From Armatimonadota bacterium (lineage in GTDB: Bacteria; Armatimonadota; UBA5829; DTLH01), in the NCBI GenBank assembly GCA_038207085.1, contig JBBRAE010000002.1:128001-192000 (forward strand): a stretch of 64,000 nucleotides of DNA, given 5' to 3'. Positions within the stretch are counted from its first letter, which is position 1. Each line of letters opens with the position of its first letter. A model generated the notes under the pieces. It searched no databases. It was not told the origin of the DNA and was given only the letters and a program-made list of their open reading frames with translations. The position numbers were made by a program, and so were the translations under genes. Below are positions 1-64,000 of the stretch, piece by piece.

Positions 1-144
1 GTCCGTGTGATCGAGCCGGTAGCTTCAGCCGTCCGAGAGGCGCTCGATATTGCGGGCGAAAAAGATCTGGTGCTCGTGACTGGGTCGTTTTATACTATCG
101 GCGAGGTGGATAGAGACACTATTAGCCGTTTCGGTCGCGAGTAG
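1..144 (+). CDS. folC: Folylpolyglutamate synthase/dihydrofolate synthase, C-terminal fragment (runs off window)
   Basis: Frame 1 reads VRVIEPVASAVREALDIAGEKDLVLVTGSFYTIGEV...RE*; DLVLVTGSFYTIGE is the typical FolC C-terminal motif. Confidence 0.8.
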   Translation, partial: VRVIEPVASAVREALDIAGEKDLVLVTGSFYTIGEVDRDTISRFGRE

Positions 145-228
145 CGGGCTGTTTCATGCCCGCGTTTTCGCTAGACCCGATTTGCTCCAGCGGCGCGGTT
201 TTGGTATCCTTAAGCCAGAGGTGTCGCC

Positions 229-2079
229 GTGATCGCGATTTTGCAGCTTTTGGTCATATCTACCATATCAGCAGCCTTTGCCCGCAGGGTATTTGCCCGG
301 TGGGAGCCGGAGTTTGCCACGGGCGGGGAGCGTCTGCTCTTTGAATACGCGGCGGGGCTTGGGCTTCTTGGCCTGGTGATGTTCGCTCTGGGCGCGCTGC
401 AGCTCTTTTACGTGTGGAGCTTTGTTCTGGTTCTCATCGCGATGGCCGCTCTTGGTTGGAATCGGCTTTCTGAGGTCATAGGCGAGCTGACGCGTGGTAT
501 TGGGTCGCTTCGAAGCACAAAACGCGACACTGGAACGTACTTGGTGGTCGGTTTGATCGGAGCAATCGGTGTGCTTGTGCTCGTTCGCGCGCTTGCGCCG
601 CCGCTTGGCGACGACTGGGACAGCCTCGCCTACCATCTCGCGATCCCCAAGCTCTATCTCTCGCACGGTGGGATTTATTACGTCCCATTTGCAAGCCACA
701 GCAACTTCCCGTTCACCTGGGAGATGCTCTACACGCTTGGCCTCGGGTTTGGCTCGATCGCCCTTGCCAAGCTCTTTCATTTTGCGGCGTGGATTCTTCT
801 TCTGTGGGCGACTCACTCGCTTGCGAGGCGATATTTTTCTGCTGTCTCTGCCGGGATTGCGACACTCGTATTTGCAGGTATCCCGATCGCGGCCTGGGAA
901 GCGACTTCGGCCTATGTGGACCTCGCGACGGCGCTTTATACGCTCCTCGTGGTCTATGCGCTTCTGAACTATTCAAGCACCCGTGACCGGCGCTGGGCCT
1001 TAGCCGCAGGGCTTCTGGCGGGGATTGGGGCCGGGACCAAGATGACGGCGCTTGCGATGATCGGGGTCGCCTTTGTGTGGGTTCTCTGGCCGGAAAAGGG
1101 CGAGAAGCTCGCCTCACGCCTGAAGCTTGCGCTTGGCACATCGGTTGTGGCCGCACTTGTCACCGCACCCTGGTATATAAAGACCCTGATCTATACCGGA
1201 AGCCCGGTCTACCCGTTCTTGTACGGCGTCTTCGGCGGTCGCAACTGGAGCGGTCTCACAGCCGAGCTCTATCGGGCAGATCAGCTGCGCTTCGGGGTAG
1301 GGCACGGAACTCTGGACTTTCTGAGGCTCCCCTGGGACCTCTTTGCCCATTTTGCTCGCTTCCACGACTACGGCTCGCGCATGCCGGAGGATATCTCACT
1401 GCCCGCACTTGCAACGCTTAACCCTCAGATGCTGAGTGTGTGGGTCGGCCCCGCCGTTGCCGCGATGTTCCTGCTCGCGCCCTTTGCCCTTACCCGTCGA
1501 GGCGCGCACAGGCCGATGCTTGCCGCAGCGCTCGCGCTGGTGGTGATGTGGTTTGTTGCGATGCAGAACGTTCGATATCTCATACCTGCGCTTGCGCTCT
1601 TTGTCCCGGCGGTCGCCTGGGCCGCCGAGCAGTTCAACCTCAGGCGCGTCGCCCTAGTTGTCGCCGCAGCGTCTAGTTTGCTCACAATTTACATTATGTG
1701 GAACTTTGCCCGTCCTGCGCTCCCGGTCGCGCTTGGAGTCGAGCCCCAGTCGGAGTATTTGGCGGGGATGGACCTCTACCGCACAAGCGAGTTCATCAAC
1801 CGCGAGATTCCCCGGGGCGCAAAAGTCGCGCTCTTTGGCGAAACGCGGGGGTTCTACCTCGACCGGCCCTACTTTTGGGCCGACTCAGGCCACAACGCGA
1901 TCATCCCTCAGGGCTACGAAGCTTCCCGAATCGCCTGGCTCGCCGCTCACGGCTACCGTTATATCCTCGTCAATCACCGCTCCTACGCCTTCCAAAACGC
2001 CGAACCGCCTGCCGGGCTTGAAGAGCTCTACATGGACCTGTCAGGCCAGATGAGTGTTTGGAAGTACGCTGGGCCCTAA
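229..2079 (+). CDS. Polytopic membrane glycosyltransferase, ArnT/PMT (GT-C fold)-like
   Basis: 616 aa with many hydrophobic segments; WDSLAYHL periplasmic loop motif, later PWY..N/GSP.YP and RYLIP motifs. Confidence 0.7.
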   Translation: MIAILQLLVISTISAAFARRVFARWEPEFATGGERLLFEYAAGLGLLGLVMFALGALQLFYVWSFVLVLIAMAALGWNRLSEVIGELTRGIGSLRSTKRDTGTYLVVGLIGAIGVLVLVRALAPPLGDDWDSLAYHLAIPKLYLSHGGIYYVPFASHSNFPFTWEMLYTLGLGFGSIALAKLFHFAAWILLLWATHSLARRYFSAVSAGIATLVFAGIPIAAWEATSAYVDLATALYTLLVVYALLNYSSTRDRRWALAAGLLAGIGAGTKMTALAMIGVAFVWVLWPEKGEKLASRLKLALGTSVVAALVTAPWYIKTLIYTGSPVYPFLYGVFGGRNWSGLTAELYRADQLRFGVGHGTLDFLRLPWDLFAHFARFHDYGSRMPEDISLPALATLNPQMLSVWVGPAVAAMFLLAPFALTRRGAHRPMLAAALALVVMWFVAMQNVRYLIPALALFVPAVAWAAEQFNLRRVALVVAAASSLLTIYIMWNFARPALPVALGVEPQSEYLAGMDLYRTSEFINREIPRGAKVALFGETRGFYLDRPYFWADSGHNAIIPQGYEASRIAWLAAHGYRYILVNHRSYAFQNAEPPAGLEELYMDLSGQMSVWKYAGP

Positions 2080-2233
2080 ATGGCGGCTCGCCAACATATT
2101 TTTGCAATCCGCCGTTTTGATACAAACTGCGGCAGGGTAACGTGAAAATGTAGGCAACTGGATAATGGAGATCAGGATTCCCGGGCGGCGGTCTACCAAG
2201 GCTCGGGAATTCTTTCATGCGGAGGCGCAATAG

Positions 2234-2962
2234 TTGGTAAATATCAAACCTTGTGTTGAGGAAGAGATCCAAGCGATCTACGTTGAGGCGCTGCATGCTA
2301 TGCGCGACAGAAATGTGCCGTTTGTGCTCGGAGGCGCGTTTGCTGTGTGGTTCTACACCGGAGTCTGGCGACACACCCATGACATAGATGTCTTTGCCGA
2401 GCCAGAGAGCGTTCCGGCCGCCGCCGAAGCCCTGAAATCGGCGGGTTTTGAAGACCTCGGAGAGCAAGCCCCCGGCGACCGCGAATGGATCTATCACGCC
2501 GTCAAAGGCGATATCATCGTCGATGTCATCTTCAAATTCGCAAACCGAATCACGTCCGTGAGCGCGGACTGGATCAAACGCTCAAGGCCCGGCGAGCTGC
2601 TGGGAGAAGACGTCAGGTTCCTGCCCCCCGAAGAGCTTGTCTGGTCCAAAATCTTCACGATGAACAAGCACCGGTGTGACTGGCCGGACATAATGAGGAT
2701 CTTCCGGGCAAACTGCGCGAATTTTGACTGGGATCACCTCATAAAGATGCTCGGGGACCACTGGCTGCTCCTTGGGGGACTCGTTCACGTGTTCGACTGG
2801 CAGCACCCCGACGACCACGCGTGCATTCCGCAGGGCGTCAGGGACGAGCTTTTGAAGAGGAGACAGGATCACCAGCCGCAGCAGGGCGTCGGAAACAGGG
2901 AAAAGTTGCTCGACCCGTGGATCCACTCCAGGCCGGAGGACAAATGTTACTGGGAGCAATGA
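2234..2962 (+). CDS. Nucleotidyltransferase (pol-beta superfamily, uncharacterised)
   Basis: GGAFA...RHTHDID and VDVIF catalytic signature; GGAGG RBS before TTG start. Confidence 0.8.
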   Translation: MVNIKPCVEEEIQAIYVEALHAMRDRNVPFVLGGAFAVWFYTGVWRHTHDIDVFAEPESVPAAAEALKSAGFEDLGEQAPGDREWIYHAVKGDIIVDVIFKFANRITSVSADWIKRSRPGELLGEDVRFLPPEELVWSKIFTMNKHRCDWPDIMRIFRANCANFDWDHLIKMLGDHWLLLGGLVHVFDWQHPDDHACIPQGVRDELLKRRQDHQPQQGVGNREKLLDPWIHSRPEDKCYWEQ

Positions 2963-3723
2963 ACAACCCCATGATCGACGTGATCTCTGAGATCGAGTCG
3001 ATCGCGGACAAAGGCTTTGACTTCATCGATCTTACGATGGAGCCACAGGAAGCGTATTCAGCGACCTTTCCTACCCGTGAGGTGAAGGCCGCCCTGAAGC
3101 GCACCGGGCTTGAGGTCATCGGGCACACCGCGTGGTATCTGCAGCTTGCAAGTCCGTTTCCTGAGATAAGGGAAACCGTCGCCCGGGAGCTCGAGCGGTG
3201 CATGCGGGTCTTTCACGAGCTCGGCGCGACGCTTATGAACATCCATCCTCACACCAATGCGCCCCTTCACGACGAGGAATGGATGCGCAGCCAGAATATC
3301 GCGACTCTTTCCCGGATCGCGACCATCGGCTCGCGCCTTGGGATCAAGATCATAATCGAAAACACCCCGCATTTCAGTCGCGTGATGGAACTGCGGCCGA
3401 TGCTTGAGGCGATTCCTGAGATGGGGTTTCACCTCGATGTGGGGCATGCGAACCTCGACAGCCCTTACAACCGCACAGAGGAACTCGTTTCAAACTTTGG
3501 CGACAGGCTGTACCACGTCCACGTCTCAGACAACCGGGGCGGGCGCGACGACCTTCACCTGCCGCTTGGGGTGGGGAACATCAATTGGGCCTGGGTCGTG
3601 AAGATACTGAAGAACGCGGGCTACGACGCCGGGATTACCATCGAAGTCTTTGGTGACGACCCGGATTATTTGACTATCAGCCGCGACAAGCTTCGCAAAC
3701 TCTGGGATACGATTGAGGCATAA
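2944..3723 (+). CDS. Xylose isomerase-like/AP endonuclease 2 TIM-barrel metalloenzyme
   Basis: IEN, HLDVGHAN, HVHVSDN, DLHLPLG and TIE metal-ligand motifs; ATG 2944 follows GGAGG and overlaps upstream gene. Confidence 0.85.
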   Translation: MLLGAMNNPMIDVISEIESIADKGFDFIDLTMEPQEAYSATFPTREVKAALKRTGLEVIGHTAWYLQLASPFPEIRETVARELERCMRVFHELGATLMNIHPHTNAPLHDEEWMRSQNIATLSRIATIGSRLGIKIIIENTPHFSRVMELRPMLEAIPEMGFHLDVGHANLDSPYNRTEELVSNFGDRLYHVHVSDNRGGRDDLHLPLGVGNINWAWVVKILKNAGYDAGITIEVFGDDPDYLTISRDKLRKLWDTIEA

Positions 3724-3768
3724 GTTTCGGGCACGGGGGCTGGCAAAACCAGCCCCTCGTCCAAATCC

Positions 3769-4641
3769 CTAATTTTCAACGGCGGCGGATTCCTCCACAA
3801 GCTCCACTGCGAAGTCCTCAAACCTGCGGGGTTCGTGCTTTAGTGCGTCTCGCAGAGGCGCGTCGGGGTTGTCCGGGACGCTGAAGCCGTGCTCCTGGAA
3901 GAACGTGAACATGATCTTGTAGTCCCCGATCATCCAGTCCGGCAACATGCTCTTTGCCTGCTCGGCCCACGCGTCGAGGTCGTCGCCTATGTAGCGCACG
4001 TCCCGCCCGAGGTACTGGGAGTAGACTTCGGCTACCCTTGGGCCAGAGAGGTTTTCCGGCCCCTGAAGCTCGTATATCCGCCCGTGGTGTCCGCTCTCAA
4101 GAAGCGAGGTCACCGCCGCGTCGGCGATATCTCGCACGTCCACGCGATTTATCCCCCTCTTGCCGATCGGGTAGGGATATACTCCCTGCTCGGTGATCAC
4201 GTCTTTGACCCACAGGTCGTTTTGGTAGAAGTTGGTCGGGCGAAGGATTGTCCACTCAAGGCCGGAGTTCATTATGGCCTGCTCTATCGGGATTTTGCTT
4301 GCAAAGTGTGGGATGTGCTCGGACCCCGGAGGCATGCCGACCGACATATAGACGATTTTTTGCACCTCTGAGTCCTGCGCCGCCCGAACGCCCTGAAGCC
4401 CAAGCTCGGCCTCCTGAGGCCCGATTGGAACCAGGAGAAACAGCGCGTCTATGTCTTGAAACGCTGCCGGGAGCGTTTCGGGCTTGGCAAGATCGCCGAC
4501 CGCCGCCTGCGCGCCTTCGGGGACTTCGTGCGCCTTTTGTTCCGAACGAGTGAGCACCCGCACGTCGGCGTTCCGGGCGAGAAGGTCGGCTACAACCTGA
4601 CTTCCGACGGTCCCCGTGCCGCCGATCACAAGTATTTTCAT
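3769..4641 (-). CDS. NmrA-like NAD(P)-binding atypical SDR
   Basis: N-terminal ILVIGGTGTVG Rossmann motif; WTILRP and VDVRDIA motifs. Confidence 0.85.
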   Translation of the reverse strand: MKILVIGGTGTVGSQVVADLLARNADVRVLTRSEQKAHEVPEGAQAAVGDLAKPETLPAAFQDIDALFLLVPIGPQEAELGLQGVRAAQDSEVQKIVYMSVGMPPGSEHIPHFASKIPIEQAIMNSGLEWTILRPTNFYQNDLWVKDVITEQGVYPYPIGKRGINRVDVRDIADAAVTSLLESGHHGRIYELQGPENLSGPRVAEVYSQYLGRDVRYIGDDLDAWAEQAKSMLPDWMIGDYKIMFTFFQEHGFSVPDNPDAPLRDALKHEPRRFEDFAVELVEESAAVEN

Positions 4642-4717
4642 GGCTCTACCCCCAGTGGATGAGTTTGATGGTCTTTGTATCAGTATCGCCGTTTCGGGGG
4701 GAGATCAAACTAAGAAG

Positions 4718-4750
4718 TCCCCTCTCCCCTTGTGGGAGAGGGTGAGGGGG
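4718..4750. repeat. REP-like palindrome CCCTCTCCC-TTGT-GGGAGAGGG
   Basis: ccctctccccttgtgggagagggtgagggg in an intergenic position; widespread bacterial palindrome family. Confidence 0.6.
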
Positions 4751-4778
4751 AATACCTGAAAGTCAGCAATAGACAAAT

Positions 4779-4807
4779 GCGTCCGGGGATGTTGTGTCCC
4801 CGGACGC
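4779..4807 (-). terminator. Hairpin downstream of the 4817-8263 gene
   Basis: gcgtccgggga...tccccggacgc stem just past the stop; only a short T-run follows. Confidence 0.55.
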
Positions 4808-4816
4808 GGTTTATTC

Positions 4817-7800
4817 TTACGGTTTTTCAAGCGTGATCGCCATAACGCGCACTTTGGCGTTTTGCGGCAGGACGATCGATGAGATCTGCCGGGTCGCATC
4901 AAGGGGTATCGCGTAGCGGAACAGGTAGCAGTTCGCTCCCCGTTCGTCGCCCGTTGCAATGTGGCGCTGCAGGGTTACGAGCGCGATTTCCTCGCCGTTT
5001 GCCGGTTCGCTCTTCCATGAGCTCATCTTGACCTTTGCAGGCTCGACCGATGAAGGGTAGCCGATGCCAAAACTCGCGTCCTGATCGGGCTCAGTCGCTG
5101 CGCCAAGAATGTGGACTACAGAATACTTGCCCTTGGGGACGTTTATCGTCTGACCGGCGCACGTGACGGCGTTTTTGTCGCCCGCCGCTTTGTGGCCGAA
5201 GCGGAAGCTGATCTTTCGATTGGCGTCCTTGGTCCAATTGTACCCACAGGGGTAGAGGTCGTTTGGTTTGCCGACGCAGATGTCCGGCGGCATAAACTCA
5301 GCCGGGAAGCTTGCGCCTGTGCCGTCAAAGTTGCCGCTTTCGCGGTTGCGGTCCGGGCTTGAGGCGACAGTGTCGAACGTGGTCGAGAGGTCGGCCATAG
5401 AGAGCTTGCCGTTCTGCACGGTCACTTCCACAGTGAACAGGTCGCCCCCGCGGGTGATGTCCAGGGTCGATGCCCAGCGGTCGCGCTCCGCGAGGTCCCA
5501 TGCGAGGATATAGCGGCCGTCGTAGGCGGGCGCGGTCAGCTTGGCGGCGACAATCGTCGGCTCGTTTGGCCTGATCGGCGTCTTCAGAGCGGTCTTTGCG
5601 CCGTCCCAGACGGCTTCTGTGCCGTCGAGATAATACCAGTGGTAGCCGATGCTGTGGACGCCTGGAACCCAGAGCTCGGGGCTGTTGTTGCGCACGGCAA
5701 GCTTCACATCGATCATCTTGCCAGCGTCGATCGCCTCCGGCACGTCGCATGCGACAAAGTGCGCTCCGAGGTCCGAGTCAAATATGTCGAGCGCCCGCTC
5801 GTAGAGGCCGCTTGCTCTGGTCGAGGTCGGAATGCTCGTCTCGCCGTCGACCATAGTGAGCGCCAGGCGGTAGTCGACGCCAGCTTTGAGGTTCGAGAGC
5901 GGAAGCGGCTTGCCTGTTGGATCGTTAAAGTTGACGGTGAGCTCAAGGTCGGCGATCTGTCCGGGAGCGGTGTCACGGGCGATCACGGTGCGCCAAGGCG
6001 CGGTTGCGACCTCTTTACCGGCGCACAGCAGCTTTGCGATCACGGAGGTGTTGGTCTTCCAAGGCGATGTGCCGTCGTTTCGGACTTTGAGGCGATAAGT
6101 GTAGGAAGCGCCGCTTTTGACCATCACAGGCCCGTCAACCGAGGTGACTCTGGCCTGACACTGGGCACTTTGACCGATCTTGATCGGCACGGAAAGCCCA
6201 TCGTCGCCAAGCGCACTGAACCACTTGTCGTCGGCCATGCGCACCATCTCAAAGCGGATCTCATAGTCACCTTCGGGCAGGTCTTCGGCGTTTTCCTTGA
6301 CGGCTACGACCCCGATTGCGATCTCAGCGGACTGTCCCGGCAGGATGTCGGACTGCAGAGGTCGCTTGACCGCCGCTTCGCCGATCGGTTTGCCGTCTTT
6401 GTACCACCTGTACGAAAGTGCGAACCCCTCCGCGGCGCGCCACGTGCGGATGCCGTCGTTTTGCACGGTCATGTCGACCGAATAGACGGTCTCCGGCAGG
6501 ATCGCGCGCGGCAGGTTGTGGCGCATAAACTTGGCGTCGTAGTCGCGGGGGCCGCGGAACTTGAGCGCCTGCATTGCGGTCGCGTCAATATAAGTGAAAC
6601 CGTATTGGCGGCTTCCGCATATCTCGCTTCCCTCGCGGAACTGGTTCCAGCCGTCGACTATCGCCCAGTTAGGGCGTTTGACGAGCGTTTTGCTCCAGTC
6701 GGCGCGGTAGGTGTCACCGCCTTCTCGCGAACGGATGGGGGTGACGCTCTGCGGGACGGCGCAGTCGTCGTAACCGGGGCCGACCGCCGCGATTCGGATC
6801 TTTGCAGTGTCGTCGTAGGTAAAATCAAGCCCCGCGCCGTAGCGGCAGAAGCCGTCGAGGCCGGGGGCTTTGTCATTGAAGTCGCGCGCGCCAAGCCACA
6901 TGATGTTTGCGTCAAAGTCGCGTGCGAAGCGCTCGTTTACGTAGGATATAAAGCTTGAGTCAAGGTCGGAAAACGGCCTTGCGGAGTATAGCTGGACTAT
7001 ATACGATGGCCGCCCGGAGCGTTCGTCGGCCATCTGCACCTGCGCGCGGTATTCCTCTGGGACGCGCTCGAAAAAGTCCCGGATCATCCCGTAGAGCGCT
7101 TCCTTGGTGGGCAGTTCGCACAGGTTGGCTGGGCCGCCGATAGCTACCGGGATGGATGTGGTGTCGAGATAGAGCCCGACCAGCGGAAAAGGCTTCTTGG
7201 CGGCTTCAAGCTCGCGCATCGCCTCGACCATTACGTCGAGCCCCTTGGCCGAGTAGTTTGTGCGGCTTGCGGGGTCGCCCCAGTATACGGGCAGGATGAT
7301 ATCTATCCCCGCGCGCCTGATGTCGGAGAGCTCGTCCTTGTGCCACTGCACTCGGTCGAAGCTGAACCACGGGCCTGCTCCCCTGATCGGCTGATCGGTG
7401 AGCGCAAGCCGTCCGTCAGACTCACGCACCCGGGCAAAAGGCGCCGATTTCCTCGGGTCGCCCTGATACCAGTAGAAGTAGTAAGTAAGCGCCATCTTCT
7501 GGAACTGGTGTTTGGGTTTGGCGAGCGCTTCGATTGCGAGCGGGATGTCGAAGCTCGTGTTCTTGTTATACTCTTTCAGGCGCACCTGTCCGTCCATAAG
7601 CGGCATCCGGGTGATGTACTTGCTTGAGACGATCTTATCAAGCGAAAGCGTCGCCGCGCCGAATACTGGGGCGGTGAAGACGATATCCACCCATTTGCTT
7701 GCGTCGTGGACGTCGGCTTCGGCCTTAACGTTCGGTGAGAGGCTGACGAACTTGTTTGAGTCGCCTTTCTGCCTGACCAGCACGTTGAAGCTCATCATCG

Positions 7801-8263
7801 AGCCGGGTTCGGGCGATTTTGCGCCCATCTCACCCCAGGGAATCGCGAGCTCGACCGTGTAGCCGTTGTCGAGGTCCTCTGCGTTGTTGAGCGAGCCGTC
7901 GCAGATGCTCGAATACTTAAACGAGTAGATCTTCTTTGGTTTCCAGACGCCGTCGGCGGCTCCCTGGCTAAAGCATGCCCCACCCGCGGAGCTTACGGCC
8001 ATGTGGTAGGCGTGCCCGGTGCTGCCTTTGGCGTGGGCGTTGTCGGTTTCGATGAAGACCTCGACGCAGTCGTCCTCCCACGGTTTGGAGAACGGTAGGG
8101 AGTTGACCCCAGTGATGTCCGGGTCGTCGACCTGGAACGCTGCGTAGAAGTAGTTTTCGTCCCAGGTTGTGGAACAGCTCACCTTGCCATCGGCATAGGC
8201 AAAGCCTGAGGAAACCCCGAGAACGATTGAAAACAGGAGAAATAGCTTGCGCAGTTTACTCAC
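4817..8263 (-). CDS. Secreted multidomain protein: CBM9/DOMON-like N-terminus, GH99/GH71/DUF5010-like core, three Ig-like repeats
   Basis: Signal peptide; WEDDCVEVFI and GYTVELAIPW (CBM9-like); YYFYWY, VGPGYDD, GWNQFREG (GH99-like barrel); repeated V.N.G...W domains. Confidence 0.7.
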   Translation of the reverse strand: MSKLRKLFLLFSIVLGVSSGFAYADGKVSCSTTWDENYFYAAFQVDDPDITGVNSLPFSKPWEDDCVEVFIETDNAHAKGSTGHAYHMAVSSAGGACFSQGAADGVWKPKKIYSFKYSSICDGSLNNAEDLDNGYTVELAIPWGEMGAKSPEPGSMMSFNVLVRQKGDSNKFVSLSPNVKAEADVHDASKWVDIVFTAPVFGAATLSLDKIVSSKYITRMPLMDGQVRLKEYNKNTSFDIPLAIEALAKPKHQFQKMALTYYFYWYQGDPRKSAPFARVRESDGRLALTDQPIRGAGPWFSFDRVQWHKDELSDIRRAGIDIILPVYWGDPASRTNYSAKGLDVMVEAMRELEAAKKPFPLVGLYLDTTSIPVAIGGPANLCELPTKEALYGMIRDFFERVPEEYRAQVQMADERSGRPSYIVQLYSARPFSDLDSSFISYVNERFARDFDANIMWLGARDFNDKAPGLDGFCRYGAGLDFTYDDTAKIRIAAVGPGYDDCAVPQSVTPIRSREGGDTYRADWSKTLVKRPNWAIVDGWNQFREGSEICGSRQYGFTYIDATAMQALKFRGPRDYDAKFMRHNLPRAILPETVYSVDMTVQNDGIRTWRAAEGFALSYRWYKDGKPIGEAAVKRPLQSDILPGQSAEIAIGVVAVKENAEDLPEGDYEIRFEMVRMADDKWFSALGDDGLSVPIKIGQSAQCQARVTSVDGPVMVKSGASYTYRLKVRNDGTSPWKTNTSVIAKLLCAGKEVATAPWRTVIARDTAPGQIADLELTVNFNDPTGKPLPLSNLKAGVDYRLALTMVDGETSIPTSTRASGLYERALDIFDSDLGAHFVACDVPEAIDAGKMIDVKLAVRNNSPELWVPGVHSIGYHWYYLDGTEAVWDGAKTALKTPIRPNEPTIVAAKLTAPAYDGRYILAWDLAERDRWASTLDITRGGDLFTVEVTVQNGKLSMADLSTTFDTVASSPDRNRESGNFDGTGASFPAEFMPPDICVGKPNDLYPCGYNWTKDANRKISFRFGHKAAGDKNAVTCAGQTINVPKGKYSVVHILGAATEPDQDASFGIGYPSSVEPAKVKMSSWKSEPANGEEIALVTLQRHIATGDERGANCYLFRYAIPLDATRQISSIVLPQNAKVRVMAITLEKP

Positions 8264-8270
8264 CCCTTTG

Positions 8271-8378
8271 GAGTTAAAAGTGTAAAGTATAGTGTGATAG
8301 TAGAATGTGGAAAGTGCATTGCGCCATTACGCTGTTTTACACTTTACACTTGGCACCTTACACTGTCCACTTACTCTA
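8271..8378. repeat. Degenerate heptamer tandem repeats in inverted arrangement
   Basis: AGTGTAA-like units followed by complementary TTACACT-like units. Confidence 0.5.
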
Positions 8379-8396
8379 GACGGATGAGGCCGGCCG

Positions 8397-9587
8397 CTAT
8401 TCCCGTCCGGCTGGTATCTCTTCGGCCTTTACGCCGAGTTTTTCGACAAAGTTTGATATTCGCTCGACCGCGATTCGGATCTTGTCGACGGCGGTGGCGT
8501 ATGAGCAGCGCACGTACCCTTCGCCGCACTGTCCAAAAGCGTTCCCCGGGACGACCGCGACCTTCTCTTCAAAGAGCAGTCGCTCGCTGAACTCTTCTGA
8601 TGTAAGCCCCGTGCGCTTGATCGACGGGAACGCGTAAAACGCGCCGCCCGGCGTGAAGCACTCAAGGCCAATTGAGTTGAACCCCGAAACGATCAGTTTT
8701 CGCCTGCGATCGTACTCCTCGACCATCTTGTCGCTGTCGCCCTCGCCGTTTTTCATCGCCTCGATTGCGGCTATCTGGGCCATAATCGGCGCGCACATCA
8801 TCGTGTACTGATGGATCTTCATCATGCTGTCGATGATCTCGGGGTTTGCGGCGGCGTAGCCGATGCGCCATCCCGTCATTGCGTAGGCCTTGGAGAACCC
8901 ATTCAAAAGAATGGTGCGCTCGTAGGCTCCGTCGAGTGTCGGCACACAGGTGTGGGCTCCGATGTAGGTCAGTCTGTCGTAAATCTCGTCGGATATAACG
9001 TAGAGGTCGTGCTTAACGGCCAGATCCATGATCTTCTGAAGCGTCTCGCGGGAGATCGTAGCCCCAGTCGGGTTTGACGGGTAGCTTAGGATCATCGCCT
9101 TGGTGCGCGGCGTGATCGCGGCTTCGATCTGTTCGGGTGTTACGGCAAAGTTGGTGTCGATCGAAGTCGTGATCGGGACCGCGACTCCGCCCGCGAACAT
9201 AACGCAGGGCTTGTAGGAGACAAAACAGGGTTCTGGGACGAGCACTTCGTCGCCGGGGTTGGTGATCGTCCGCAGCGCAAGGTCCATCGCCTCGCTTACT
9301 CCCACGGTGATCAAGACCTGGTTATCGGGGTTATAGTCAAGCCCCCAGCGCTCGGAAAGATAATCCGTGATAAGCCGCCGAAGCTCGAGCAACCCGTAGT
9401 TTGAGGTATAGTTGGTGTAGCCCTTTTCAAGCGAGTAGATGCACGCCTCGCGGATGCGCCAGGGCGTGACAAAGTCCGGCTCGCCGACGCCCAGGGACAC
9501 AACGTCCTGCATCTGCGAGACAATGTCGAAGAACTTGCGTATCCCCGACGCCGGTGTTTCTATTACTACTTGAGATAGTGGCTTCAT
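8397..9587 (-). CDS. PLP-dependent class I/II aminotransferase (YugH/AlaT-like)
   Basis: GVGEPDF, YPSNPTG, SDEIY and FSKAYAMTGWRIGY motifs; follows an Lrp gene as in Bacillus yugG-yugH. Confidence 0.92.
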   Translation of the reverse strand: MKPLSQVVIETPASGIRKFFDIVSQMQDVVSLGVGEPDFVTPWRIREACIYSLEKGYTNYTSNYGLLELRRLITDYLSERWGLDYNPDNQVLITVGVSEAMDLALRTITNPGDEVLVPEPCFVSYKPCVMFAGGVAVPITTSIDTNFAVTPEQIEAAITPRTKAMILSYPSNPTGATISRETLQKIMDLAVKHDLYVISDEIYDRLTYIGAHTCVPTLDGAYERTILLNGFSKAYAMTGWRIGYAAANPEIIDSMMKIHQYTMMCAPIMAQIAAIEAMKNGEGDSDKMVEEYDRRRKLIVSGFNSIGLECFTPGGAFYAFPSIKRTGLTSEEFSERLLFEEKVAVVPGNAFGQCGEGYVRCSYATAVDKIRIAVERISNFVEKLGVKAEEIPAGRE

Positions 9588-9595
9588 AATAAACT

Positions 9596-9688
9596 CAGCT
9601 ATTAGCAGTTAGCCGTTAGCTGTTAGCAACCAGATGCTACAGTCTAACAAGTCTCCTCAGCCAGCTAAAAGCTAAACGCTAATGGCTC
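9596..9688. repeat. Heptamer tandem repeats (GTTAGCN / GCTAAAN), inverted
   Basis: attagcagttagccgttagctgttagc ... gctaaaagctaaacgctaatggct. Confidence 0.6.
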
Positions 9689-9690
9689 TC

Positions 9691-10191
9691 TCACGGCGCA
9701 ACGGCGAGGCGCTTGTCCTCGCTTGGCTCGTCGAATATGTCGGAATCGACCTTGTAGCGCTTCAGCACAAAGTGCGACGCGGTTGAGAGCACTCTGTCGA
9801 TTGTCGAGAGCTTCTCTGAGACGAAGAAGGCGATCTCCTGCATCGTCTTGCCCGTAACTACGATTCTAAGATCATACTCCCCCGACACAAGGTACGCCGA
9901 TGAGACTTCAGGGAACCGGCAGATGCGCTCGGCGACGGCATCGAAGCCTACACCGCGCGACGGGCTCACCTTGACGTCGATAAAGGCATAGACGAGCTCT
10001 CTGCCCGCTTTGTCCCAGTTGACGACGGTCTTGTAGCGACGGATGATCCCGCTTGCCTCAAGCTCGGCGACTTCCGAGTCTACCTGCTCGACCGTCGCGC
10101 CGGTCATCTGAGCGATCTGCTCGTGGGTCGTCCGCGCGTCCTGTTCGAGAATACTCAGTATATCTTTTACAAGTTTGTCTTTGGAAATCAT
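9691..10191 (-). CDS. Lrp/AsnC family transcriptional regulator (YugG/AlaR-like)
   Basis: N-terminal HTH (ILEQDAR...LEASGII); C-terminal RAM domain (LVSGEYDL, STASHFVLKRYK). Confidence 0.92.
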   Translation of the reverse strand: MISKDKLVKDILSILEQDARTTHEQIAQMTGATVEQVDSEVAELEASGIIRRYKTVVNWDKAGRELVYAFIDVKVSPSRGVGFDAVAERICRFPEVSSAYLVSGEYDLRIVVTGKTMQEIAFFVSEKLSTIDRVLSTASHFVLKRYKVDSDIFDEPSEDKRLAVAP

Positions 10192-10198
10192 TTGTGAA

Positions 10199-10228
10199 AT
10201 GATACCATTCCCCCGCTTGGAGTGTCAA
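10199..10228 (-). promoter_or_regulatory. Sigma70 promoter for lrp-aminotransferase operon, probably leaderless
   Basis: TTGACA-N18-TATCAT with an extended TG; -10 ends 7 nt before ATG 10191. Confidence 0.6.
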
Positions 10229-10248
10229 ATTAAACGGAGGTGCGAAGT

Positions 10249-10364
10249 GCATGTAGGAATTATCGGCAGCGGCCAGCCTGGCTTTGGAGTGCGGCTTGCG
10301 AGAGCCGCTTTCACAAATCTTCCGGCCGCCGATAATATGGCGCTTGCTCGCCGCACTCCACATA
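10249..10364 (+). repeat. TGGAGTGCGG/CCGCACTCCA REP-doublet element, copy 1 (internally deleted)
   Basis: Closely matches the reverse complement of 53194-53346 but lacks an internal segment. Confidence 0.8.
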
Positions 10365-10756
10365 ATGGCCGTTTGTCGCCGACTCGGCATGCTGCACCTG
10401 GACCGAGTCGCTCACTTTGAGCTTGCTGAACCCCGCCTCCCAAACTGTTACACTTGCCCCACGGTTGTCACCTGTCAGACAAGCGCTGGTTGATTATACC
10501 GAAGTGGAAAGGCACGCAAACGAGCCCTGTGCTATTAACTAATGGCACAGGGCTCGTGTTACTTGATTGTGGCCTGCCTTGCGGCAAACTCCTTTATCGC
10601 GTTGTCCACTACGAGTCTGGGCGAAACAATTTGGGCGTTGGGTGGTAAGTTGGCAGAGGTGGAGGACGTTGATGCTGCAGCCAGTGGCATGTTCCCTCAG
10701 GCGATAGCGGTATCTTCGCTTTTGGCTTAGCGATAGGGGGTAATCGATCAATTTGT

Positions 10757-10809
10757 CGGGCGGATGGAATCCGCGGAACGGGGTCGTGGGACGGATTCCC
10801 ACGACCAAC
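10757..10809 (+). repeat. 53-bp hairpin repeat, copy 1
   Basis: Near-identical to 22608-22660. Confidence 0.8.
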
Positions 10810-10923
10810 AACCTCAACAGACAGCCCTCCTGCTCAGCTGGCTCGAAAGCCCTGTTTGGAGTATAATATAGGTGTAATTTGGCCGTGCGGGATGATCGTT
10901 GTTCCGCACGTTTTTCATGTCCT

Positions 10924-13083
10924 ATGGGGAGCAGCAAGATTCTAGATCAACTTAATCCAGAGCAGCGTGAGGCTGTCGAGTGTACCGAAGGGCCTGTGCT
11001 TGTCGTAGCCGGGGCCGGGTCGGGCAAGACCCGCGTTCTCACCTACCGTATCGCGCACCTGATCGAAAAAGGGGTCAACCCCGCAAATATCCTCGCCGTT
11101 ACATTCACTAACAAAGCGGCCAACTCGATGAAAGAGCGCATCGCCGCGATCATCGGGCCAGTTTCGGCCAGGCTTTGGGCGGGGACGTTTCACTCCGTCA
11201 CCTCGCGCATACTGAGAATGCACGGCGAGGAGATCGGCATCCCGAACAGCTTCACCATCTTCGACGACCACGACCAGATGTCGCTTATCGGGGAGTGCCT
11301 CGAAGCGATGGGGCTTTCGGACAAGAGCTTCCAGCCGCGCCGCGTGCTCGCGCTCATATCCAAGGCCAAAGAACAGCTCGTCACCCCCGAGCAGTTCCCC
11401 AGGCGGTTCGCGGGGCAGTTCGAAAACGTCGTCGGGCGCATCTACAAAGACTATGAGCGCAAACTCCGGGAGAACTCGGCGCTTGACTTCGACGACCTGA
11501 TCACCAAAACCGCGCTTCTCTTCCAGGCGAAGCCCGATGTATTGCGATACTGGCAGGAGAGGTTCAACTATATCCTCGTCGACGAGTATCAGGACATTAA
11601 CTTCGCCCAGTACAGCTTCATCAAGGCGCTTGCCTCGGGGCACCACAACGTCTGCTGCGTCGGTGACGACGATCAGAGCATCTACCGCTGGCGGGGAGCG
11701 GACGTGGGGCTTATCCTGCAGTTTGAGATCGACTACCCCAATGCCAAAATCTTCAAGCTGGAGCAGAACTATCGCTCCACCAAGACGATCCTTGAGGCCG
11801 CGCACGGGGTGGTGCGGCGAAACGTGTCCAGGCGCGACAAAGAACTCTGGACCGAGAACCCCCACGGCCGAACGATCGACGTGTTTGAGGCAGCAAACGA
11901 GCAGGAGGAGGCGATCCACATCGCAAACTCCATCCTGAACTCGGTCGCATCCGACGGTCGGAAGTTCTCAGACTTTGTCATCCTCTACCGCATGAACGCC
12001 CAGTCGCGTGTGTTTGAAGACGTGTTTCTTTCCTACCGTGTGCCCTACGTTTTGATCGGGTCGGTGCGGTTCTACGAGCGCAAAGAAATCAAGGACGTGC
12101 TCGCCTACCTGCGCCTTGCCGCGAACCCCAACGAATCCGTGAGCCTGCGGCGTGTGATCAACACCCCGGCGCGCGGCGTTGGGCCGGGGGCGATCGCAAA
12201 GATCGAGGAGTTCTGCGCCGAGCGCCAGATTTTGCTCTGGGACGCGCTCCAGCGGGTCGACGAGATCTCCGCCATGCAGAAAAAAGCGCTCCGGGAGATC
12301 GGCGTCTTCGTGAAATTGATCAAATTTCTGCACGCCAAGCAGTTCGAGTATTCGCTTCACAGGCTGGTCGAGGAGGCGCTCGAGCACTCCGGGTTCCTGT
12401 CGCACCTGAAGAGCGAGAAGAGCATGGACGCGGAGAACCGGCTTGAGAACGTCAAGGAGTTCTTATCCGTAGCCGAGGAGTTCGACAAACGCGCCGAGGA
12501 CCGCACGCTTCGCACTTTCCTTGAGCAGGTCGCGCTTATAAGCGACATCGACACCTACGAAGAGAGCAGCAACGCGGTCACGCTGATGACGATGCACTCG
12601 GCCAAGGGCCTTGAGTATCCGGTCGTCTTTTTGGTCGGGATGGAGGAGGGGCTTTTCCCTCACCAGCGCTCGATGGAGCAGATCGACGAGCTTGAAGAGG
12701 AGCGTCGGCTCTGTTACGTGGGAATGACCCGCGCGCGCGAGGAGCTTCATCTCTCGCACGCCCATCTCAGAACGTTTATGGGCCAGACCCAACGCCGCCT
12801 GCGTTCCCGCTTTATGAACGAGGTGCCGACCCATCTGCTGACCCGTAAGGTCCCGCCCAAGTCCGACACCAAATGGCGAACGACGATCGAACCTACTCGG
12901 CGCTCGGCATCGACTGCGGCCTCGACCTTCAGGCCGGGTGAGAAGGTGAGCCACAGCGAGTTTGGTCGGGGAATCGTGCTCAATTCCTCGGGTGTGGGCG
13001 ATGAGGAGCAGGTGACGATCGCCTTTGACGGTCAGGGTGTGAAGAAATTACTGGTAGTTTATGCAGGCCTTGAAAAGGTTTAA
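10924..13083 (+). CDS. pcrA: ATP-dependent DNA helicase PcrA/UvrD
   Basis: AGAGSGKT, VDEYQD, VGDDDQSIY, LEQNYRS, HSAKGLE, EERRLCYVGMTRA motifs; C-terminal Tudor-like domain. Confidence 0.97.
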   Translation: MGSSKILDQLNPEQREAVECTEGPVLVVAGAGSGKTRVLTYRIAHLIEKGVNPANILAVTFTNKAANSMKERIAAIIGPVSARLWAGTFHSVTSRILRMHGEEIGIPNSFTIFDDHDQMSLIGECLEAMGLSDKSFQPRRVLALISKAKEQLVTPEQFPRRFAGQFENVVGRIYKDYERKLRENSALDFDDLITKTALLFQAKPDVLRYWQERFNYILVDEYQDINFAQYSFIKALASGHHNVCCVGDDDQSIYRWRGADVGLILQFEIDYPNAKIFKLEQNYRSTKTILEAAHGVVRRNVSRRDKELWTENPHGRTIDVFEAANEQEEAIHIANSILNSVASDGRKFSDFVILYRMNAQSRVFEDVFLSYRVPYVLIGSVRFYERKEIKDVLAYLRLAANPNESVSLRRVINTPARGVGPGAIAKIEEFCAERQILLWDALQRVDEISAMQKKALREIGVFVKLIKFLHAKQFEYSLHRLVEEALEHSGFLSHLKSEKSMDAENRLENVKEFLSVAEEFDKRAEDRTLRTFLEQVALISDIDTYEESSNAVTLMTMHSAKGLEYPVVFLVGMEEGLFPHQRSMEQIDELEEERRLCYVGMTRAREELHLSHAHLRTFMGQTQRRLRSRFMNEVPTHLLTRKVPPKSDTKWRTTIEPTRRSASTAASTFRPGEKVSHSEFGRGIVLNSSGVGDEEQVTIAFDGQGVKKLLVVYAGLEKV

Positions 13084-13221
13084 CTCAGTTCCACGTGTGG
13101 CATAATATTCATGGGCTGATTGCCCTGTAACACACTGTAGAGACCTATATGAGCAGGCAGGGCCCAAGGTCCTGCCTTACGTTGTCATGACGGGTCGGGA
13201 GCGCGTGGAAAGGACACTGAG

Positions 13222-13527
13222 ATGAACCCGGAAGAGAGAGGATCCGGCCAGGTCGGTGGATTTTCGGAGACGGACTTCAAGGTCTGCGATTTCTGTGGCG
13301 CGCTGAATCGCCTGTCCAACACCGAGTGCTTCGTGTGCGGCTGGTATGGCACTTTCCGCCGCGATCCCGACACGGTGCGAAGGGCCCTCGCGGAGTTTCA
13401 GAGCTATTACGGCGGGATCAACCAGACGCTCCTATCCGAGGAGCTTCTACCAAACGAGCAACCGCGGCCCGGGCTCCTCGCCGATATCTGGGACAAGGTA
13501 AAGCGATTCCTAAGCGGCCACCCATAA
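13222..13527 (+). CDS. Small zinc-ribbon protein
   Basis: CDFC-x10-CFVC motif; AAGGA RBS; followed by terminator. Confidence 0.7.
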   Translation: MNPEERGSGQVGGFSETDFKVCDFCGALNRLSNTECFVCGWYGTFRRDPDTVRRALAEFQSYYGGINQTLLSEELLPNEQPRPGLLADIWDKVKRFLSGHP

Positions 13528-13566
13528 AACTGTGACTAACCCCCTTTCGGGGACCGATAGACAGAC

Positions 13567-13604
13567 AAAGGCCCGAAGCGAGCGAATTCGCTTCGGGCCT
13601 TTTT
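13567..13604 (+). terminator. Rho-independent terminator
   Basis: aaaggcccgaagcga-gcgaat-tcgcttcgggcctttt. Confidence 0.85.
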
Positions 13605-13683
13605 GTCGCCAAAAGACCCCGATTCGTTATGCGGAAATTGCATATACTCCATACTGTGCTATACTCTCGACTTGAGAGACACT

Positions 13684-13908
13684 ATGACCGCTACACGTGA
13701 CAGTCGCTACCAATCTTTTCTCACAAAACTGCGTGATGCGCGAATCCGAGCCGGATTGACGCAGAGCGAAGCGGCACGGCTTCTAGGACGGCCACAGTCA
13801 TTTGTCTCGCGTAGTGAGAGTGGCGAAAGGCGAGTAGACGTGGTGGAAGTTGTAGAGTTTGCGATCATCTATGGCATTACCCCTGAACAATTGCTTCCAT
13901 CGCAGTGA
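13684..13908 (+). CDS. XRE-family HTH regulator, probable R-M controller (C protein)
   Basis: LRDARIRAGLTQSEAARLLGRPQSFVSRSESGERR; GTGA overlap with REase start. Confidence 0.8.
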   Translation: MTATRDSRYQSFLTKLRDARIRAGLTQSEAARLLGRPQSFVSRSESGERRVDVVEVVEFAIIYGITPEQLLPSQ

Positions 13909-14876
13909 AGGAACACCGTCCAATGAACCAGCCGATAGAGAAAAACCGAACACAGAGTCGTTACGGCATAGGCGAGTGGTATGGTAGGCTCTTCACATCT
14001 TTGGATAGGAACACGCTACATTACTTTGCGTCCTGTGCTTCGCACGAGTGTTCTGATGCTCCTCCTTGCCGGTTTCGGGGAGGCGCACCTTGCTCCAAGT
14101 CTGGTGGAGTCTGCTCAATACGGCTCTACGAACGGGATCTCGGCAGTGGAGAGGTAAAGGTCGCGTCGTCCAAAGCGGGACGTTTGGTCACTACGTGCCC
14201 TTACAGGTTTCTGGAAGGGAACTCAGCCTTCAAGTGGATAGGAGAGATTGTCCTGTCACATTCGGAACCGCTTATTGCTGGTCAAGTCGGTTTTCTCAGC
14301 CCGGTACAAAAAGAGGGGTTCGATCGTTCTTCCGCCAAGGATGTCGGGCGCATCGACAATATCCTCGTAAATCCTAATGGAGATAGTCTCGCGTGGTGTG
14401 CACTAGAAATACAAGCCGTATACTTCTCGGGAAGCGGTATGGCAAAGGAATTCAAGGCTATTCTCGCACACCAGGACGACAGCTTACCATTTCCTGTTAT
14501 GAACAGGCGTCCGGATTATAGAAGCAGCGGGCCTAAACGTCTGATGCCGCAGTTGCAGACCAAGGTGCCGACGCTCAGGCGGTGGGGAAAGAAGATGGCC
14601 GTGGTTGTTGACGACAGCTTTTACGATTCACTTGATGAAATGATTCCCGTGGATCATATCTCGAACGCCGATCTGGCATGGTTTGTTCTGGATTACGTGG
14701 AGTCCGGAGAACTTGCTGTTCTTACCCCCCAAATGGTTCATATGACTACACTGGAGCGTGCCGTAGAAGGTTTGACTGCGGGACAACCTGTGAGTTTGGA
14801 TGTGTTTGAGACACGAATTCGCAAGAAGCTTGCCGGTCCGTCAACTATCTCTTTAGCCAATCAAGGTTCCGACTGA
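13905..14876 (+). CDS. NotI-family type II restriction endonuclease
   Basis: Four-Cys cluster (CRF...CSK..GVCS...TCPYRF) like the NotI iron site; GRIDNILV...ALEIQAVYFSG catalytic core. Confidence 0.8.
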   Translation: MKEHRPMNQPIEKNRTQSRYGIGEWYGRLFTSLDRNTLHYFASCASHECSDAPPCRFRGGAPCSKSGGVCSIRLYERDLGSGEVKVASSKAGRLVTTCPYRFLEGNSAFKWIGEIVLSHSEPLIAGQVGFLSPVQKEGFDRSSAKDVGRIDNILVNPNGDSLAWCALEIQAVYFSGSGMAKEFKAILAHQDDSLPFPVMNRRPDYRSSGPKRLMPQLQTKVPTLRRWGKKMAVVVDDSFYDSLDEMIPVDHISNADLAWFVLDYVESGELAVLTPQMVHMTTLERAVEGLTAGQPVSLDVFETRIRKKLAGPSTISLANQGSD

Positions 14877-15717
14877 TCAGAAGCTCAAGTTTTCGAGAGT
14901 GGTGAGTGTTCTTCATCACAATCTCTCTGACGGAGAAACCATATTGCTGAGCAAGATAGCGGATTTCTGGAGTGTTGTCGTAAGTCATAAGAAAGTCGCC
15001 CCGTAGCGAAGAAGTGGCTTCAAATAGCGCTCGGTGGTCGATCTCGGAATGGGTGTAAAGTCTCCGTCCTGCAACTGTATAAGGTGGATCAATGAAGTAA
15101 ACACAGTCCTTACGGTTCCGATTCTCGCGTAAGTATGCAACCCCATCTCCCTGCAAGAATCTGATTCGTTCGCGGTGAGAAACTATGTCTAGTATTCTCT
15201 TCTGAAGGGTCTTTGGATACCATCGTGAGGTTAAGCCCTTACCATTTTCGCCGTTCTTCACTATTCCTGCGCCCGGCGCAAGTATTCCCCCCCTGCTGAT
15301 GCGATTTCTCACTACAGTGGCTAGCGCGTGATCATACAGAGAAACGCCTTGTCTTGATAAAATGGCTTCGACTGATTCAGGAGAAAGCTGAAGTTGAGCA
15401 ATTTCATCAGCCAGTGTCTGTCCCTGCCCGTGAATAATGGTGTGCCATACTGATGCAATATCAGAGTCTATTTCAAGTAGAGTAGCTTTCTCAACGAGAT
15501 TTTCAAAGACTGCTGTGATACTTACGATGGCTCCACCTGCGAATGGCTCTACTATTTCGTCGGGTGGCGTTAAGTAGCTCCCAAGCCACTGCCGAATTTG
15601 TGGAATCAACCACGTCTTTCCGCCAGGGTAACGAAAAGGGCTACGCATAGGTACCGTGGCTACGTTGACCACTTTAGTTTCTATATAGGGTGCCACGACG
15701 GAGATATCTAGTGCCAT
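14845..15717 (-). CDS. Alpha-class (Dam/D12-type) amino DNA methyltransferase
   Basis: SPFRYPGGK, EPFAGGA (motif I), FIDPPY (motif IV). Confidence 0.9.
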   Translation of the reverse strand: MALDISVVAPYIETKVVNVATVPMRSPFRYPGGKTWLIPQIRQWLGSYLTPPDEIVEPFAGGAIVSITAVFENLVEKATLLEIDSDIASVWHTIIHGQGQTLADEIAQLQLSPESVEAILSRQGVSLYDHALATVVRNRISRGGILAPGAGIVKNGENGKGLTSRWYPKTLQKRILDIVSHRERIRFLQGDGVAYLRENRNRKDCVYFIDPPYTVAGRRLYTHSEIDHRALFEATSSLRGDFLMTYDNTPEIRYLAQQYGFSVREIVMKNTHHSRKLELLISRNLDWLKR

Positions 15718-15908
15718 ATTGTCACTCCGGAACTTACTAAGACGCTTGGTTGGTTATCATTATACCACGTATATGCCGATTACAATGCAGGTGCCAAGAC
15801 CGGATTCCTCACGCCGCATACAGCACCTCGGCTTGTGCAAGCACGTCATCGCGGATGATGGGTTTCAGTCCGTGTGAATACATCTCTATGATAGCATGAA
15901 TCCCGCAA

Positions 15909-16751
15909 TCATTCCCGAAGCCCCTTCAATCTCTCAAGATTCTCAAAATCATACCCCTGTTCGGACTCTGGAGTCTCAAGTATGCCGCCGATGTCGGCGA
16001 GGCCGGGGTAGTTGACGATTGCGCGGAAGCCGTCCAAGCCAATGTTGCCGAGGCCTAAGTGCCAGTGGCGGTCGGCTTTGGAATCCAGGGGCTTTTGGGT
16101 GTCGTTCAGGTGAAAGACTTTCAGGCGTGAAAGACCAATCAGGCGGTCGACCTGGGACAGGAGCCGCTCGACGCCCTCGGGGGTCGAAATATCGTAACCC
16201 GCGCCCCAGAGGTGGGCGGTGTCAAGGCAGATTCCCACGCGCTCGGGGTTTGTTGTGATACGGTCGAGGATCGCCGCCAGCTGCTCGACGGTCGAGCCGA
16301 TGGTGTTCCCTGCGCCTGAGCCCGCTTCAAGAAGGACCATCGCGCGCGAGTCGCTTGCGTCAAGCGCGTACCCGACGGCGTCGCGGACCCGGTCGGCCCC
16401 GGCGTCAAAGCCCGAGCCGCTGTGGCTTCCGATGTGGGTGACGATGTAATCGCCGCCAAGCGCCTTCGCCCGGTCAAGCGCATTTGCAAGCGCTGTGCGG
16501 CTCAGGCGCCAGGTGTCGTCCTTGGGGCTTGCGAGGTTCAACAGATATGGGGTGTGCAAGACGACCGGCGACAGCCCGAGGCGCGTGACGCCGGAGCGGA
16601 ATATATCCACCGTCTTGGGGTCGAGCACCGACACCTGCCAGGAGTTCGGATTGCTCGAAAATATTTGCAGCGCCTCGCAGCCGATACCCTCAGCCGTGGA
16701 AATAGCCGAAGCAAGCCCTTTTGCGATTTTTGTATGAACACCAACACGCAT
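15909..16751 (-). CDS. nfo: Endonuclease IV
   Basis: GVH, QIF, HTPYLLNLAS, CLDTAHLWGAG, HLND, DRH, ILETP zinc-ligand motifs. Confidence 0.95.
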   Translation of the reverse strand: MRVGVHTKIAKGLASAISTAEGIGCEALQIFSSNPNSWQVSVLDPKTVDIFRSGVTRLGLSPVVLHTPYLLNLASPKDDTWRLSRTALANALDRAKALGGDYIVTHIGSHSGSGFDAGADRVRDAVGYALDASDSRAMVLLEAGSGAGNTIGSTVEQLAAILDRITTNPERVGICLDTAHLWGAGYDISTPEGVERLLSQVDRLIGLSRLKVFHLNDTQKPLDSKADRHWHLGLGNIGLDGFRAIVNYPGLADIGGILETPESEQGYDFENLERLKGLRE

Positions 16752-16759
16752 ATCTTTAT

Positions 16760-16865
16760 TGGGGGATGGGGGTTAGGGGTTGGGTTGGCGCATCTTGATA
16801 GGTTGTACCACTTGGTGAGAGATGGGTTTCGCCAGGCCAACCCCCAACCCCTATCCCCTAACCTC
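16760..16865. repeat. Heptamer repeats (GGGGTTR / AACCCCY), inverted
   Basis: ggggatgggggttaggggttggg ... ccaacccccaacccctatcccctaacc. Confidence 0.6.
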
Positions 16866-16875
16866 CATAACAGAG

Positions 16876-17196
16876 TTAGTCCACGTCGCCGAGGTCGTCG
16901 AGATCGTCGGGAGCGTAGCTGAACGAGTTGATCTCCTCGCCGCGGAATATGGTTACAAGCAAATCCTCCCGCTCGAAGCTTGGGAGGTAGCTTGAGACGA
17001 TATCGTCGTCGATCTGCTGGAGCAGATCCTCTTCCTCTTCGACCGCAAGGTCCACCTCAAGCAGTATAGTGCAGTGGATGGTATCGTGGGCGTAGTGCAG
17101 ATGAGTCTGCCCGAGCCTGCGTTCACCCTCCCACAAGATATAAACTTCGCTTGCCACGGTCCGCACGAGTCTGGAAAGCCTGTATTTACTGGTCAA
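16876..17196 (-). CDS. Acidic hypothetical protein
   Basis: AAGGAG RBS before TTG 17196; protein-like composition, same strand as flanking genes. Confidence 0.7.
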   Translation of the reverse strand: MTSKYRLSRLVRTVASEVYILWEGERRLGQTHLHYAHDTIHCTILLEVDLAVEEEEDLLQQIDDDIVSSYLPSFEREDLLVTIFRGEEINSFSYAPDDLDDLGDVD

Positions 17197-17294
17197 AGTG
17201 TATCTCCTTCCCGATCGGTGGCCGCAGTTTGCAGCCCGAAAAGTCTCCGTAGTATGGCACATTTGCGCGCGTGTCGTCAAGCTGATGCGACGTA

Positions 17295-20200
17295 TTAGCT
17301 GAACAACATATTCACGTCTTCTGCCGTGAGTGATTTTAGCATCCCGGACTCGACGCTTATCAGCTGGTCTACCAGATCTTTCTTGCGCTCCTGGAGTTCA
17401 AGCATTTTCTCCTCGACGGTGCCGCGCACAATTAATTTCTGGACATAGACCGGCTTGTCCTGGCCTATTCGGTGGGTTCTGTCGCTTGCCTGGCGTTCGA
17501 CCGCCGGGTTCCACCACGGGTCGATGTGTATCACGTAGTCCGCCGCCGTCAGGTTCAGGCCGACGCCTCCGGCCTTCAGACTTATCAGGAAAAACGGCAC
17601 GGCGGGGTCGCTTTGGAACAGGTCGACCTTGGCGTCGCGGTCTCTCGTGTGCCCGTCGAGATAGGTGTAGGGAAGCCCCAGCTCATCGAGCTTGGTTCTT
17701 ACAATACGGAGCATCTGGGTGAACTGCGAGAAAACGAGCGCCTTGTGTCCTTCGGAGTGAAGCGTCTCAAGGATCTCAACCAGGGCCTCCATTTTGGCCG
17801 ATTCGCCGTCGTAGGCTTTGTCGACAAGCTTGGGATGGTTGGCGATCTGCCGGAGCCGGAGCAGCCCCTCAAGCACCTTCATCTTGGTCCGGCCTACTCC
17901 CTTGTCCTCTATCATACCTAAAAGCAGAGCTCGATACTGGTCTCTCCACTGCTCGTAGGCCTTTTTCTGAGTGACGTCCATCTCGCAGTAGACGACCTTT
18001 TCTGTTCTAGGCGGCAGCTCGCGGGCGACCTGCTCCTTTGTGCGGCGCAGTATGAAGGGATAAACAAGCGCCCGAAGCTGCTGGGCGGCGTCATCGTCGT
18101 GCTTGCGCTCGATCGGCGAAGCGAACTCCTTCTTGAACCGTTCGAGCGAGCCGAACATCCCCGGGTTCAGGAACGCAAACTGGCTCCAGAGCTCAACTGT
18201 CGAGTTTTCGACCGGAGTGCCCGTCAGCACGAGCCTGTGGTCGCAGTTCAGCCCCCGGGCGCTTCGCGCCGTCTGTGCGAGCGGGTTTTTCACCGACTGC
18301 GACTCGTCAAGCACGATGTAATGGAACCGATAGTGCTGCAAAGCGGCGAGGTCCCGGCGCATGATCCCGTAAGTCGTAAGCACGAGGTCGTAACCGTCGA
18401 ACTCGGAAACGTCTTTTGGGCGGTCGAGATCGGCGTAGACCAGAGTCTTCATGCCCGGCGTGAACTTTTCGGCCTCCCTCCCCCAGTTCGTGAGAAGCGA
18501 TCGCGGCATGACGATCAGGTTCGCCGACTTGGCATGCCCCGACTCCCGAAGCGACAGCAGGAAAACAAGCGTCTGGATCGTCTTGCCGATCCCCATATCG
18601 TCGGCGAGACAGCCGCCAAACTCATACTCGTGGAGGAAGTGTAGCCAGTCGTACCCCGCCTTCTGATAAGCTCGCATCTCGCCCCGGAAGCCTGTGGGGA
18701 GATCGACGGGCTCAATCTTGGAGAAATCACTGAGTTTGGCAAGCCTCCGATTGAGCGCCTCGTCGAGCTGCGCCGAGTCGACATCGTCTATGATCTGACC
18801 CAGAAGCGTGATCTGTGAGGCGTCGAGGCGCAAGCCATCCTCGGTCACGCTTGCGAGGTCGAAGAGGTGCTTGTAGCGCTCCAGCCACTCATCGGGGATC
18901 TCCCCAATCGAGCCATCAGTAAGCTTTACGTATTTTTCGCGCTTTTTGACGGCCTTTCGTATCTCTGAGATCGCCACTTCGATCTCCCCGAAGTTGACAA
19001 CCGTCTGCAGGTCGAACCAGTCGATTCCCGATGAGACCGATATCGAAATCTTGGGCTTGCTGCGGTTAACTCTGACCGATTTTAGAGTTTCCTCGCCGTA
19101 GACCTCGAAGCCGTCGCGGGTGAGCTTTGGCACGTGGTGAATCAGAAAGTCGACCGGGGCAGTGTTCTGCCGGAGCACAAACGCCGAGCCCATCTGCGAC
19201 CTTTTCAGGCCATATGAAGAGAGCGATTTCCATGTGCCATGTTCGGTCTCTCTCTCTCGCACTACCCGCACCAGGACCCCGCGCTCGGAGTCGCGCTTGA
19301 CGGAGGTTTGGGGCAGACTCCCGCTGTAGGTGACCTCGTAGCCTTCGTAGCTGAAGCGAAGCTCAACCAAGAGCGCTCCCTGGGACTCCTTGATGTAGAC
19401 CCGCGGCACCGGCGCGGAACTCACTTCCACCCAATGGCCTATGCCCTGGCCGTCGACTGTCATCTGCTCGGCGAGCCTTGGGATGACATCCTCAAAGCAG
19501 TAATCGACATCTTTTTCGGGAACGACGATCTTGGGCGTGCGCATCAGCCACGCAAGCGTGTCGTTCGTCGCCGCGAGGGGGAGCAGGGTGTCCTCGACGA
19601 TCACCCAGACCGGCTGCTCTGAGGCGACGGTGACATTTTCTTTGGTGATGGGCAGCTTCTTGTCGCCGAGGTCGATCATCGGGCGAAGGATGAGCCCTCC
19701 GCCGTCCGTCTCGACGTTCATTTCAAGCTTTGCAGGCTCCGTCCGCACAAACACCCTTCGCTCAAACGGCTGCTGATAGCTTCCCTGGTAGACAAGTCCT
19801 TCGCCGATCAGTGGGTAGATCACCGCAGAGGAGGGGTCGGGCTCATAGTAGCTGCGGGTGCTTGCGACAAGTAGGTTTCCGGCTGCGATCTGGCCGGGCT
19901 TGACGTTGTGAAAAGATTTGATATTCAGGCGATTGTAAAGCCGCTTTGCGTCGCGGGACATGTCATGGGACTCGATCACCTGGGCGGCCAGATCCAGGTC
20001 ATCGTGCGCCTCGGGCGGAAACTTGGCAAGCGGAATGGCGTACGCGACCGCGCTGCAGCTGATGCCGTAGTTTTGCAGGCTGAAGACGAGCATGTTCTTG
20101 CCCGTTGTCTTGGCGGCCGGCACGGGCGATTCGAGCACATGCTCGATTACATTTTTCCATTCCGAGTCCTTGTTCTCTTTGAAGTGCTTTTGCATCTCAA

Positions 20201-20507
20201 GGAGGGCTGCTACTTTGTGCTTGCAGATGGTGTTTGAGAGCCCCTCTGCAAATGGGCAGTCGCACTCGGCGTGGATATATTTTGTAGGGTTATCGGGGTC
20301 GAGCCAGACACCGACCACATAAGGGTCTTTTGCAGAACCCTGCACGTGTACTGTCACGTCCGTATCATCCGCGGAGATGACCTTTGCTCGACCCCTCCTG
20401 AAATAATCGAATCCATTGCTTACAGATTTGGGCGTCCCTCCGGCGATGATCGCCTCGGGGGCAACTCGCCTAAGCGAGGGTATGTTTTCGTTAACTTGTT
20501 TGGCCAA
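17295..20507 (-). CDS. SWIM zinc finger-SNF2 family helicase
   Basis: CDC...CKH SWIM; LADDMGIGKT, DESQ, TGTPVEN, SLKAGGVGLNL, QASDRTHRIGQ. Confidence 0.95.
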   Translation of the reverse strand: MAKQVNENIPSLRRVAPEAIIAGGTPKSVSNGFDYFRRGRAKVISADDTDVTVHVQGSAKDPYVVGVWLDPDNPTKYIHAECDCPFAEGLSNTICKHKVAALLEMQKHFKENKDSEWKNVIEHVLESPVPAAKTTGKNMLVFSLQNYGISCSAVAYAIPLAKFPPEAHDDLDLAAQVIESHDMSRDAKRLYNRLNIKSFHNVKPGQIAAGNLLVASTRSYYEPDPSSAVIYPLIGEGLVYQGSYQQPFERRVFVRTEPAKLEMNVETDGGGLILRPMIDLGDKKLPITKENVTVASEQPVWVIVEDTLLPLAATNDTLAWLMRTPKIVVPEKDVDYCFEDVIPRLAEQMTVDGQGIGHWVEVSSAPVPRVYIKESQGALLVELRFSYEGYEVTYSGSLPQTSVKRDSERGVLVRVVRERETEHGTWKSLSSYGLKRSQMGSAFVLRQNTAPVDFLIHHVPKLTRDGFEVYGEETLKSVRVNRSKPKISISVSSGIDWFDLQTVVNFGEIEVAISEIRKAVKKREKYVKLTDGSIGEIPDEWLERYKHLFDLASVTEDGLRLDASQITLLGQIIDDVDSAQLDEALNRRLAKLSDFSKIEPVDLPTGFRGEMRAYQKAGYDWLHFLHEYEFGGCLADDMGIGKTIQTLVFLLSLRESGHAKSANLIVMPRSLLTNWGREAEKFTPGMKTLVYADLDRPKDVSEFDGYDLVLTTYGIMRRDLAALQHYRFHYIVLDESQSVKNPLAQTARSARGLNCDHRLVLTGTPVENSTVELWSQFAFLNPGMFGSLERFKKEFASPIERKHDDDAAQQLRALVYPFILRRTKEQVARELPPRTEKVVYCEMDVTQKKAYEQWRDQYRALLLGMIEDKGVGRTKMKVLEGLLRLRQIANHPKLVDKAYDGESAKMEALVEILETLHSEGHKALVFSQFTQMLRIVRTKLDELGLPYTYLDGHTRDRDAKVDLFQSDPAVPFFLISLKAGGVGLNLTAADYVIHIDPWWNPAVERQASDRTHRIGQDKPVYVQKLIVRGTVEEKMLELQERKKDLVDQLISVESGMLKSLTAEDVNMLFS

Positions 20508-20598
20508 AGCCTGCGTGTCCGTCCTTTGTCAATTGCTCCAACAGGAAATGATACCACACCAAGAGCATTGAATCCAGCACAACAATGGTCCAAATCCG

Positions 20599-21783
20599 TC
20601 AATCGCCTGAAAGTCTGTGATCAAAACCGTCGTCGGGACGGTTGATATGGCAGACCTCGCATTTGTTGATAACTCCCGAATGCCCCTGAAGGGCGATAGC
20701 CTGGGTGTTGTCGGCAGAGACGACCGTCGGGGTGATCGCATGCGGGCTGCCGTGGCAGGCTGGGCAGTGGACCCCGTGGTGTCCCTTGGAGTTTCTAAAT
20801 AGCGTTCCGGGCTGCTCGAACTCGAAACCGGATCTGGTGTGGCAGCCGGCGTTGCCGCAACGCGGTTCATCGACCCACGGGCGTCGGCCCGAGCTTGCGA
20901 CGGCGGTCATCGTTCCGTGGCAGCTGGTGCAGGTGAGTCCGTGGCTGAAGTGGACGTCGCGCAGGCACTTGGTGCGCACTCCGGGGTGGCAGGCGTAGCA
21001 CGGGACCGAAAGCCCCGCCCGGCTCATTCTGCTGGAGTGTGAGTCATGCATCGCGCGCGAAAGGCTGGGCAGGCTCGGGTTTCCAGCGAGCCCGAGCGGC
21101 TCCTGTGCGTGGCATTGGCCGCACTTCACAGGCTTACTCGTTTCAAGATGCGTGCCGTGCTCCTCGTCGTGCTTTCGGAGGATGTCTGTCGCAACCGATA
21201 TGCCCGGCGTCGTGTGGCAGATGTCGCAGCTGATCTCCCAAGACACAGGGACAACGGCCTGGGTCGAGGCGACCACCTGCCCGCCGCTTGTGACGGTGAT
21301 CGTCGCCAAGGGATACGGGTCTTCCGCGCCTGAGTCCAGAGTCGGGGTGATCGGAATTCCCGTGACCGACCAGTCGTTCGTGCCGGTCGGGGTCATGTTC
21401 CCGGAAAGCCCGTGGCCAGTAAGGCCGATGTTGTCTGCGAGTGAGACCCCAAAGAGCTGCGGGGCATAGGTCCAAAAGTTGGTCTTATCGGCAGAGTGGG
21501 TGTTGGACGGGATAGAATAGTCCACCGTGACCCCACCTGTGACGATTCTCGGCTCTCTGCCGCGCTGTATCACCTGCGCGTGGAGGTTGTTGTAGGGAGG
21601 GAGTATCATAAACTCCGAAAAATCCTGGTTTATGCAGTGCATGCCGAGGTCGTTGTAGCCGAGCACGACCATACTGGTCGAGACGACTCCGCCGCTTCCT
21701 CCGTTGTTTCCCCCACCGCCTCCGCCGCAGCCTGCCGCAAACAGACACGCGGCGACGGCTCCCGCTAGTCTCAGATATCGCAT
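20599..21783 (-). CDS. Multiheme c-type cytochrome lipoprotein
   Basis: Lipobox-like FAAGC plus Gly linker; six CxxCH (CDICH, CGQCH, CYACH, CTSCH, CPACH, CEVCH) and CGNAGCH. Confidence 0.88.
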   Translation of the reverse strand: MRYLRLAGAVAACLFAAGCGGGGGGNNGGSGGVVSTSMVVLGYNDLGMHCINQDFSEFMILPPYNNLHAQVIQRGREPRIVTGGVTVDYSIPSNTHSADKTNFWTYAPQLFGVSLADNIGLTGHGLSGNMTPTGTNDWSVTGIPITPTLDSGAEDPYPLATITVTSGGQVVASTQAVVPVSWEISCDICHTTPGISVATDILRKHDEEHGTHLETSKPVKCGQCHAQEPLGLAGNPSLPSLSRAMHDSHSSRMSRAGLSVPCYACHPGVRTKCLRDVHFSHGLTCTSCHGTMTAVASSGRRPWVDEPRCGNAGCHTRSGFEFEQPGTLFRNSKGHHGVHCPACHGSPHAITPTVVSADNTQAIALQGHSGVINKCEVCHINRPDDGFDHRLSGD

Positions 21784-21810
21784 TCTTTTTCCGCCTTTCG
21801 ATACTTATTG

Positions 21811-22254
21811 TTACTGTTCGAACTTCAAGTGTTTTGTGGGATAGTGTTTTTCGTCGGTGTAGAGCAGTTCGACCGGCTGGATGACGATTATCACATAGTT
21901 GGGGTCGTCTTTGCCCTGGAAGTATTTGCCAAGCATGTCCGACCATAGCTCGTTTTTCAGCTTTTGGTCGTCGCTGACGTTAGCGATACCCTTCAGCATT
22001 ACATGCTGCCAGTCGGTCATATCGCCGGGGTTCATCGCGGTCCAGGAAACGGCTACCTGGTGGTCGGCCTCGATCTCCTGGATCTTGGGGAGGACTTTGC
22101 TCGTTGCAAAGTAGACATTGAAGTCGTCGTCGACCCTCATGGTATACATCGGCCTGACGTGTGGGTAGCCTTCGGCGTCGACGGTCGCCAGGTCGGCCAC
22201 CGGATACTTGGATATGACCTCGCGGGACATTGCGAGCAGGTTGTTTTCTTCCAT
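21811..22254 (-). CDS. Pyridoxamine 5'-phosphate oxidase-like FMN-binding protein (general stress protein 26-like)
   Basis: LATVDAEGYPHVRPM, YFATS...K, YF.GKDDPNY. Confidence 0.85.
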   Translation of the reverse strand: MEENNLLAMSREVISKYPVADLATVDAEGYPHVRPMYTMRVDDDFNVYFATSKVLPKIQEIEADHQVAVSWTAMNPGDMTDWQHVMLKGIANVSDDQKLKNELWSDMLGKYFQGKDDPNYVIIVIQPVELLYTDEKHYPTKHLKFEQ

Positions 22255-22371
22255 TGTGCCCTCCTTGAGCCAGTTTGTCCGGATAGTATACCCAAGGATA
22301 GCGCCCGGTAGACGTGCGTAGGTGTCAGGGATGTGAATTGTCGGTGGTATTTTATTGGCAGCGGGTGAAGA

Positions 22372-22602
22372 CTATTCCCCGGCTTCTGCGATGATCTTGA
22401 GCGCCCGCTCGGCGTCCTCTTCGCGGACCAAGAGGCGCACCCCGCCTTCGAGCACACTTACGTCTATTCCCACATTGGTCCAGGTATGCGCGCCGAGGAT
22501 CTGGGCTTCGATCCCCACCGACTCCAGGCGAATCCTCGCCATTTCAGCTTCCATCGGAAATCTATATGAAGCGACGACGACCAGTTTGGTATCCATTTCC
22601 AT
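22372..22602 (-). CDS. DUF2007-like putative signal-transducing protein
   Basis: EAEMARIRLESVGIEA...GGVRLLVREEDAERA; GGAGG RBS. Confidence 0.75.
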   Translation of the reverse strand: MEMDTKLVVVASYRFPMEAEMARIRLESVGIEAQILGAHTWTNVGIDVSVLEGGVRLLVREEDAERALKIIAEAGE

Positions 22603-22607
22603 GCCTC

Positions 22608-22660
22608 CGGGCGGACGGACTCCGCGGAACGTGGTCGGGGGACGGATTCCCCCGACCAAC
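22608..22660 (+). repeat. 53-bp hairpin repeat, copy 2
   Basis: Near-identical to 10757-10809. Confidence 0.8.
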
Positions 22661-22676
22661 GGATAATAGCTAAAAG

Positions 22677-25337
22677 CTAACTGCTAAGAGCTTTCTTTCT
22701 CTCCTCAAGCTTTGCCTTCTTGTCCTCAAGCTCGGCGGCGATTCGCCGCTCTTTGTCGATGACCTCGGCGGGCGCTTTGGAGGTGAACTGCTCATTGGAG
22801 AGCTTACCCAAACACCTCGCCAAGTCCTTCTCGATTGTTTTTAGCTCCGACTCGATCCTGGCGACTTCTTTTTCGATATCTACCAAGCCCGCGACCGGCA
22901 GATACACGTCAAACCCCGGCCCGTGGCTTGCCAGATACTGGCTCTTCTCGGTGTCGGGGATGTTCTCTTTTGTCACCTCAAGATTCTCGACCCGGGCAAG
23001 CGACCGAAGTCCCACCGCGTTTGCCTGGAACAGCTCGACCATCTCCGTGACGATCACGGCGTCGACCTTTTTGCCAGGAGTCGCGCCGACCTCAGAGCGA
23101 AGGTTTCGCACCGTGCGGATCGCCTCCATTACCGAGTTCATCTCGGCCTCTGCCGCGTCGCTGATCATCGACTCGTCGGTCTCGGGGAAAGGCGCGACCA
23201 TGATGCTCTCGCCCTGGTGGGGAAGCGCCTGCCAGATCTCTTCGGTGATGAAGGGCATGATCGGGTGCAGGAGCCTCATCGAGGTCTCAAGCACGTTCCA
23301 TAGCACCCACTGAACCGTTGCCCGCTCTGATTCATCCCTGAGCCGCGGCTTGGCAAGCTCCACATACCAGTCCGCGAACTCGCTCCAAAGGAACTCGTAG
23401 AGCGAACGCGCCGCGTCGTCCATATCGTAGTTGCCAAAGCCGTCGTTAACGGTTTTTATGACTCTGTTGAGGCGCGAGAGAATCCACCGGTCTTCGAGCT
23501 TCAGTTCATCGAGTTCGGGCTTTCCGGCCCCCAACCCCTGACCCCCAGCCCCTTCTTCCAGGTTCATCATCACGAATCGGCTCATGTTCCAGATTTTGTT
23601 GCCGAAGTTGCGGGTGTTCTCCACGCGCGAGTCCGAGAAACGCATATCCTGGCCCATCCCCGCCTGCTGGATAAGCGCGTAGCGGAGCGCGTCTGAACCG
23701 AAACGCTCGATCAGGTCGAGCGGGTCGACTCCCGTGCCAAGGGACTTGGACATCCGGCGACCCTCTTCGTTTAGCACCGTGGCGTAGATGTAAACGTCGG
23801 GGTAGGGCACTTCGCCCATAAACTCAAGGCCCTGGAAGATCATCCTCGCGACCCAGAGATAGATGATGTCGCGCGCGGTGATCAGCACGTTTGTGGGGTA
23901 GAACGCCTCAAGCTCGGGGGTCTTTGTGGGCCACCCCAGCGTTGCAAACGGCCAAAGCGCCGAGCTGAACCAGGTGTCGAGCACGTCGGGGTCCTGCTCC
24001 ATGTTCTTCGATCCGCACTTCGTGCACGCTTCGACAGCAGACTTCGCAGCGACAAACTCCCCGCAGTCCGCGCACTTCCAGACCGGGATCCTGTGGCCCC
24101 ACCAAAGCTGTCGGGAGATGCACCAGTCCTTGATGTTCTCCATCCAATCGAGGTAGATTCGGCTGTAGCGATCAGGGACGAACTTCACGCGCCCGTCCTT
24201 CACCGCGTCGATCGCGGGCTGGGCGAGCTCCTTCATCTTTACAAACCACTGCTCGGACAATAGCGGCTCGATCGTCGTATCACATCGCGAGCAGGTGCCG
24301 ACTGAGTGGGTGTAATCATCCACTTTGACCAAGAGCCCCAGCTCTTCAAGCTCCTTTACGACGGCTTTTCGCGCCTCAAAGCGGTCCATACCGGCGAACT
24401 TGCCCGCTTCCTCGGTCATAACGCCGTCGGGTCCGATCACGACGATCTGCGCCAGGTTGTGCCTGATCCCTATCTCAAAGTCGTTGGGGTCATGCGCTGG
24501 GGTTACCTTGACCGCGCCTGAGCCGAACTCCGGGTCTACGTGTGCGTCGTCGACGATGGGGATCGGCCTCTCCATAATCGGGAGCATGATGTCTTTGCCG
24601 ACCATGCCCATATAGCGCTGGTCCTCGGGGCTTACGGCGACTGCGGTGTCGCCGAGCATCGTCTCGGGTCGAGTCGTCGCGACCTCGACAAACCCCGAGC
24701 CGTCGGCGAGCGGGTATTTGATGAACCAGAGGTGGCTGTGCTGCTCTTCGTACTCGACCTCAAGGTCAGATATCCCCGTGTGACAGCGCGGGCACCAGTT
24801 GACGACTCGCGCGCCGCGATAGATCACTCCCTTGTTGAACATCTGGACGAACGCCTCAACCACCGCGTCGGCGTAGCCCGCGTCCATCGTGAAGCGTTCG
24901 CGCTCCCAGTCAAATGAGCATCCCAGGCGCTTCAGCTGACGTATGATCGTCCCGCCGTAGTGCTCCTTCCACTCCCAGACCTTTTCCAGAAACTTCTCGC
25001 GCCCGAGGTCGAATCGAGTGAGCCCATCGGCTGCGATCTGCTGCTCGACCTTGTTCTGGGTCGCGATTCCCGCGTGGTCGGTGCCGGGGAGGATGAGCAC
25101 ATCGAACCCCTTCATACGCTTCCATCGCCCAAGCACGTCGTGGATCGTGTAGCAGAGCGCATGCCCCATATGAAGCGACCCGGTGACGTTGGGCGGCGGG
25201 ATCGTGATGCAGTACCGCGGCTTGCCAAGCTCGGCCTCGGCGTGAAAATACTTCTGCTCAAGCCAGAAACTATACCATTTTTCCTCTACCTGGAAGGGGT
25301 CATACACCTTCGGCAGTTTTTCAAGTTCTGTTGACAA
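22677..25337 (-). CDS. valS: Valine--tRNA ligase
   Basis: PPPNVTGSLHMGHA (HIGH), DWCISRQLWWGH, RMSKS (KMSKS), C-terminal coiled coil. Confidence 0.98.
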   Translation of the reverse strand: MSTELEKLPKVYDPFQVEEKWYSFWLEQKYFHAEAELGKPRYCITIPPPNVTGSLHMGHALCYTIHDVLGRWKRMKGFDVLILPGTDHAGIATQNKVEQQIAADGLTRFDLGREKFLEKVWEWKEHYGGTIIRQLKRLGCSFDWERERFTMDAGYADAVVEAFVQMFNKGVIYRGARVVNWCPRCHTGISDLEVEYEEQHSHLWFIKYPLADGSGFVEVATTRPETMLGDTAVAVSPEDQRYMGMVGKDIMLPIMERPIPIVDDAHVDPEFGSGAVKVTPAHDPNDFEIGIRHNLAQIVVIGPDGVMTEEAGKFAGMDRFEARKAVVKELEELGLLVKVDDYTHSVGTCSRCDTTIEPLLSEQWFVKMKELAQPAIDAVKDGRVKFVPDRYSRIYLDWMENIKDWCISRQLWWGHRIPVWKCADCGEFVAAKSAVEACTKCGSKNMEQDPDVLDTWFSSALWPFATLGWPTKTPELEAFYPTNVLITARDIIYLWVARMIFQGLEFMGEVPYPDVYIYATVLNEEGRRMSKSLGTGVDPLDLIERFGSDALRYALIQQAGMGQDMRFSDSRVENTRNFGNKIWNMSRFVMMNLEEGAGGQGLGAGKPELDELKLEDRWILSRLNRVIKTVNDGFGNYDMDDAARSLYEFLWSEFADWYVELAKPRLRDESERATVQWVLWNVLETSMRLLHPIMPFITEEIWQALPHQGESIMVAPFPETDESMISDAAEAEMNSVMEAIRTVRNLRSEVGATPGKKVDAVIVTEMVELFQANAVGLRSLARVENLEVTKENIPDTEKSQYLASHGPGFDVYLPVAGLVDIEKEVARIESELKTIEKDLARCLGKLSNEQFTSKAPAEVIDKERRIAAELEDKKAKLEERKKALSS

Positions 25338-25425
25338 TTATATCCTCCGTTGGAGCTGAGAGCTTTCGGCTTTCAGCGATCAGTTATGTCAAATTTAGAA
25401 TATCAACCCTCTTGTGATGCTTCGG

Positions 25426-25968
25426 CTAGTCTTGGTCTACTTCATCGCGGCCAGCACGTGCGATTCCAATCAAAGTCGCACCTGCGATAACACTCAAAAG
25501 CACAGACAGCAGCTTCCAAGGCAGCACCCACACTGTTATCGAGTTCACCGGCATGCGGGAGAATCCCCCAGCAATCGTGTAGTTGCCCCATTTCCGGTAT
25601 TCTTTTCTGCCCCACGGGATCGTGGTGGTTTCTCCCGGAGCCAGGTCGATCATATTCTCGGGTGTGAACATTTCTCCTATTTCCTCCGCGTAGGCCCTGC
25701 CAAGATAGGCCTGCCTCATTCCTGAGTAGAACCCACTCTGGAACCTGGTAATGTAGCGTCCGAAATTTCTGAGCTCAACGATAAACGCCAACTCGGCGCC
25801 GGGGTCCACGTAATTGCGGCTGCAAACCAACCGAGCGCACACGCTTCCATAACGCGACTGCTTCCACTGACCTGCCACGCTGGATTTCGGCGGACCCGCA
25901 ATCGTCAGGAACAGTCCAATAAGCAGTAACACGACTAGCAGTGCCTGCACAAGATGTTGCCTAACCAT
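25426..25968 (-). CDS. Hypothetical membrane protein (N- and C-terminal hydrophobic helices around an Ig-like segment)
   Basis: ATG 25968 after GGGGG RBS, just downstream of the T-box terminator; two hydrophobic segments. Confidence 0.6.
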   Translation of the reverse strand: MVRQHLVQALLVVLLLIGLFLTIAGPPKSSVAGQWKQSRYGSVCARLVCSRNYVDPGAELAFIVELRNFGRYITRFQSGFYSGMRQAYLGRAYAEEIGEMFTPENMIDLAPGETTTIPWGRKEYRKWGNYTIAGGFSRMPVNSITVWVLPWKLLSVLLSVIAGATLIGIARAGRDEVDQD

Positions 25969-25987
25969 AGTTGAACCCCCTATATAC

Positions 25988-26320
25988 AAAAAGCCCCACT
26001 CGTCCCTGTGATCAACAAGGACGAGAGGGGCCTCTCGTGGTACCACCTTGGTTCCCGATGCTTTTCGCACCGGCTCAAATTAGGGCTGTAACGGGCCAAC
26101 CCGGCGAATCCTACCCTGCTAACCGCTAACCTGCATTATTCACGAGAAGCGTGAATAATGCTCTCTTAGCAAGAGCTTTATTCGCTTCACGAATAAAGTG
26201 GGCTAACAGCTCAAACCCGCGGCTCCGGGGCGACTTTCGAGCGATGCCCTGTCGGGAGATTTCCAGCTTCCTCTCCTTCTCTGGGACCGGCTATTCGCCT
26301 ACTCCTCCCCATCAACGCCT
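25988..26320 (-). ncRNA. T-box riboswitch, Val specifier GUC, with transcription terminator
   Basis: Stem I with GA, AGUA, AGAGA and GCUG motifs; specifier GTC at 26234-26232; CCGTTA stem IIA/B; AAGGTGGTACCACG antiterminator; terminator hairpin with T-run at 26031-25988. Confidence 0.9.
26130..26202 (-). mobile_element. 73-bp double-palindrome MITE, copy 1 (inside T-box stem II)
   Basis: Imperfect CCYRCWTTATTC termini; TTAG direct repeat on both sides; homologous to 26851-26923 and 30652-30711. Confidence 0.8.
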
Positions 26321-26528
26321 ATTTTATGTTATCAAATTCTTCGCGAGATATTCCCGCATCCCGCAGGATACGATAGAGTAGCCCGTCTTCTATGTCACTC
26401 CCATGCGGATTGGGAATAGCTATCTTGTGGGTTCCGCGCATCATAAATGGATGCCTGCTACCAGGTTTCGGCCCTACGTATCCAAGCAGTTTGAGGCGTC
26501 GTATGAACTCTCGGCGACTGATAGGCAA
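26319..26528 (-). CDS. hicA: HicA-family mRNA interferase toxin
   Basis: ISRREFIRRLKLLGY...GSRHPFM...IPNPHGSDI...ILRDAGISREEF; start uncertain by a few codons. Confidence 0.9.
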   Translation of the reverse strand: MPISRREFIRRLKLLGYVGPKPGSRHPFMMRGTHKIAIPNPHGSDIEDGLLYRILRDAGISREEFDNIK

Positions 26529-26529
26529 T

Positions 26530-26778
26530 CTATGCGGCCTCAGTTTGAGCCTTCTCGTTTAGGTCGAGACCATCTATGACGGGTATCTCGTGTCCGAGCC
26601 TGACCCCAAGTAGAAGCCAATCCTCAATCACTTCTCGCAAAGTCTCTCGACACTGTTCAAGGGTATCCCCATCAGCCCAAGCACCCTGAAGAGCAGGAAC
26701 GTGACCGTAGAACCGGCCATCTTCCATAATCTCGTAGTGAGCTTGTTTCATAGCAGCCTGAACGTAATCGGTAAACAT
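26530..26778 (-). CDS. hicB: HicB-family antitoxin (short, UPF0150-type)
   Basis: FYGHVPALQGAWADGDTLEQCRETLREVIEDW...IP; GGAGG RBS. Confidence 0.9.
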   Translation of the reverse strand: MFTDYVQAAMKQAHYEIMEDGRFYGHVPALQGAWADGDTLEQCRETLREVIEDWLLLGVRLGHEIPVIDGLDLNEKAQTEAA

Positions 26779-26802
26779 ATTGGCCTCCGCGCAACTCACA
26801 CC

Positions 26803-26831
26803 ATTTTACCCCGATATCCCCCGCTTGTAAA
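26803..26831 (-). promoter_or_regulatory. Sigma70 promoter upstream of hicB
   Basis: TTTACA-N17-TAAAAT. Confidence 0.65.
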
Positions 26832-26850
26832 TGGCCCGTACATTGCTTAG

Positions 26851-26923
26851 CCCGCTTTATTCGTGAAGCGAATAAAGCTTTCGCTAACAGAGCATTATTC
26901 ACGCTACTCGTGAATAATGCGGG
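26851..26923 (+). mobile_element. 73-bp double-palindrome MITE, copy 2
   Basis: TTAG direct repeats at 26847-26850 and 26924-26927; inverted relative to copy 1. Confidence 0.8.
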
Positions 26924-26994
26924 TTAGGGCGACAAGCGATATTCTGCTTGCCGCCCCGCTGTTCTCCAGTCTAATCCCTTGGTGCGTCTGAATG

Positions 26995-27954
26995 TTATGC
27001 GGATATCCTCAGATCGAGTTCCACGTCCTCAAGACAACACGCCACGAGCTCTTCCATGGTCGTCGTTCCTACGCAGATGCAGGTGTCGCCTGCGCCGTAG
27101 AATACCTTGACCCCTCCGTTGTGGCGGTTGGGGACCGCTCCGCAGGAGAAGACGACGTTTCCGATGTCGCCGATGCGCTCGTAATACTCACGGGGCGCAA
27201 GCACCGGCACGGCGGAGCGGCCGATTACCTTGGACGGGTCCTCAAGATCGAGGAGCACGACGCCCAGGCGATAAACGGGACCGCCGGAGGTGCATTTTAC
27301 ACCGTGATAGATCTCAAGCCAACCCTGAGGGGTCTCGATGGGAGGGGCGCTCGCGCCGATCCGCTCGGAGTCCCAGAACCCGCCGCGGATGGTCATCACG
27401 CAGCGAGAATCACCCCAGTGCTTGAGGTCGTTTGAGTAAGAAATCCAGATGTTGCCCAGGCCGCCGGCGAGCGGCCGGTCAAGGCGAGCAAATCTGCCGT
27501 TGATCTTTCTTGGGAAAAGCGCCCCGTCCTTGTTCTCCGGCTCGGAGATAAGGCCGTACCGCTTGAACTTCTTGAAGTCCTTGGTGCTTGCCAGCGCAAG
27601 GCATGCGCCAAAGCAGGAGTAGGCCGTATACATGATGTAATAGGTCCCCTCGCAATAGCTGATGCGGGGGTCCTCGATACCACGCTGCTCGTAGCTCTTG
27701 AACGGCTCCTCTTCAGACGGCTGCATCGCAGGAAGCGGGTCCACTACGAAATGGAACCCGTCTTTGCTGCGGGCGAGGGCGAACACGGAGCGACCCTTCA
27801 GGTCCTCCACTCTAAGCAGCAACAGGTAATCTTCTTCGAACATCACGGCGCCGGCGTTGAACACCGAATTACACCGAAAGGGAATGTCCTCCACGGTGAT
27901 CATGGGGTTCCCTTCCCATCGATGTATAACGTCTCGTCCTGAAATCCTCGGCAT
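26995..27954 (-). CDS. GH130 beta-mannoside phosphorylase/glycosidase
   Basis: VFNAGA, GIEDPRI, NKDGALFP, LEIYHG, NVVFSCG, YGAGD motifs. Confidence 0.92.
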   Translation of the reverse strand: MPRISGRDVIHRWEGNPMITVEDIPFRCNSVFNAGAVMFEEDYLLLLRVEDLKGRSVFALARSKDGFHFVVDPLPAMQPSEEEPFKSYEQRGIEDPRISYCEGTYYIMYTAYSCFGACLALASTKDFKKFKRYGLISEPENKDGALFPRKINGRFARLDRPLAGGLGNIWISYSNDLKHWGDSRCVMTIRGGFWDSERIGASAPPIETPQGWLEIYHGVKCTSGGPVYRLGVVLLDLEDPSKVIGRSAVPVLAPREYYERIGDIGNVVFSCGAVPNRHNGGVKVFYGAGDTCICVGTTTMEELVACCLEDVELDLRISA

Positions 27955-28336
27955 CTTTCTGACCTCTCCTTCTAATGGTCGGCGTCCGCGGGGTTATCCG
28001 CGTCGCAAAACTTGTTTATGTTAATATCTTCCGTAATTTCGCCGGGTGGCTTACTATTGTTATCGGGAAAGACCCCCGTATTTCTTTATGGTAATTATCG
28101 ACGAGCTTGCTAAACAATTTCGTGCTATAATTTTGAGTGAGGGTGTTAAATATTGCCCTCTTGGCGCCGCCACACGGATGACCGAGACGACGACATCTGC
28201 GTAGATCACGCCCGGGGGAAAGAAGCCGACGTTGGATAGACCCGAACCTCGCCCAGCAAAAGAACGGTTGCAAGTCGAACGTGCAACGCAGTAAGATTTG
28301 AAGTACAATACAAACGCATCGAGGAGGATACATACA

Positions 28337-28927
28337 TTGAACAAGAAACTCACAATCGCGCTCGCCGCAGTGGTGGGCATTTCAGGGCTTGCCGCAGTGG
28401 CCCAGACCGATCCGAACACGCAGCCGGGGCCGCCGCCACAGCGCATGATGGGGCCTGCGTGTCCGACATCGGCGCTTATGGTGCCGCCGCCCATGTTCAC
28501 TGAACGGGCTCCGAGCATTCTACAGCTCTCCGAAGCCCAGCGTATACAGCTAAAGGATATTCTGACCAAAGCGCAGGAGTCCCTGAAGCCGCTCCGCGAG
28601 TCGGCGTCCAAGGCATCGGGCGAGCTACGTGACGCGGTCATGGCCCCTGAGTCCGATGCTGCGAAGGTCCAGTCGCTCAAGGAAACTGCAATGAAGAGCG
28701 AGGCCGATGTTCTCAATATGGAGATAGGCATCTGGACCAAGTTCAAGGCGGTCTTGAACGCAGAGCAGCTCATGATGTACACGAACCTGTTCCGCCCCAC
28801 TCCCAGGCAGAGCCCTCCTCCCGTAGGCGGCACGCCGGGGCAGCAGTCGCCTGGAATCACAGGCAAGGTAGACCCGAACTCCCAGCCCGTGCCGGTGGAG
28901 CCCCCTCCTCCAGCACCTGGTCAGTAA
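28337..28927 (+). CDS. Spy/CpxP-like periplasmic protein
   Basis: GAGGAGG RBS before TTG; signal peptide; LQLSEAQ...VLNAEQ (LTXXQ-like) motifs; Pro-rich tail. Confidence 0.7.
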   Translation: MNKKLTIALAAVVGISGLAAVAQTDPNTQPGPPPQRMMGPACPTSALMVPPPMFTERAPSILQLSEAQRIQLKDILTKAQESLKPLRESASKASGELRDAVMAPESDAAKVQSLKETAMKSEADVLNMEIGIWTKFKAVLNAEQLMMYTNLFRPTPRQSPPPVGGTPGQQSPGITGKVDPNSQPVPVEPPPPAPGQ

Positions 28928-28935
28928 TCAGTAAT

Positions 28936-28977
28936 AACAAAAGAGGCGTCGACCATGCGGCCTACGCCTCTTTTGTT
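28936..28977. terminator. Bidirectional terminator between convergent genes
   Basis: aacaaaagaggcgt...acgcctcttttgtt. Confidence 0.8.
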
Positions 28978-28996
28978 GCAAATCCAATAACGCGGG

Positions 28997-30004
28997 CTAA
29001 ACGACCAGCACCCTCTCACCTTTTTTGGAGCTTTCCATCGCCGCAAAGACCATCGCAAGCGACTTGATGTTGTCGTGGCACTCGGTCTGGGGTTTCTTGC
29101 CGGTCCGCAGGAAGTCGAGCATCTCGCGGAGCGCTCCGTGCTGCGCCCCGAACTCGAGGTTGGACTGGGTGATCTGCGCATCGGCAAGCTGCCTGGTGAA
29201 ACCTTCGTCGCTCGTGACGACTTGTCCCCGTGGGTCGTTGTCGTGCTCGTAGATCAGTGTTCCCAAGTCACCGATGATCCTCCAGTCGCCGTTCCAGCTC
29301 GTGTGGCAGCCCTCGGCGCACCAGCTCCCCCTGTAGGTGAACACCACGCCGTCGGTCATCTCAAAGATACAGCTTGCGGCGACGTCGCCTTTATACCAGG
29401 AGCCTTTGGGGTTAAACTCGTGAGCGTAGACGGCGACTGGGTCGAGCCCGGTCATAAAGCGCACGAGGTCGAAGTGGTGGATCGCCATATCGAGAATAAG
29501 CGGGCTCGGCATCTCGTCGCGGAACCCTCCGAAGTGCGCGCCGATGTAAAAGTCGCAGTTGGCGGTGGTGATCGATCCGAACTCACCGGACTCCACCGTC
29601 AGGCGGATGGTATCGTGCTTGGCGTCCCACCTGCGCGACTGGCCGACCATATACATAAGCCCGGTTTCTTCGGCGGTTTTCACCATCCGGCGCGCTTCGT
29701 CCATACTGTTTGCCATCGGTTTTTCGCCGATGACATGGCACCCAGCCTGCAGCGCGGTGCATGTGACCTCGCAGTGGGCATCGGGAATGGTGACGTCGAC
29801 TACAAAGTCGGGTTTGGTGTCATCAAGCGCCGACTTCAAGTCACTTGAGGCAATCGCCTGCAGATTGAACTGCGCGATCTTATCCTTGGCCGCATCAACG
29901 TTGATATCGACGACGCCGACGACCTCGATGCCTTCCTTTTCAAGCACAGAAAACCATGCGTGTGACATGCCCCCCGCGCCGATAACTAAAGCTTTCTCGC
30001 TCAA
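28997..30004 (-). CDS. Gfo/Idh/MocA family oxidoreductase
   Basis: VIGAGGM, HVIGEKPMA, LDMAIHHFD. Confidence 0.92.
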   Translation of the reverse strand: MSEKALVIGAGGMSHAWFSVLEKEGIEVVGVVDINVDAAKDKIAQFNLQAIASSDLKSALDDTKPDFVVDVTIPDAHCEVTCTALQAGCHVIGEKPMANSMDEARRMVKTAEETGLMYMVGQSRRWDAKHDTIRLTVESGEFGSITTANCDFYIGAHFGGFRDEMPSPLILDMAIHHFDLVRFMTGLDPVAVYAHEFNPKGSWYKGDVAASCIFEMTDGVVFTYRGSWCAEGCHTSWNGDWRIIGDLGTLIYEHDNDPRGQVVTSDEGFTRQLADAQITQSNLEFGAQHGALREMLDFLRTGKKPQTECHDNIKSLAMVFAAMESSKKGERVLVV

Positions 30005-30128
30005 AATTTGTGCTCCTAACTAGTGCACGCTAGAACTTAATCCTGCGCGTATGCCGCAGCATGTGTTTTCGCGTGCGAGGCCTTGTAGATAGATGTGTGG
30101 AATCTAACACATATAGGTTAATCCAACA

Positions 30129-30385
30129 CTAGCGATAAATATCTCGCCTGTGACCTATGCGCAAAACAGTGACTGATGGCTCCAAATCGTCTATGTCGTA
30201 GATGACTCGGTAGTCGCCGATGCGGAGTCGCCAACCATCGCGTCCAACCAGTTGGCGAGATTGTGGCGGCCGTGGATCATTCGCAAGGGCAAAAATGGAC
30301 TCCTTGACCCTTATATAGACTTTCGCAGGCAGATCGGCAAGCTCTTCCGCGCTCTGCGCGTTACAAGTAATCGATGCTGGCTCAC
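30129..30385 (-). pseudogene. relE: RelE/ParE-family toxin with a 1-nt frameshift
   Basis: GTG frame gives MSQHRLLVTRRARK then stops early; shifted frame gives ELADLP...DPRP...WRLRIGDYRVIY...IGHRRDIYR*; 257 nt total. Confidence 0.85.
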
Positions 30386-30585
30386 TTCTTCGAGTGCTCT
30401 ATCTCTTCGATGGCCTGGTCAAATGGGATGATTTCGTCTTTGCAGGCTTTTGCCTCGTCGTACGCGCGGACCGACTGTAGTTCATCTATCTGATCGAGCA
30501 TTCTTTGGTATTCTGCGCTGTCCAGAATCACACTGACCCGTTTTCCATTTTCATTGACTATAAACTTCTCTTTGGATCTAGGCAT
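30382..30585 (-). CDS. Antitoxin of the relE module
   Basis: FIVNENGKRVSVIL...EY...YDEAK...IPFDQA; GTGA overlap with toxin; GGAGG RBS. Confidence 0.8.
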   Translation of the reverse strand: MPRSKEKFIVNENGKRVSVILDSAEYQRMLDQIDELQSVRAYDEAKACKDEIIPFDQAIEEIEHSKK

Positions 30586-30607
30586 TGCCAAACCCTCCAA
30601 CGCGGAC

Positions 30608-30626
30608 ATTGTAGCACAACGCTACA
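30608..30626 (-). promoter_or_regulatory. Extended -10 (TGcTACAAT) overlapped by operator palindrome TGTAGC-N5-GCTACA
   Basis: Directly upstream of the antitoxin RBS; typical TA autorepression layout. Confidence 0.6.
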
Positions 30627-30651
30627 GATCACACAACGAAATATTTGCTAT

Positions 30652-30711
30652 CCCGCTTTATTCGTGAAGCGAATAAAGCTTTCTATTCACGCTCCTCGTG
30701 AATAATGCAGG
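30652..30711 (+). mobile_element. MITE copy 3 (60 bp, internally deleted)
   Basis: Same termini; CTAT direct repeats, one containing the GH94 stop codon. Confidence 0.75.
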
Positions 30712-33138
30712 CTATCCCATCTCGACTGTGACTTCATGCACCTTCATGTCCTGAAAATCGGGGACCGCGTGGCCGTGGCGGACGGTTTTGCCGTCGACGG
30801 TCATCTTGCGCACGCCGCGTTCGACGCCTGTGGGGTTGTGGACCGCTATTCGGTAGATGGCCTCGCGGAACGGGCGGATCATAGAAAACTCGCGCCAGTC
30901 GGGGGGGACACAGGGGTCGATGCGCAGGCCGGGGTAGTCGGGGCGAACGCCGAGGATCCAGTCCGTCATCATCCGCCAGACCCACGACGCGACCCCAGGG
31001 GGCCAGGAAGAGTCCGACCTGCCAAGCTCGCCTGATCCCGGACCGCGCAGGAACTCGACGTGGGTGTAGGGCTCGCCGTCGTAATCACTGCCAAGAGACC
31101 GAACCGATGGCATAAGCTCCCGAAGCGCCGCATGCGCCCGCGCGCCACCTCCCAGAATACACTCGGTCATCACCAGCCACGCGCCGGAGATCGTTGATAT
31201 TCCACCATTGTCGCGCAGTCCCGGTCTGTAGCGGGTGATCGTGCCGATGTGCCTGTCGGGACGCACGTAGGGCGGGTCTAGGGTTGTGGGCCCGAGGTCG
31301 GTCCGCAGCCGGTCCCTCACGCTTGCCATTACGGCCTCAGTGCGAGCGGGGTTTGCGGCCCCTGAGATGATCGACCATATCTGTGGGAGAAGATACAGGC
31401 GGGAAACCGCGCCCGCGCCGCTTCCGATGGGGTCTTTGCGGTCGTCGGTTGCGCGCAGGTACCAGGCCCCGTCCCAGGCGTGGGTGTTTATGCGCCTTGA
31501 TATCTCGCGGCTCTTGGCGTTCCAGACCCGGGCGCGGGTGCGGTCGTCCCTCAAGGTCGCGACCACTGCGGCCTCTGAGAGCGCCCAGGCGGCCATCATC
31601 GAGGTGAGCACGCTTTCGCCCACGCCTTCGGCCCCGGCTTGGTCGAGGTCGTCGTTCCAGTCGCCGGGCCCGACCAGCGACAGCCCGCGCGGGCTCATCT
31701 GAGAAAGCAGAAACTCGATCGCCCGGATCATGTGCTCGTAGATCGACGCGGGGCTTTGGCTGTAGTAGTATTTGGTGCGGTCGTTCAAAAAGTCGAGGTC
31801 GCCGGTTTCTTTCAAGTAACTCGTCACTGCGAAAATGAGCCATACTGCGTCGTCAAGGTGCCCGGTGCGCGTCCCTACGTCGCTTCGCGGTTCCCAGTTG
31901 TGGACCGCGCTTCCGTCCCTGTGCTGGTGCTGGATGATCTCGACCAGACGGAGCTTCCCAGCGTAGGGGTCCATCGGCAGGATCCCGAGGATGTCGTAGC
32001 AGGTCTCGCGGAAGTTCACGACAGACGCCCCGTCCCGCGCCGGGCTTGCGAGCCCGTGGGTCTGCGAGGATATCCACGCGCCGTATTTGTCCCAGATATT
32101 CACCGCTCGGTTGATCTCAGCGTCCGGGGTATCTACCGTTACTTTGGACGTGATCCCGTCCCAGAACCTTCGAAGCGCGGTGAGCTTTTCGTCGACTATT
32201 CCAGGGTCCGTATAGCGGGCGACAACGCCTGATGGGTCGTCCTTGTGGAGCGTCACCCCGACAAAGACGTCAAACTCGACGCTTCCTCCAGCCGGGATGG
32301 TAAGCCGGGTCGAAAGCGCACCGGCCACATCGCGCCCATCGCCGTCGGAGTTGGAGCACGTGCCGCGCGTGACCGCTTCGGGGCGCGTGATGTCGCCGTA
32401 CTGCCCGAGAAAGGCCTCTCTGCTGCAGTCGAACCCCTCGACCGGGAGGCCCATCGCGATAAACGCCCACTTGCCCCAGGCCTGGTTTGCGCTGAGCGTT
32501 TCGGGGATGAACTTGGGTCCCCCCGCCGCCTTGGTCTCTTTCAGGGTGACGCTTGCCGAGTCCGGACGCCGCCACAAATGCTTGGTGGCATAGACATAGC
32601 TGTCCTGGAAGCCCGATTCGTTGAAAGTGTTGGAAACTTCGCGCACAAGGAGGTCGTCGTAGGATGTGCCAAGCGTCCACTCGACGTAGGCAAAGACGGA
32701 GAGGTCGGCCTCGGTCTTTCGGGTGTTTTCAACCTTCACGCGCCATATCTCAAGGTTGTCGTCAAGCGGGACAAAGTAGGTGATGCGCCCGACGATCCCT
32801 TCGACCGTTGACGCAACAGTCGTCTCACCGAGCCCATGCCTGCACTCGAACCAATCGTAGTCGTGTCTGACGGGCTGCCAGCCGACGCTCCAGAAGTCTG
32901 TGCTTGCGTTGTCCCTGATGAAGATGTACCGCCCCGGTCTGTCGCTTTGTGCGGAGTCGGGGTCGGCGCGGGTGATGCGGTCATACCCCGGCCCGCCGAT
33001 AAAGGAGTACCCTCCGCCGGTCTGTGAGACGACCGCCGAGTACGAGCCGTTGGTCAGGATATTGACCCAGGGCCTGGGGGTATCGGGCCGCGTGATGACG
33101 TACTCCCGCCCGTTTTCAGAGAAGTGACCGTAGTTCAT
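30712..33138 (-). CDS. GH94 (cellobiose/chitobiose phosphorylase-like) protein with divergent phosphate site
   Basis: YGHFS...EYVIT.PDTPRPWVN, CRHGLG, DDAVW, GDWND, GLRIDPCVPPDW. Confidence 0.85.
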   Translation of the reverse strand: MNYGHFSENGREYVITRPDTPRPWVNILTNGSYSAVVSQTGGGYSFIGGPGYDRITRADPDSAQSDRPGRYIFIRDNASTDFWSVGWQPVRHDYDWFECRHGLGETTVASTVEGIVGRITYFVPLDDNLEIWRVKVENTRKTEADLSVFAYVEWTLGTSYDDLLVREVSNTFNESGFQDSYVYATKHLWRRPDSASVTLKETKAAGGPKFIPETLSANQAWGKWAFIAMGLPVEGFDCSREAFLGQYGDITRPEAVTRGTCSNSDGDGRDVAGALSTRLTIPAGGSVEFDVFVGVTLHKDDPSGVVARYTDPGIVDEKLTALRRFWDGITSKVTVDTPDAEINRAVNIWDKYGAWISSQTHGLASPARDGASVVNFRETCYDILGILPMDPYAGKLRLVEIIQHQHRDGSAVHNWEPRSDVGTRTGHLDDAVWLIFAVTSYLKETGDLDFLNDRTKYYYSQSPASIYEHMIRAIEFLLSQMSPRGLSLVGPGDWNDDLDQAGAEGVGESVLTSMMAAWALSEAAVVATLRDDRTRARVWNAKSREISRRINTHAWDGAWYLRATDDRKDPIGSGAGAVSRLYLLPQIWSIISGAANPARTEAVMASVRDRLRTDLGPTTLDPPYVRPDRHIGTITRYRPGLRDNGGISTISGAWLVMTECILGGGARAHAALRELMPSVRSLGSDYDGEPYTHVEFLRGPGSGELGRSDSSWPPGVASWVWRMMTDWILGVRPDYPGLRIDPCVPPDWREFSMIRPFREAIYRIAVHNPTGVERGVRKMTVDGKTVRHGHAVPDFQDMKVHEVTVEMG

Positions 33139-33404
33139 GAGGTTCTCTTACCCATCTATACGGCAAATTCTACGTTTTTCGGGAAAGATCGCGCCTCAAT
33201 GTTGGGTAATCTACACACAGGGAGATACGATTATGGCAGGCGGCGAAGATACTCTCGTGGAACGGAGCCCGCCCTTTTTTCTCGCTGTTGCGTCTACCAG
33301 GAGAAGCAGTCTAACTGCAATAATCTGGCTTGCAGTTGATCTCAAATCTGAATAGAATCCGGTTACATAATTGCGTTGAGCGGGAGAGGCGAAATATCCC
33401 AATA

Positions 33405-33446
33405 AACAGTGAAGAGCCCAGACATTAGCGTCTGGGCCCTTCTGTT
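33405..33446 (-). terminator. Hairpin after the RND operon
   Basis: gaagagcccagac-attagc-gtctgggcccttc. Confidence 0.6.
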
Positions 33447-33472
33447 AGTGTTCCATTATCAAGCGCGGTTCG

Positions 33473-36400
33473 TTACTCTGGCACGCGGTCGCTTTCTTCC
33501 ACAATTGGAGTCTCCGCGGTGTGTCCGTTGCCGGAGACTTTCTCGCCCTCTGCCGTATAGACGACTTTTTTCGGGTGCTTGCGGAGCCTCTTGTGAAGCA
33601 CGTTGCGAGCCCCGGTCATCCAGTCATCGATGATCGAGTAGAACGTTGGGATGACCAGGAGCGTCAGGAGCGTCGAGAGAATCAACCCACCGATAACCGT
33701 GATAGCCAACGGCGCTCGCTGCTCACTTCCCTTGGACAGGGCAAGCGCGGTCGGGAGCATTCCTCCGACCATCGCAAGGGTGGTCATCAGAATCGGTCGG
33801 AGCCTGGTCGGCCCCGCCTCAAGGATCGCCTCTGTCCGGCTCTTGCCGCGTTCCCTAAGTGTGTTGGTGTAGTCGACCAACAGAATCGCGTTCTTGGTCA
33901 CAAGGCCGATCAACATGATAATACCGATCATCGTGATAATCGACATGTTGTTGCCGGTCAGCATAAGCGCCAGAAGCGCCCCGATCATAGCCTGCGGCAG
34001 GCTGAACATGATCACAAGCGGAGTGACGAAGCTCTCAAAGAGCGCGCCCATCAGCATGTAGACAAGCACAATCGCAAGTATAAGCGCGCTGACCATATAG
34101 CCGAAGCTCTCTGCCATGATCTGCGAGGTTCCACCGGTGTTGATCCTGGCCGTTCCCATAGGTACCGCCTTTACGACCTTGTCGACCGAGGTCTGTACCG
34201 CCTGCAGGTTCGCGCCGTAAGCGACGTTTCCACCTACGGTGATTACCCTCTGCCTGTCCTTGCGGTTGATTTTGTTCGGCGCTGCGGCAAGCGTTATGTC
34301 GGCCACGTCGCGTAGATAGATAGGCGCGCCGTTTTTGTGCCCGACTATGATGTTTGCCACGTCTCCCGTGCTTTGCCGGTCGAACTTGGCGAGCTGGACC
34401 CGGATGCCGTACTCCTCACCCTGATCTCTTAGCTTTGCCGTGTCGTTGCCTTCGATGCTTGTTCTGAGCGCGCCTGCGATTTGGCTTACGCTGACGCCCA
34501 TATCGGCGGCGCGCAGTCGGTCTACCCGCACCTGAAGCTCAGGCTTGCCAAGCTTCCAGGAGTTCTGAACGTCGACGATACCCGGCACCTTTTTGACCGC
34601 CGTCTCAAGCTCGCTTGAAACTCTCACGAGCTCGCCGAAGTTCGAGCCGGTCACTTCCATCTGCACCGGCTGGCCTCCCCCGACTGCGTCAGCAGCCGAA
34701 AGCCTGATCTGTCCGCCGGGGAGAAGCGCGGTCTGCTCGTTTAGATCGGTGACAATCTCATCGACCCGCTGCGGTCGCTCTGGGCCAAGGTCTTTTAGCT
34801 TCACCGAAATGCTCGCGTACTGCGGCCCGGAGTCTCCTCCGCCAAACACCGCCGACGCGCTCGATGAGCCGATCGTCGACTGATAGTACTCCATGCCCTT
34901 GACACGTTTCAGGATATTTTCGACTTTGCGCACGACCGCATCCGTCGAGTCAAGCCCGGACCCCGCCGGAAGCTCGATACTGGCTGAGAACGTGCCCTCA
35001 TCTACGTTCGGTATGAACTCCCCACCCAAGGGGAACTTGACGAACAGCAGGAGCAGCACCATAAGAGCGCTGAACCCGAGCGCGACTCCCCGGCCCTTTT
35101 TGTTCCACGCCGTTGCCAGGAGTGGCACGACCACGCTTAGCGCGATCAGCACTATTCGGGGCTTGCCAAGCAGCGGGGCAAGCAGTCCGAGCACGTCAAA
35201 GAGCGTAAGTACCCCGATGGTGATTACGAGTGGCCTGTTTTCAAGCGCCCACGCGAGCACTCCTCGGTAGCGGGCGTCAAGCGCGGTGTAGAAACGCTCG
35301 ATTGCCGCAAATATTCGCTTCATAAGGCCGCTTGCGCCAGTGACGGGAAGCGTCTCGTCGGTCTCCTCCTCTTCGTGGCTCTTAAGCCACCGGGAGGCAA
35401 GCATCGGCGTAAGGGTGAACGACATGAAGAGCGAGAAGAGTGTCGCAACAGCAACCGTTATACCAAACTGCCTGAAGAACTCTCCGACGATGCCGCCCAT
35501 AAAGGCGATCGGGACGAACACCACGACGTCGACGAGGGTGATCGTCACAGCCGCAAGCCCGATTTCGGATCGCCCCGTAAGAGCCGCCTGCATCGGAGCC
35601 TCGCCTCGGCGCACGTGGCGCTCGATATTTTCAAGAACAACGATCGAGTCGTCGACCAAAATACCGACGCAGAGCGAGAGCGCTAGAAGCGTCATCGTGT
35701 TCAGCGTAAAGCCAAATATCCACATCGGCAAGAACGTCGCGACAAGGGAGGTCGGGATCGCCGTCGCGACGATCATCGTCGCCCGTCCGCTGTGCAAGAA
35801 CAAAAAGACAATCAAAATGACGAGGATGATGCCTTCAAAGAGCGACTTGTTGACGTCCGAGAGCGCTTCTTTTACAAATACGGATTCGTCGGTCGTAACG
35901 ATCAGCTTGGTTCCTGTGGGGAACTGCCCCTGGATTTTCTTGCCGCTCTTGTCGGTGTAACCGTTTAGGAGATCTATCTCTTTCTTGACGGCGTCAGCGA
36001 CATCGACGGTGTTTGCATCGGACTGCTTCTGGATCGAGAGGATAACGCTGTCACGGCCGTTTAGCCGGGTCTTGGTCGTGTCCTCTTCCACCGTATCGGT
36101 TACAGTCGCAATGTCGCCCAGGCGGACGCTCCCGGCGTTGTCGTCGCTAAGTGCGATCTTGATGTTCTTGATCTCATCGGCATTTTTGAACTCACCGACC
36201 GTTCGCACGGCGTAGTCGCGGCTCTGTTTGCCGTTGGAGCCCTCTTTGATCGAGCCTGAAGGCAGGTTCAGGTTCTCGGATTTGAGCGCCTGGGCCACCT
36301 TGTCTATTGAAAGCCCGTAGGCCTGCAGGCGGTCGCCGTCGATCGCGACTGAGACCTCGCGCACCTGTCCGCCACTCACGTATACCGCGGCGACGCCCGT

Positions 36401-36901
36401 GGCGCGACTGAGCCTGTCTTTGATCGTGTTGTCGGCGAGTATACGCATGTCGCGCCCGGACTGGTTGCTCTCCAGGGCAAGCGTCAGGACCGGCTGCGCC
36501 GAGATATCGGCCTTGATGATCGAGGGCTCCTCAGCGTCGTCGGGAAGGTTTCCCCGCGCCGCTGAGAGCTTGTCGCGAACATCCGCCGCCGCCACATTTA
36601 CGTCTGTGCCGAGCTCGAACTCCATACCTACGGTCGACACCCCGTCCTGCGAGGTCGAGGTGATATGCTTCATGTTCGCCGTGCTGCCGACAGCCTCTTC
36701 AATGGGCTGGGAGACAAGTGTCTCGATTTCCTGAGGCCCCGCGCCCGGATACACCGTCACGACGGTGATGAACGGAAAGTCCACCTTGGGGTTTAGCTCC
36801 TTGCTCATCCTGGAATAGCCCTGGAGCCCAAGGATAATGAGCGCAAGCACCACCATCGTGATAAACACGGGCCGTCTTATACTTACATCAGTTAGCCACA
36901 T
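33473..36901 (-). CDS. RND efflux permease (AcrB/AcrD/AcrF family)
   Basis: SIRRPV, GILVDDSIVVLENI, KNAILLVD, RLRPILMT. Confidence 0.96.
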   Translation of the reverse strand: MWLTDVSIRRPVFITMVVLALIILGLQGYSRMSKELNPKVDFPFITVVTVYPGAGPQEIETLVSQPIEEAVGSTANMKHITSTSQDGVSTVGMEFELGTDVNVAAADVRDKLSAARGNLPDDAEEPSIIKADISAQPVLTLALESNQSGRDMRILADNTIKDRLSRATGVAAVYVSGGQVREVSVAIDGDRLQAYGLSIDKVAQALKSENLNLPSGSIKEGSNGKQSRDYAVRTVGEFKNADEIKNIKIALSDDNAGSVRLGDIATVTDTVEEDTTKTRLNGRDSVILSIQKQSDANTVDVADAVKKEIDLLNGYTDKSGKKIQGQFPTGTKLIVTTDESVFVKEALSDVNKSLFEGIILVILIVFLFLHSGRATMIVATAIPTSLVATFLPMWIFGFTLNTMTLLALSLCVGILVDDSIVVLENIERHVRRGEAPMQAALTGRSEIGLAAVTITLVDVVVFVPIAFMGGIVGEFFRQFGITVAVATLFSLFMSFTLTPMLASRWLKSHEEEETDETLPVTGASGLMKRIFAAIERFYTALDARYRGVLAWALENRPLVITIGVLTLFDVLGLLAPLLGKPRIVLIALSVVVPLLATAWNKKGRGVALGFSALMVLLLLFVKFPLGGEFIPNVDEGTFSASIELPAGSGLDSTDAVVRKVENILKRVKGMEYYQSTIGSSSASAVFGGGDSGPQYASISVKLKDLGPERPQRVDEIVTDLNEQTALLPGGQIRLSAADAVGGGQPVQMEVTGSNFGELVRVSSELETAVKKVPGIVDVQNSWKLGKPELQVRVDRLRAADMGVSVSQIAGALRTSIEGNDTAKLRDQGEEYGIRVQLAKFDRQSTGDVANIIVGHKNGAPIYLRDVADITLAAAPNKINRKDRQRVITVGGNVAYGANLQAVQTSVDKVVKAVPMGTARINTGGTSQIMAESFGYMVSALILAIVLVYMLMGALFESFVTPLVIMFSLPQAMIGALLALMLTGNNMSIITMIGIIMLIGLVTKNAILLVDYTNTLRERGKSRTEAILEAGPTRLRPILMTTLAMVGGMLPTALALSKGSEQRAPLAITVIGGLILSTLLTLLVIPTFYSIIDDWMTGARNVLHKRLRKHPKKVVYTAEGEKVSGNGHTAETPIVEESDRVPE

Positions 36902-36922
36902 ACAATATCTCCAGCAGGGGTC

Positions 36923-38392
36923 TTATCCCCCAACAAGCACCTTGTCGTTGTCCTGCAGCGCCTCGTGGCCTGAGGTGACGATCGTGTCGCCGGCTCTTAC
37001 GTCGGTCGGTGGGTTGACCTCCACAAACTGCGAGTTGGAGAGCCCACGGTTGATCGCGTTCAGCTTCGCCCGGGTCACACCTTTGGTGTCCTTGGCGACT
37101 GTGAACACGATATTTTGGCCGTTTCGCTCTTCAACCGCGTCTTGTGGAATGAGTATCGCCCCTTGCGTGCCTCCGGTGACGATCGCTCCGCGCGAGAACA
37201 TTCCGGGCCTGAGCGCATTACCCGGATTAGGTATATGTACCCTTACCCTGAAGTTTCGCGTGCCTGACTGCGCGGCGGGGTTGAGACTCTTTACCTTGCC
37301 GACAAATGTGCTGTCGGGGTAGGCGTCGACTTTCACGTCTACGGTCTGCCCCGGTTTCACCTTGGCGAGCACTGTCTCTGAGACGTCCGCCTCAAAGAAT
37401 ACGGTGCGCAGGCTGACAACGTTCATCAGCGGCGAAGTCGGCGCAACCGACTGTCCCGGGTCTACCATTCTCTGGCTTACCACCCCGTCGACGCTCGATC
37501 TGATAGCCGTATTTGCGAGCTGGTCCTGTGCAAGCGCGACTTGGGCCCTGGCCTGTGCGACCCCTGCCTGCGCCTGTCGAACGTCCTCGCGGCGAAGCGC
37601 GTTCTGCGAAGCGTTGGCCTTGGCGCTGATCAGACCCGATCTTGCCTGGATCACTGCCTCCTGAGCCTGACGTATGTCCTCGCTTCGCGCGCCCTCCACA
37701 ACAAGCGACAGGTTCTGCTTTGCCGTGTTGTAGGATGCCTGCGCGACATCGAACTGAGTCTGATAGACCTCAAGCTGAGCCTCGGCGACCGCTCCCTGAG
37801 CGTAGAGCTTCTTATAGCGGTTCAGGTTCGCCCGCGCGTTGTCGAGGTTCGCCTTGGCGGTCGCGACCTGGTTCTCGGCGATCAGCCGCTCCTGAGTGCG
37901 CGCACCGCCCCGGAGCTTTGCAAGATTGGCCTGGGCCGAGTCATAACCTGCCTGCGCCTGACTGATTGCGGCTCTTGACTGGATATCAGTCACGGAAACC
38001 GTCGTCCTTGCCTGCGATAGCCTGGCAAGCGCGGTCTGAAGCCCGGCCTGCGCCTGCCGCAGGTTCTCCTGGGAGTCGCCGGGGTCAAGCTGCACAAGCA
38101 CCTGTCCGCGCCGGACCGAATCGCCCTCGCGAACCGTCACAGCTGAGACCTTTCCGCCGATCTTGCTCGTCACCGTAGCCGAATCAAGCGCCTTGATGTT
38201 GCCGGTCACAGGGACGATATCGTTGATGCTCCCTACCTCGACCGGCGCCGTCTGAACCGGCGTGCCTACTTCTGCCTGTATCTGCTCGGTCGTCCTGACC
38301 ACTTTTTTGCGTCCTCGCACTGTCGCAATGCCGAACATCGCCACTACGACAAGCAGTATGAGTCCAACTGCAATTATTCGATTCCTGCTCAT
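36923..38392 (-). CDS. RND periplasmic adaptor (MFP) with long coiled coil
   Basis: N-terminal anchor; VREGDSVRRGQVL, IRSSVDGVV, LRPGMF. Confidence 0.93.
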   Translation of the reverse strand: MSRNRIIAVGLILLVVVAMFGIATVRGRKKVVRTTEQIQAEVGTPVQTAPVEVGSINDIVPVTGNIKALDSATVTSKIGGKVSAVTVREGDSVRRGQVLVQLDPGDSQENLRQAQAGLQTALARLSQARTTVSVTDIQSRAAISQAQAGYDSAQANLAKLRGGARTQERLIAENQVATAKANLDNARANLNRYKKLYAQGAVAEAQLEVYQTQFDVAQASYNTAKQNLSLVVEGARSEDIRQAQEAVIQARSGLISAKANASQNALRREDVRQAQAGVAQARAQVALAQDQLANTAIRSSVDGVVSQRMVDPGQSVAPTSPLMNVVSLRTVFFEADVSETVLAKVKPGQTVDVKVDAYPDSTFVGKVKSLNPAAQSGTRNFRVRVHIPNPGNALRPGMFSRGAIVTGGTQGAILIPQDAVEERNGQNIVFTVAKDTKGVTRAKLNAINRGLSNSQFVEVNPPTDVRAGDTIVTSGHEALQDNDKVLVGG

Positions 38393-39939
38393 TTACTTGC
38401 TCCTTGAGGAGTAGCCGTTTGGCCGTCTACGCCGGGTATATCGACCGCCGGTGTGACCACATCGGACGGATAAGGGAACTTCGGTTCAACAATCTTCGGA
38501 GAAACCGGTGCGAGCGCGGTTACCGGAGGCGCAAGCTTTGCCCCGGAGTTGAGTGACGGGGACGAAGGCGTCCCGGCGATCACCGCGTACTCCGGCTGAT
38601 TCGTCGTCGCTCGCTCGAGGGCGGCAAGCGCGGTCAGATAGTTGTATTTCGCGCTGACAGCGTTGCTTCTTGCCTGGGTGTAGTTGTCTTCAGCCTGGGA
38701 GACCTCCACCTGGGTGCTCACGCCTTCTTGATATCTGACGCCCGCAAGCCGAAGCGCCTCCTGGGCAAGTGCGACGTTTCTCTCGGAAGTTTCCACCCGC
38801 TTGGAGGATTCCATTACGACGTTTGCCGAAGATCGTACCTCCTGCTCGATTCCGAGCGTAGTATTATCGAGCCCGCGGCGGGCGATCTGCGCGTCGTTCC
38901 TGGCCTGTCCGACCCTTGCGCGGGTAGCTCCACTGTTCCAGATTGACCAGTTAACACTTGCGCCGTAGGTAAGAGTTGTATTGTCGCTGCTAAAGCCCGT
39001 GGCTTCATTGGCCCAGTTGGTCTGGGCAAACAGGTCCAGCGTCGGTTTTGTCTCCGTCTGTGCAAAGTTGACAGTGCGATCGGCAAGAGCGATGCTGAGG
39101 CGCGATTGCTCGACCTCAGGCCTTGATGCAAGTGCCCGGGCGATACTTGCGACGACGTCCACCGTCACCGCAGTGGTTGTCGCCGGCTGGTCGACCAGCG
39201 TAAACGGGCGAGTAACCTCGATTCCGATTGTTCTGTTCAGCGCTCCCTGGGCAATTTCCAGCACGCTCAGAGCGCCGATGAGCGTCTGCTGTCGGTTGGC
39301 GACATCGACCTCGGCGCTGGTTACGTCAAAGCGCGGAGATGCTCCGGCATCAAACAGCGCGCGGGCGATACGAAGCCGCTCCTCATTAACCGTAAGCGAC
39401 GACTGGGCGACGTCCACATTGGCCTCTGACCGAAGAACGTCGTAGTAGGCGTTTTTTACATCGACTATAAGCTGACGAAGCGTCTGGGCCTCGTTGTAAC
39501 CCTGAATATCAAGTTGCAGCCCCGCAAGCTCACGCCCAAGCCTGATGCGCCCGCTGATGTCGATCGGCTGTGTGATCTGGGCAGACGCCGACGTCTGGCT
39601 CGCGTTCCCGCCGATCGTCACCGGTCCGTCCGGGCCGGGAAACGTGGTTGAGGACGTGGGCGACGTGCGCGAGTAGCGCCCGTTCAGGTTCACCTGGAAC
39701 CTTCCGGCCGCCCGGGCCTCTTCCACCACGTTTTCTGAGCGAAGCACCCGTTCGCGCGCCGTGGCAAGCCCCGGGCTGTGAACAACTGCCGTCGCGATCG
39801 CATCATCGAGCGTCAACACCTCAGCGGCGGGCTGCGCCGTCGCAGCGGGTGTCTGCTCTGTTGGCGCCGCGGTCTGTCCAAACGTGGGAACCGCGAGCGC
39901 AAGAGCTGCAAATCCTGTTAGCAATACTTTGGTTAACAT
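38389..39939 (-). CDS. TolC-family outer membrane protein
   Basis: Signal peptide; LTLDDAI; duplicated OEP repeats; RYQEG; start uncertain (39951/39945/39939). Confidence 0.9.
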   Translation of the reverse strand: MLTKVLLTGFAALALAVPTFGQTAAPTEQTPAATAQPAAEVLTLDDAIATAVVHSPGLATARERVLRSENVVEEARAAGRFQVNLNGRYSRTSPTSSTTFPGPDGPVTIGGNASQTSASAQITQPIDISGRIRLGRELAGLQLDIQGYNEAQTLRQLIVDVKNAYYDVLRSEANVDVAQSSLTVNEERLRIARALFDAGASPRFDVTSAEVDVANRQQTLIGALSVLEIAQGALNRTIGIEVTRPFTLVDQPATTTAVTVDVVASIARALASRPEVEQSRLSIALADRTVNFAQTETKPTLDLFAQTNWANEATGFSSDNTTLTYGASVNWSIWNSGATRARVGQARNDAQIARRGLDNTTLGIEQEVRSSANVVMESSKRVETSERNVALAQEALRLAGVRYQEGVSTQVEVSQAEDNYTQARSNAVSAKYNYLTALAALERATTNQPEYAVIAGTPSSPSLNSGAKLAPPVTALAPVSPKIVEPKFPYPSDVVTPAVDIPGVDGQTATPQGASK

Positions 39940-39957
39940 CTTCATCTCCACGGATAC

Positions 39958-40641
39958 TTACTTGTTTGCGTTTTTGAAAACGCTGTCGGAAACCCCTTTG
40001 TTGACTGTATATTTTGTGATTTTGACGATAGCCGCGCCTCCGCCGGTCGTCGGCTTGGAATACTTGGCCTTGTGCGGGTCGTAAACCGCACCAGCGACCA
40101 GGCCTGTCATCTCAATAGTTATATCGGCAGGAAGCCAGTATTTCCCATCGACTTTTGTGTAGCCCCAGCGGCTTTTCATGGTCATCCCATCGCCCGAACT
40201 CTCAGTGCCGAGGATCACCCCGCGGCTTTTGTCGACCCACATGCGCACGTTCGAGGGAACCGTCGGGGTCTTGCCGACGAGCTTCAGCACATACACGCTC
40301 TGGCCGAACTTTGTGCCGGTTCCCTCGTAGGCCGCGTCAAAGTTCTCTCTAATCCAAGCCGCCGGGTCACCGGGGATCGCATCGTTTGGGATCATCGTGA
40401 ACCCCTCGCGCGCCACCACTTTGACTCTGTTGGGCCGTTTGAAGTAGATGGTCGCCGAAGAGTCCTTGATATGCATCTGCGGCATATCAATCTTCATTGT
40501 GGCCTCCGCCCGGTAATTCTTTACCGGAGCGAAGCTCTTGTCCATCAGTTTGAGCACGTCAAGCGAGCCAAACTTCGCCGCCTGGGCCGATGTCAGAGCG
40601 ATCATCGACATCAGAGCCGCCGCTCCAAGAGCTCTTCTCAT
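39958..40641 (-). CDS. LolA-like / lipoprotein-sorting periplasmic protein
   Basis: Signal peptide; IYFKRPN, RMWVDK, YWLP..I, VNKGVSDSVF pattern. Confidence 0.65.
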   Translation of the reverse strand: MRRALGAAALMSMIALTSAQAAKFGSLDVLKLMDKSFAPVKNYRAEATMKIDMPQMHIKDSSATIYFKRPNRVKVVAREGFTMIPNDAIPGDPAAWIRENFDAAYEGTGTKFGQSVYVLKLVGKTPTVPSNVRMWVDKSRGVILGTESSGDGMTMKSRWGYTKVDGKYWLPADITIEMTGLVAGAVYDPHKAKYSKPTTGGGAAIVKITKYTVNKGVSDSVFKNANK

Positions 40642-41480
40642 GAAAGAATGTCCTTTCTTTTAAAAACCACGAGCCCGGCGGTGAAAAACACCGCCACATA
40701 GGCAAAAAGCACACCAAGCGCCTTTGTGACCTCGCCGCGCGGGACGGGGTCGACAAAGATCAGGTTCCAAGAGTCAAAATAAGTCGTAAACAGATAGGGA
40801 TGCACCGGCCTGAAGTAATCGATGATCCCCACAATATTAAAAAGTATCATCACCGCGATCGCCCCGCCGATAGCCGAAAGCGAGCTGGTCGTCCAAGACG
40901 ATATGAAAAACGCGATCGTCGCGACCGACATCACCCCGACCGCCGCGAACCCGTAAGCCACCGCAAGCCGCACGAGCCCTTCGGACTCGGAGTAGCCGTA
41001 AACCCCTCCCGCGCCAAGGAGCGTCCCTTCCTGAAACGTCAAAAGCGAGCCATGCCCAAGAAACGCCGAGCCAAGCGCGTAGGCCGCAAGCCCCAGGAAA
41101 TACGTTAGCGCGACCGAGTAGGCCAATGCTACTAGAAACTTCGACAAATACAGCCGACCACGCCTGACCGGCCTCGAAAGCATCGTCCGAAGCGTCCCAT
41201 CGTTTGCTTCGCCGCTGATCAAGTCGCCGGTGACGACGCATGCGAACAGCGGCAGAAAAAACGTCATCGCAAGCCGCAGCTGAAACCACGCGAGAAACCC
41301 GCCGTTTACGTAGCTCCCGGCCGATGTGAACATCCCCGGCACGCTCGCCCCAAAGGGCGGAGGCCCCATCTTGAGCCCAATTACCATTAGCCCCGCCATG
41401 CCAAGAAGCGCTGCGGGCCCGATGTAGCTTCGACCCCGGTGGGTCAGTTTGAACGCTTCAAGCCTGAGCTGTCTTATCAT
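40638..41480 (-). CDS. ABC-2 type transporter permease
   Basis: About six TM helices; ISGEANDGTLRTML.RPV.R motif; C-terminal FKRKDI. Confidence 0.88.
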   Translation of the reverse strand: MIRQLRLEAFKLTHRGRSYIGPAALLGMAGLMVIGLKMGPPPFGASVPGMFTSAGSYVNGGFLAWFQLRLAMTFFLPLFACVVTGDLISGEANDGTLRTMLSRPVRRGRLYLSKFLVALAYSVALTYFLGLAAYALGSAFLGHGSLLTFQEGTLLGAGGVYGYSESEGLVRLAVAYGFAAVGVMSVATIAFFISSWTTSSLSAIGGAIAVMILFNIVGIIDYFRPVHPYLFTTYFDSWNLIFVDPVPRGEVTKALGVLFAYVAVFFTAGLVVFKRKDILS

Positions 41481-42384
41481 CCCGACTCCCCACCAATGAA
41501 AAATAGTAGTCCTCAAGGGTCATCCCCTGAGGAGAAAGCGCGCTCACCCGGAAGCCTTGCCCCACAAGAAACGTGTTTACGTCAGCCGCGTGGCCGTCGC
41601 CGGTCTCGACAAGCAGGTCTTCGCCCTCAACCCTGCACGAGCTTACGATGTCGAGCGTCCGAAGCGCGCTCCATGCCTCGGCAGGCCTGTCTACCGAGAC
41701 CTTCAGCTTGCCGCGTCCCGACAGAAGCTCGCTCACCGCGCCGTAGGCAAGCCGCCTGCCCTTGTGGACGACGGCGACCTTGCTGCAGATCAGTTCGACC
41801 TCGTTTAGCAGGTGGCTTGAGAGAAGCACCGTTATGCCGTGGTCCGCCGAAAGGCTCTTGATAAGCTCCCGCACTTCGCGCATCCCTTCGGGGTCGAGCC
41901 CCGTCGTCGGCTCGTCGAGTATCACGAGATCCGGGTTTGAGACAATCGTCCCAGCTATCCCCAGGCGCTGTTTCATGCCGTGGGAGAAGCCCTTGACCTT
42001 GTCATGTGCCCGGCTCCCGAGCCCGACCTTGTCAAGCGCCGCGTCGATCGCCCTCGGGCTCACCCCACCGGCAAGCTCGGCCATCATCCAAAGGTTCTGC
42101 CTTGCCGTGAGATATAGATAAAGCCCCGGGTTTTCTACAAGCGCGCCGACTTTGGATAGCGCGCGCACCCGGTCCCGCCAAACGTCTCGGCCAAACACCC
42201 GCACGGTGCCCCCGGTCGGACGCACAAGCCCGACAATCGCGCGCAAGGTCGTGCTTTTGCCCGCGCCATTTGGCCCGAGAAACCCGAACACATCCCCGCG
42301 CTCGACCGAAAGATCGAGCCCGTCCACCGCCCGCAGTCGCCCGTAATCTTTTCGCAGCCCCGCTGCTTCAACTATGACTTCCAC
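41458..42384 (-). CDS. ABC transporter ATP-binding protein
   Basis: GPNGAGKS, FSHGMKQR, ILDEPT, SSH. Confidence 0.95.
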   Translation of the reverse strand: MEVIVEAAGLRKDYGRLRAVDGLDLSVERGDVFGFLGPNGAGKSTTLRAIVGLVRPTGGTVRVFGRDVWRDRVRALSKVGALVENPGLYLYLTARQNLWMMAELAGGVSPRAIDAALDKVGLGSRAHDKVKGFSHGMKQRLGIAGTIVSNPDLVILDEPTTGLDPEGMREVRELIKSLSADHGITVLLSSHLLNEVELICSKVAVVHKGRRLAYGAVSELLSGRGKLKVSVDRPAEAWSALRTLDIVSSCRVEGEDLLVETGDGHAADVNTFLVGQGFRVSALSPQGMTLEDYYFSLVGSRDDKTAQA

Positions 42385-42404
42385 AGTCGCCCCCGCTGGT
42401 CTAC

Positions 42405-42680
42405 TTATTTGGACTTGTTGCCGTTCCCGTTTGGATCTTCCAGGGTGTTTTCCACACCTCGAAGCCCCTCAAGGAACCCGGAAAGGAACTCCCGCATGGA
42501 GTCGATCTTGACCAGCACAACCCCCTCTGAAAAGGGATGGCCCATGACAAGAAGCTTGTCCCCTGCGCTTATGCCCATCCGTTTGCGTGCCTCAGCTGGG
42601 ATAACTACCTGTCCGCGCTCTCCGACCGTAACCGCTCCGAAAAACTGTTCTTCCAGCGAGCATTTCTTGTCTGTATTCAT
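42405..42680 (-). CDS. AbrB/MazE/SpoVT family DNA-binding regulator
   Basis: TVGERGQVVIPAEARKRMGISAGDKL; GAGGTG RBS. Confidence 0.9.
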   Translation of the reverse strand: MNTDKKCSLEEQFFGAVTVGERGQVVIPAEARKRMGISAGDKLLVMGHPFSEGVVLVKIDSMREFLSGFLEGLRGVENTLEDPNGNGNKSK

Positions 42681-42744
42681 CGGCTCGATCACCTCTTTCT
42701 TACATCTGTGTTATATCATACAAATCATACACTGCGTACAATGC

Positions 42745-42773
42745 ATGATATTCCACACGACACAGCGTGTCAA
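42745..42773 (-). promoter_or_regulatory. Sigma70 promoter of the AbrB-ABC-RND operon
   Basis: TTGACA-N17-TATCAT; two GTATGAT direct repeats downstream (possible operator). Confidence 0.7.
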
Positions 42774-42913
42774 GGGGCGAAACTTATATTATCATTAAGA
42801 ATGCTCATTCGGCAGCATCGGGAGATTGTACCGTCGCTGCGGGAACTTCATGGTACTAGGCCCGTAGTTGGGGCTAATGGAAACGTTCCCGCAGTATACA
42901 ACGCTGTCGGCGA

Positions 42914-42938
42914 GGCGGGCACGGCGACCCGCCACTAC
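42914..42938 (-). repeat. GTAG-type REP
   Basis: Minus strand GTAG-t-GGCGGG-tcgccgtg-CCCGCC. Confidence 0.5.
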
Positions 42939-43026
42939 AGGGAATTGTTCTACAATGGTATAATGGGAGTCGTAACCCGGGAGGAAGGTGCGTTTGCGCT
43001 TCCTCCTTGTTTTGTATATAAGCCAA

Positions 43027-44883
43027 ATGTCAGACTTTATCTCACACAGCATTGTAAATATACTGGACGAACATACCGCAAACCGCATCGCCGCAGGCGA
43101 GGTGATTGAGCGGCCGGCTTCGGTCGTCAAGGAGCTGGTCGAAAACTCGATCGACGCCCACGCGAGCGTTGTGCGCGTCAACCTCGAAGACGGGGGCAAG
43201 GAGCTTATCCAGATCATCGACAACGGGGTCGGGATGAGCCGGGAGGACGCCGTCGTCGCGCTGCAGAGGCATGCGACTTCGAAGATCAGCTCGGCGGATG
43301 ATCTTTTTGCTATCCAAACGCTGGGGTTTCGGGGGGAGGCGCTGCCGTCGATCGCGTCGGTCTCGATGATGGAGATCGTCTCCAAGCACAAGAACGACCC
43401 CGCAGCGACCAGGCTTGAAGTAGAGGCGGGGACTATCCGCAACCTGGAGTCGGTCGGCGCGCCCGAGGGGACGACTATGTCCGTGCGCCGTCTATTCTTC
43501 AACACCCCCGCGCGCCTCAAGTTTATGCGAAGCGCGCAGACCGAGCTTGGGCATATCACCGAGCTTGTTGGCCGCCTCGCGCTCTCCTACCCAGGTGTCA
43601 GCTTCAGGCTGAACCACGGCGAGCGGGAGGTGTTGTCCGTCACCGGCACAGGGGACGTGCTAGGCGCGGCGGCGAGCGTTTACGGTCGCGATGTGGCAAA
43701 ACAACTGATCCCGGTGGGATATGACTCCCCGGCGATCAAGGTGACGGGGTACGTGTCGCGTCCCTCGTTTACCCGTGCCAACCGGGGCCACCAGGTGTTC
43801 TTTGTAAATGGCCGCTGCATCAAGAACCGGACGATGAACCACGCCGCCGACCACGCCTACCGCGACTTTATCCTCCAGCCCGGGCGCTACCCCGTCTTGA
43901 TAATATTTGTCGAGATGGACCCGATGCTGGTTGATGTAAACGTTCACCCTACCAAGGCAGAGGTCAAGTTCTCAAGCGATCAGGAGATACACCACGTCGT
44001 CCACAAGGCGGTCCGTGAGGCGCTGCTCTCCGGCGGGGCGGTGCCGACGCTTACTGAGGCGCGGACGGCGCGCGGGCCTGTCCCAAGCGAGCCAAGGGCC
44101 TTTGCGTCGCCGCAGGTGCAGCTGATACCCCGGCCTGATGAGTCCGATGTGCAGGCGTTTCGCGAGGCGGTCCAGAGGCGGGTTGAGACGGTAGGTGACC
44201 CGTTTGACTGGTCTGCGGTGAGGACGACTGCTCCCTCGGCAATGCCCGAAGAGACTCAGGTGCAGACCGAAACGCTCGAGCCTGCGTCGCCTGTGCGTTT
44301 GAGAAATGTGCGGGTGATCGGGCAGGCGCGCAATATGTATATATTGGCCGAAAGCGACGACGGCCTACTTATCATCGATCAGCACGTCGCCCACGAGCGG
44401 GTGCTCTACGAACAGCTCAAACGCACCCGCCACGAGGGGCAGGCGATGATGCAGGGGCTGGTGATCCCGATCAACCTTGAGCTCTCACGCCGGGAGGCGA
44501 TTGTGGTTACCGAGCGGATCGAGGACCTGCGCGGAATCGGCTTTGAGATCGAGCCCTTCGGCAAGGACGCGTTTGTAGTGCGTGCCACTCCGGCGGACGT
44601 GAAGGCCAAACACGCCGAGCCGCTGTTGCGCGACATCATCGCCGAGCTTGTCGACGTTTCGATCACCAAACACATCCTCGTTCGCCCGGAGCAGGTGCTG
44701 ATTACCACCTCATGCAAGATGGCAGTCAAGGCGGGCGACCCGCTCTCTATGCCGGAGATGAGCGACCTTGTCAGACAGCTTCAGGCGACGGAGAACCCCT
44801 TTGTCTGCCCGCACGGGCGTCCGATTATTATCAGCCTGACGAGCTTTGAGCTGGACCGTAAGTTCAAACGTCCTACGGTTTGA
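43027..44883 (+). CDS. mutL: DNA mismatch repair endonuclease MutL
   Basis: IAAGEVIERPASVVKELVENSIDA, GFRGEAL, DQHVAHER, CPHGRP. Confidence 0.98.
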   Translation: MSDFISHSIVNILDEHTANRIAAGEVIERPASVVKELVENSIDAHASVVRVNLEDGGKELIQIIDNGVGMSREDAVVALQRHATSKISSADDLFAIQTLGFRGEALPSIASVSMMEIVSKHKNDPAATRLEVEAGTIRNLESVGAPEGTTMSVRRLFFNTPARLKFMRSAQTELGHITELVGRLALSYPGVSFRLNHGEREVLSVTGTGDVLGAAASVYGRDVAKQLIPVGYDSPAIKVTGYVSRPSFTRANRGHQVFFVNGRCIKNRTMNHAADHAYRDFILQPGRYPVLIIFVEMDPMLVDVNVHPTKAEVKFSSDQEIHHVVHKAVREALLSGGAVPTLTEARTARGPVPSEPRAFASPQVQLIPRPDESDVQAFREAVQRRVETVGDPFDWSAVRTTAPSAMPEETQVQTETLEPASPVRLRNVRVIGQARNMYILAESDDGLLIIDQHVAHERVLYEQLKRTRHEGQAMMQGLVIPINLELSRREAIVVTERIEDLRGIGFEIEPFGKDAFVVRATPADVKAKHAEPLLRDIIAELVDVSITKHILVRPEQVLITTSCKMAVKAGDPLSMPEMSDLVRQLQATENPFVCPHGRPIIISLTSFELDRKFKRPTV

Positions 44884-47008
44884 TTGTCCTCGCGCCTTTG
44901 AACATACCGGCGCCATCTGGGTGCTGGTAGCCGACTATTGCGTCTTCCGCGCCGGGGGCGAGGTCGGCGTGGATGGTCCATTGTGCCTCTTCGCCAGGGT
45001 TTAGACTGTAGGCGAACTGATCCCCTTCTTTGAACGTGACAGCTCCCATTGGCGCGGCCCACAAAAGTATCTTGCCCGTGGCGGGGGCGTCTCCCAGGTT
45101 TTTGACCGAAAGACGGAGCGCGCCGGGATCATCCAGGGGCTCAAGGCGGGTTCGGGTCGTCACTATGCTTGGGGTAACACCCGTCCTTCCCGCATGCGAG
45201 AGGTCAAGCGGGGCGATGCCGAGGCTCTGGGCGGGTGAGTCGGGGGCGAACTCGACCTTCCACCTGCCCGAGATGGTGAGCTTTGGGTCGGCGACTACTG
45301 AGCCGTCGGTGATCTCCATTGGGACCGATGGGTTGATTCCCCAGTCGCCGCCGTAGGAGACCTCGCCCCCCTCTGTGTAGAAGACGTTTCGGGGCATGTG
45401 GCCGATAAAGCCTACAGGGCCGTTTAGCAGGATTCCTCCACGCGCAGAGAACACGTTTCGCTCAAGAGTGAAGCCCTCGCACCTTATAAAGCTCAGGCGG
45501 GTGGGCTCTTCGTCGATGAAGACGTTTTCCCGGAGCATGTTGCCGCGCGACATGTGGTTGTGGGTCGGCCAGCCGGTGTTCAGGGCGAGATTGCGCTCAA
45601 CTACGCCTCTCTCGGTCTGCTCGTCCAGGTAATAGGCGTGGGCGACCCCGCCGCTTGTGCCGACTGTCACGTTTTCGCGGATCGTGACGCCCTTTCCAAA
45701 TATGCTGTATATCGCCGCGCCGTCGTCAAGGACGGTCATGATGTTGTAAAAGAGATTGGCCTCCATGACTGACTCTGATGATCCGCCGCCGATTGCGGTG
45801 TAGGTGATGTCGTGGAGCTCGTTGTGCCGGATGTTAAACCCCTGGCCGCCGATGTATATCCCCTCGCCGCTTGGGTAGGTGACGCCGATGTGGTGGATGT
45901 GGTTTTCTTCGACGAGCGCGCCGTCGGTTCGCAACAGGTAGACGCCGCCCGCGCCGGTGTTGGAGACCTCGCAGCCGCGGATGGTGATATCCCTCGATCG
46001 CAGGAACTTGACCCCCTGGCCTCCTACTCCAGTGATCGAGAGGTTCTCAATCAGGCAGGAGCTAACGTGTTGAGCCGAAATCGCGCCGCTGAAGCGTGCG
46101 GCGGCAAAGTCTCCGGCCTCCAAGGGGGTAGTCGTTGCGGTGAGGGTCAGACCGCGCAGCGTTATGTTTTCGATGGGCCGCGACTTCTCGCCCCGGAGCT
46201 CTATGATCGACTCGCTTGTCGGGGTGATTACCTCGACCGACTCCATGTTCTCGCCCGGGAGGGGGCGGTAGCAGAGCACGCCTGCAGTCCGGTCCAGACA
46301 CCACTGGCCGGGCCTGGTGAGCCCCGCGCGGATGTTCCAGACTACGTAACACTGGGCCTTGGGGTTGTCCGCGGTGAGAAACGAGCCAGCGGGGTGGCCT
46401 GCGAGGCTCGAGAAGTGTACGGTGTGGGTGTCTTGGTCTATTGAGGCGACCCCGACGACCGATTCGTCCCATTGGTGGTGGATCGTGATCTCTGCGCTTG
46501 TGATGTCCGGCCATAGGGCGAGGTCACCGGGGCGATATATGAGCTCGGAGAGCTCCTGCTCGGTCGGTTTTCGCTCCCAGCCGCCGTCTGTGGAGCTGAG
46601 CCAGGTGACGTCAAAGTGCGAGAGGTGCCGAAGTGCGCCGGTTTCGGGGTAGCGGGAGCGGGTGCGAAGCGAACCGTTGACCAGGAGGTGACGGAAGTCC
46701 CACTTTCTCGCTGCTACCTCGGGAAGCTCGACTTGCCAGACTCCGTCCTCACACTCTTTCCAGCCAGTGACCATCCTTCCGCCTGCGAGAATGACCTCTT
46801 CACCCGCCGCAGCCTCGATCGTGAGCCCTGAGTCCTCGGGGGTGAGCAGGGCGGAGGTGTTGAAGTATTTCCCGGCGCGGATGACGGTCTTTTTCTCACC
46901 CGCTGAAGCTCTTGCGGCTTCGATCGCTTTCTGGAGGGTGGCAAAGGGCTTCTGCTCGGTCCCGGCGTGCTCGTCGTGTCCGAACGGTGAAACGTAGAAA
47001 TCTGACAT
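44873..47008 (-). CDS. Right-handed parallel beta-helix protein (GH141-like)
   Basis: YVSPFG.D...GT...PFATL N-terminus; DDGAAIY and YLDE motifs; repeated N.I beta-helix turns. Confidence 0.75.
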   Translation of the reverse strand: MSDFYVSPFGHDEHAGTEQKPFATLQKAIEAARASAGEKKTVIRAGKYFNTSALLTPEDSGLTIEAAAGEEVILAGGRMVTGWKECEDGVWQVELPEVAARKWDFRHLLVNGSLRTRSRYPETGALRHLSHFDVTWLSSTDGGWERKPTEQELSELIYRPGDLALWPDITSAEITIHHQWDESVVGVASIDQDTHTVHFSSLAGHPAGSFLTADNPKAQCYVVWNIRAGLTRPGQWCLDRTAGVLCYRPLPGENMESVEVITPTSESIIELRGEKSRPIENITLRGLTLTATTTPLEAGDFAAARFSGAISAQHVSSCLIENLSITGVGGQGVKFLRSRDITIRGCEVSNTGAGGVYLLRTDGALVEENHIHHIGVTYPSGEGIYIGGQGFNIRHNELHDITYTAIGGGSSESVMEANLFYNIMTVLDDGAAIYSIFGKGVTIRENVTVGTSGGVAHAYYLDEQTERGVVERNLALNTGWPTHNHMSRGNMLRENVFIDEEPTRLSFIRCEGFTLERNVFSARGGILLNGPVGFIGHMPRNVFYTEGGEVSYGGDWGINPSVPMEITDGSVVADPKLTISGRWKVEFAPDSPAQSLGIAPLDLSHAGRTGVTPSIVTTRTRLEPLDDPGALRLSVKNLGDAPATGKILLWAAPMGAVTFKEGDQFAYSLNPGEEAQWTIHADLAPGAEDAIVGYQHPDGAGMFKGARTIKP

Positions 47009-47106
47009 GACAGAAAACCTCTTGACTGGGTGCGAAAATGGTGGGGAAGCGCAAGTCTCCCGGCATAGGGTTAACGAGATATCAGGCGAATTCCTTCATT
47101 GCTAAT

Positions 47107-50100
47107 TTATTTTTGTGGGTTCTCCGGCACGCGCCACTCTGCAGCGTCTTCTTTGGTGGGGGCGGCGACTAGCATTTTTGTGCCGTAGGGCTCGGTAAAG
47201 GTTATCTCGGCTGCACCGTCTGTGGAGTTGACCGGCTCGCCGGTTTCGGCGTCCATCCACGCGCGGCAGTTCGCAAAGCTCACCTTGGCGGTTGTGGGCT
47301 CGGGGCTGTAGCTTTGCAGGACGAGCATTGCGCGGGGCTCGCTTGTCCGGCGCATCGCGAGCCACTTTACCTGCTCGTTTGAGATGTAGACTGGTGGGTT
47401 TTCCGACCAATAGTTGAATACTTCGACTTCGGGCTTGCCGTAACCGAAGGCTAGTATGAAGCGGTCGAGCGAGTCGTTCCAGGGGTCGAGGCGGTTGCCG
47501 ATCTCGTGCACGAGGCGCATCCCCCATTCGCGCCGGGGGGTGGCGTCTGTTCCACCGATCGAAAAATGAGCGTGGGCCGGGACGCCGACTTGCCTGCCGA
47601 CGGTCTCGGTCAGTAGCAGGTCGGGGGGCATGACTATGCTCTTCTTGCCGGTCGCGGGGTCAGAGATCGACCACTCGAGGTCGAGGTTCGCGGTGGTCCA
47701 GGTGTTTAGCGGCAGGACTAGCGTGTTTGTCATGTGCTGGGTGAACCAGACCGGTGGGGTCATTCCGCGCTCGTTGTACTCATTTATGAGGGCCCAGATG
47801 CGCTTGTAGTACTCGCGTTGCGCCCAGATCGTCACAGCGGGCTGGATTTGGCCTGTTTCGGTCAGGTGCGCATCGGACATGGTCGGGCTAAAGCTTGTGT
47901 GGGGCCAGGTGTTGTCGAAGTAGAGGCTCACCCCGCGCTTCAGGAGTTCGTTTGCGTAGTAGACCGAGAAGTCGACCAGGCTTGGACAAAACGTGTTGCC
48001 GATGGCCTGGCCAGTCTGTCCGGTCGCGAGCTGGTGGGGGGAATCGTAGACGACGCGGGAGGTTTCGCGCCGGGGCCACGCGCCGCTATACTCGCGGGCC
48101 ATCCACTCGTCTGAGAACTGGTCGAAGTCGTGGTGGTTTGGGTTGGTCCAGTGCTCTTCGAAATAGTTGGTGGTCCAAGTTGGGCAGGCTTTCCACTTGG
48201 CGAGCCATGCGTAAGGGGCGGCGTTTTCGGGCCAACCCTGGGCTTCAAGCTCGCGGGCTTTGTCGTCGAGGAACGTGAGGTCTGCGGGCGAGGCGCTGGT
48301 TTCGCGCTTCTTGGCGCTGATGAAGCTGTCGACAAGCGACATATCCCCGCCGAAGGGGAACTTGTCGCAGCAGAACATCGCCCCGATCACGCTCATCCGG
48401 CCCCAGCTTGCGAAGCGGTCTACGGCTCGGAAGTCGGGCATCATGGGCCGGGTCGGGGATGCCTGCAGGCCGAAGACCAGGCTGCGCGGGGCGGTGATGG
48501 TGGTCGGTTTGTTGATAATATAGATTCGCAGCACCAGCTTGCCCTTTTCGCGGGTCAGGACCTGAGCGGGTTTTTGGGTGTCCGGGAGCCACCCCTTGTC
48601 GCTTTCGGCAAACCAGGCGAGACCACGCTCGGGGCCGCCGAGCCAGATGTAGGGGATGAATGGGTTGACGCTGAAGACCTTGTCCGGGCGTATGTTTTCG
48701 CTCGTCCAGATGACGCCGTCCCGGCTTTCGGTGCCGGGTTGCACGCTCCAAGTTGGCGGGCGCTTGTCGATAAACTCGGGCTGGCCGGTCTCCCAGACGA
48801 TTTTGCCGCCGCTTGGAGTGCGCCCCGCGTAGTTTCGACGGATGTTGTTGAAGACTGTGTAGTGAAAGAGCGGCGTTTCGCTTTCGAGGTAGGGGATCTC
48901 GATCCACATTCGCCGGACCTCTTCGGGGAGGCTCCCGGGCTTGATCTGCATCTCGACTTTGGCGCAGCCGTCGTACTCCACGCTTGTCTTTGACTCGACC
49001 CTGAGCGCGCCTGCGTCGGCGCGGGATTCGTAGACTGCGAGGTGGGGCTCGGCTGTTGTGAAGTAGCCGCCGGTCACTTCCCAGCTTTTCATGCCCTCAG
49101 CAGTCTCGCATCTTAGCGCGATATTGTCTGCGAGGATGTCGCGGCCCAGGCTTACGACCCGGTTGAACATGCCAAAGCCATTCATCTCGTACCTTCGCCC
49201 GCTTGACAGCATCACCTCGTGCATAGTGACCGAGAGCGGCTCAAATGGTGGGTAGATCTTGTCGCTTACGCCCAGGCGGTTGTTCTCCCAGACGGTGCGA
49301 GCCCGTTCAAGGGGTATTGCCGCCGCCCGCGTGCCTCCGTGGAGGGTGATTCGGGTCTCGTAGACGCCGTCTTTTAAGTTGGGGAGCGTGATCGTTGTCT
49401 CGGCGTATTTTCTTTGGTCGAATTCGAGCTGTGCGCGGGCGATCTCCTCGCCGGTGCGCCTTGATATTACCTTCGCCGTCGCCGCGCTCACCCCTCGGAC
49501 TTCGTCGGGGTAGGGGTAGGTGGAGAGGTCTGCCGCGACCAGCAGCTTGCCTGAGGTAGGGTAGAACGAAATCTGGCAGCTTCGTGCGAGGAGCTCTTCT
49601 CGAAGCGTTGGTGCGTCGCCGAGGGCGATCACTTCTGAGGCGGGCAATAGCTCTCGGGTGCGCTCGTCGACCGGGTTTGCCGATTCCTTCGCACTCACCT
49701 GCGAGGAGCGGGCGTAGCCAAACTTGCCAGCAGAGACGACGTTTCCGCGTGAGCCCGAGAGCGTGCGCGTGGCTAGGGTGTCGTCGCGCCCGATGTAGAG
49801 GACGGCCCCGCCGGAGACTTGGACGCTCTCGAACTTGTAGGAGGACGGGCCGAGGTCGCGAAGGCTCGTGCAGATGTCGTTCATTGAGCGGCTTGAGCCG
49901 CCGTTGTTAGCGACAATGAGCGCGCCTGCGCTCTTGCCCGGGGTCTTGACGTACACCGTGCCTGCCGCAGCCTTTGGGGACCACTTTCCGGCCCCACCGA
50001 ACGCCTGCAGGCGGACGAATGTTGACTTTGCGCCGGTCAAAACGACCGAAACCCTTCCCCCGCCACCTCCGCCTCTTCCCTGGCCGAGGCCGGGGGCGTC

Positions 50101-51063
50101 GCTTCCGTTTGCACTGACGACACCGCTTCCGACAAGCGCGAAGGTCTTTATGTAGACGGAGCCTCCGCTTGCGCCGGTCTCGCCTGCAAGCCCGCCATCA
50201 GCGGATATTTTGCCGTGGAGCACCGTTTTGCCTTTGACTGCGAGCCTGATCGCCCCGCCTCCGAAGGCCCCTTTGCAGGTGTAGAGGCTTGCCTTTTCGC
50301 TCCAGACCTCGCCTGGGTTCCCGAGCACCTTTGCGCCGCTTCCCAGGCTCGTGGGCTCGGTTATGGAGCCGTAGGCGCCGCCTGCGGGGAACTGCCACCT
50401 GCCGGAGCCCGGTGGGTCGGTCCAAGACCAGTGGGGGTGGCCGGTGAATCGGCCTTTGGGGTCGCGGTAGACTCCCGCGCCGCGCCCACCGTGGCCTGCG
50501 CCTGCGGGGGAGAGAAGCATCCCTGAGTCGGTGTGCCAGGTGGGGATTGTGGGGGTGCCGGGGCCTTCGGCGAATCCCTGTGCGTCGGCGCTTATGCTTC
50601 CAAGGACGGTGAGGCTTCCCCCGACAGTGATCGTGCGGCCCCTGCCTTCCCCCGCAGTCGATGACCTCGTGCAGATGATGGAGGCCCCCTTGGCGACTGA
50701 TGTGTTCCCTGCGACGTAGAGCGCGCCGCGTTGGTCAGGCGTAAAGCTCCACGTGCCGCCGAGGATTCTCAAATCGGCCTTGACCTTGAGGTCACGCTCC
50801 TGGGTGATCGTTCCTTTGTAGCCAGGGAGCACTTTGACGGTGCCGACTTGGCCCGCGTAGGACTTGTCGATGGTTGCGTCGCTTGGCGCTCGACCATCGA
50901 ATATGGCTGTGTCGGCGGGGCCGGGGACGCCTCCCTTCCAGTTGGCTGCGTCTGACCACACGCCCGGTTTTGTGGCGGCCCAGAAACGGTCGGCGGCCCC
51001 TGCTGCAAGCGTTTGTGCGAGGAGCAATAGGGCAATCAGGGTGCATCGGGTGTTCCGGGACAT
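47107..51063 (-). CDS. Large secreted protein: Gly-rich N-terminal domain plus DUF6067-like putative glycoside hydrolase
   Basis: Signal peptide; GAGHGG/GGGAI/SGGSV/GGGGGRV repeats; YDG, GLAWFAESDKGW, FGLQASP, YFDN, QHMT motifs. Confidence 0.65.
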   Translation of the reverse strand: MSRNTRCTLIALLLLAQTLAAGAADRFWAATKPGVWSDAANWKGGVPGPADTAIFDGRAPSDATIDKSYAGQVGTVKVLPGYKGTITQERDLKVKADLRILGGTWSFTPDQRGALYVAGNTSVAKGASIICTRSSTAGEGRGRTITVGGSLTVLGSISADAQGFAEGPGTPTIPTWHTDSGMLLSPAGAGHGGRGAGVYRDPKGRFTGHPHWSWTDPPGSGRWQFPAGGAYGSITEPTSLGSGAKVLGNPGEVWSEKASLYTCKGAFGGGAIRLAVKGKTVLHGKISADGGLAGETGASGGSVYIKTFALVGSGVVSANGSDAPGLGQGRGGGGGGRVSVVLTGAKSTFVRLQAFGGAGKWSPKAAAGTVYVKTPGKSAGALIVANNGGSSRSMNDICTSLRDLGPSSYKFESVQVSGGAVLYIGRDDTLATRTLSGSRGNVVSAGKFGYARSSQVSAKESANPVDERTRELLPASEVIALGDAPTLREELLARSCQISFYPTSGKLLVAADLSTYPYPDEVRGVSAATAKVISRRTGEEIARAQLEFDQRKYAETTITLPNLKDGVYETRITLHGGTRAAAIPLERARTVWENNRLGVSDKIYPPFEPLSVTMHEVMLSSGRRYEMNGFGMFNRVVSLGRDILADNIALRCETAEGMKSWEVTGGYFTTAEPHLAVYESRADAGALRVESKTSVEYDGCAKVEMQIKPGSLPEEVRRMWIEIPYLESETPLFHYTVFNNIRRNYAGRTPSGGKIVWETGQPEFIDKRPPTWSVQPGTESRDGVIWTSENIRPDKVFSVNPFIPYIWLGGPERGLAWFAESDKGWLPDTQKPAQVLTREKGKLVLRIYIINKPTTITAPRSLVFGLQASPTRPMMPDFRAVDRFASWGRMSVIGAMFCCDKFPFGGDMSLVDSFISAKKRETSASPADLTFLDDKARELEAQGWPENAAPYAWLAKWKACPTWTTNYFEEHWTNPNHHDFDQFSDEWMAREYSGAWPRRETSRVVYDSPHQLATGQTGQAIGNTFCPSLVDFSVYYANELLKRGVSLYFDNTWPHTSFSPTMSDAHLTETGQIQPAVTIWAQREYYKRIWALINEYNERGMTPPVWFTQHMTNTLVLPLNTWTTANLDLEWSISDPATGKKSIVMPPDLLLTETVGRQVGVPAHAHFSIGGTDATPRREWGMRLVHEIGNRLDPWNDSLDRFILAFGYGKPEVEVFNYWSENPPVYISNEQVKWLAMRRTSEPRAMLVLQSYSPEPTTAKVSFANCRAWMDAETGEPVNSTDGAAEITFTEPYGTKMLVAAPTKEDAAEWRVPENPQK

Positions 51064-51178
51064 ACGGGTCATCCTCCGTTGGAGCGGGTGTCTAACAAGA
51101 GTAAAGCAGAGAGTGGGGAAGTTTGTCAATGTTGAGGTGGCTGACTTTATTTGGGGTGTTTGCCTATTGTCCCAAAAC

Positions 51179-51207
51179 AAAGCGGCGTCGAGCCGCCGCA
51201 CTCCACA
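51179..51207 (+). repeat. Single AAAGCGGCG...CCGCACTCCA REP unit
   Basis: Same family as 10249-10364 and 53194-53346. Confidence 0.65.
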
Positions 51208-51239
51208 ACGTAGTATAATAAGAGCCAGGAGGGCATGTT

Positions 51240-52001
51240 ATGGGCGCTGTTGGTATTGTTGCGGGTTCGGGGCTTGAGATGGCTCCGCCGTTTGTGGGCT
51301 GGGAGACCGTTTCGGCTAAAAGCCGGTTTGGTGTTATCGAGGTTCGCCGTGGGGAGATTGGCGGGCGGACGGTGCTTTTTTGCCCCAGGCATGGAAGCGA
51401 GCATACCGTTCCTCCGCATCTGGTGAACTACCGCGCGATTATTGCGGGGCTTAGCGCGCTTGGGGCGGATCGGATCATCGGCACGGCGGCGGTTGGGTCG
51501 CTGTCATGCGACATTCGGCCAGGGACGGCGGCGGTTCTAACCGACTTTATGGACTTCACCCGGCGCGGCCCCGTCACGTTCGCCGACGGCGGAGCTGAAG
51601 GCTTTGCTCACACGGATTTGTCCGAGCCCTACTGCCCGGATATCTCGGGCGCGCTGCTCCACGCCTGCGGGGACTCAGGGATCGAGGTTACTACCCCCTG
51701 CACCTACATCTGCGTCGACGGGCCTCGCTATGAAACCCCCGCCGAGATCACGATGTACAGGCGCTGGGGAGCGGATGTGGTCGGGATGACCAACGCGCCC
51801 GAGGCGATTCTGGCCCGCGAGGCGGGCGTCTGCTACGGCGCGGTCGCGGTGATTACCAACTTCGCCTGCGGGATCTCCCAGATGAAGCTTTCGCATCAGG
51901 AGGTGCTTGCGGCGATGGGCTCGGTCCAGGACAGGCTCGTTCGTGCGCTTGTGTTGGCTGTTGAGAAGATTCCCGGCGAGCGCGGATGCTCCTGTAGATG
52001 A
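51240..52001 (+). CDS. mtnP: MTAP-family purine nucleoside phosphorylase (probably 6-oxopurine/methylthioinosine type)
   Basis: GSG, PRHG..H.VPPH.VNYRA, GPRYETPAE, VGMT..PEA.LARE, VITN. Confidence 0.85.
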   Translation: MGAVGIVAGSGLEMAPPFVGWETVSAKSRFGVIEVRRGEIGGRTVLFCPRHGSEHTVPPHLVNYRAIIAGLSALGADRIIGTAAVGSLSCDIRPGTAAVLTDFMDFTRRGPVTFADGGAEGFAHTDLSEPYCPDISGALLHACGDSGIEVTTPCTYICVDGPRYETPAEITMYRRWGADVVGMTNAPEAILAREAGVCYGAVAVITNFACGISQMKLSHQEVLAAMGSVQDRLVRALVLAVEKIPGERGCSCR

Positions 52002-52004
52002 GTA

Positions 52005-52032
52005 GCAGGCGGGACAAGTCTGCCCCGCCTGC
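52005..52032. terminator. Hairpin between convergent genes
   Basis: gcaggcggg...cccgcctgc. Confidence 0.55.
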
Positions 52033-52037
52033 TGAAG

Positions 52038-52391
52038 TTATTCAGACTCGATATCGGCTGTGCGGCTGATCGCGGCAACCGACTGCTCGATCTTGAACCT
52101 TGTCTCGTCGAGAAGCTGCTGCCTTTCACCGCCGAGCGCGAGCTGTGCGCTGTCTGTCGCGTCTTCGATGTATCGCAGCGATTCGTCGATCGCAAGCTGG
52201 TAGTCGCCGGACTCGGAATAGTCCATCGCCTCTTCAAGCCTGTCCCTGGCTTCGACGCCGTAACGGATGGCGGCGTGGATGGCCTCTTTGACTTCGTCCT
52301 CGGCATCGGTGTTCGCGGCGAGCTCCACCTGCATCGACATCTCACTTATGATCGATCGCGCATCAGCAAGAAGTATTTCCATTTCGTCCAT
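52038..52391 (-). CDS. Acidic helical hypothetical protein
   Basis: AAGGA RBS; 117 aa amphipathic helical composition. Confidence 0.65.
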   Translation of the reverse strand: MDEMEILLADARSIISEMSMQVELAANTDAEDEVKEAIHAAIRYGVEARDRLEEAMDYSESGDYQLAIDESLRYIEDATDSAQLALGGERQQLLDETRFKIEQSVAAISRTADIESE

Positions 52392-52774
52392 AGATCACAT
52401 TCCTTTCCCCAACGGCGCAAGCGCCGTCATTGACAGCTGCAAATATCTGCAAAATAGCAAGCGCGGATAGTGCCAGGGGCCTGCCTTTCACTCTGCCGAT
52501 GTGGATACCCACAAGCGTGCAAGGGCCAAACTGAGACGATTTAGCAAAAGTACGAGTTGACGCGGGGCCTGAAGCCTGCTATCAATAGTATAGTGCTTGC
52601 GAAAAGCAAGTTTTTAGCCGCCACAAGAGCGGAACCGAAGGACGAGAATGAAAATGACACAAACCGCCATTTTCAAAGGAGAAAAAGAGTTATGCATACA
52701 CTGTTGGCCGCAGCCAGTTGGTTTGCGGTGCTGTTCATCGTGGTTGTTCCGCCGAACGCCGCGTCTGTTGCGGT

Positions 52775-53185
52775 TTAGGCCCATTGGCCGAGGATTTTCA
52801 AGAGATGGACTCCGAATTCAGGATCAAGGGCACGTTCGGCGCGGGCGCCGATGAGCTCGATTATGATAACATCGAGGACCAGGTAGACGCTCATACCTTC
52901 CCTGGGACAGCCGACGAGCGCGCCGTTCTCGCGTCCGATCCCTGCGTGGAAGTGGAGGAGCGGCTTACCGTCATGCGGGAATATGGCGCCAAATCCGACA
53001 AGTTTCCGTGCATCGTCGAACTCCTCAATATGAGGTATCACCTTGCCAGTCACTTCTTTTGGGCCGGTGACGACCTTTCCGGAGCGGATCCCGCCGACTG
53101 CGAGGACAGCGGCGGACTCGATGTTCTCCCGTCCGGCTATCTCCTGCACTGAATCGTAGACCGATTCCTCGTCGTGGGGGCGTGG
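52775..53185 (-). pseudogene. PPC/DUF296 domain protein, N-terminus missing next to a REP element
   Basis: IESAAVLAVGG, GKPLLHFHAGIG, VYLVLDVII motifs; only in-frame upstream start lies inside the repeat. Confidence 0.65.
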
Positions 53186-53193
53186 TTTTCCTC

Positions 53194-53346
53194 TATGTGG
53201 AGTGCGGCGAGCAATCGCCGCTTTGTTGTTGGGCGACAGCAAGGCGCGCAAGCGCCATATTATCGCCGGCTGGAAGATTTGTGAAAGCGGCTCTCGCAAG
53301 CCGCACTCCAAAGTTAGCTTGATCGCTGCCGATAATTCCTACATGC
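53194..53346 (-). repeat. TGGAGTGCGG/CCGCACTCCA REP-doublet element, copy 2 (longer)
   Basis: Reverse complement matches 10249-10364. Confidence 0.8.
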
Positions 53347-53405
53347 GCCCCTCATCTTGTCGGGTTTGACGATGCGGGTTGGGCATGGTAGAATCGTGCG
53401 TGGCC

Positions 53406-54509
53406 GTGGTCAGTAATTCTATCAAAATTCTTCATGTGGTTCGTAGAGCCGAGGGTGGCATACTTGCGCACGTCTCGGCGCTCCTCGGGGGGCTGGACTC
53501 TGCGTTTGTGCAGTCCGTCGCCGCCTCTCCTGAGGCCCTGATCTCGTTTGAGGCATTGGGGGCCGACAAGTTGCTTCCAATTGATATCGGTGATCGGCTC
53601 GGGCTTCGCACACTCTTTCAGGCGGTCTCTATTGCGAGGTCTGCCAGACGCGCAGGCGTCGACATCATCCACGCTCATGGCTACAAGGCCGCCGTTCCCA
53701 CGGTTATCGCGGCGCGTATGGCGCGTGTGCGCTCAGTCGTCACCGGGCACAACCTTTTCCCCGAAAACGCTTCTCTTCCTGCTCGGATTTCACTTAGACT
53801 CGTCGCGGCTTGCGCGGACAAAGTTATCGCCGTCTCTGGGGCGCTTGGCGGTTCGCTTATCGCAGCCGGTGTAGACCAGGGCAAGGTCGCGGTCGTGCCG
53901 TGTGGGATCGATACCGATGCGTGCGCGGGTGGGGACGGACCTGCGGCGAGGAGGTCGATCGATATCGCGACAAGCGAGCCTATGGTGCTTGCGGTCGCGC
54001 GATTGACCGGGGTCAAGGGGATCGAGTTTCTCATTCGGGCTGCGGGCTGGATCGGTGAGAAGCGCTCCGACGTGCGCTTTGTGGTCGCAGGTGACGGGCC
54101 GGATCGCGCCGAGCTTGAGCACGTAGCCGAGGGCGTCGCGCCGGGGGCGTTCAAGTTCCTGGGATACCGGGAGGACGTGCGTGATCTTGTGGCGGCGGCC
54201 GATGTCGTCGCGGTGCCATCTCTTGCCGAAGGCTACGGGCTGATGGCCGCTGAAGCTATGGCGGCGGGCCGGGCGGTTGTCGCCTCGCGGGTCGGCGGGC
54301 TCGCCGACAACATAAGCGACGGGGTGACCGGGGTTCTTGTGGCACCAGGGGACCCCGAGGCGCTTGCCGTGGCGATTATGTCGCTTCTGGACTCGCCGGA
54401 GAAGCGCGCGGCTCTTGGGGAGGCGGCGCGAGAATATGCGCAGCGGGAGCTTGGTATCGAAAAGATGTTTCGGCAAACCGAGGAGGTCTATCGTTGCGTC
54501 GTCTCTTGA
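53406..54509 (+). CDS. GT4 family glycosyltransferase
   Basis: ILHV...GG, IHAHG, ARL...KG, PSLAEGYG...EAMAAG; start approximate. Confidence 0.9.
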   Translation: MVSNSIKILHVVRRAEGGILAHVSALLGGLDSAFVQSVAASPEALISFEALGADKLLPIDIGDRLGLRTLFQAVSIARSARRAGVDIIHAHGYKAAVPTVIAARMARVRSVVTGHNLFPENASLPARISLRLVAACADKVIAVSGALGGSLIAAGVDQGKVAVVPCGIDTDACAGGDGPAARRSIDIATSEPMVLAVARLTGVKGIEFLIRAAGWIGEKRSDVRFVVAGDGPDRAELEHVAEGVAPGAFKFLGYREDVRDLVAAADVVAVPSLAEGYGLMAAEAMAAGRAVVASRVGGLADNISDGVTGVLVAPGDPEALAVAIMSLLDSPEKRAALGEAAREYAQRELGIEKMFRQTEEVYRCVVS

Positions 54510-56653
54510 TCGTGCTTGTAATTGTTCTATTTGCTTGCTCGGCGGCTGTATCGGCGGGACGGCTTGTCATCGTGACGGTGAACGGCGTTTCGCTTGATGA
54601 GCTTCTTGACCCACGCCAGAAGAATATTAACGCGCTTGTCGGGGACGGGGCGATCGGGGTGATGAATGCCCGCACCGCCTCAGGGGCCGACGAAGAGGTG
54701 GGGCGATACTCGATGGAAGGGGCATGTGCGACGATCGGGGCGGGCACCCGCGCTTCGGCTGGGGTCGATGCCCGTGAGGCGTTTGACGCAGGAGACTCCG
54801 ACCAGCAAAGACCGGTGCGGGAGACCTACGAGAGCCGGTCTGCCCATGACGCGGGAAACGCTGAAGTGCTCCATCTTGAGATCAACTCGCTTCGCTTTGA
54901 CAACGCCGACGCGCATTATCCAATCAAAATCGGCGAGCTTGGGACGCTTCTTCACCAGGCCGGACTGCGAACCGCCATAGTGGGGAACAGCGATCAGGCC
55001 GCGATCAAACACCGTGAGGCCGCTTTGATCGTCGCGGACGACGAGGGAGTGGTCGACTTCGGCGACGTTGGGCGCAGGCTCTCACAAAGGGACGATGGCT
55101 GGCCCTACAGCACCCGCACCGACTCAGGCAGGCTGATATCGGCCTACAGGGAGGCGATTCGGCGGGCTGATGTTGTTGTAGTCGACACCGGGGACACCTC
55201 GCGGGCGGCGAGTTACTCGTTGCTCTGCACCGCTTCGCAGGCCGAGATCTTTTCGCGAAGAGCGGTCGCTTCGGCGGACAGCATCATCGGGGCGCTGGTG
55301 CGCGAGCTGGATCTTTCCAAAGACAGGATTGTAGTCATCTCACCGAGCCCGTCGCCTGCGGCTGTTGCCAAAGGGGATTGCCTCGTGCCCGTGGTTGCGG
55401 CAGGGGCGGGGATCGCTCCGGGGCTGCTGTTTTCGCACTCGACGCGCACTCCGGGGTTGCTTACAAACGCCGATATCTCAGCAAGTGTTCTTGATTTCTT
55501 TGGGATAGCGCTACCGAGTTCGTTTGTCGGTAGACCCCTTTCCGTGCGATCCGGATCAGTCCCGGATGTCCGACAGGTGAACCACGACGCGATAATGGTC
55601 ACACTGCGCCAGCCCGCGATGCGGGGGATTTCGGTGTTTATGCTCGTGATGGTCGTTCTCGCTTCAGTCGGCGCGGTCTGGGGGAGGGGACGTCTCAGGT
55701 GGCCCGCATGGGTGGCGTTGCTTCCGACGGCCACTATTCTTGGGACGCTCTGGCTGCCTGCGTTCCTTGACGCAGGGCTTGTCTGCTCCGTCGCCGCGCT
55801 CAGCGCTTTGACCGCTTCTATCGTGCTTGTGGGTGGGACTGTTTTGCGCTCTCCCTGGAAGGTGTTTGTCTGGGTCTGCTTGGGCGTGATTTTGACGGTG
55901 CTTTTCGATGTTGCCCGGGGAAGCGAGCTCTTGCGCCACTCAATTATGAGTTACAGTCCGGTCGAGGGGGCACGCTACTACGGCATCGGAAACGAGCACA
56001 TGGGTAGCGCCATTGGGGCGGCGATGATATTTGCAGGCGTCCTCGCCTCGGCGATGCTCAAGCGCCCGAGGCTTCGGATGGTTACGCTTGGGGTGTTTCT
56101 CACCGCAGTGACGGCGGCTATCGGACTTCCTCCGCTTGGGGCGAACGCGGGGGGGGCGATGTCGGCGGCGGCGGCTGTTGCGGTGGGGTTGATCCTATGG
56201 CGCGGCAAAGGGGTCAGTCGTAAGTGTATACCGCTTGCCATTGTCGCGATTCCCGCGGCGCTTGGGCTGCTGCTTCTTTTCGATAGTTTCACTTCGGGGT
56301 CTTCCCAGTCCCATGTCGGGCGCGCGGCGAACCTGATCGCTTCTGGAGGACTTGTGGAGATGTTTGGGATCATCGAACGCAAGGCGGCGATGAACCTGAT
56401 GCTCCTGCAGTTTAGCCTTTGGAGCAAGCTATTGATAGGCTCGGTTGCGGCGGTTGTCGCTCTTCTTGCGATCGGTGAGCTTGGGGTGCTGTCGCGTCTG
56501 CGGGCCAACAGGTCGATTTTTTACGGGGTGGTCGCTGCCGGGGTGGGGGCTGTTGCGGCGTTCTTGTTCAACGACTCAGGCGTGGTCGCCGGAGCTACGG
56601 CGTTTATCTACGTCTGGACCGCGGTCCTGCTTGCCTCCCTGGCTACGAAATAG
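54494..56653 (+). CDS. Membrane protein with an alkaline-phosphatase-like extracellular domain and C-terminal TM bundle
   Basis: Signal peptide; STRTPGLLTNAD, GARYYGIGNE, GANAGG, NDSGV motifs. Confidence 0.7.
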   Translation: MRRLLIVLVIVLFACSAAVSAGRLVIVTVNGVSLDELLDPRQKNINALVGDGAIGVMNARTASGADEEVGRYSMEGACATIGAGTRASAGVDAREAFDAGDSDQQRPVRETYESRSAHDAGNAEVLHLEINSLRFDNADAHYPIKIGELGTLLHQAGLRTAIVGNSDQAAIKHREAALIVADDEGVVDFGDVGRRLSQRDDGWPYSTRTDSGRLISAYREAIRRADVVVVDTGDTSRAASYSLLCTASQAEIFSRRAVASADSIIGALVRELDLSKDRIVVISPSPSPAAVAKGDCLVPVVAAGAGIAPGLLFSHSTRTPGLLTNADISASVLDFFGIALPSSFVGRPLSVRSGSVPDVRQVNHDAIMVTLRQPAMRGISVFMLVMVVLASVGAVWGRGRLRWPAWVALLPTATILGTLWLPAFLDAGLVCSVAALSALTASIVLVGGTVLRSPWKVFVWVCLGVILTVLFDVARGSELLRHSIMSYSPVEGARYYGIGNEHMGSAIGAAMIFAGVLASAMLKRPRLRMVTLGVFLTAVTAAIGLPPLGANAGGAMSAAAAVAVGLILWRGKGVSRKCIPLAIVAIPAALGLLLLFDSFTSGSSQSHVGRAANLIASGGLVEMFGIIERKAAMNLMLLQFSLWSKLLIGSVAAVVALLAIGELGVLSRLRANRSIFYGVVAAGVGAVAAFLFNDSGVVAGATAFIYVWTAVLLASLATK

Positions 56654-56721
56654 GGCAGGAACCTTTCGGCCCTGCCCCATCTCAGTCTGCAGTATCCAGT
56701 AGGCCCGACAGTCTGTGCGGG

Positions 56722-57570
56722 TTAGTAGGTCGGAACCGTGTTCATGCTCGGTGGATAGGTCATGGTTGGTCCAGACCCCACCGGCGCGGTTGTAGTTGTC
56801 ATCGTTGGCTGCGTGACCGCAAAGCCCATGCCTTCATGTGCAAACGGATATCTGCTGACATCCATTACGCTGTTCGGGTTCAGGCCATACTCGCGGGCGA
56901 TCTGCTGCCAGGTGTAACCGCGGTCTGTCCAGGAAAGGACTTCCTGAGTCGATGCGCCGGTCTTGGCGGCGATGTTGGTCGCGACGGCGATGTCCTGCCA
57001 TCGATAGCCGAGCCTTGAGAGTCTCTCAGCATCGTAGCGGGTCAGCACCGGGTTGCCCCAGGGATCGGTCTTGTAGTAGATCGGCTGGTAGCCGTATTCG
57101 GTTGAATACCCAGCGACTCTGGTCATGACTGCCGGCGCGGATGTGATCGCGACGAGCGACAGGTTGCAGCGAGTCGCGATGTCCGAATAGGCCATGCCCT
57201 GGCTGCGAAGTGCGGCAATCTCAAGGATCGGACGTTTCGCCTGCATGGCGATATTGGCCATCAGTTGAATGTCACCCCAACTCCATCCGGCGGCGCGCAG
57301 CTGCATTACGGAGTTGCGGTCCACTCCGAAGTTGGCGACTGCCAGGTTGGTGTTGAATGCCTCGACCTCGGCCGAAGTCATCGGCATTGTGGTCGAAGGC
57401 ATGGTTGAAGGCATCATAGACGGCATTGTTGGCGTCGTGGCCGGCGGCATTGTCTCATGAGCCGGTCCGGATCCAGCCGGAGGCTGCGCAAGCGGAACAT
57501 TGTTTCCGTTTGCGAAGACTGCGACACTGATCGCCAGCAATAGAACTACTAGAATTGTTGTGAAGCGCAT
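56722..57570 (-). CDS. Secreted hypothetical protein with a duplicated helical domain
   Basis: AAGGAGG RBS; signal peptide; two related LxxxGxxWxxI...NIA units; Pro/Thr/Met-rich linkers. Confidence 0.75.
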   Translation of the reverse strand: MRFTTILVVLLLAISVAVFANGNNVPLAQPPAGSGPAHETMPPATTPTMPSMMPSTMPSTTMPMTSAEVEAFNTNLAVANFGVDRNSVMQLRAAGWSWGDIQLMANIAMQAKRPILEIAALRSQGMAYSDIATRCNLSLVAITSAPAVMTRVAGYSTEYGYQPIYYKTDPWGNPVLTRYDAERLSRLGYRWQDIAVATNIAAKTGASTQEVLSWTDRGYTWQQIAREYGLNPNSVMDVSRYPFAHEGMGFAVTQPTMTTTTAPVGSGPTMTYPPSMNTVPTY

Positions 57571-58069
57571 TGTGTTCCCTCCTTGACGGTGGTTTAGCGC
57601 CGCATATCCATTGCGGCGGACTCCAGGCAAAATACTGCCCAAACTAATCAATCGCGAAAAACGGTATCATAAATTGGAAGTGGCGCCCACCTCCTTTCGT
57701 ATAGAAGCCGGATATAAATAGGCTCCAGCACGGCAAGCATACCCAGGCTGTCAAACATGGCAAACATTCAAGCGGAAAGATATCATATTAGCTGAACAAT
57801 TGTCATAGATGAGCTTGTTGGAGGGCCGGTAGATGAAGAAGTGGATATGGGTAATCGTCGGCGCCGCGTGCGCGAAGCCCTCACCCTGTCACAAGCTCGC
57901 GTCGACCACATGACCGCGGCGCTTGTTTACCTGTCCCCATCCCCGGGCTCGCGGGTAAAGCGGGTCGATATCAACTCCATCAGCACGCGGACCGGGCACG
58001 AGACTGATCGCACCGCCTGGTCTTCCTCAGATCGCTAGTTCTTTGTCTGGACTTCTACAGACTCTACTG

Positions 58070-58112
58070 TTAACCGCTACGAAATCCGCCCGTAACAATA
58101 GGGTGGCATAAT
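58070..58112 (+). promoter_or_regulatory. GlnR-box-like 11-bp-periodic sites plus extended -10 upstream of amtB
   Basis: TTAAC-n6-GAAAT-n6-GTAAC followed by TGgCATAAT. Confidence 0.55.
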
Positions 58113-58199
58113 CTTATTGTAAGTTGCAGTAAGAGCTCACTGCCCGGTGGCAACCGGCCAGTTGCCACCAATGTCCGATTACAGAGAGGAGACAGCTAC

Positions 58200-59759
58200 A
58201 TGTCCAGAACAAGACTCAATATGTGGATCATTCTGATCTGCGCGTTTCTATCCCTCGCCTCAGCGGCCGTAGTGCTCGCCGCAGGACCCGTCAACGATGT
58301 TGACGGCACCAAAACAGGCACCGCGCAGGATGTAGTCGGGGCGACGGCAGGAGCGCCCTCGGCTGAAGATCTCACCACTGCCAAGACAAGTGAACCGTTT
58401 GCAGCAAAACTCGCAGACGTCGTCGGCCAAAACAGGGTGGGCCTCAACCTGACCTGGACCCTGATCGCGGGGTTCCTCGTTATGTTTATGCAAGCGGGGT
58501 TCGCTCTCGTTGAGACCGGTTTCACCAGGGCCAAGAATGCGGCCCACACCATGTTTATGAACTTTTCGGTCTACGCGATAGGTATAATCGGTTTCTTTAT
58601 CTGCGGGTTCGCCTTTATGTATGGCAACGCGGGGCCGATAGGAAACCTTGGAGGGACCCCCGCGCTTGCCGGAGGACACGAGCTCTATATAACGCTTTTC
58701 GGCAAGCAAATGGGGATCATCGGAACAAGCGGGTTCTTCCTTGGAGGCAAGTGCTACGACGTTATGGTCGCTGCCTTGTTCCTGTTCCAAATGTGCTTTA
58801 TGGACACGGCGGTCACGATCCCGACCGGTGCGCTCGCCGAGCGCTGGAGGCTCAAGAGCTTCGTTGTCTACGGGTTCTTTATGTCGATGTTTCTCTATCC
58901 GATATTTGGAAACTGGGCGTGGGGCGGCGGATGGCTCGCCAAGCTCGGTGAGAACTTCGGTCTGGGAGCTGGCTATATGGACTTCGCCGGTTCCGGCGTC
59001 GTTCACTCCGTCGGTGGACTCTGCGGGCTGGCGGGCGCCATAGTGCTTGGCCCGAGAATCGGCAAGTTCAACCGTGACGGAAGCGCCAACGCGATTCCCG
59101 GCCATCACATTCCGATGGCGATCCTTGGAACACTGATTCTTGCCTTCGGCTGGTTTGGGTTCAACCCCGGAAGCACCCTTGGAGCGTCCGGCGGCAACAA
59201 CTTCCGCTTTGCGATGGTTGCGACAAACACGATGCTCGCATCGGCCGCCGGTATGGCGACGGCAATCATCTATATGCTCTGGAAGGTGGGCAAGCCTGAT
59301 CCTACGATGGGCGCAAACGGTATGCTAGCGGGGCTCGTTGCGATCACCGCGCCGTGTGCTTTCGTAAACCCGATGGCTGCTGTCCTGATCGGCGGCATCG
59401 CCGGTATCCTGGTGTGCGTTTCGGTCTACTTTGTCGACAGGATTCACGTTGACGACCCTGTGGGTGCGATCTCCGTTCACGGAGCTTGCGGACTCTTTGG
59501 TGTTCTCTCGGTCGGACTCTTCTCTGACGGCACCTTCAACGGCGTCAAGGGCATCTTCTACGGAGGCGCCATGGGCCAGCTCTGGGCGCAGATCATAGGT
59601 ATCATCACGCTGATCGTCTGGGCGTTTGGAGTGAGCTTTGTCTTCTTTAAGGTTATGGACAAGATAATCCCGATGCGCTCACCCAAAGACGAAGAGATCG
59701 GCGGGCTCGACCTTCCCGAGACGGGTATCCTTGCATACCCCGAGTTCGAACTGAGATAA
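58200..59759 (+). CDS. amtB: Ammonium transporter
   Basis: FMQAGFALVETG, DFAGSGVVH, WFGFNPGS, DDPVGAISVHG. Confidence 0.97.
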   Translation: MSRTRLNMWIILICAFLSLASAAVVLAAGPVNDVDGTKTGTAQDVVGATAGAPSAEDLTTAKTSEPFAAKLADVVGQNRVGLNLTWTLIAGFLVMFMQAGFALVETGFTRAKNAAHTMFMNFSVYAIGIIGFFICGFAFMYGNAGPIGNLGGTPALAGGHELYITLFGKQMGIIGTSGFFLGGKCYDVMVAALFLFQMCFMDTAVTIPTGALAERWRLKSFVVYGFFMSMFLYPIFGNWAWGGGWLAKLGENFGLGAGYMDFAGSGVVHSVGGLCGLAGAIVLGPRIGKFNRDGSANAIPGHHIPMAILGTLILAFGWFGFNPGSTLGASGGNNFRFAMVATNTMLASAAGMATAIIYMLWKVGKPDPTMGANGMLAGLVAITAPCAFVNPMAAVLIGGIAGILVCVSVYFVDRIHVDDPVGAISVHGACGLFGVLSVGLFSDGTFNGVKGIFYGGAMGQLWAQIIGIITLIVWAFGVSFVFFKVMDKIIPMRSPKDEEIGGLDLPETGILAYPEFELR

Positions 59760-59772
59760 TAGGAGGCTATAA

Positions 59773-60114
59773 ATGATTAAAATAGAAGCTATAATCAGGC
59801 CGAACAGGCTGGACGATGTGAAGGCTGCGCTCGATGACCTAGGGCTCTGGGGAATCACCGTCACCCACGTGATGGGAAGCGGCAAGCAGAGAGGCCGCAC
59901 CCAGCACTACCGGGGCCAGGAGTATGTGGTCAACCTGCTCGACAAGGTGAAGATAGAGACGGTCGTTATGGACGATCAGGCCGAGGCTGTGGTCGAGGCG
60001 ATATCTGCTTCCGCTTCGACAGGTGAGATCGGCGACGGAAAGATCTTCGTCACCAAAGTTGACAACGCGGTTAGAATCAGAACCCGCGAGTCAGGAGACG
60101 CAGCGCTCCGGTAA
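59773..60114 (+). CDS. glnK: P-II nitrogen regulatory protein
   Basis: KIEAIIRP, YRGQEY T-loop, TGEIGDGKIFV, RIRT; linked to amtB. Confidence 0.95.
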   Translation: MIKIEAIIRPNRLDDVKAALDDLGLWGITVTHVMGSGKQRGRTQHYRGQEYVVNLLDKVKIETVVMDDQAEAVVEAISASASTGEIGDGKIFVTKVDNAVRIRTRESGDAALR

Positions 60115-60131
60115 GTGAAAGATATCAAACC

Positions 60132-60203
60132 TTGTGCCGCGGGGACAATGCCGACCTAGTAGTAGTCCGGCTTCTTGTCCACCCAAATGTCCCCGCGGCA
60201 CAA
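60132..60203. repeat. 16-bp perfect inverted repeat with 40-nt spacer
   Basis: ttgtgccgcggggaca ... tgtccccgcggcacaa. Confidence 0.7.
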
Positions 60204-60256
60204 TACTACCTTCAGGCTCTGAACTCTATACTTTTTGAAGAAAGGACGGTCCCCGG

Positions 60257-61480
60257 ATGCACGGAACGGCGCTGCTCGGTTATCTTATACTGATTCTCGT
60301 CGCGGCAAGGGTCGGCGGGGAGATCGCTTGCCGCTTCAAACAACCAGCCGTCCTGGGTGAGCTTGTCGCTGGGATTTTGCTCGGGCTTTTGCCGTTTATC
60401 AGGCCAGCGGTCTCAAGCGAGACGGTGCTCTTTATCGCCGAAATCGGGGTTATTCTCCTGCTGTTTGAGGTGGGGCTCGACAGCGAACTCGGGGAGTTCT
60501 TGAAGGTCGGCAAGCCTGCGATGCTGGTCGCGATTATCGGTGTGTGTTTTCCGCTTGCGCTCTGCTATGCAGTTATGAAGGCGCTTTCCTACCCGACCTC
60601 GATCGCGCTGTTTCTAGGTGGGACGCTTACGGCTACAAGCGTTGGGATCACGGCGCGGGTGTTCTCCGACCTTCGCAGGATGCAGAGCAACGAGGCGAAG
60701 ATCGTGATCGGCGCTGCTGTGGTCGATGACATTCTGGGGCTATTGGTTCTTGCAGTGGTCGGGGCGATGGCTGGGACAGCCGCAGGAGAGTCGGCGCGCA
60801 ACCCGATATTCACAATCGCCCTTGCGATAGGGTTTCTCGTAGTCGCGGTGATAGCGGGCCTGAAGTTTGCGCCGTTTTTCCTCGGGGTCGCAAAACGGAT
60901 GCAGGGGCGGGGAGTGGTCGCGGTAAGTGCTTTTATCTTCGGCCTGGTTGTGGCGTATCTCGGCACGCTTGTCGGGCTTGCGGCGATTGTCGGGGCGTTT
61001 GCGGCGGGGCTTATTCTCGCCTCGACCGAGCACCGTTACCACATAACTGAGCGAATCCAGCCCGTCGCCGATATATTCGCGCCCGTCTTCTTCACTGTGG
61101 TCGGTATGCAGGTCGACTTGCGCTACCTGAACCCGTCGCATCCCGGTGCGTGGAAGGTGCTTGGGCTTGCGCTGCTCTTTTTCGCAATCGCCGTCCCGAC
61201 CAAGCTTGCGGCAGGCATGGGAGCGGTGAAGAAGGGTGTGAACAAGCTGACGGTCGGTATCGCGATGATCCCGCGCGGCGAGGTGGGCCTGATCTTTGCA
61301 AATGTGGGCTTTCACGCGAGGCCGCAGGTGCTCACCCCTGAGCTTTACAGCGCGATGGTGATCGCCATTATGCTGACGACGCTGATTACCCCGCCGTGGC
61401 TGAAGGCTCAGATTTTCCGCAGTCGCAGGCGAAACTCAGCTGTGCATGATGAAGAGGCAGTCGTCGAGTCTGTCACCTAG
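60257..61480 (+). CDS. CPA2 family cation:proton antiporter
   Basis: QPAVLGEL, ATSVGIT, AAVVDD, MIPRGEV. Confidence 0.92.
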   Translation: MHGTALLGYLILILVAARVGGEIACRFKQPAVLGELVAGILLGLLPFIRPAVSSETVLFIAEIGVILLLFEVGLDSELGEFLKVGKPAMLVAIIGVCFPLALCYAVMKALSYPTSIALFLGGTLTATSVGITARVFSDLRRMQSNEAKIVIGAAVVDDILGLLVLAVVGAMAGTAAGESARNPIFTIALAIGFLVVAVIAGLKFAPFFLGVAKRMQGRGVVAVSAFIFGLVVAYLGTLVGLAAIVGAFAAGLILASTEHRYHITERIQPVADIFAPVFFTVVGMQVDLRYLNPSHPGAWKVLGLALLFFAIAVPTKLAAGMGAVKKGVNKLTVGIAMIPRGEVGLIFANVGFHARPQVLTPELYSAMVIAIMLTTLITPPWLKAQIFRSRRRNSAVHDEEAVVESVT

Positions 61481-61702
61481 ATTTTTTTCTTCGCTTGTAC
61501 CGAGCGCATATCCTGACAGCTGGGCTCCGAATCGGCAGATTAGTCCGACACTAGAGGACTTTCACCAGAGGAGACTGTCGCGTTTTTTGCCCGTGAGGAG
61601 AAGAGACCTGCTGCTTGACGGTAATCTCCTGTGCGAAAACGGGGCGAACTTTGCGATTCACCCCGTTTCATAACTGGCTACTGGCGACTAGCCACTAGCT
61701 GC

Positions 61703-64000
61703 TTATACCAATTTGTCACCGTCGAGCAGCGCAAGCTCAAGCACTTCGTCGGCGTGCTCTACCAGCTTGAAGGTCATATCCGCTACGACGTTCTCCGGTA
61801 TCTCCTCTAGGTCTTTTTCGTTCTCCTTGGGGAGAATCACCGTGCGGATGCCCGCTCGGTGGGCGGCCAGGACTTTTTCTTTCAGACCGCCGATTGGGAG
61901 CACTCGGCCGCGGAGCGTGATCTCGCCGGTCATGGCTACGTCTTTTCGTATCCGGCGCTTGGTGATCGCCGACGCTAGAGCGGTCGCCATCGTGATTCCG
62001 GCACTGGGGCCGTCCTTGGGGACTGCGCCCGCCGGGACGTGGATGTGGACGTCGGTGCGCTGGGTGAACTCCTCGTCGATGTCGAGAAGCCTCGCGCGGG
62101 AGCGAATATAAGTCATCGCGGCTTGAGCGGACTCTTTCATCACGTCGCCCAACTGGCCTGTAAGGATCAAACGGCCCTCGTTTGACTTCATCAGCCCGAC
62201 CTCGATCTGCATCACGTCGCCACCAAACTCGGTGTAGGCAAGGCCCGTCGCCGCGCCCACTTCGTCTTTTTCTTCGGCCATTCCGTAGTGGTACTTGCGC
62301 GCGCCGAGGTAGGTCTTTAGATCGTCCACGCCGACTGTAACTTTGTCGGTCTTGCCTTCGGCCACCTTTTTGGCGACCTTGCGGCAGATGGATGCGATCT
62401 CGCGCTCCAGACCACGCACGCCAGCCTCACGGGTGTACTCGCGCACGAGCTTGCGAAGCGCGGCGTCTTCAAAGGCGATGTTTTCGCACGTCAGGCCGTT
62501 TTCTCCGAGCTGCTTGGGCACGAGGTAGTGCAGGGCGATCTGAAGTTTCTCATCCTCGATGTACCCCGCAAACGGGATCACTTCCATCCGGTCGCGCAAT
62601 GGCGGCGGGATGGTGTCGAGGAGGTTCGCCGTGGTGATGAACATCACGTCGGAGAGGTCAAAGGGCACCTCAAGGTAGTGATCGGAAAATGCGTTGTTCT
62701 GCTCCGGGTCAAGCGCCTCAAGAAGCGCGGAACTCGGGTCGCCCCTGAAGTCCTGACCGATCTTGTCGATCTCGTCGAGCATGAAGACCGGGTTGCGGAA
62801 GCCAGACTGCTTGATTCCCTGGATGATTCTGCCAGGAAGCGCGCCGACGTAGGTGCGGCGGTGGCCCCTGATCTCGGCCTCGTCGCGGATGCCGCCGAGT
62901 GATATCCGGTGGAACTTGCGCCCGAGCGCCCGGGCGATAGACTTGCCGATCGAGGTCTTGCCGACTCCTGGAGGTCCCACAAAGCAGAGGATCGGCCCGC
63001 GCATCTTGCCAGAGAGCTTGCGCACCGCGAGAAACTCGAGGACACGCTCTTTGACCCGGGCGAGGCCGTAGTGGTCGGCGTCGAGGATAGCCTGCGCCGC
63101 ATCGATCTCGATTGTCTCGGGCGATGTTTTGTCCCAGGGAAGGGTGGTCAGCCAGTCGAGATAGGTGCGCACTACCACGCCGTCAGGCGCAGCGTAGGGC
63201 ATCTTCTCAAGGCGGTCGACCTCTTTTAAGGCGCGCTCAGTGACCTCATGAGGCATTTTTGCCTCAGCGATCTTGATCTTATACTCTTCGATCTCGCTTG
63301 TGCGCTCGTCGCGGTCGCCGAGCTCCTGCTGGATGGCTTTTAGCTGTTCGCGCAGGATAAACTCTTTTTGGGTGTCCCCCATCTCTTTTTCGACCCTTGA
63401 TCGGATATTCTTGTGGATCTCAAGGATCTCGACCTCGCGCGCGAGGACGACGTTTAGCCGCTCCAGCCGCTGGTCGACCGAAAGCGCCTCCAGTATCTCC
63501 TGCTTGGCAGCGACGGGGACGCCGAGGTGGTGGGCGACGGTGTCGCAGAGGCGGCCGGCTTCGCTGATGCTTGCGACGGTGATGATCGCCTCGGGCGGGA
63601 TCGTTCGGCTGTTTTGCACGACGATCTCGAACTGTCGGAGCACTTCGCGCCGCTGTGCCTCGACTTCGACTCCGTTCGCGGCCTTCTCAGCAAGAGGTTT
63701 GATCTGGGCCTTCAAAAACGGGTCGGTGTGCACGAACTTGACGACCTTGACCCGCGCGACGCCTTCAAGCATCAGGCGAACCGCGCCGTCGGGGACGCGC
63801 AAAACCTGCATAACCTCGACCACGAGGCCGATGTCGTAGAGGTCCTCGGGCTCCGGGTCCTCGGTCCCGATCTCATGCTGGGAGAGCAGGATCATCTTGC
63901 GGTTCTTCCCGATCGCCTCGTCAAGGCTCCTGATGGACTTCTCGCGCCCGACAAGGAGCGGAAAAAGCATCTGTGGGAAGTACACCTGGTCGCGCACCGG
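61703..64000 (-). CDS. lon: Lon protease (5' end outside window)
   Basis: [29 protein letters not shown] Ser and GGLKEK Lys dyad. Confidence 0.98.

Follow-up and report, generated by a model that had tools for sequence, protein, structure and literature searches.

A hicBA toxin-antitoxin cassette apparently inserted between the promoter and the T-box riboswitch of valS in an Armatimonadota bacterium

A T-box leader is usually taken to mark the 5' end of its transcript, and a toxin-antitoxin (TA) module to be a self-regulated operon. How, then, does a hicBA pair come to lie immediately in front of a T-box riboswitch, and which promoter serves which genes? The question is raised by a locus in a 64,000-nucleotide stretch of an Armatimonadota bacterium (contig JBBRAE010000002.1, positions 128,001 to 192,000; hereafter the window, numbered from its first letter). 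A preliminary description had proposed that an inserted TA module separates the riboswitch of valS, the valine--tRNA ligase gene, from its promoter.

Genes of the locus

The order given in the preliminary description, all on the minus strand, was borne out with every element at its place: promoter, hicB, hicA, tRNA-Val-specific T-box, orphan ORF and valS. The proposed promoter TTTACA-N17-TAAAAT (26831..26803) is of the sigma-70 type and was recovered by our scan with 10 of 12 matches. Behind it comes a short 5' leader (26779..26802, delimited by sequence and by alignment A2), with what remains of a GGTG-type leader and, 6 nt ahead of the ATG of hicB, the Shine-Dalgarno sequence GGAGG. Compared in alignment A2 with the leaders of the related loci G003, L088 and G002, the part that supplies this Shine-Dalgarno sequence is possibly a 5' fragment of T-box stem I. 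The putative remnant is short and degenerate.

The product of hicB (26778..26530, 82 aa) carries the N-terminal HicA-binding domain (UPF0150/HicB_lk_antitox), recognized through PF21748 at residues 4-66 (E 3.9e-30, 104 bits, cut-off 27.3). Its score against PF15919, 19 bits, lies under the cut-off of 27, and it matches PDB 2DSY with E 1.2e-12. Canonical HicB has a C-terminal DNA-binding domain that represses its own promoter. In the window HicB the domain at residues 4-66 is the only one found, and no C-terminal DNA-binding domain of the RHH or HTH type was detected. With such a short antitoxin, the pair is probably unable to repress its own transcription and would thus depend on a host promoter. 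The second gene, hicA (26528..26319, 69 aa), starts with TTG 1 nt past the hicB stop, and its intact reading frame covers positions 2-58 of the 58 in the PF07927 profile (33.8 bits, cut-off 27). HicA matches PDB 1WHZ with E 2.4e-6, and its His26, which we take to be the catalytic residue, is invariant among eight aligned homologues. Both gene assignments of the preliminary description are upheld by these matches. The composition of the pair is foreign: GC3 is 0.48 in hicB and 0.47 in hicA, against 0.79 in valS and 0.74 in GH130.

The pair resembles the type II HicAB modules of Thermus thermophilus (1WHZ, 2DSY) in having adjacent small genes, a HicA fold with its histidine, and a UPF0150 partner. 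It differs from canonical HicAB in the order, hicB before hicA, in the missing C-terminal domain, and in its position within an essential gene's leader, apparently with no promoter of its own.

At the other end of the unit, valS (22677..25337) scores 1206 bits against the NCBIfam equivalog NF004349 (cut-off 704) and matches PF00133, PF08264 and PF10458 in Pfam. Between the T-box terminator and valS lies orf179 (25426..25965), whose product has hydrophobic stretches at the N- and C-terminus and whose GC3 is 0.63. It belongs to no Pfam or NCBIfam family, and a homologue was found in none of 40 relatives; the ORF at this position varies by lineage.

The T-box leader and its MITE-like repeat

The T-box (26324..26014) matches RF00230 over the entire model (1-219 of 219) with 94.3 bits and E 2.3e-19. 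The score exceeds the gathering score of 93 only narrowly because of a 98-nt insert. Stem I spans about 26318-26222 and, as had been claimed, abuts hicA, its first paired base standing directly 3' of the TAG stop codon (26321-26319). The absence of a terminator ahead of the riboswitch was likewise borne out, since a scan of the minus strand from the promoter to the T-box terminator returned no terminator-like site. The proposed fit to tRNA-Val also holds. The specifier loop (GAA-A-GUC-G, 26238-26231) presents GUC at 26234-26232 followed by a purine, and the genome has a tRNA-Val(GAC) whose discriminator A73 and encoded CCA fit the UGGU bulge (26045-26042). GUC is kept in G001, G003, G004 and L087. 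Antiterminator pairs are visible in the Rfam alignment of the window T-box, and folding places the terminator, a hairpin with a U run, at about 26030-25988. Alignment A4 with relatives shows conservation of stem I, specifier, stem IIA/B, T-box sequence and terminator.

Transcription-attenuation-type T-box leaders are exemplified by tyrS and glyQS of Bacillus subtilis. The window leader resembles aminoacyl-tRNA synthetase T-boxes of family RF00230 in its specifier stem I, stem IIA/B, stem III and UGGN bulge, in the competition of antiterminator with terminator, and in its predicted control of valS. With a score above threshold, a cognate specifier, the bulge and a competing terminator, it is predicted to be competent. 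It differs from usual T-box leaders in the lineage-specific ORF placed between terminator and valS, and in a putatively mobile repeat of about 80 nt in its stem II loop.

This repeat accounts for a feature absent from the preliminary description, the 98 nt by which the stem II loop exceeds the Rfam model. The extra sequence forms one arm of an inverted repeat of 81 nt, with arms that are 93% complementary and are assigned to neither strand. One occupies the apical part of stem II (26126-26206), and the other lies just upstream of the promoter (26847-26927), in the orientation opposite to the T-box copy. Both are copies of a MITE-like, double-hairpin repeat of about 80 nt dispersed throughout the genome (191 blastn matches, 123 of them of at least 75 nt). 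The repeat is closed by a stem formed between its ends, and TTAG/CTAG borders its copies. The many near-identical short copies, the terminal inverted repeats and the lack of coding capacity are features of MITE or REP-like elements. The stem II copy folds independently (-42.1 kcal/mol), and in alignment A4 it is absent from the corresponding position in G001, G003, G004 and L087.

The promoter and the cassettes of relatives

As a reference we took 14 valS T-box loci without a cassette, all from the same order, with the available upstream sequence and with the T-box start set by Rfam. In 12 of them the pattern TTTAC[AT]-N17-TAnnAT occurs once per locus and ends 4-32 nt before the T-box. The window, G004 and L088 each contain one match within up to 2.2 kb upstream, and there the distance from promoter end to T-box is 478, 609 and 1599 nt, respectively. 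In all three the interval is occupied by hicBA genes. Unlike in the relatives with 4-32 nt, two protein-coding genes of about 480 nt together separate promoter and stem I in the window. These distances back the proposal that the TA module separates the valS riboswitch from its promoter. In alignment A2 the promoter and a short leader align across G001, G003, L088, the window, G004 and G002, and the GGTGAAAT-like leader behind the window promoter is the same element in these loci. By this alignment, the window promoter is the same element as the valS promoter of the relatives, now preceding hicB. Among 16 other loci encoding HicB relatives, the promoter is present at one only (L093, a short contig that ends before any T-box could show), so that it is to be counted as the promoter of valS rather than as part of the cassette.

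A search for synteny, suggested in the preliminary description, bore fruit: the hicBA-T-box-valS linkage also occurs in G004, G002 and L087/L088. It thus spans the window's genus, the genera of G004 and G002 and the metagenome lineage L087/L088, with HicB identities of 58-77% between lineages. The valS leaders of relatives have between one and three unrelated hicBA cassettes, all in the orientation of valS. The metagenome contig L088 has three unrelated pairs in tandem, with all six proteins over a Pfam cut-off; the HicBs of its other two cassettes (66 and 90 aa) likewise lack a DNA-binding family. These pairs are bracketed by a 39-nt fragment from the 5' side of stem I, which occurs four times (at 563, 1160, 1641 and 2158) with 87-100% identity, and a scan of positions 400-2368 found no terminator-like site and no promoter-like site beyond the single upstream one. 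G002 has promoter-leader duplicates of 34 nt and 29 nt before two cassettes, together with a full promoter copy 3 nt before the T-box, so that in one lineage at least the T-box has a promoter to itself. In G004, where the order of cassettes differs from that in L088, both toxin genes have been lost and the antitoxins kept; no flanking direct repeat was found there, and the scan of the region returned no promoter-like site besides the single upstream one. The valS site is free of cassettes in G001 and G003. In a distant low-GC contig, L099, a hicBA pair ends at the start of a weak T-box-like leader (20 bits, gathering score 93) before an ileS fragment. The cassette-bearing genomes are all kin, being one family and its metagenome relatives, so that recurrence does not equal independent events; within this bacterial family the valS leader appears to be a recurrent landing and retention site for hicBA.

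Origin and meaning of the arrangement

We consider it probable that a promoterless hicBA cassette was inserted where the valS promoter and stem I of the Val T-box had been only a few nucleotides apart. The conserved promoter would then transcribe hicB and hicA and continue directly into the T-box, since neither spacer nor terminator intervenes. When tRNA-Val is charged, the T-box terminator would stop the RNA about 0.8 kb from its start, yielding a hicBA-plus-leader transcript. Uncharged tRNA-Val(GAC), recognized by the GUC specifier and the UGGU bulge, would promote the antiterminator and allow transcription into orf179 and valS. The distance from the hicA stop to stem I is 0 nt in the window, 7 nt in G004 and 9 nt in L087/L088. 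Any disturbance of stem I by ribosomes terminating on hicA, a purely conjectural effect, would therefore be confined to the window genome.

Would a promoter inside the 3' end of hicA instead drive the T-box and valS, leaving valS regulation practically independent of hicBA and the upstream promoter to serve mainly the TA pair? We regard this as unlikely, despite two candidates. An extended -10-like element, TGaTAACAT, already noted in the preliminary description, lies 7 nt before stem I, and G004 has TGcTTAAAT 9 nt before it; the window element lacks a -35 partner, and the orthologous hicA of L087/L088 does not share it. The other candidate, GTGACA-17-TATCGT (26398..26370, 9 of 12 matches), is within scan noise, four sites having been found over 1.9 kb against 1.5 +/- 1.3 in shuffled sequences. 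The full promoter copy of G002 suggests that a proximal promoter can be favoured, while the scans of L088 and G004 show none between the single upstream promoter and the T-box. An internal promoter would in any case not block upstream transcripts from entering the T-box. It is very improbable that the cassette brought along a promoter merely resembling that of valS and that the T-box lost its own, or that the assembly is chimeric. TTTACA-N17-TAAAAT is close enough to the general sigma-70 consensus to arise anywhere, but it is absent from 15 of the 16 other HicB-relative loci, the two other T-boxes of the same genome have TTGACA/TTGACG-type promoters instead, and the similarity to the valS leaders of relatives extends past the -10 into the leader. 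The architecture is moreover shared by the assemblies G000, G004 and G002 and the metagenome contigs L087, L088 and L093, which speaks against a chimera.

The linkage could also be adaptive, the valS promoter and T-box terminator coupling TA dosage or HicA RNase activity to valine or tRNA-Val status, for example through a longer transcript on starvation or through HicA cleavage of the leader. Retention of hicBA next to the T-box across the lineages named above, at the given HicB divergence, would agree with this, as would L099, whose T-box match is nevertheless only 20 bits. Since G004, having lost both toxins, shows typical TA decay, hicA stop and stem I stand at varying distances, and G001 and G003 do without a cassette, we judge adaptation distinctly improbable. 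The most economical reading of the persistence of the inserted, promoterless cassette is a selfish one: where a TA pair shares an essential promoter, a mutation silencing the pair would also cost valS expression.

As to how cassettes arrive, they are flanked by duplicated pieces of promoter, leader or stem I 5' strand. The length of these duplications varies, which is more in keeping with single-crossover (Campbell-type) integration, or with unequal crossing-over at short homology, than with a transposase that duplicates a fixed length of target. Genomic islands are known to integrate into tRNA and tmRNA genes and to restore the gene via a duplicated segment. The hicBA insertions resemble them in targeting a structured-RNA leader and in a target duplication of 29-39 nt that keeps the downstream element intact. 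They differ in that the cassettes are only about 0.5 kb, encode no integrase and have duplications whose length varies by lineage.

It is tempting, if doubtful, to regard the valS T-box leader as a capture-and-expression platform for promoterless hicBA with short HicB, akin to an integron that lacks the integron integrase. Recombination at the promoter, the leader or the 5' strand of stem I would bring cassettes in, reorder them and cut them out, leaving riboswitch-derived repeats of 29-39 nt between them; the valS promoter would act as the Pc of the array and the riboswitch terminator as its terminator. In integron arrays, cassettes that lack promoters are expressed from Pc, and in chromosomal integrons many of them are TA pairs (PMC11014356, PMC3948777). 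The likeness lies in promoterless TA cassettes in a single orientation, one promoter, short intervening repeats and variable order. By contrast with integrons, the repeats between the hicBA cassettes duplicate the host leader or riboswitch stem and are probably not attC hairpins, and the array ends in the riboswitch of an essential gene. In a search of six family genomes with TIGR02249, none yielded an integron integrase over the cut-off of 265 bits, the best score being 94. If the platform exists, L099 would mean that the hicBA family targets T-box leaders more widely.

Our findings indicate that a TA pair without a recognizable operator-binding domain appears to borrow both promoter and terminator from the riboswitch of an essential gene, and that in relatives the same few nucleotides have gathered up to three unrelated cassettes. 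For annotation, they warn that riboswitch-regulated units can begin well upstream of the riboswitch and that putatively mobile repeats are tolerated in riboswitch loops. Should co-transcription be true, this would be a natural riboswitch functioning behind a long translated 5' extension, and selfish TA genes would resist silencing or deletion by sharing an essential promoter; the valS leaders of this family may then indicate a new kind of chromosomal cassette array.

Architecture of the valS transcription unit

The minus strand from 27200 to 22400 was read with ORF, Pfam, Rfam, and promoter and terminator scans. A promoter-like site, TTTACA-17-TAAAAT (26831-26803, 10 of 12 matches), is followed by hicB (26778-26530; UPF0150, E 3.9e-30) and hicA (26528-26319; PF07927, 33.8 bits against a cut-off of 27), the two genes of a toxin-antitoxin (TA) pair. 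Then come a T-box leader (26324-26014; RF00230, 94.3 bits, gathering score 93, E 2.3e-19), a strong hairpin terminator whose U run ends near 25988, orf179 (25965-25426) and valS (25337-22677; NCBIfam valS equivalog, 1206 bits), all on the same strand. The T-box is intact and has a matching tRNA: its specifier is GUC, with a purine next, its T-box bulge is UGGU, and the genome of the window encodes a tRNA-Val(GAC) with discriminator A and CCA. The preliminary description had claimed the order promoter-hicB-hicA-T-box-orf-valS as well as the specifier and the bulge, and the ORF, Pfam, Rfam and promoter scans confirmed every item. The hicA stop codon (26321-26319) abuts stem I at its first paired base, and neither a spacer nor a terminator lies between the two.

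HicB is short (82 aa), has a single domain at residues 4-66, and contains no DNA-binding domain detectable with Pfam; the other two cassette types found in relatives likewise encode short HicB proteins. GC3 is 0.48 in hicB and 0.47 in hicA, against 0.79 in valS, and the low values are compatible with acquired DNA. The 24 nt that separate the -10 element from the hicB start may, judging by their sequence, be a degenerate and internally deleted stem I fragment that now supplies the GGAGG ribosome-binding site. The genes upstream of the valS region in the window encode a GH130 protein, an oxidoreductase and a GH94 protein.

Two further T-boxes are present in the same genome, at C1:15496-15766 and C1:37397-37649 (loci L031/L032). 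One has a GUC (Val) specifier and precedes an acetolactate-synthase-like ORF, the other has a CUC (Leu) specifier and precedes a dihydroxy-acid-dehydratase-like ORF, both names being read from the translations. Each has its own TTGACA/TTGACG-type promoter nearby.

Stem II of the valS T-box carries an insert of 98 nt, which is a copy of a MITE/REP-like element of about 80 nt (26126-26206) with two internal hairpins and pairing ends. The MFE fold of the whole leader differed from the canonical T-box fold, and folding was relied on only for the terminator and for this element, which folds independently at -42 kcal/mol. Genome-wide, the element gave 191 blastn matches, 123 of them of at least 75 nt; copies are often bordered by TTAG/CTAG and are sometimes in tandem (for example C2:75509-75594 and C16:54733-54891), and a second, inverted copy lies directly upstream of the promoter (26927-26847). 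A few diverged copies occur in the family genomes G003 and G005, and none were found in G001, G002 and G004. The stem II position lacks the element in G001, G003, G004 and the metagenome lineage L087, where it holds other variable sequence, including heptamer tandem repeats. Since the rest of the T-box is conserved in an alignment to relatives, the insert is probably tolerated. The heptamers, noted in L087 (about 1300-1340), in locus L066 (about 1400-1340, minus strand) and in the flanks of C45:8743 in the genome of the window, are of the GTTAGCN type in L087 and beside MITE copies, and of the GTGAGTT type in G004.

The promoter ahead of hicB

Within the same class, valS was found in 39 of 41 genomes, and 30 loci were returned; the T-box scan covered 24 relatives' loci, three of them extended upstream, with L058-L062 outside it. 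A T-box precedes valS in 16 of these 24 loci. For the promoter comparison, we used the 14 cassette-free loci with a complete T-box 5' end, a cassette being a hicBA pair between the valS promoter and the Val T-box. In 12 of the 14, the upstream sequence at hand has a single TTTAC[AT]-N17-TAnnAT, which ends 4-32 nt short of the Rfam start; of the other two, G009 has a TTGACC variant and G037 lacks the pattern. The distance from the end of the promoter to the T-box is 478 nt in the window, where the promoter is the sole copy, 609 nt in G004, which belongs to the same family and another genus, and 1599 nt in the metagenome locus L088. The -35 element, the -10 element and a short GGTGAAAT-type leader can be aligned among G001, G003, L088, the window, G004 and all three promoter copies of G002. 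Conversely, the promoter is missing at 15 of the 16 other inspected loci that encode relatives of the window HicB, the remaining one being L093, a 1.2-kb metagenome contig that ends inside hicA. The cassette-free loci, the alignment and the HicB loci that lack this promoter thus indicate that it is part of the valS leader and that hicBA stands between it and the riboswitch, in support of the earlier claim of a TA module in this position.

Cassettes at the same site in relatives

Relatives of HicB were sought in the family, in genome contigs and in metagenome contigs, and a T-box scan of the loci followed; the seven distant HicB-like loci L077-L079 and L102-L105 lay outside it. The synteny check placed hicBA upstream of the Val T-box also in G004, G002 and L087/L088. 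The valS leader site is therefore a hot spot for hicBA cassettes. The site is without a cassette in G001 and G003, and in G005 neither a T-box nor the stem I motif was found in the genome. An IS66-family transposase in two ORF pieces (L065, G005 C37, 2024-2927) lies near valS in G005, upstream of the valS region.

The largest array is that of L088, where three HicB/HicA pairs, mutually unrelated in sequence (660-1153, 1219-1643 and 1697-2153; all six proteins above a Pfam cut-off), stand behind one TTTACA-17-TAGAAT promoter (530-558). In the scan, this was the sole promoter-like site in 2 kb, and the same 2 kb contained no terminator-like site. A 39-nt copy of the start of stem I follows the leader and every cassette, giving four copies (563, 1160, 1641 and 2158; identity 87-100%), the last of which runs on into the complete T-box. 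Immediately after the first fragment lies a 27-nt remnant of an earlier cassette (605-631), with 81% identity to the hicB/hicA junction of cassette 1 (1926-1952), and cassettes have therefore also decayed at this site. A search for the stem I fragment pattern with one mismatch in 401 genomes across the phylum returned matches about as frequently as a reversed-pattern control. When the five other family genomes were searched more strictly, G001-G004 each gave one real copy and G005 gave none, so that duplication of the fragment is seen only in L087/L088. A Lon protease gene directly precedes the valS promoter region in L088 (5-457), and one lies one gene further upstream in G003 (L064, 4359-5693); Lon degrades HicB in E. 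coli.

In G004, hicB of cassette 1 is followed by an L088 cassette-3-type HicB fused out of frame with the final ~22 codons of its hicA, so both toxin genes are gone, and there are no flanking direct repeats. In G002, where the assembly is broken inside stem II, the duplicated piece is the promoter with its leader: cassette 2 has a full copy ahead of it, cassette 1 a copy whose spacer is 3 nt shorter, and the third copy, again full, ends 3 nt short of the T-box, beyond two ORFs of which one is an M48-peptidase homologue. This proximal copy shows that a promoter can stand next to the T-box, and in the window an internal promoter in hicA could likewise drive the riboswitch, either from a TGaTAACAT element that ends 7 nt before stem I or from a promoter-like site with 9 of 12 matches at 26398-26370. 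However, neither element is conserved in the orthologous L087/L088 cassette, in which the scan found no promoter-like site, and we consider internal initiation in the window unlikely.

The extent of the duplications differs, from 29-34 nt of promoter and leader in G002 to 39 nt of stem I in L088, which argues against a transposase with a fixed target duplication. As read from the sequences, the duplications would fit single-crossover integration of leader-bearing cassette circles, or unequal crossing-over between alleles. None of the six family genomes has an integron integrase above the TIGR02249 cut-off; a site-specific recombinase acting in trans is a possible agent of insertion. The genome of the window is rich in TA systems, with 14 HicA matches, 13 of them above the Pfam cut-off; in-frame stops interrupt two, and one is apparently split on C56. 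No direct repeats of at least 14 nt flank its 11 other hicA loci, and flanking duplication is thus not a general mark of hicBA insertion.

Proposed working of the locus and wider links

With the valS promoter as the start site, hicB, hicA and the T-box would be transcribed as a single RNA. When tRNA-Val is charged, the riboswitch terminator would end this RNA and double as the terminator of the TA operon, while uncharged tRNA-Val would let transcription run on into orf179 and valS. HicB has no evident operator-binding domain, and the pair would accordingly rely on the promoter of its host; as valS would need the same promoter, silencing the cassette would be difficult. Ribosomes terminating at the hicA stop codon could possibly occlude the 5' strand of stem I in the window. 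The spacing between hicA and stem I is 0 nt in the window, 7 nt in G004 and 9 nt in L087/L088, and the abutting arrangement is therefore not a conserved feature.

The gap between the T-box terminator and valS also differs in gene content by lineage. In the window it holds orf179, an orphan with hydrophobic ends that belongs to no Pfam or NCBIfam family and has homologues in none of 40 relatives. It is empty in G001, contains unrelated ORFs in G004 and L087, and four genes across 2.9 kb in G003. In G002, it is occupied by an HTH_17 and PIN pair resembling the VapBC TA system (L063, G002 C108, 2501-1792, minus strand), which its position places under T-box control.

The component parts, a T-box, HicAB and a MITE-like repeat, are all of known kinds. 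We found no title or abstract that describes a TA module within a T-box leader, or hicBA arrays split by riboswitch fragments. The closest analogy is the integron cassette array, but the defining integrase is absent here and attC sites are not evident in the inter-cassette repeats. That the riboswitch leader is a dedicated platform for cassettes seems improbable to us. A similar arrangement may exist in L099, a low-GC metagenome contig with a HicB of 50% identity, where hicB, hicA, a leader and an ileS ORF lie at 2501-5219. There hicBA ends where a T-box-like leader starts, which matches the 3' two-thirds of the model well but at 20.3-20.4 bits (E 0.01-0.014), and the downstream ORF covers IleS over its N-terminal half only and continues in frame into a histidine-phosphatase domain. 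If this leader is real, the link between the hicBA family and T-box leaders reaches beyond one bacterial family.
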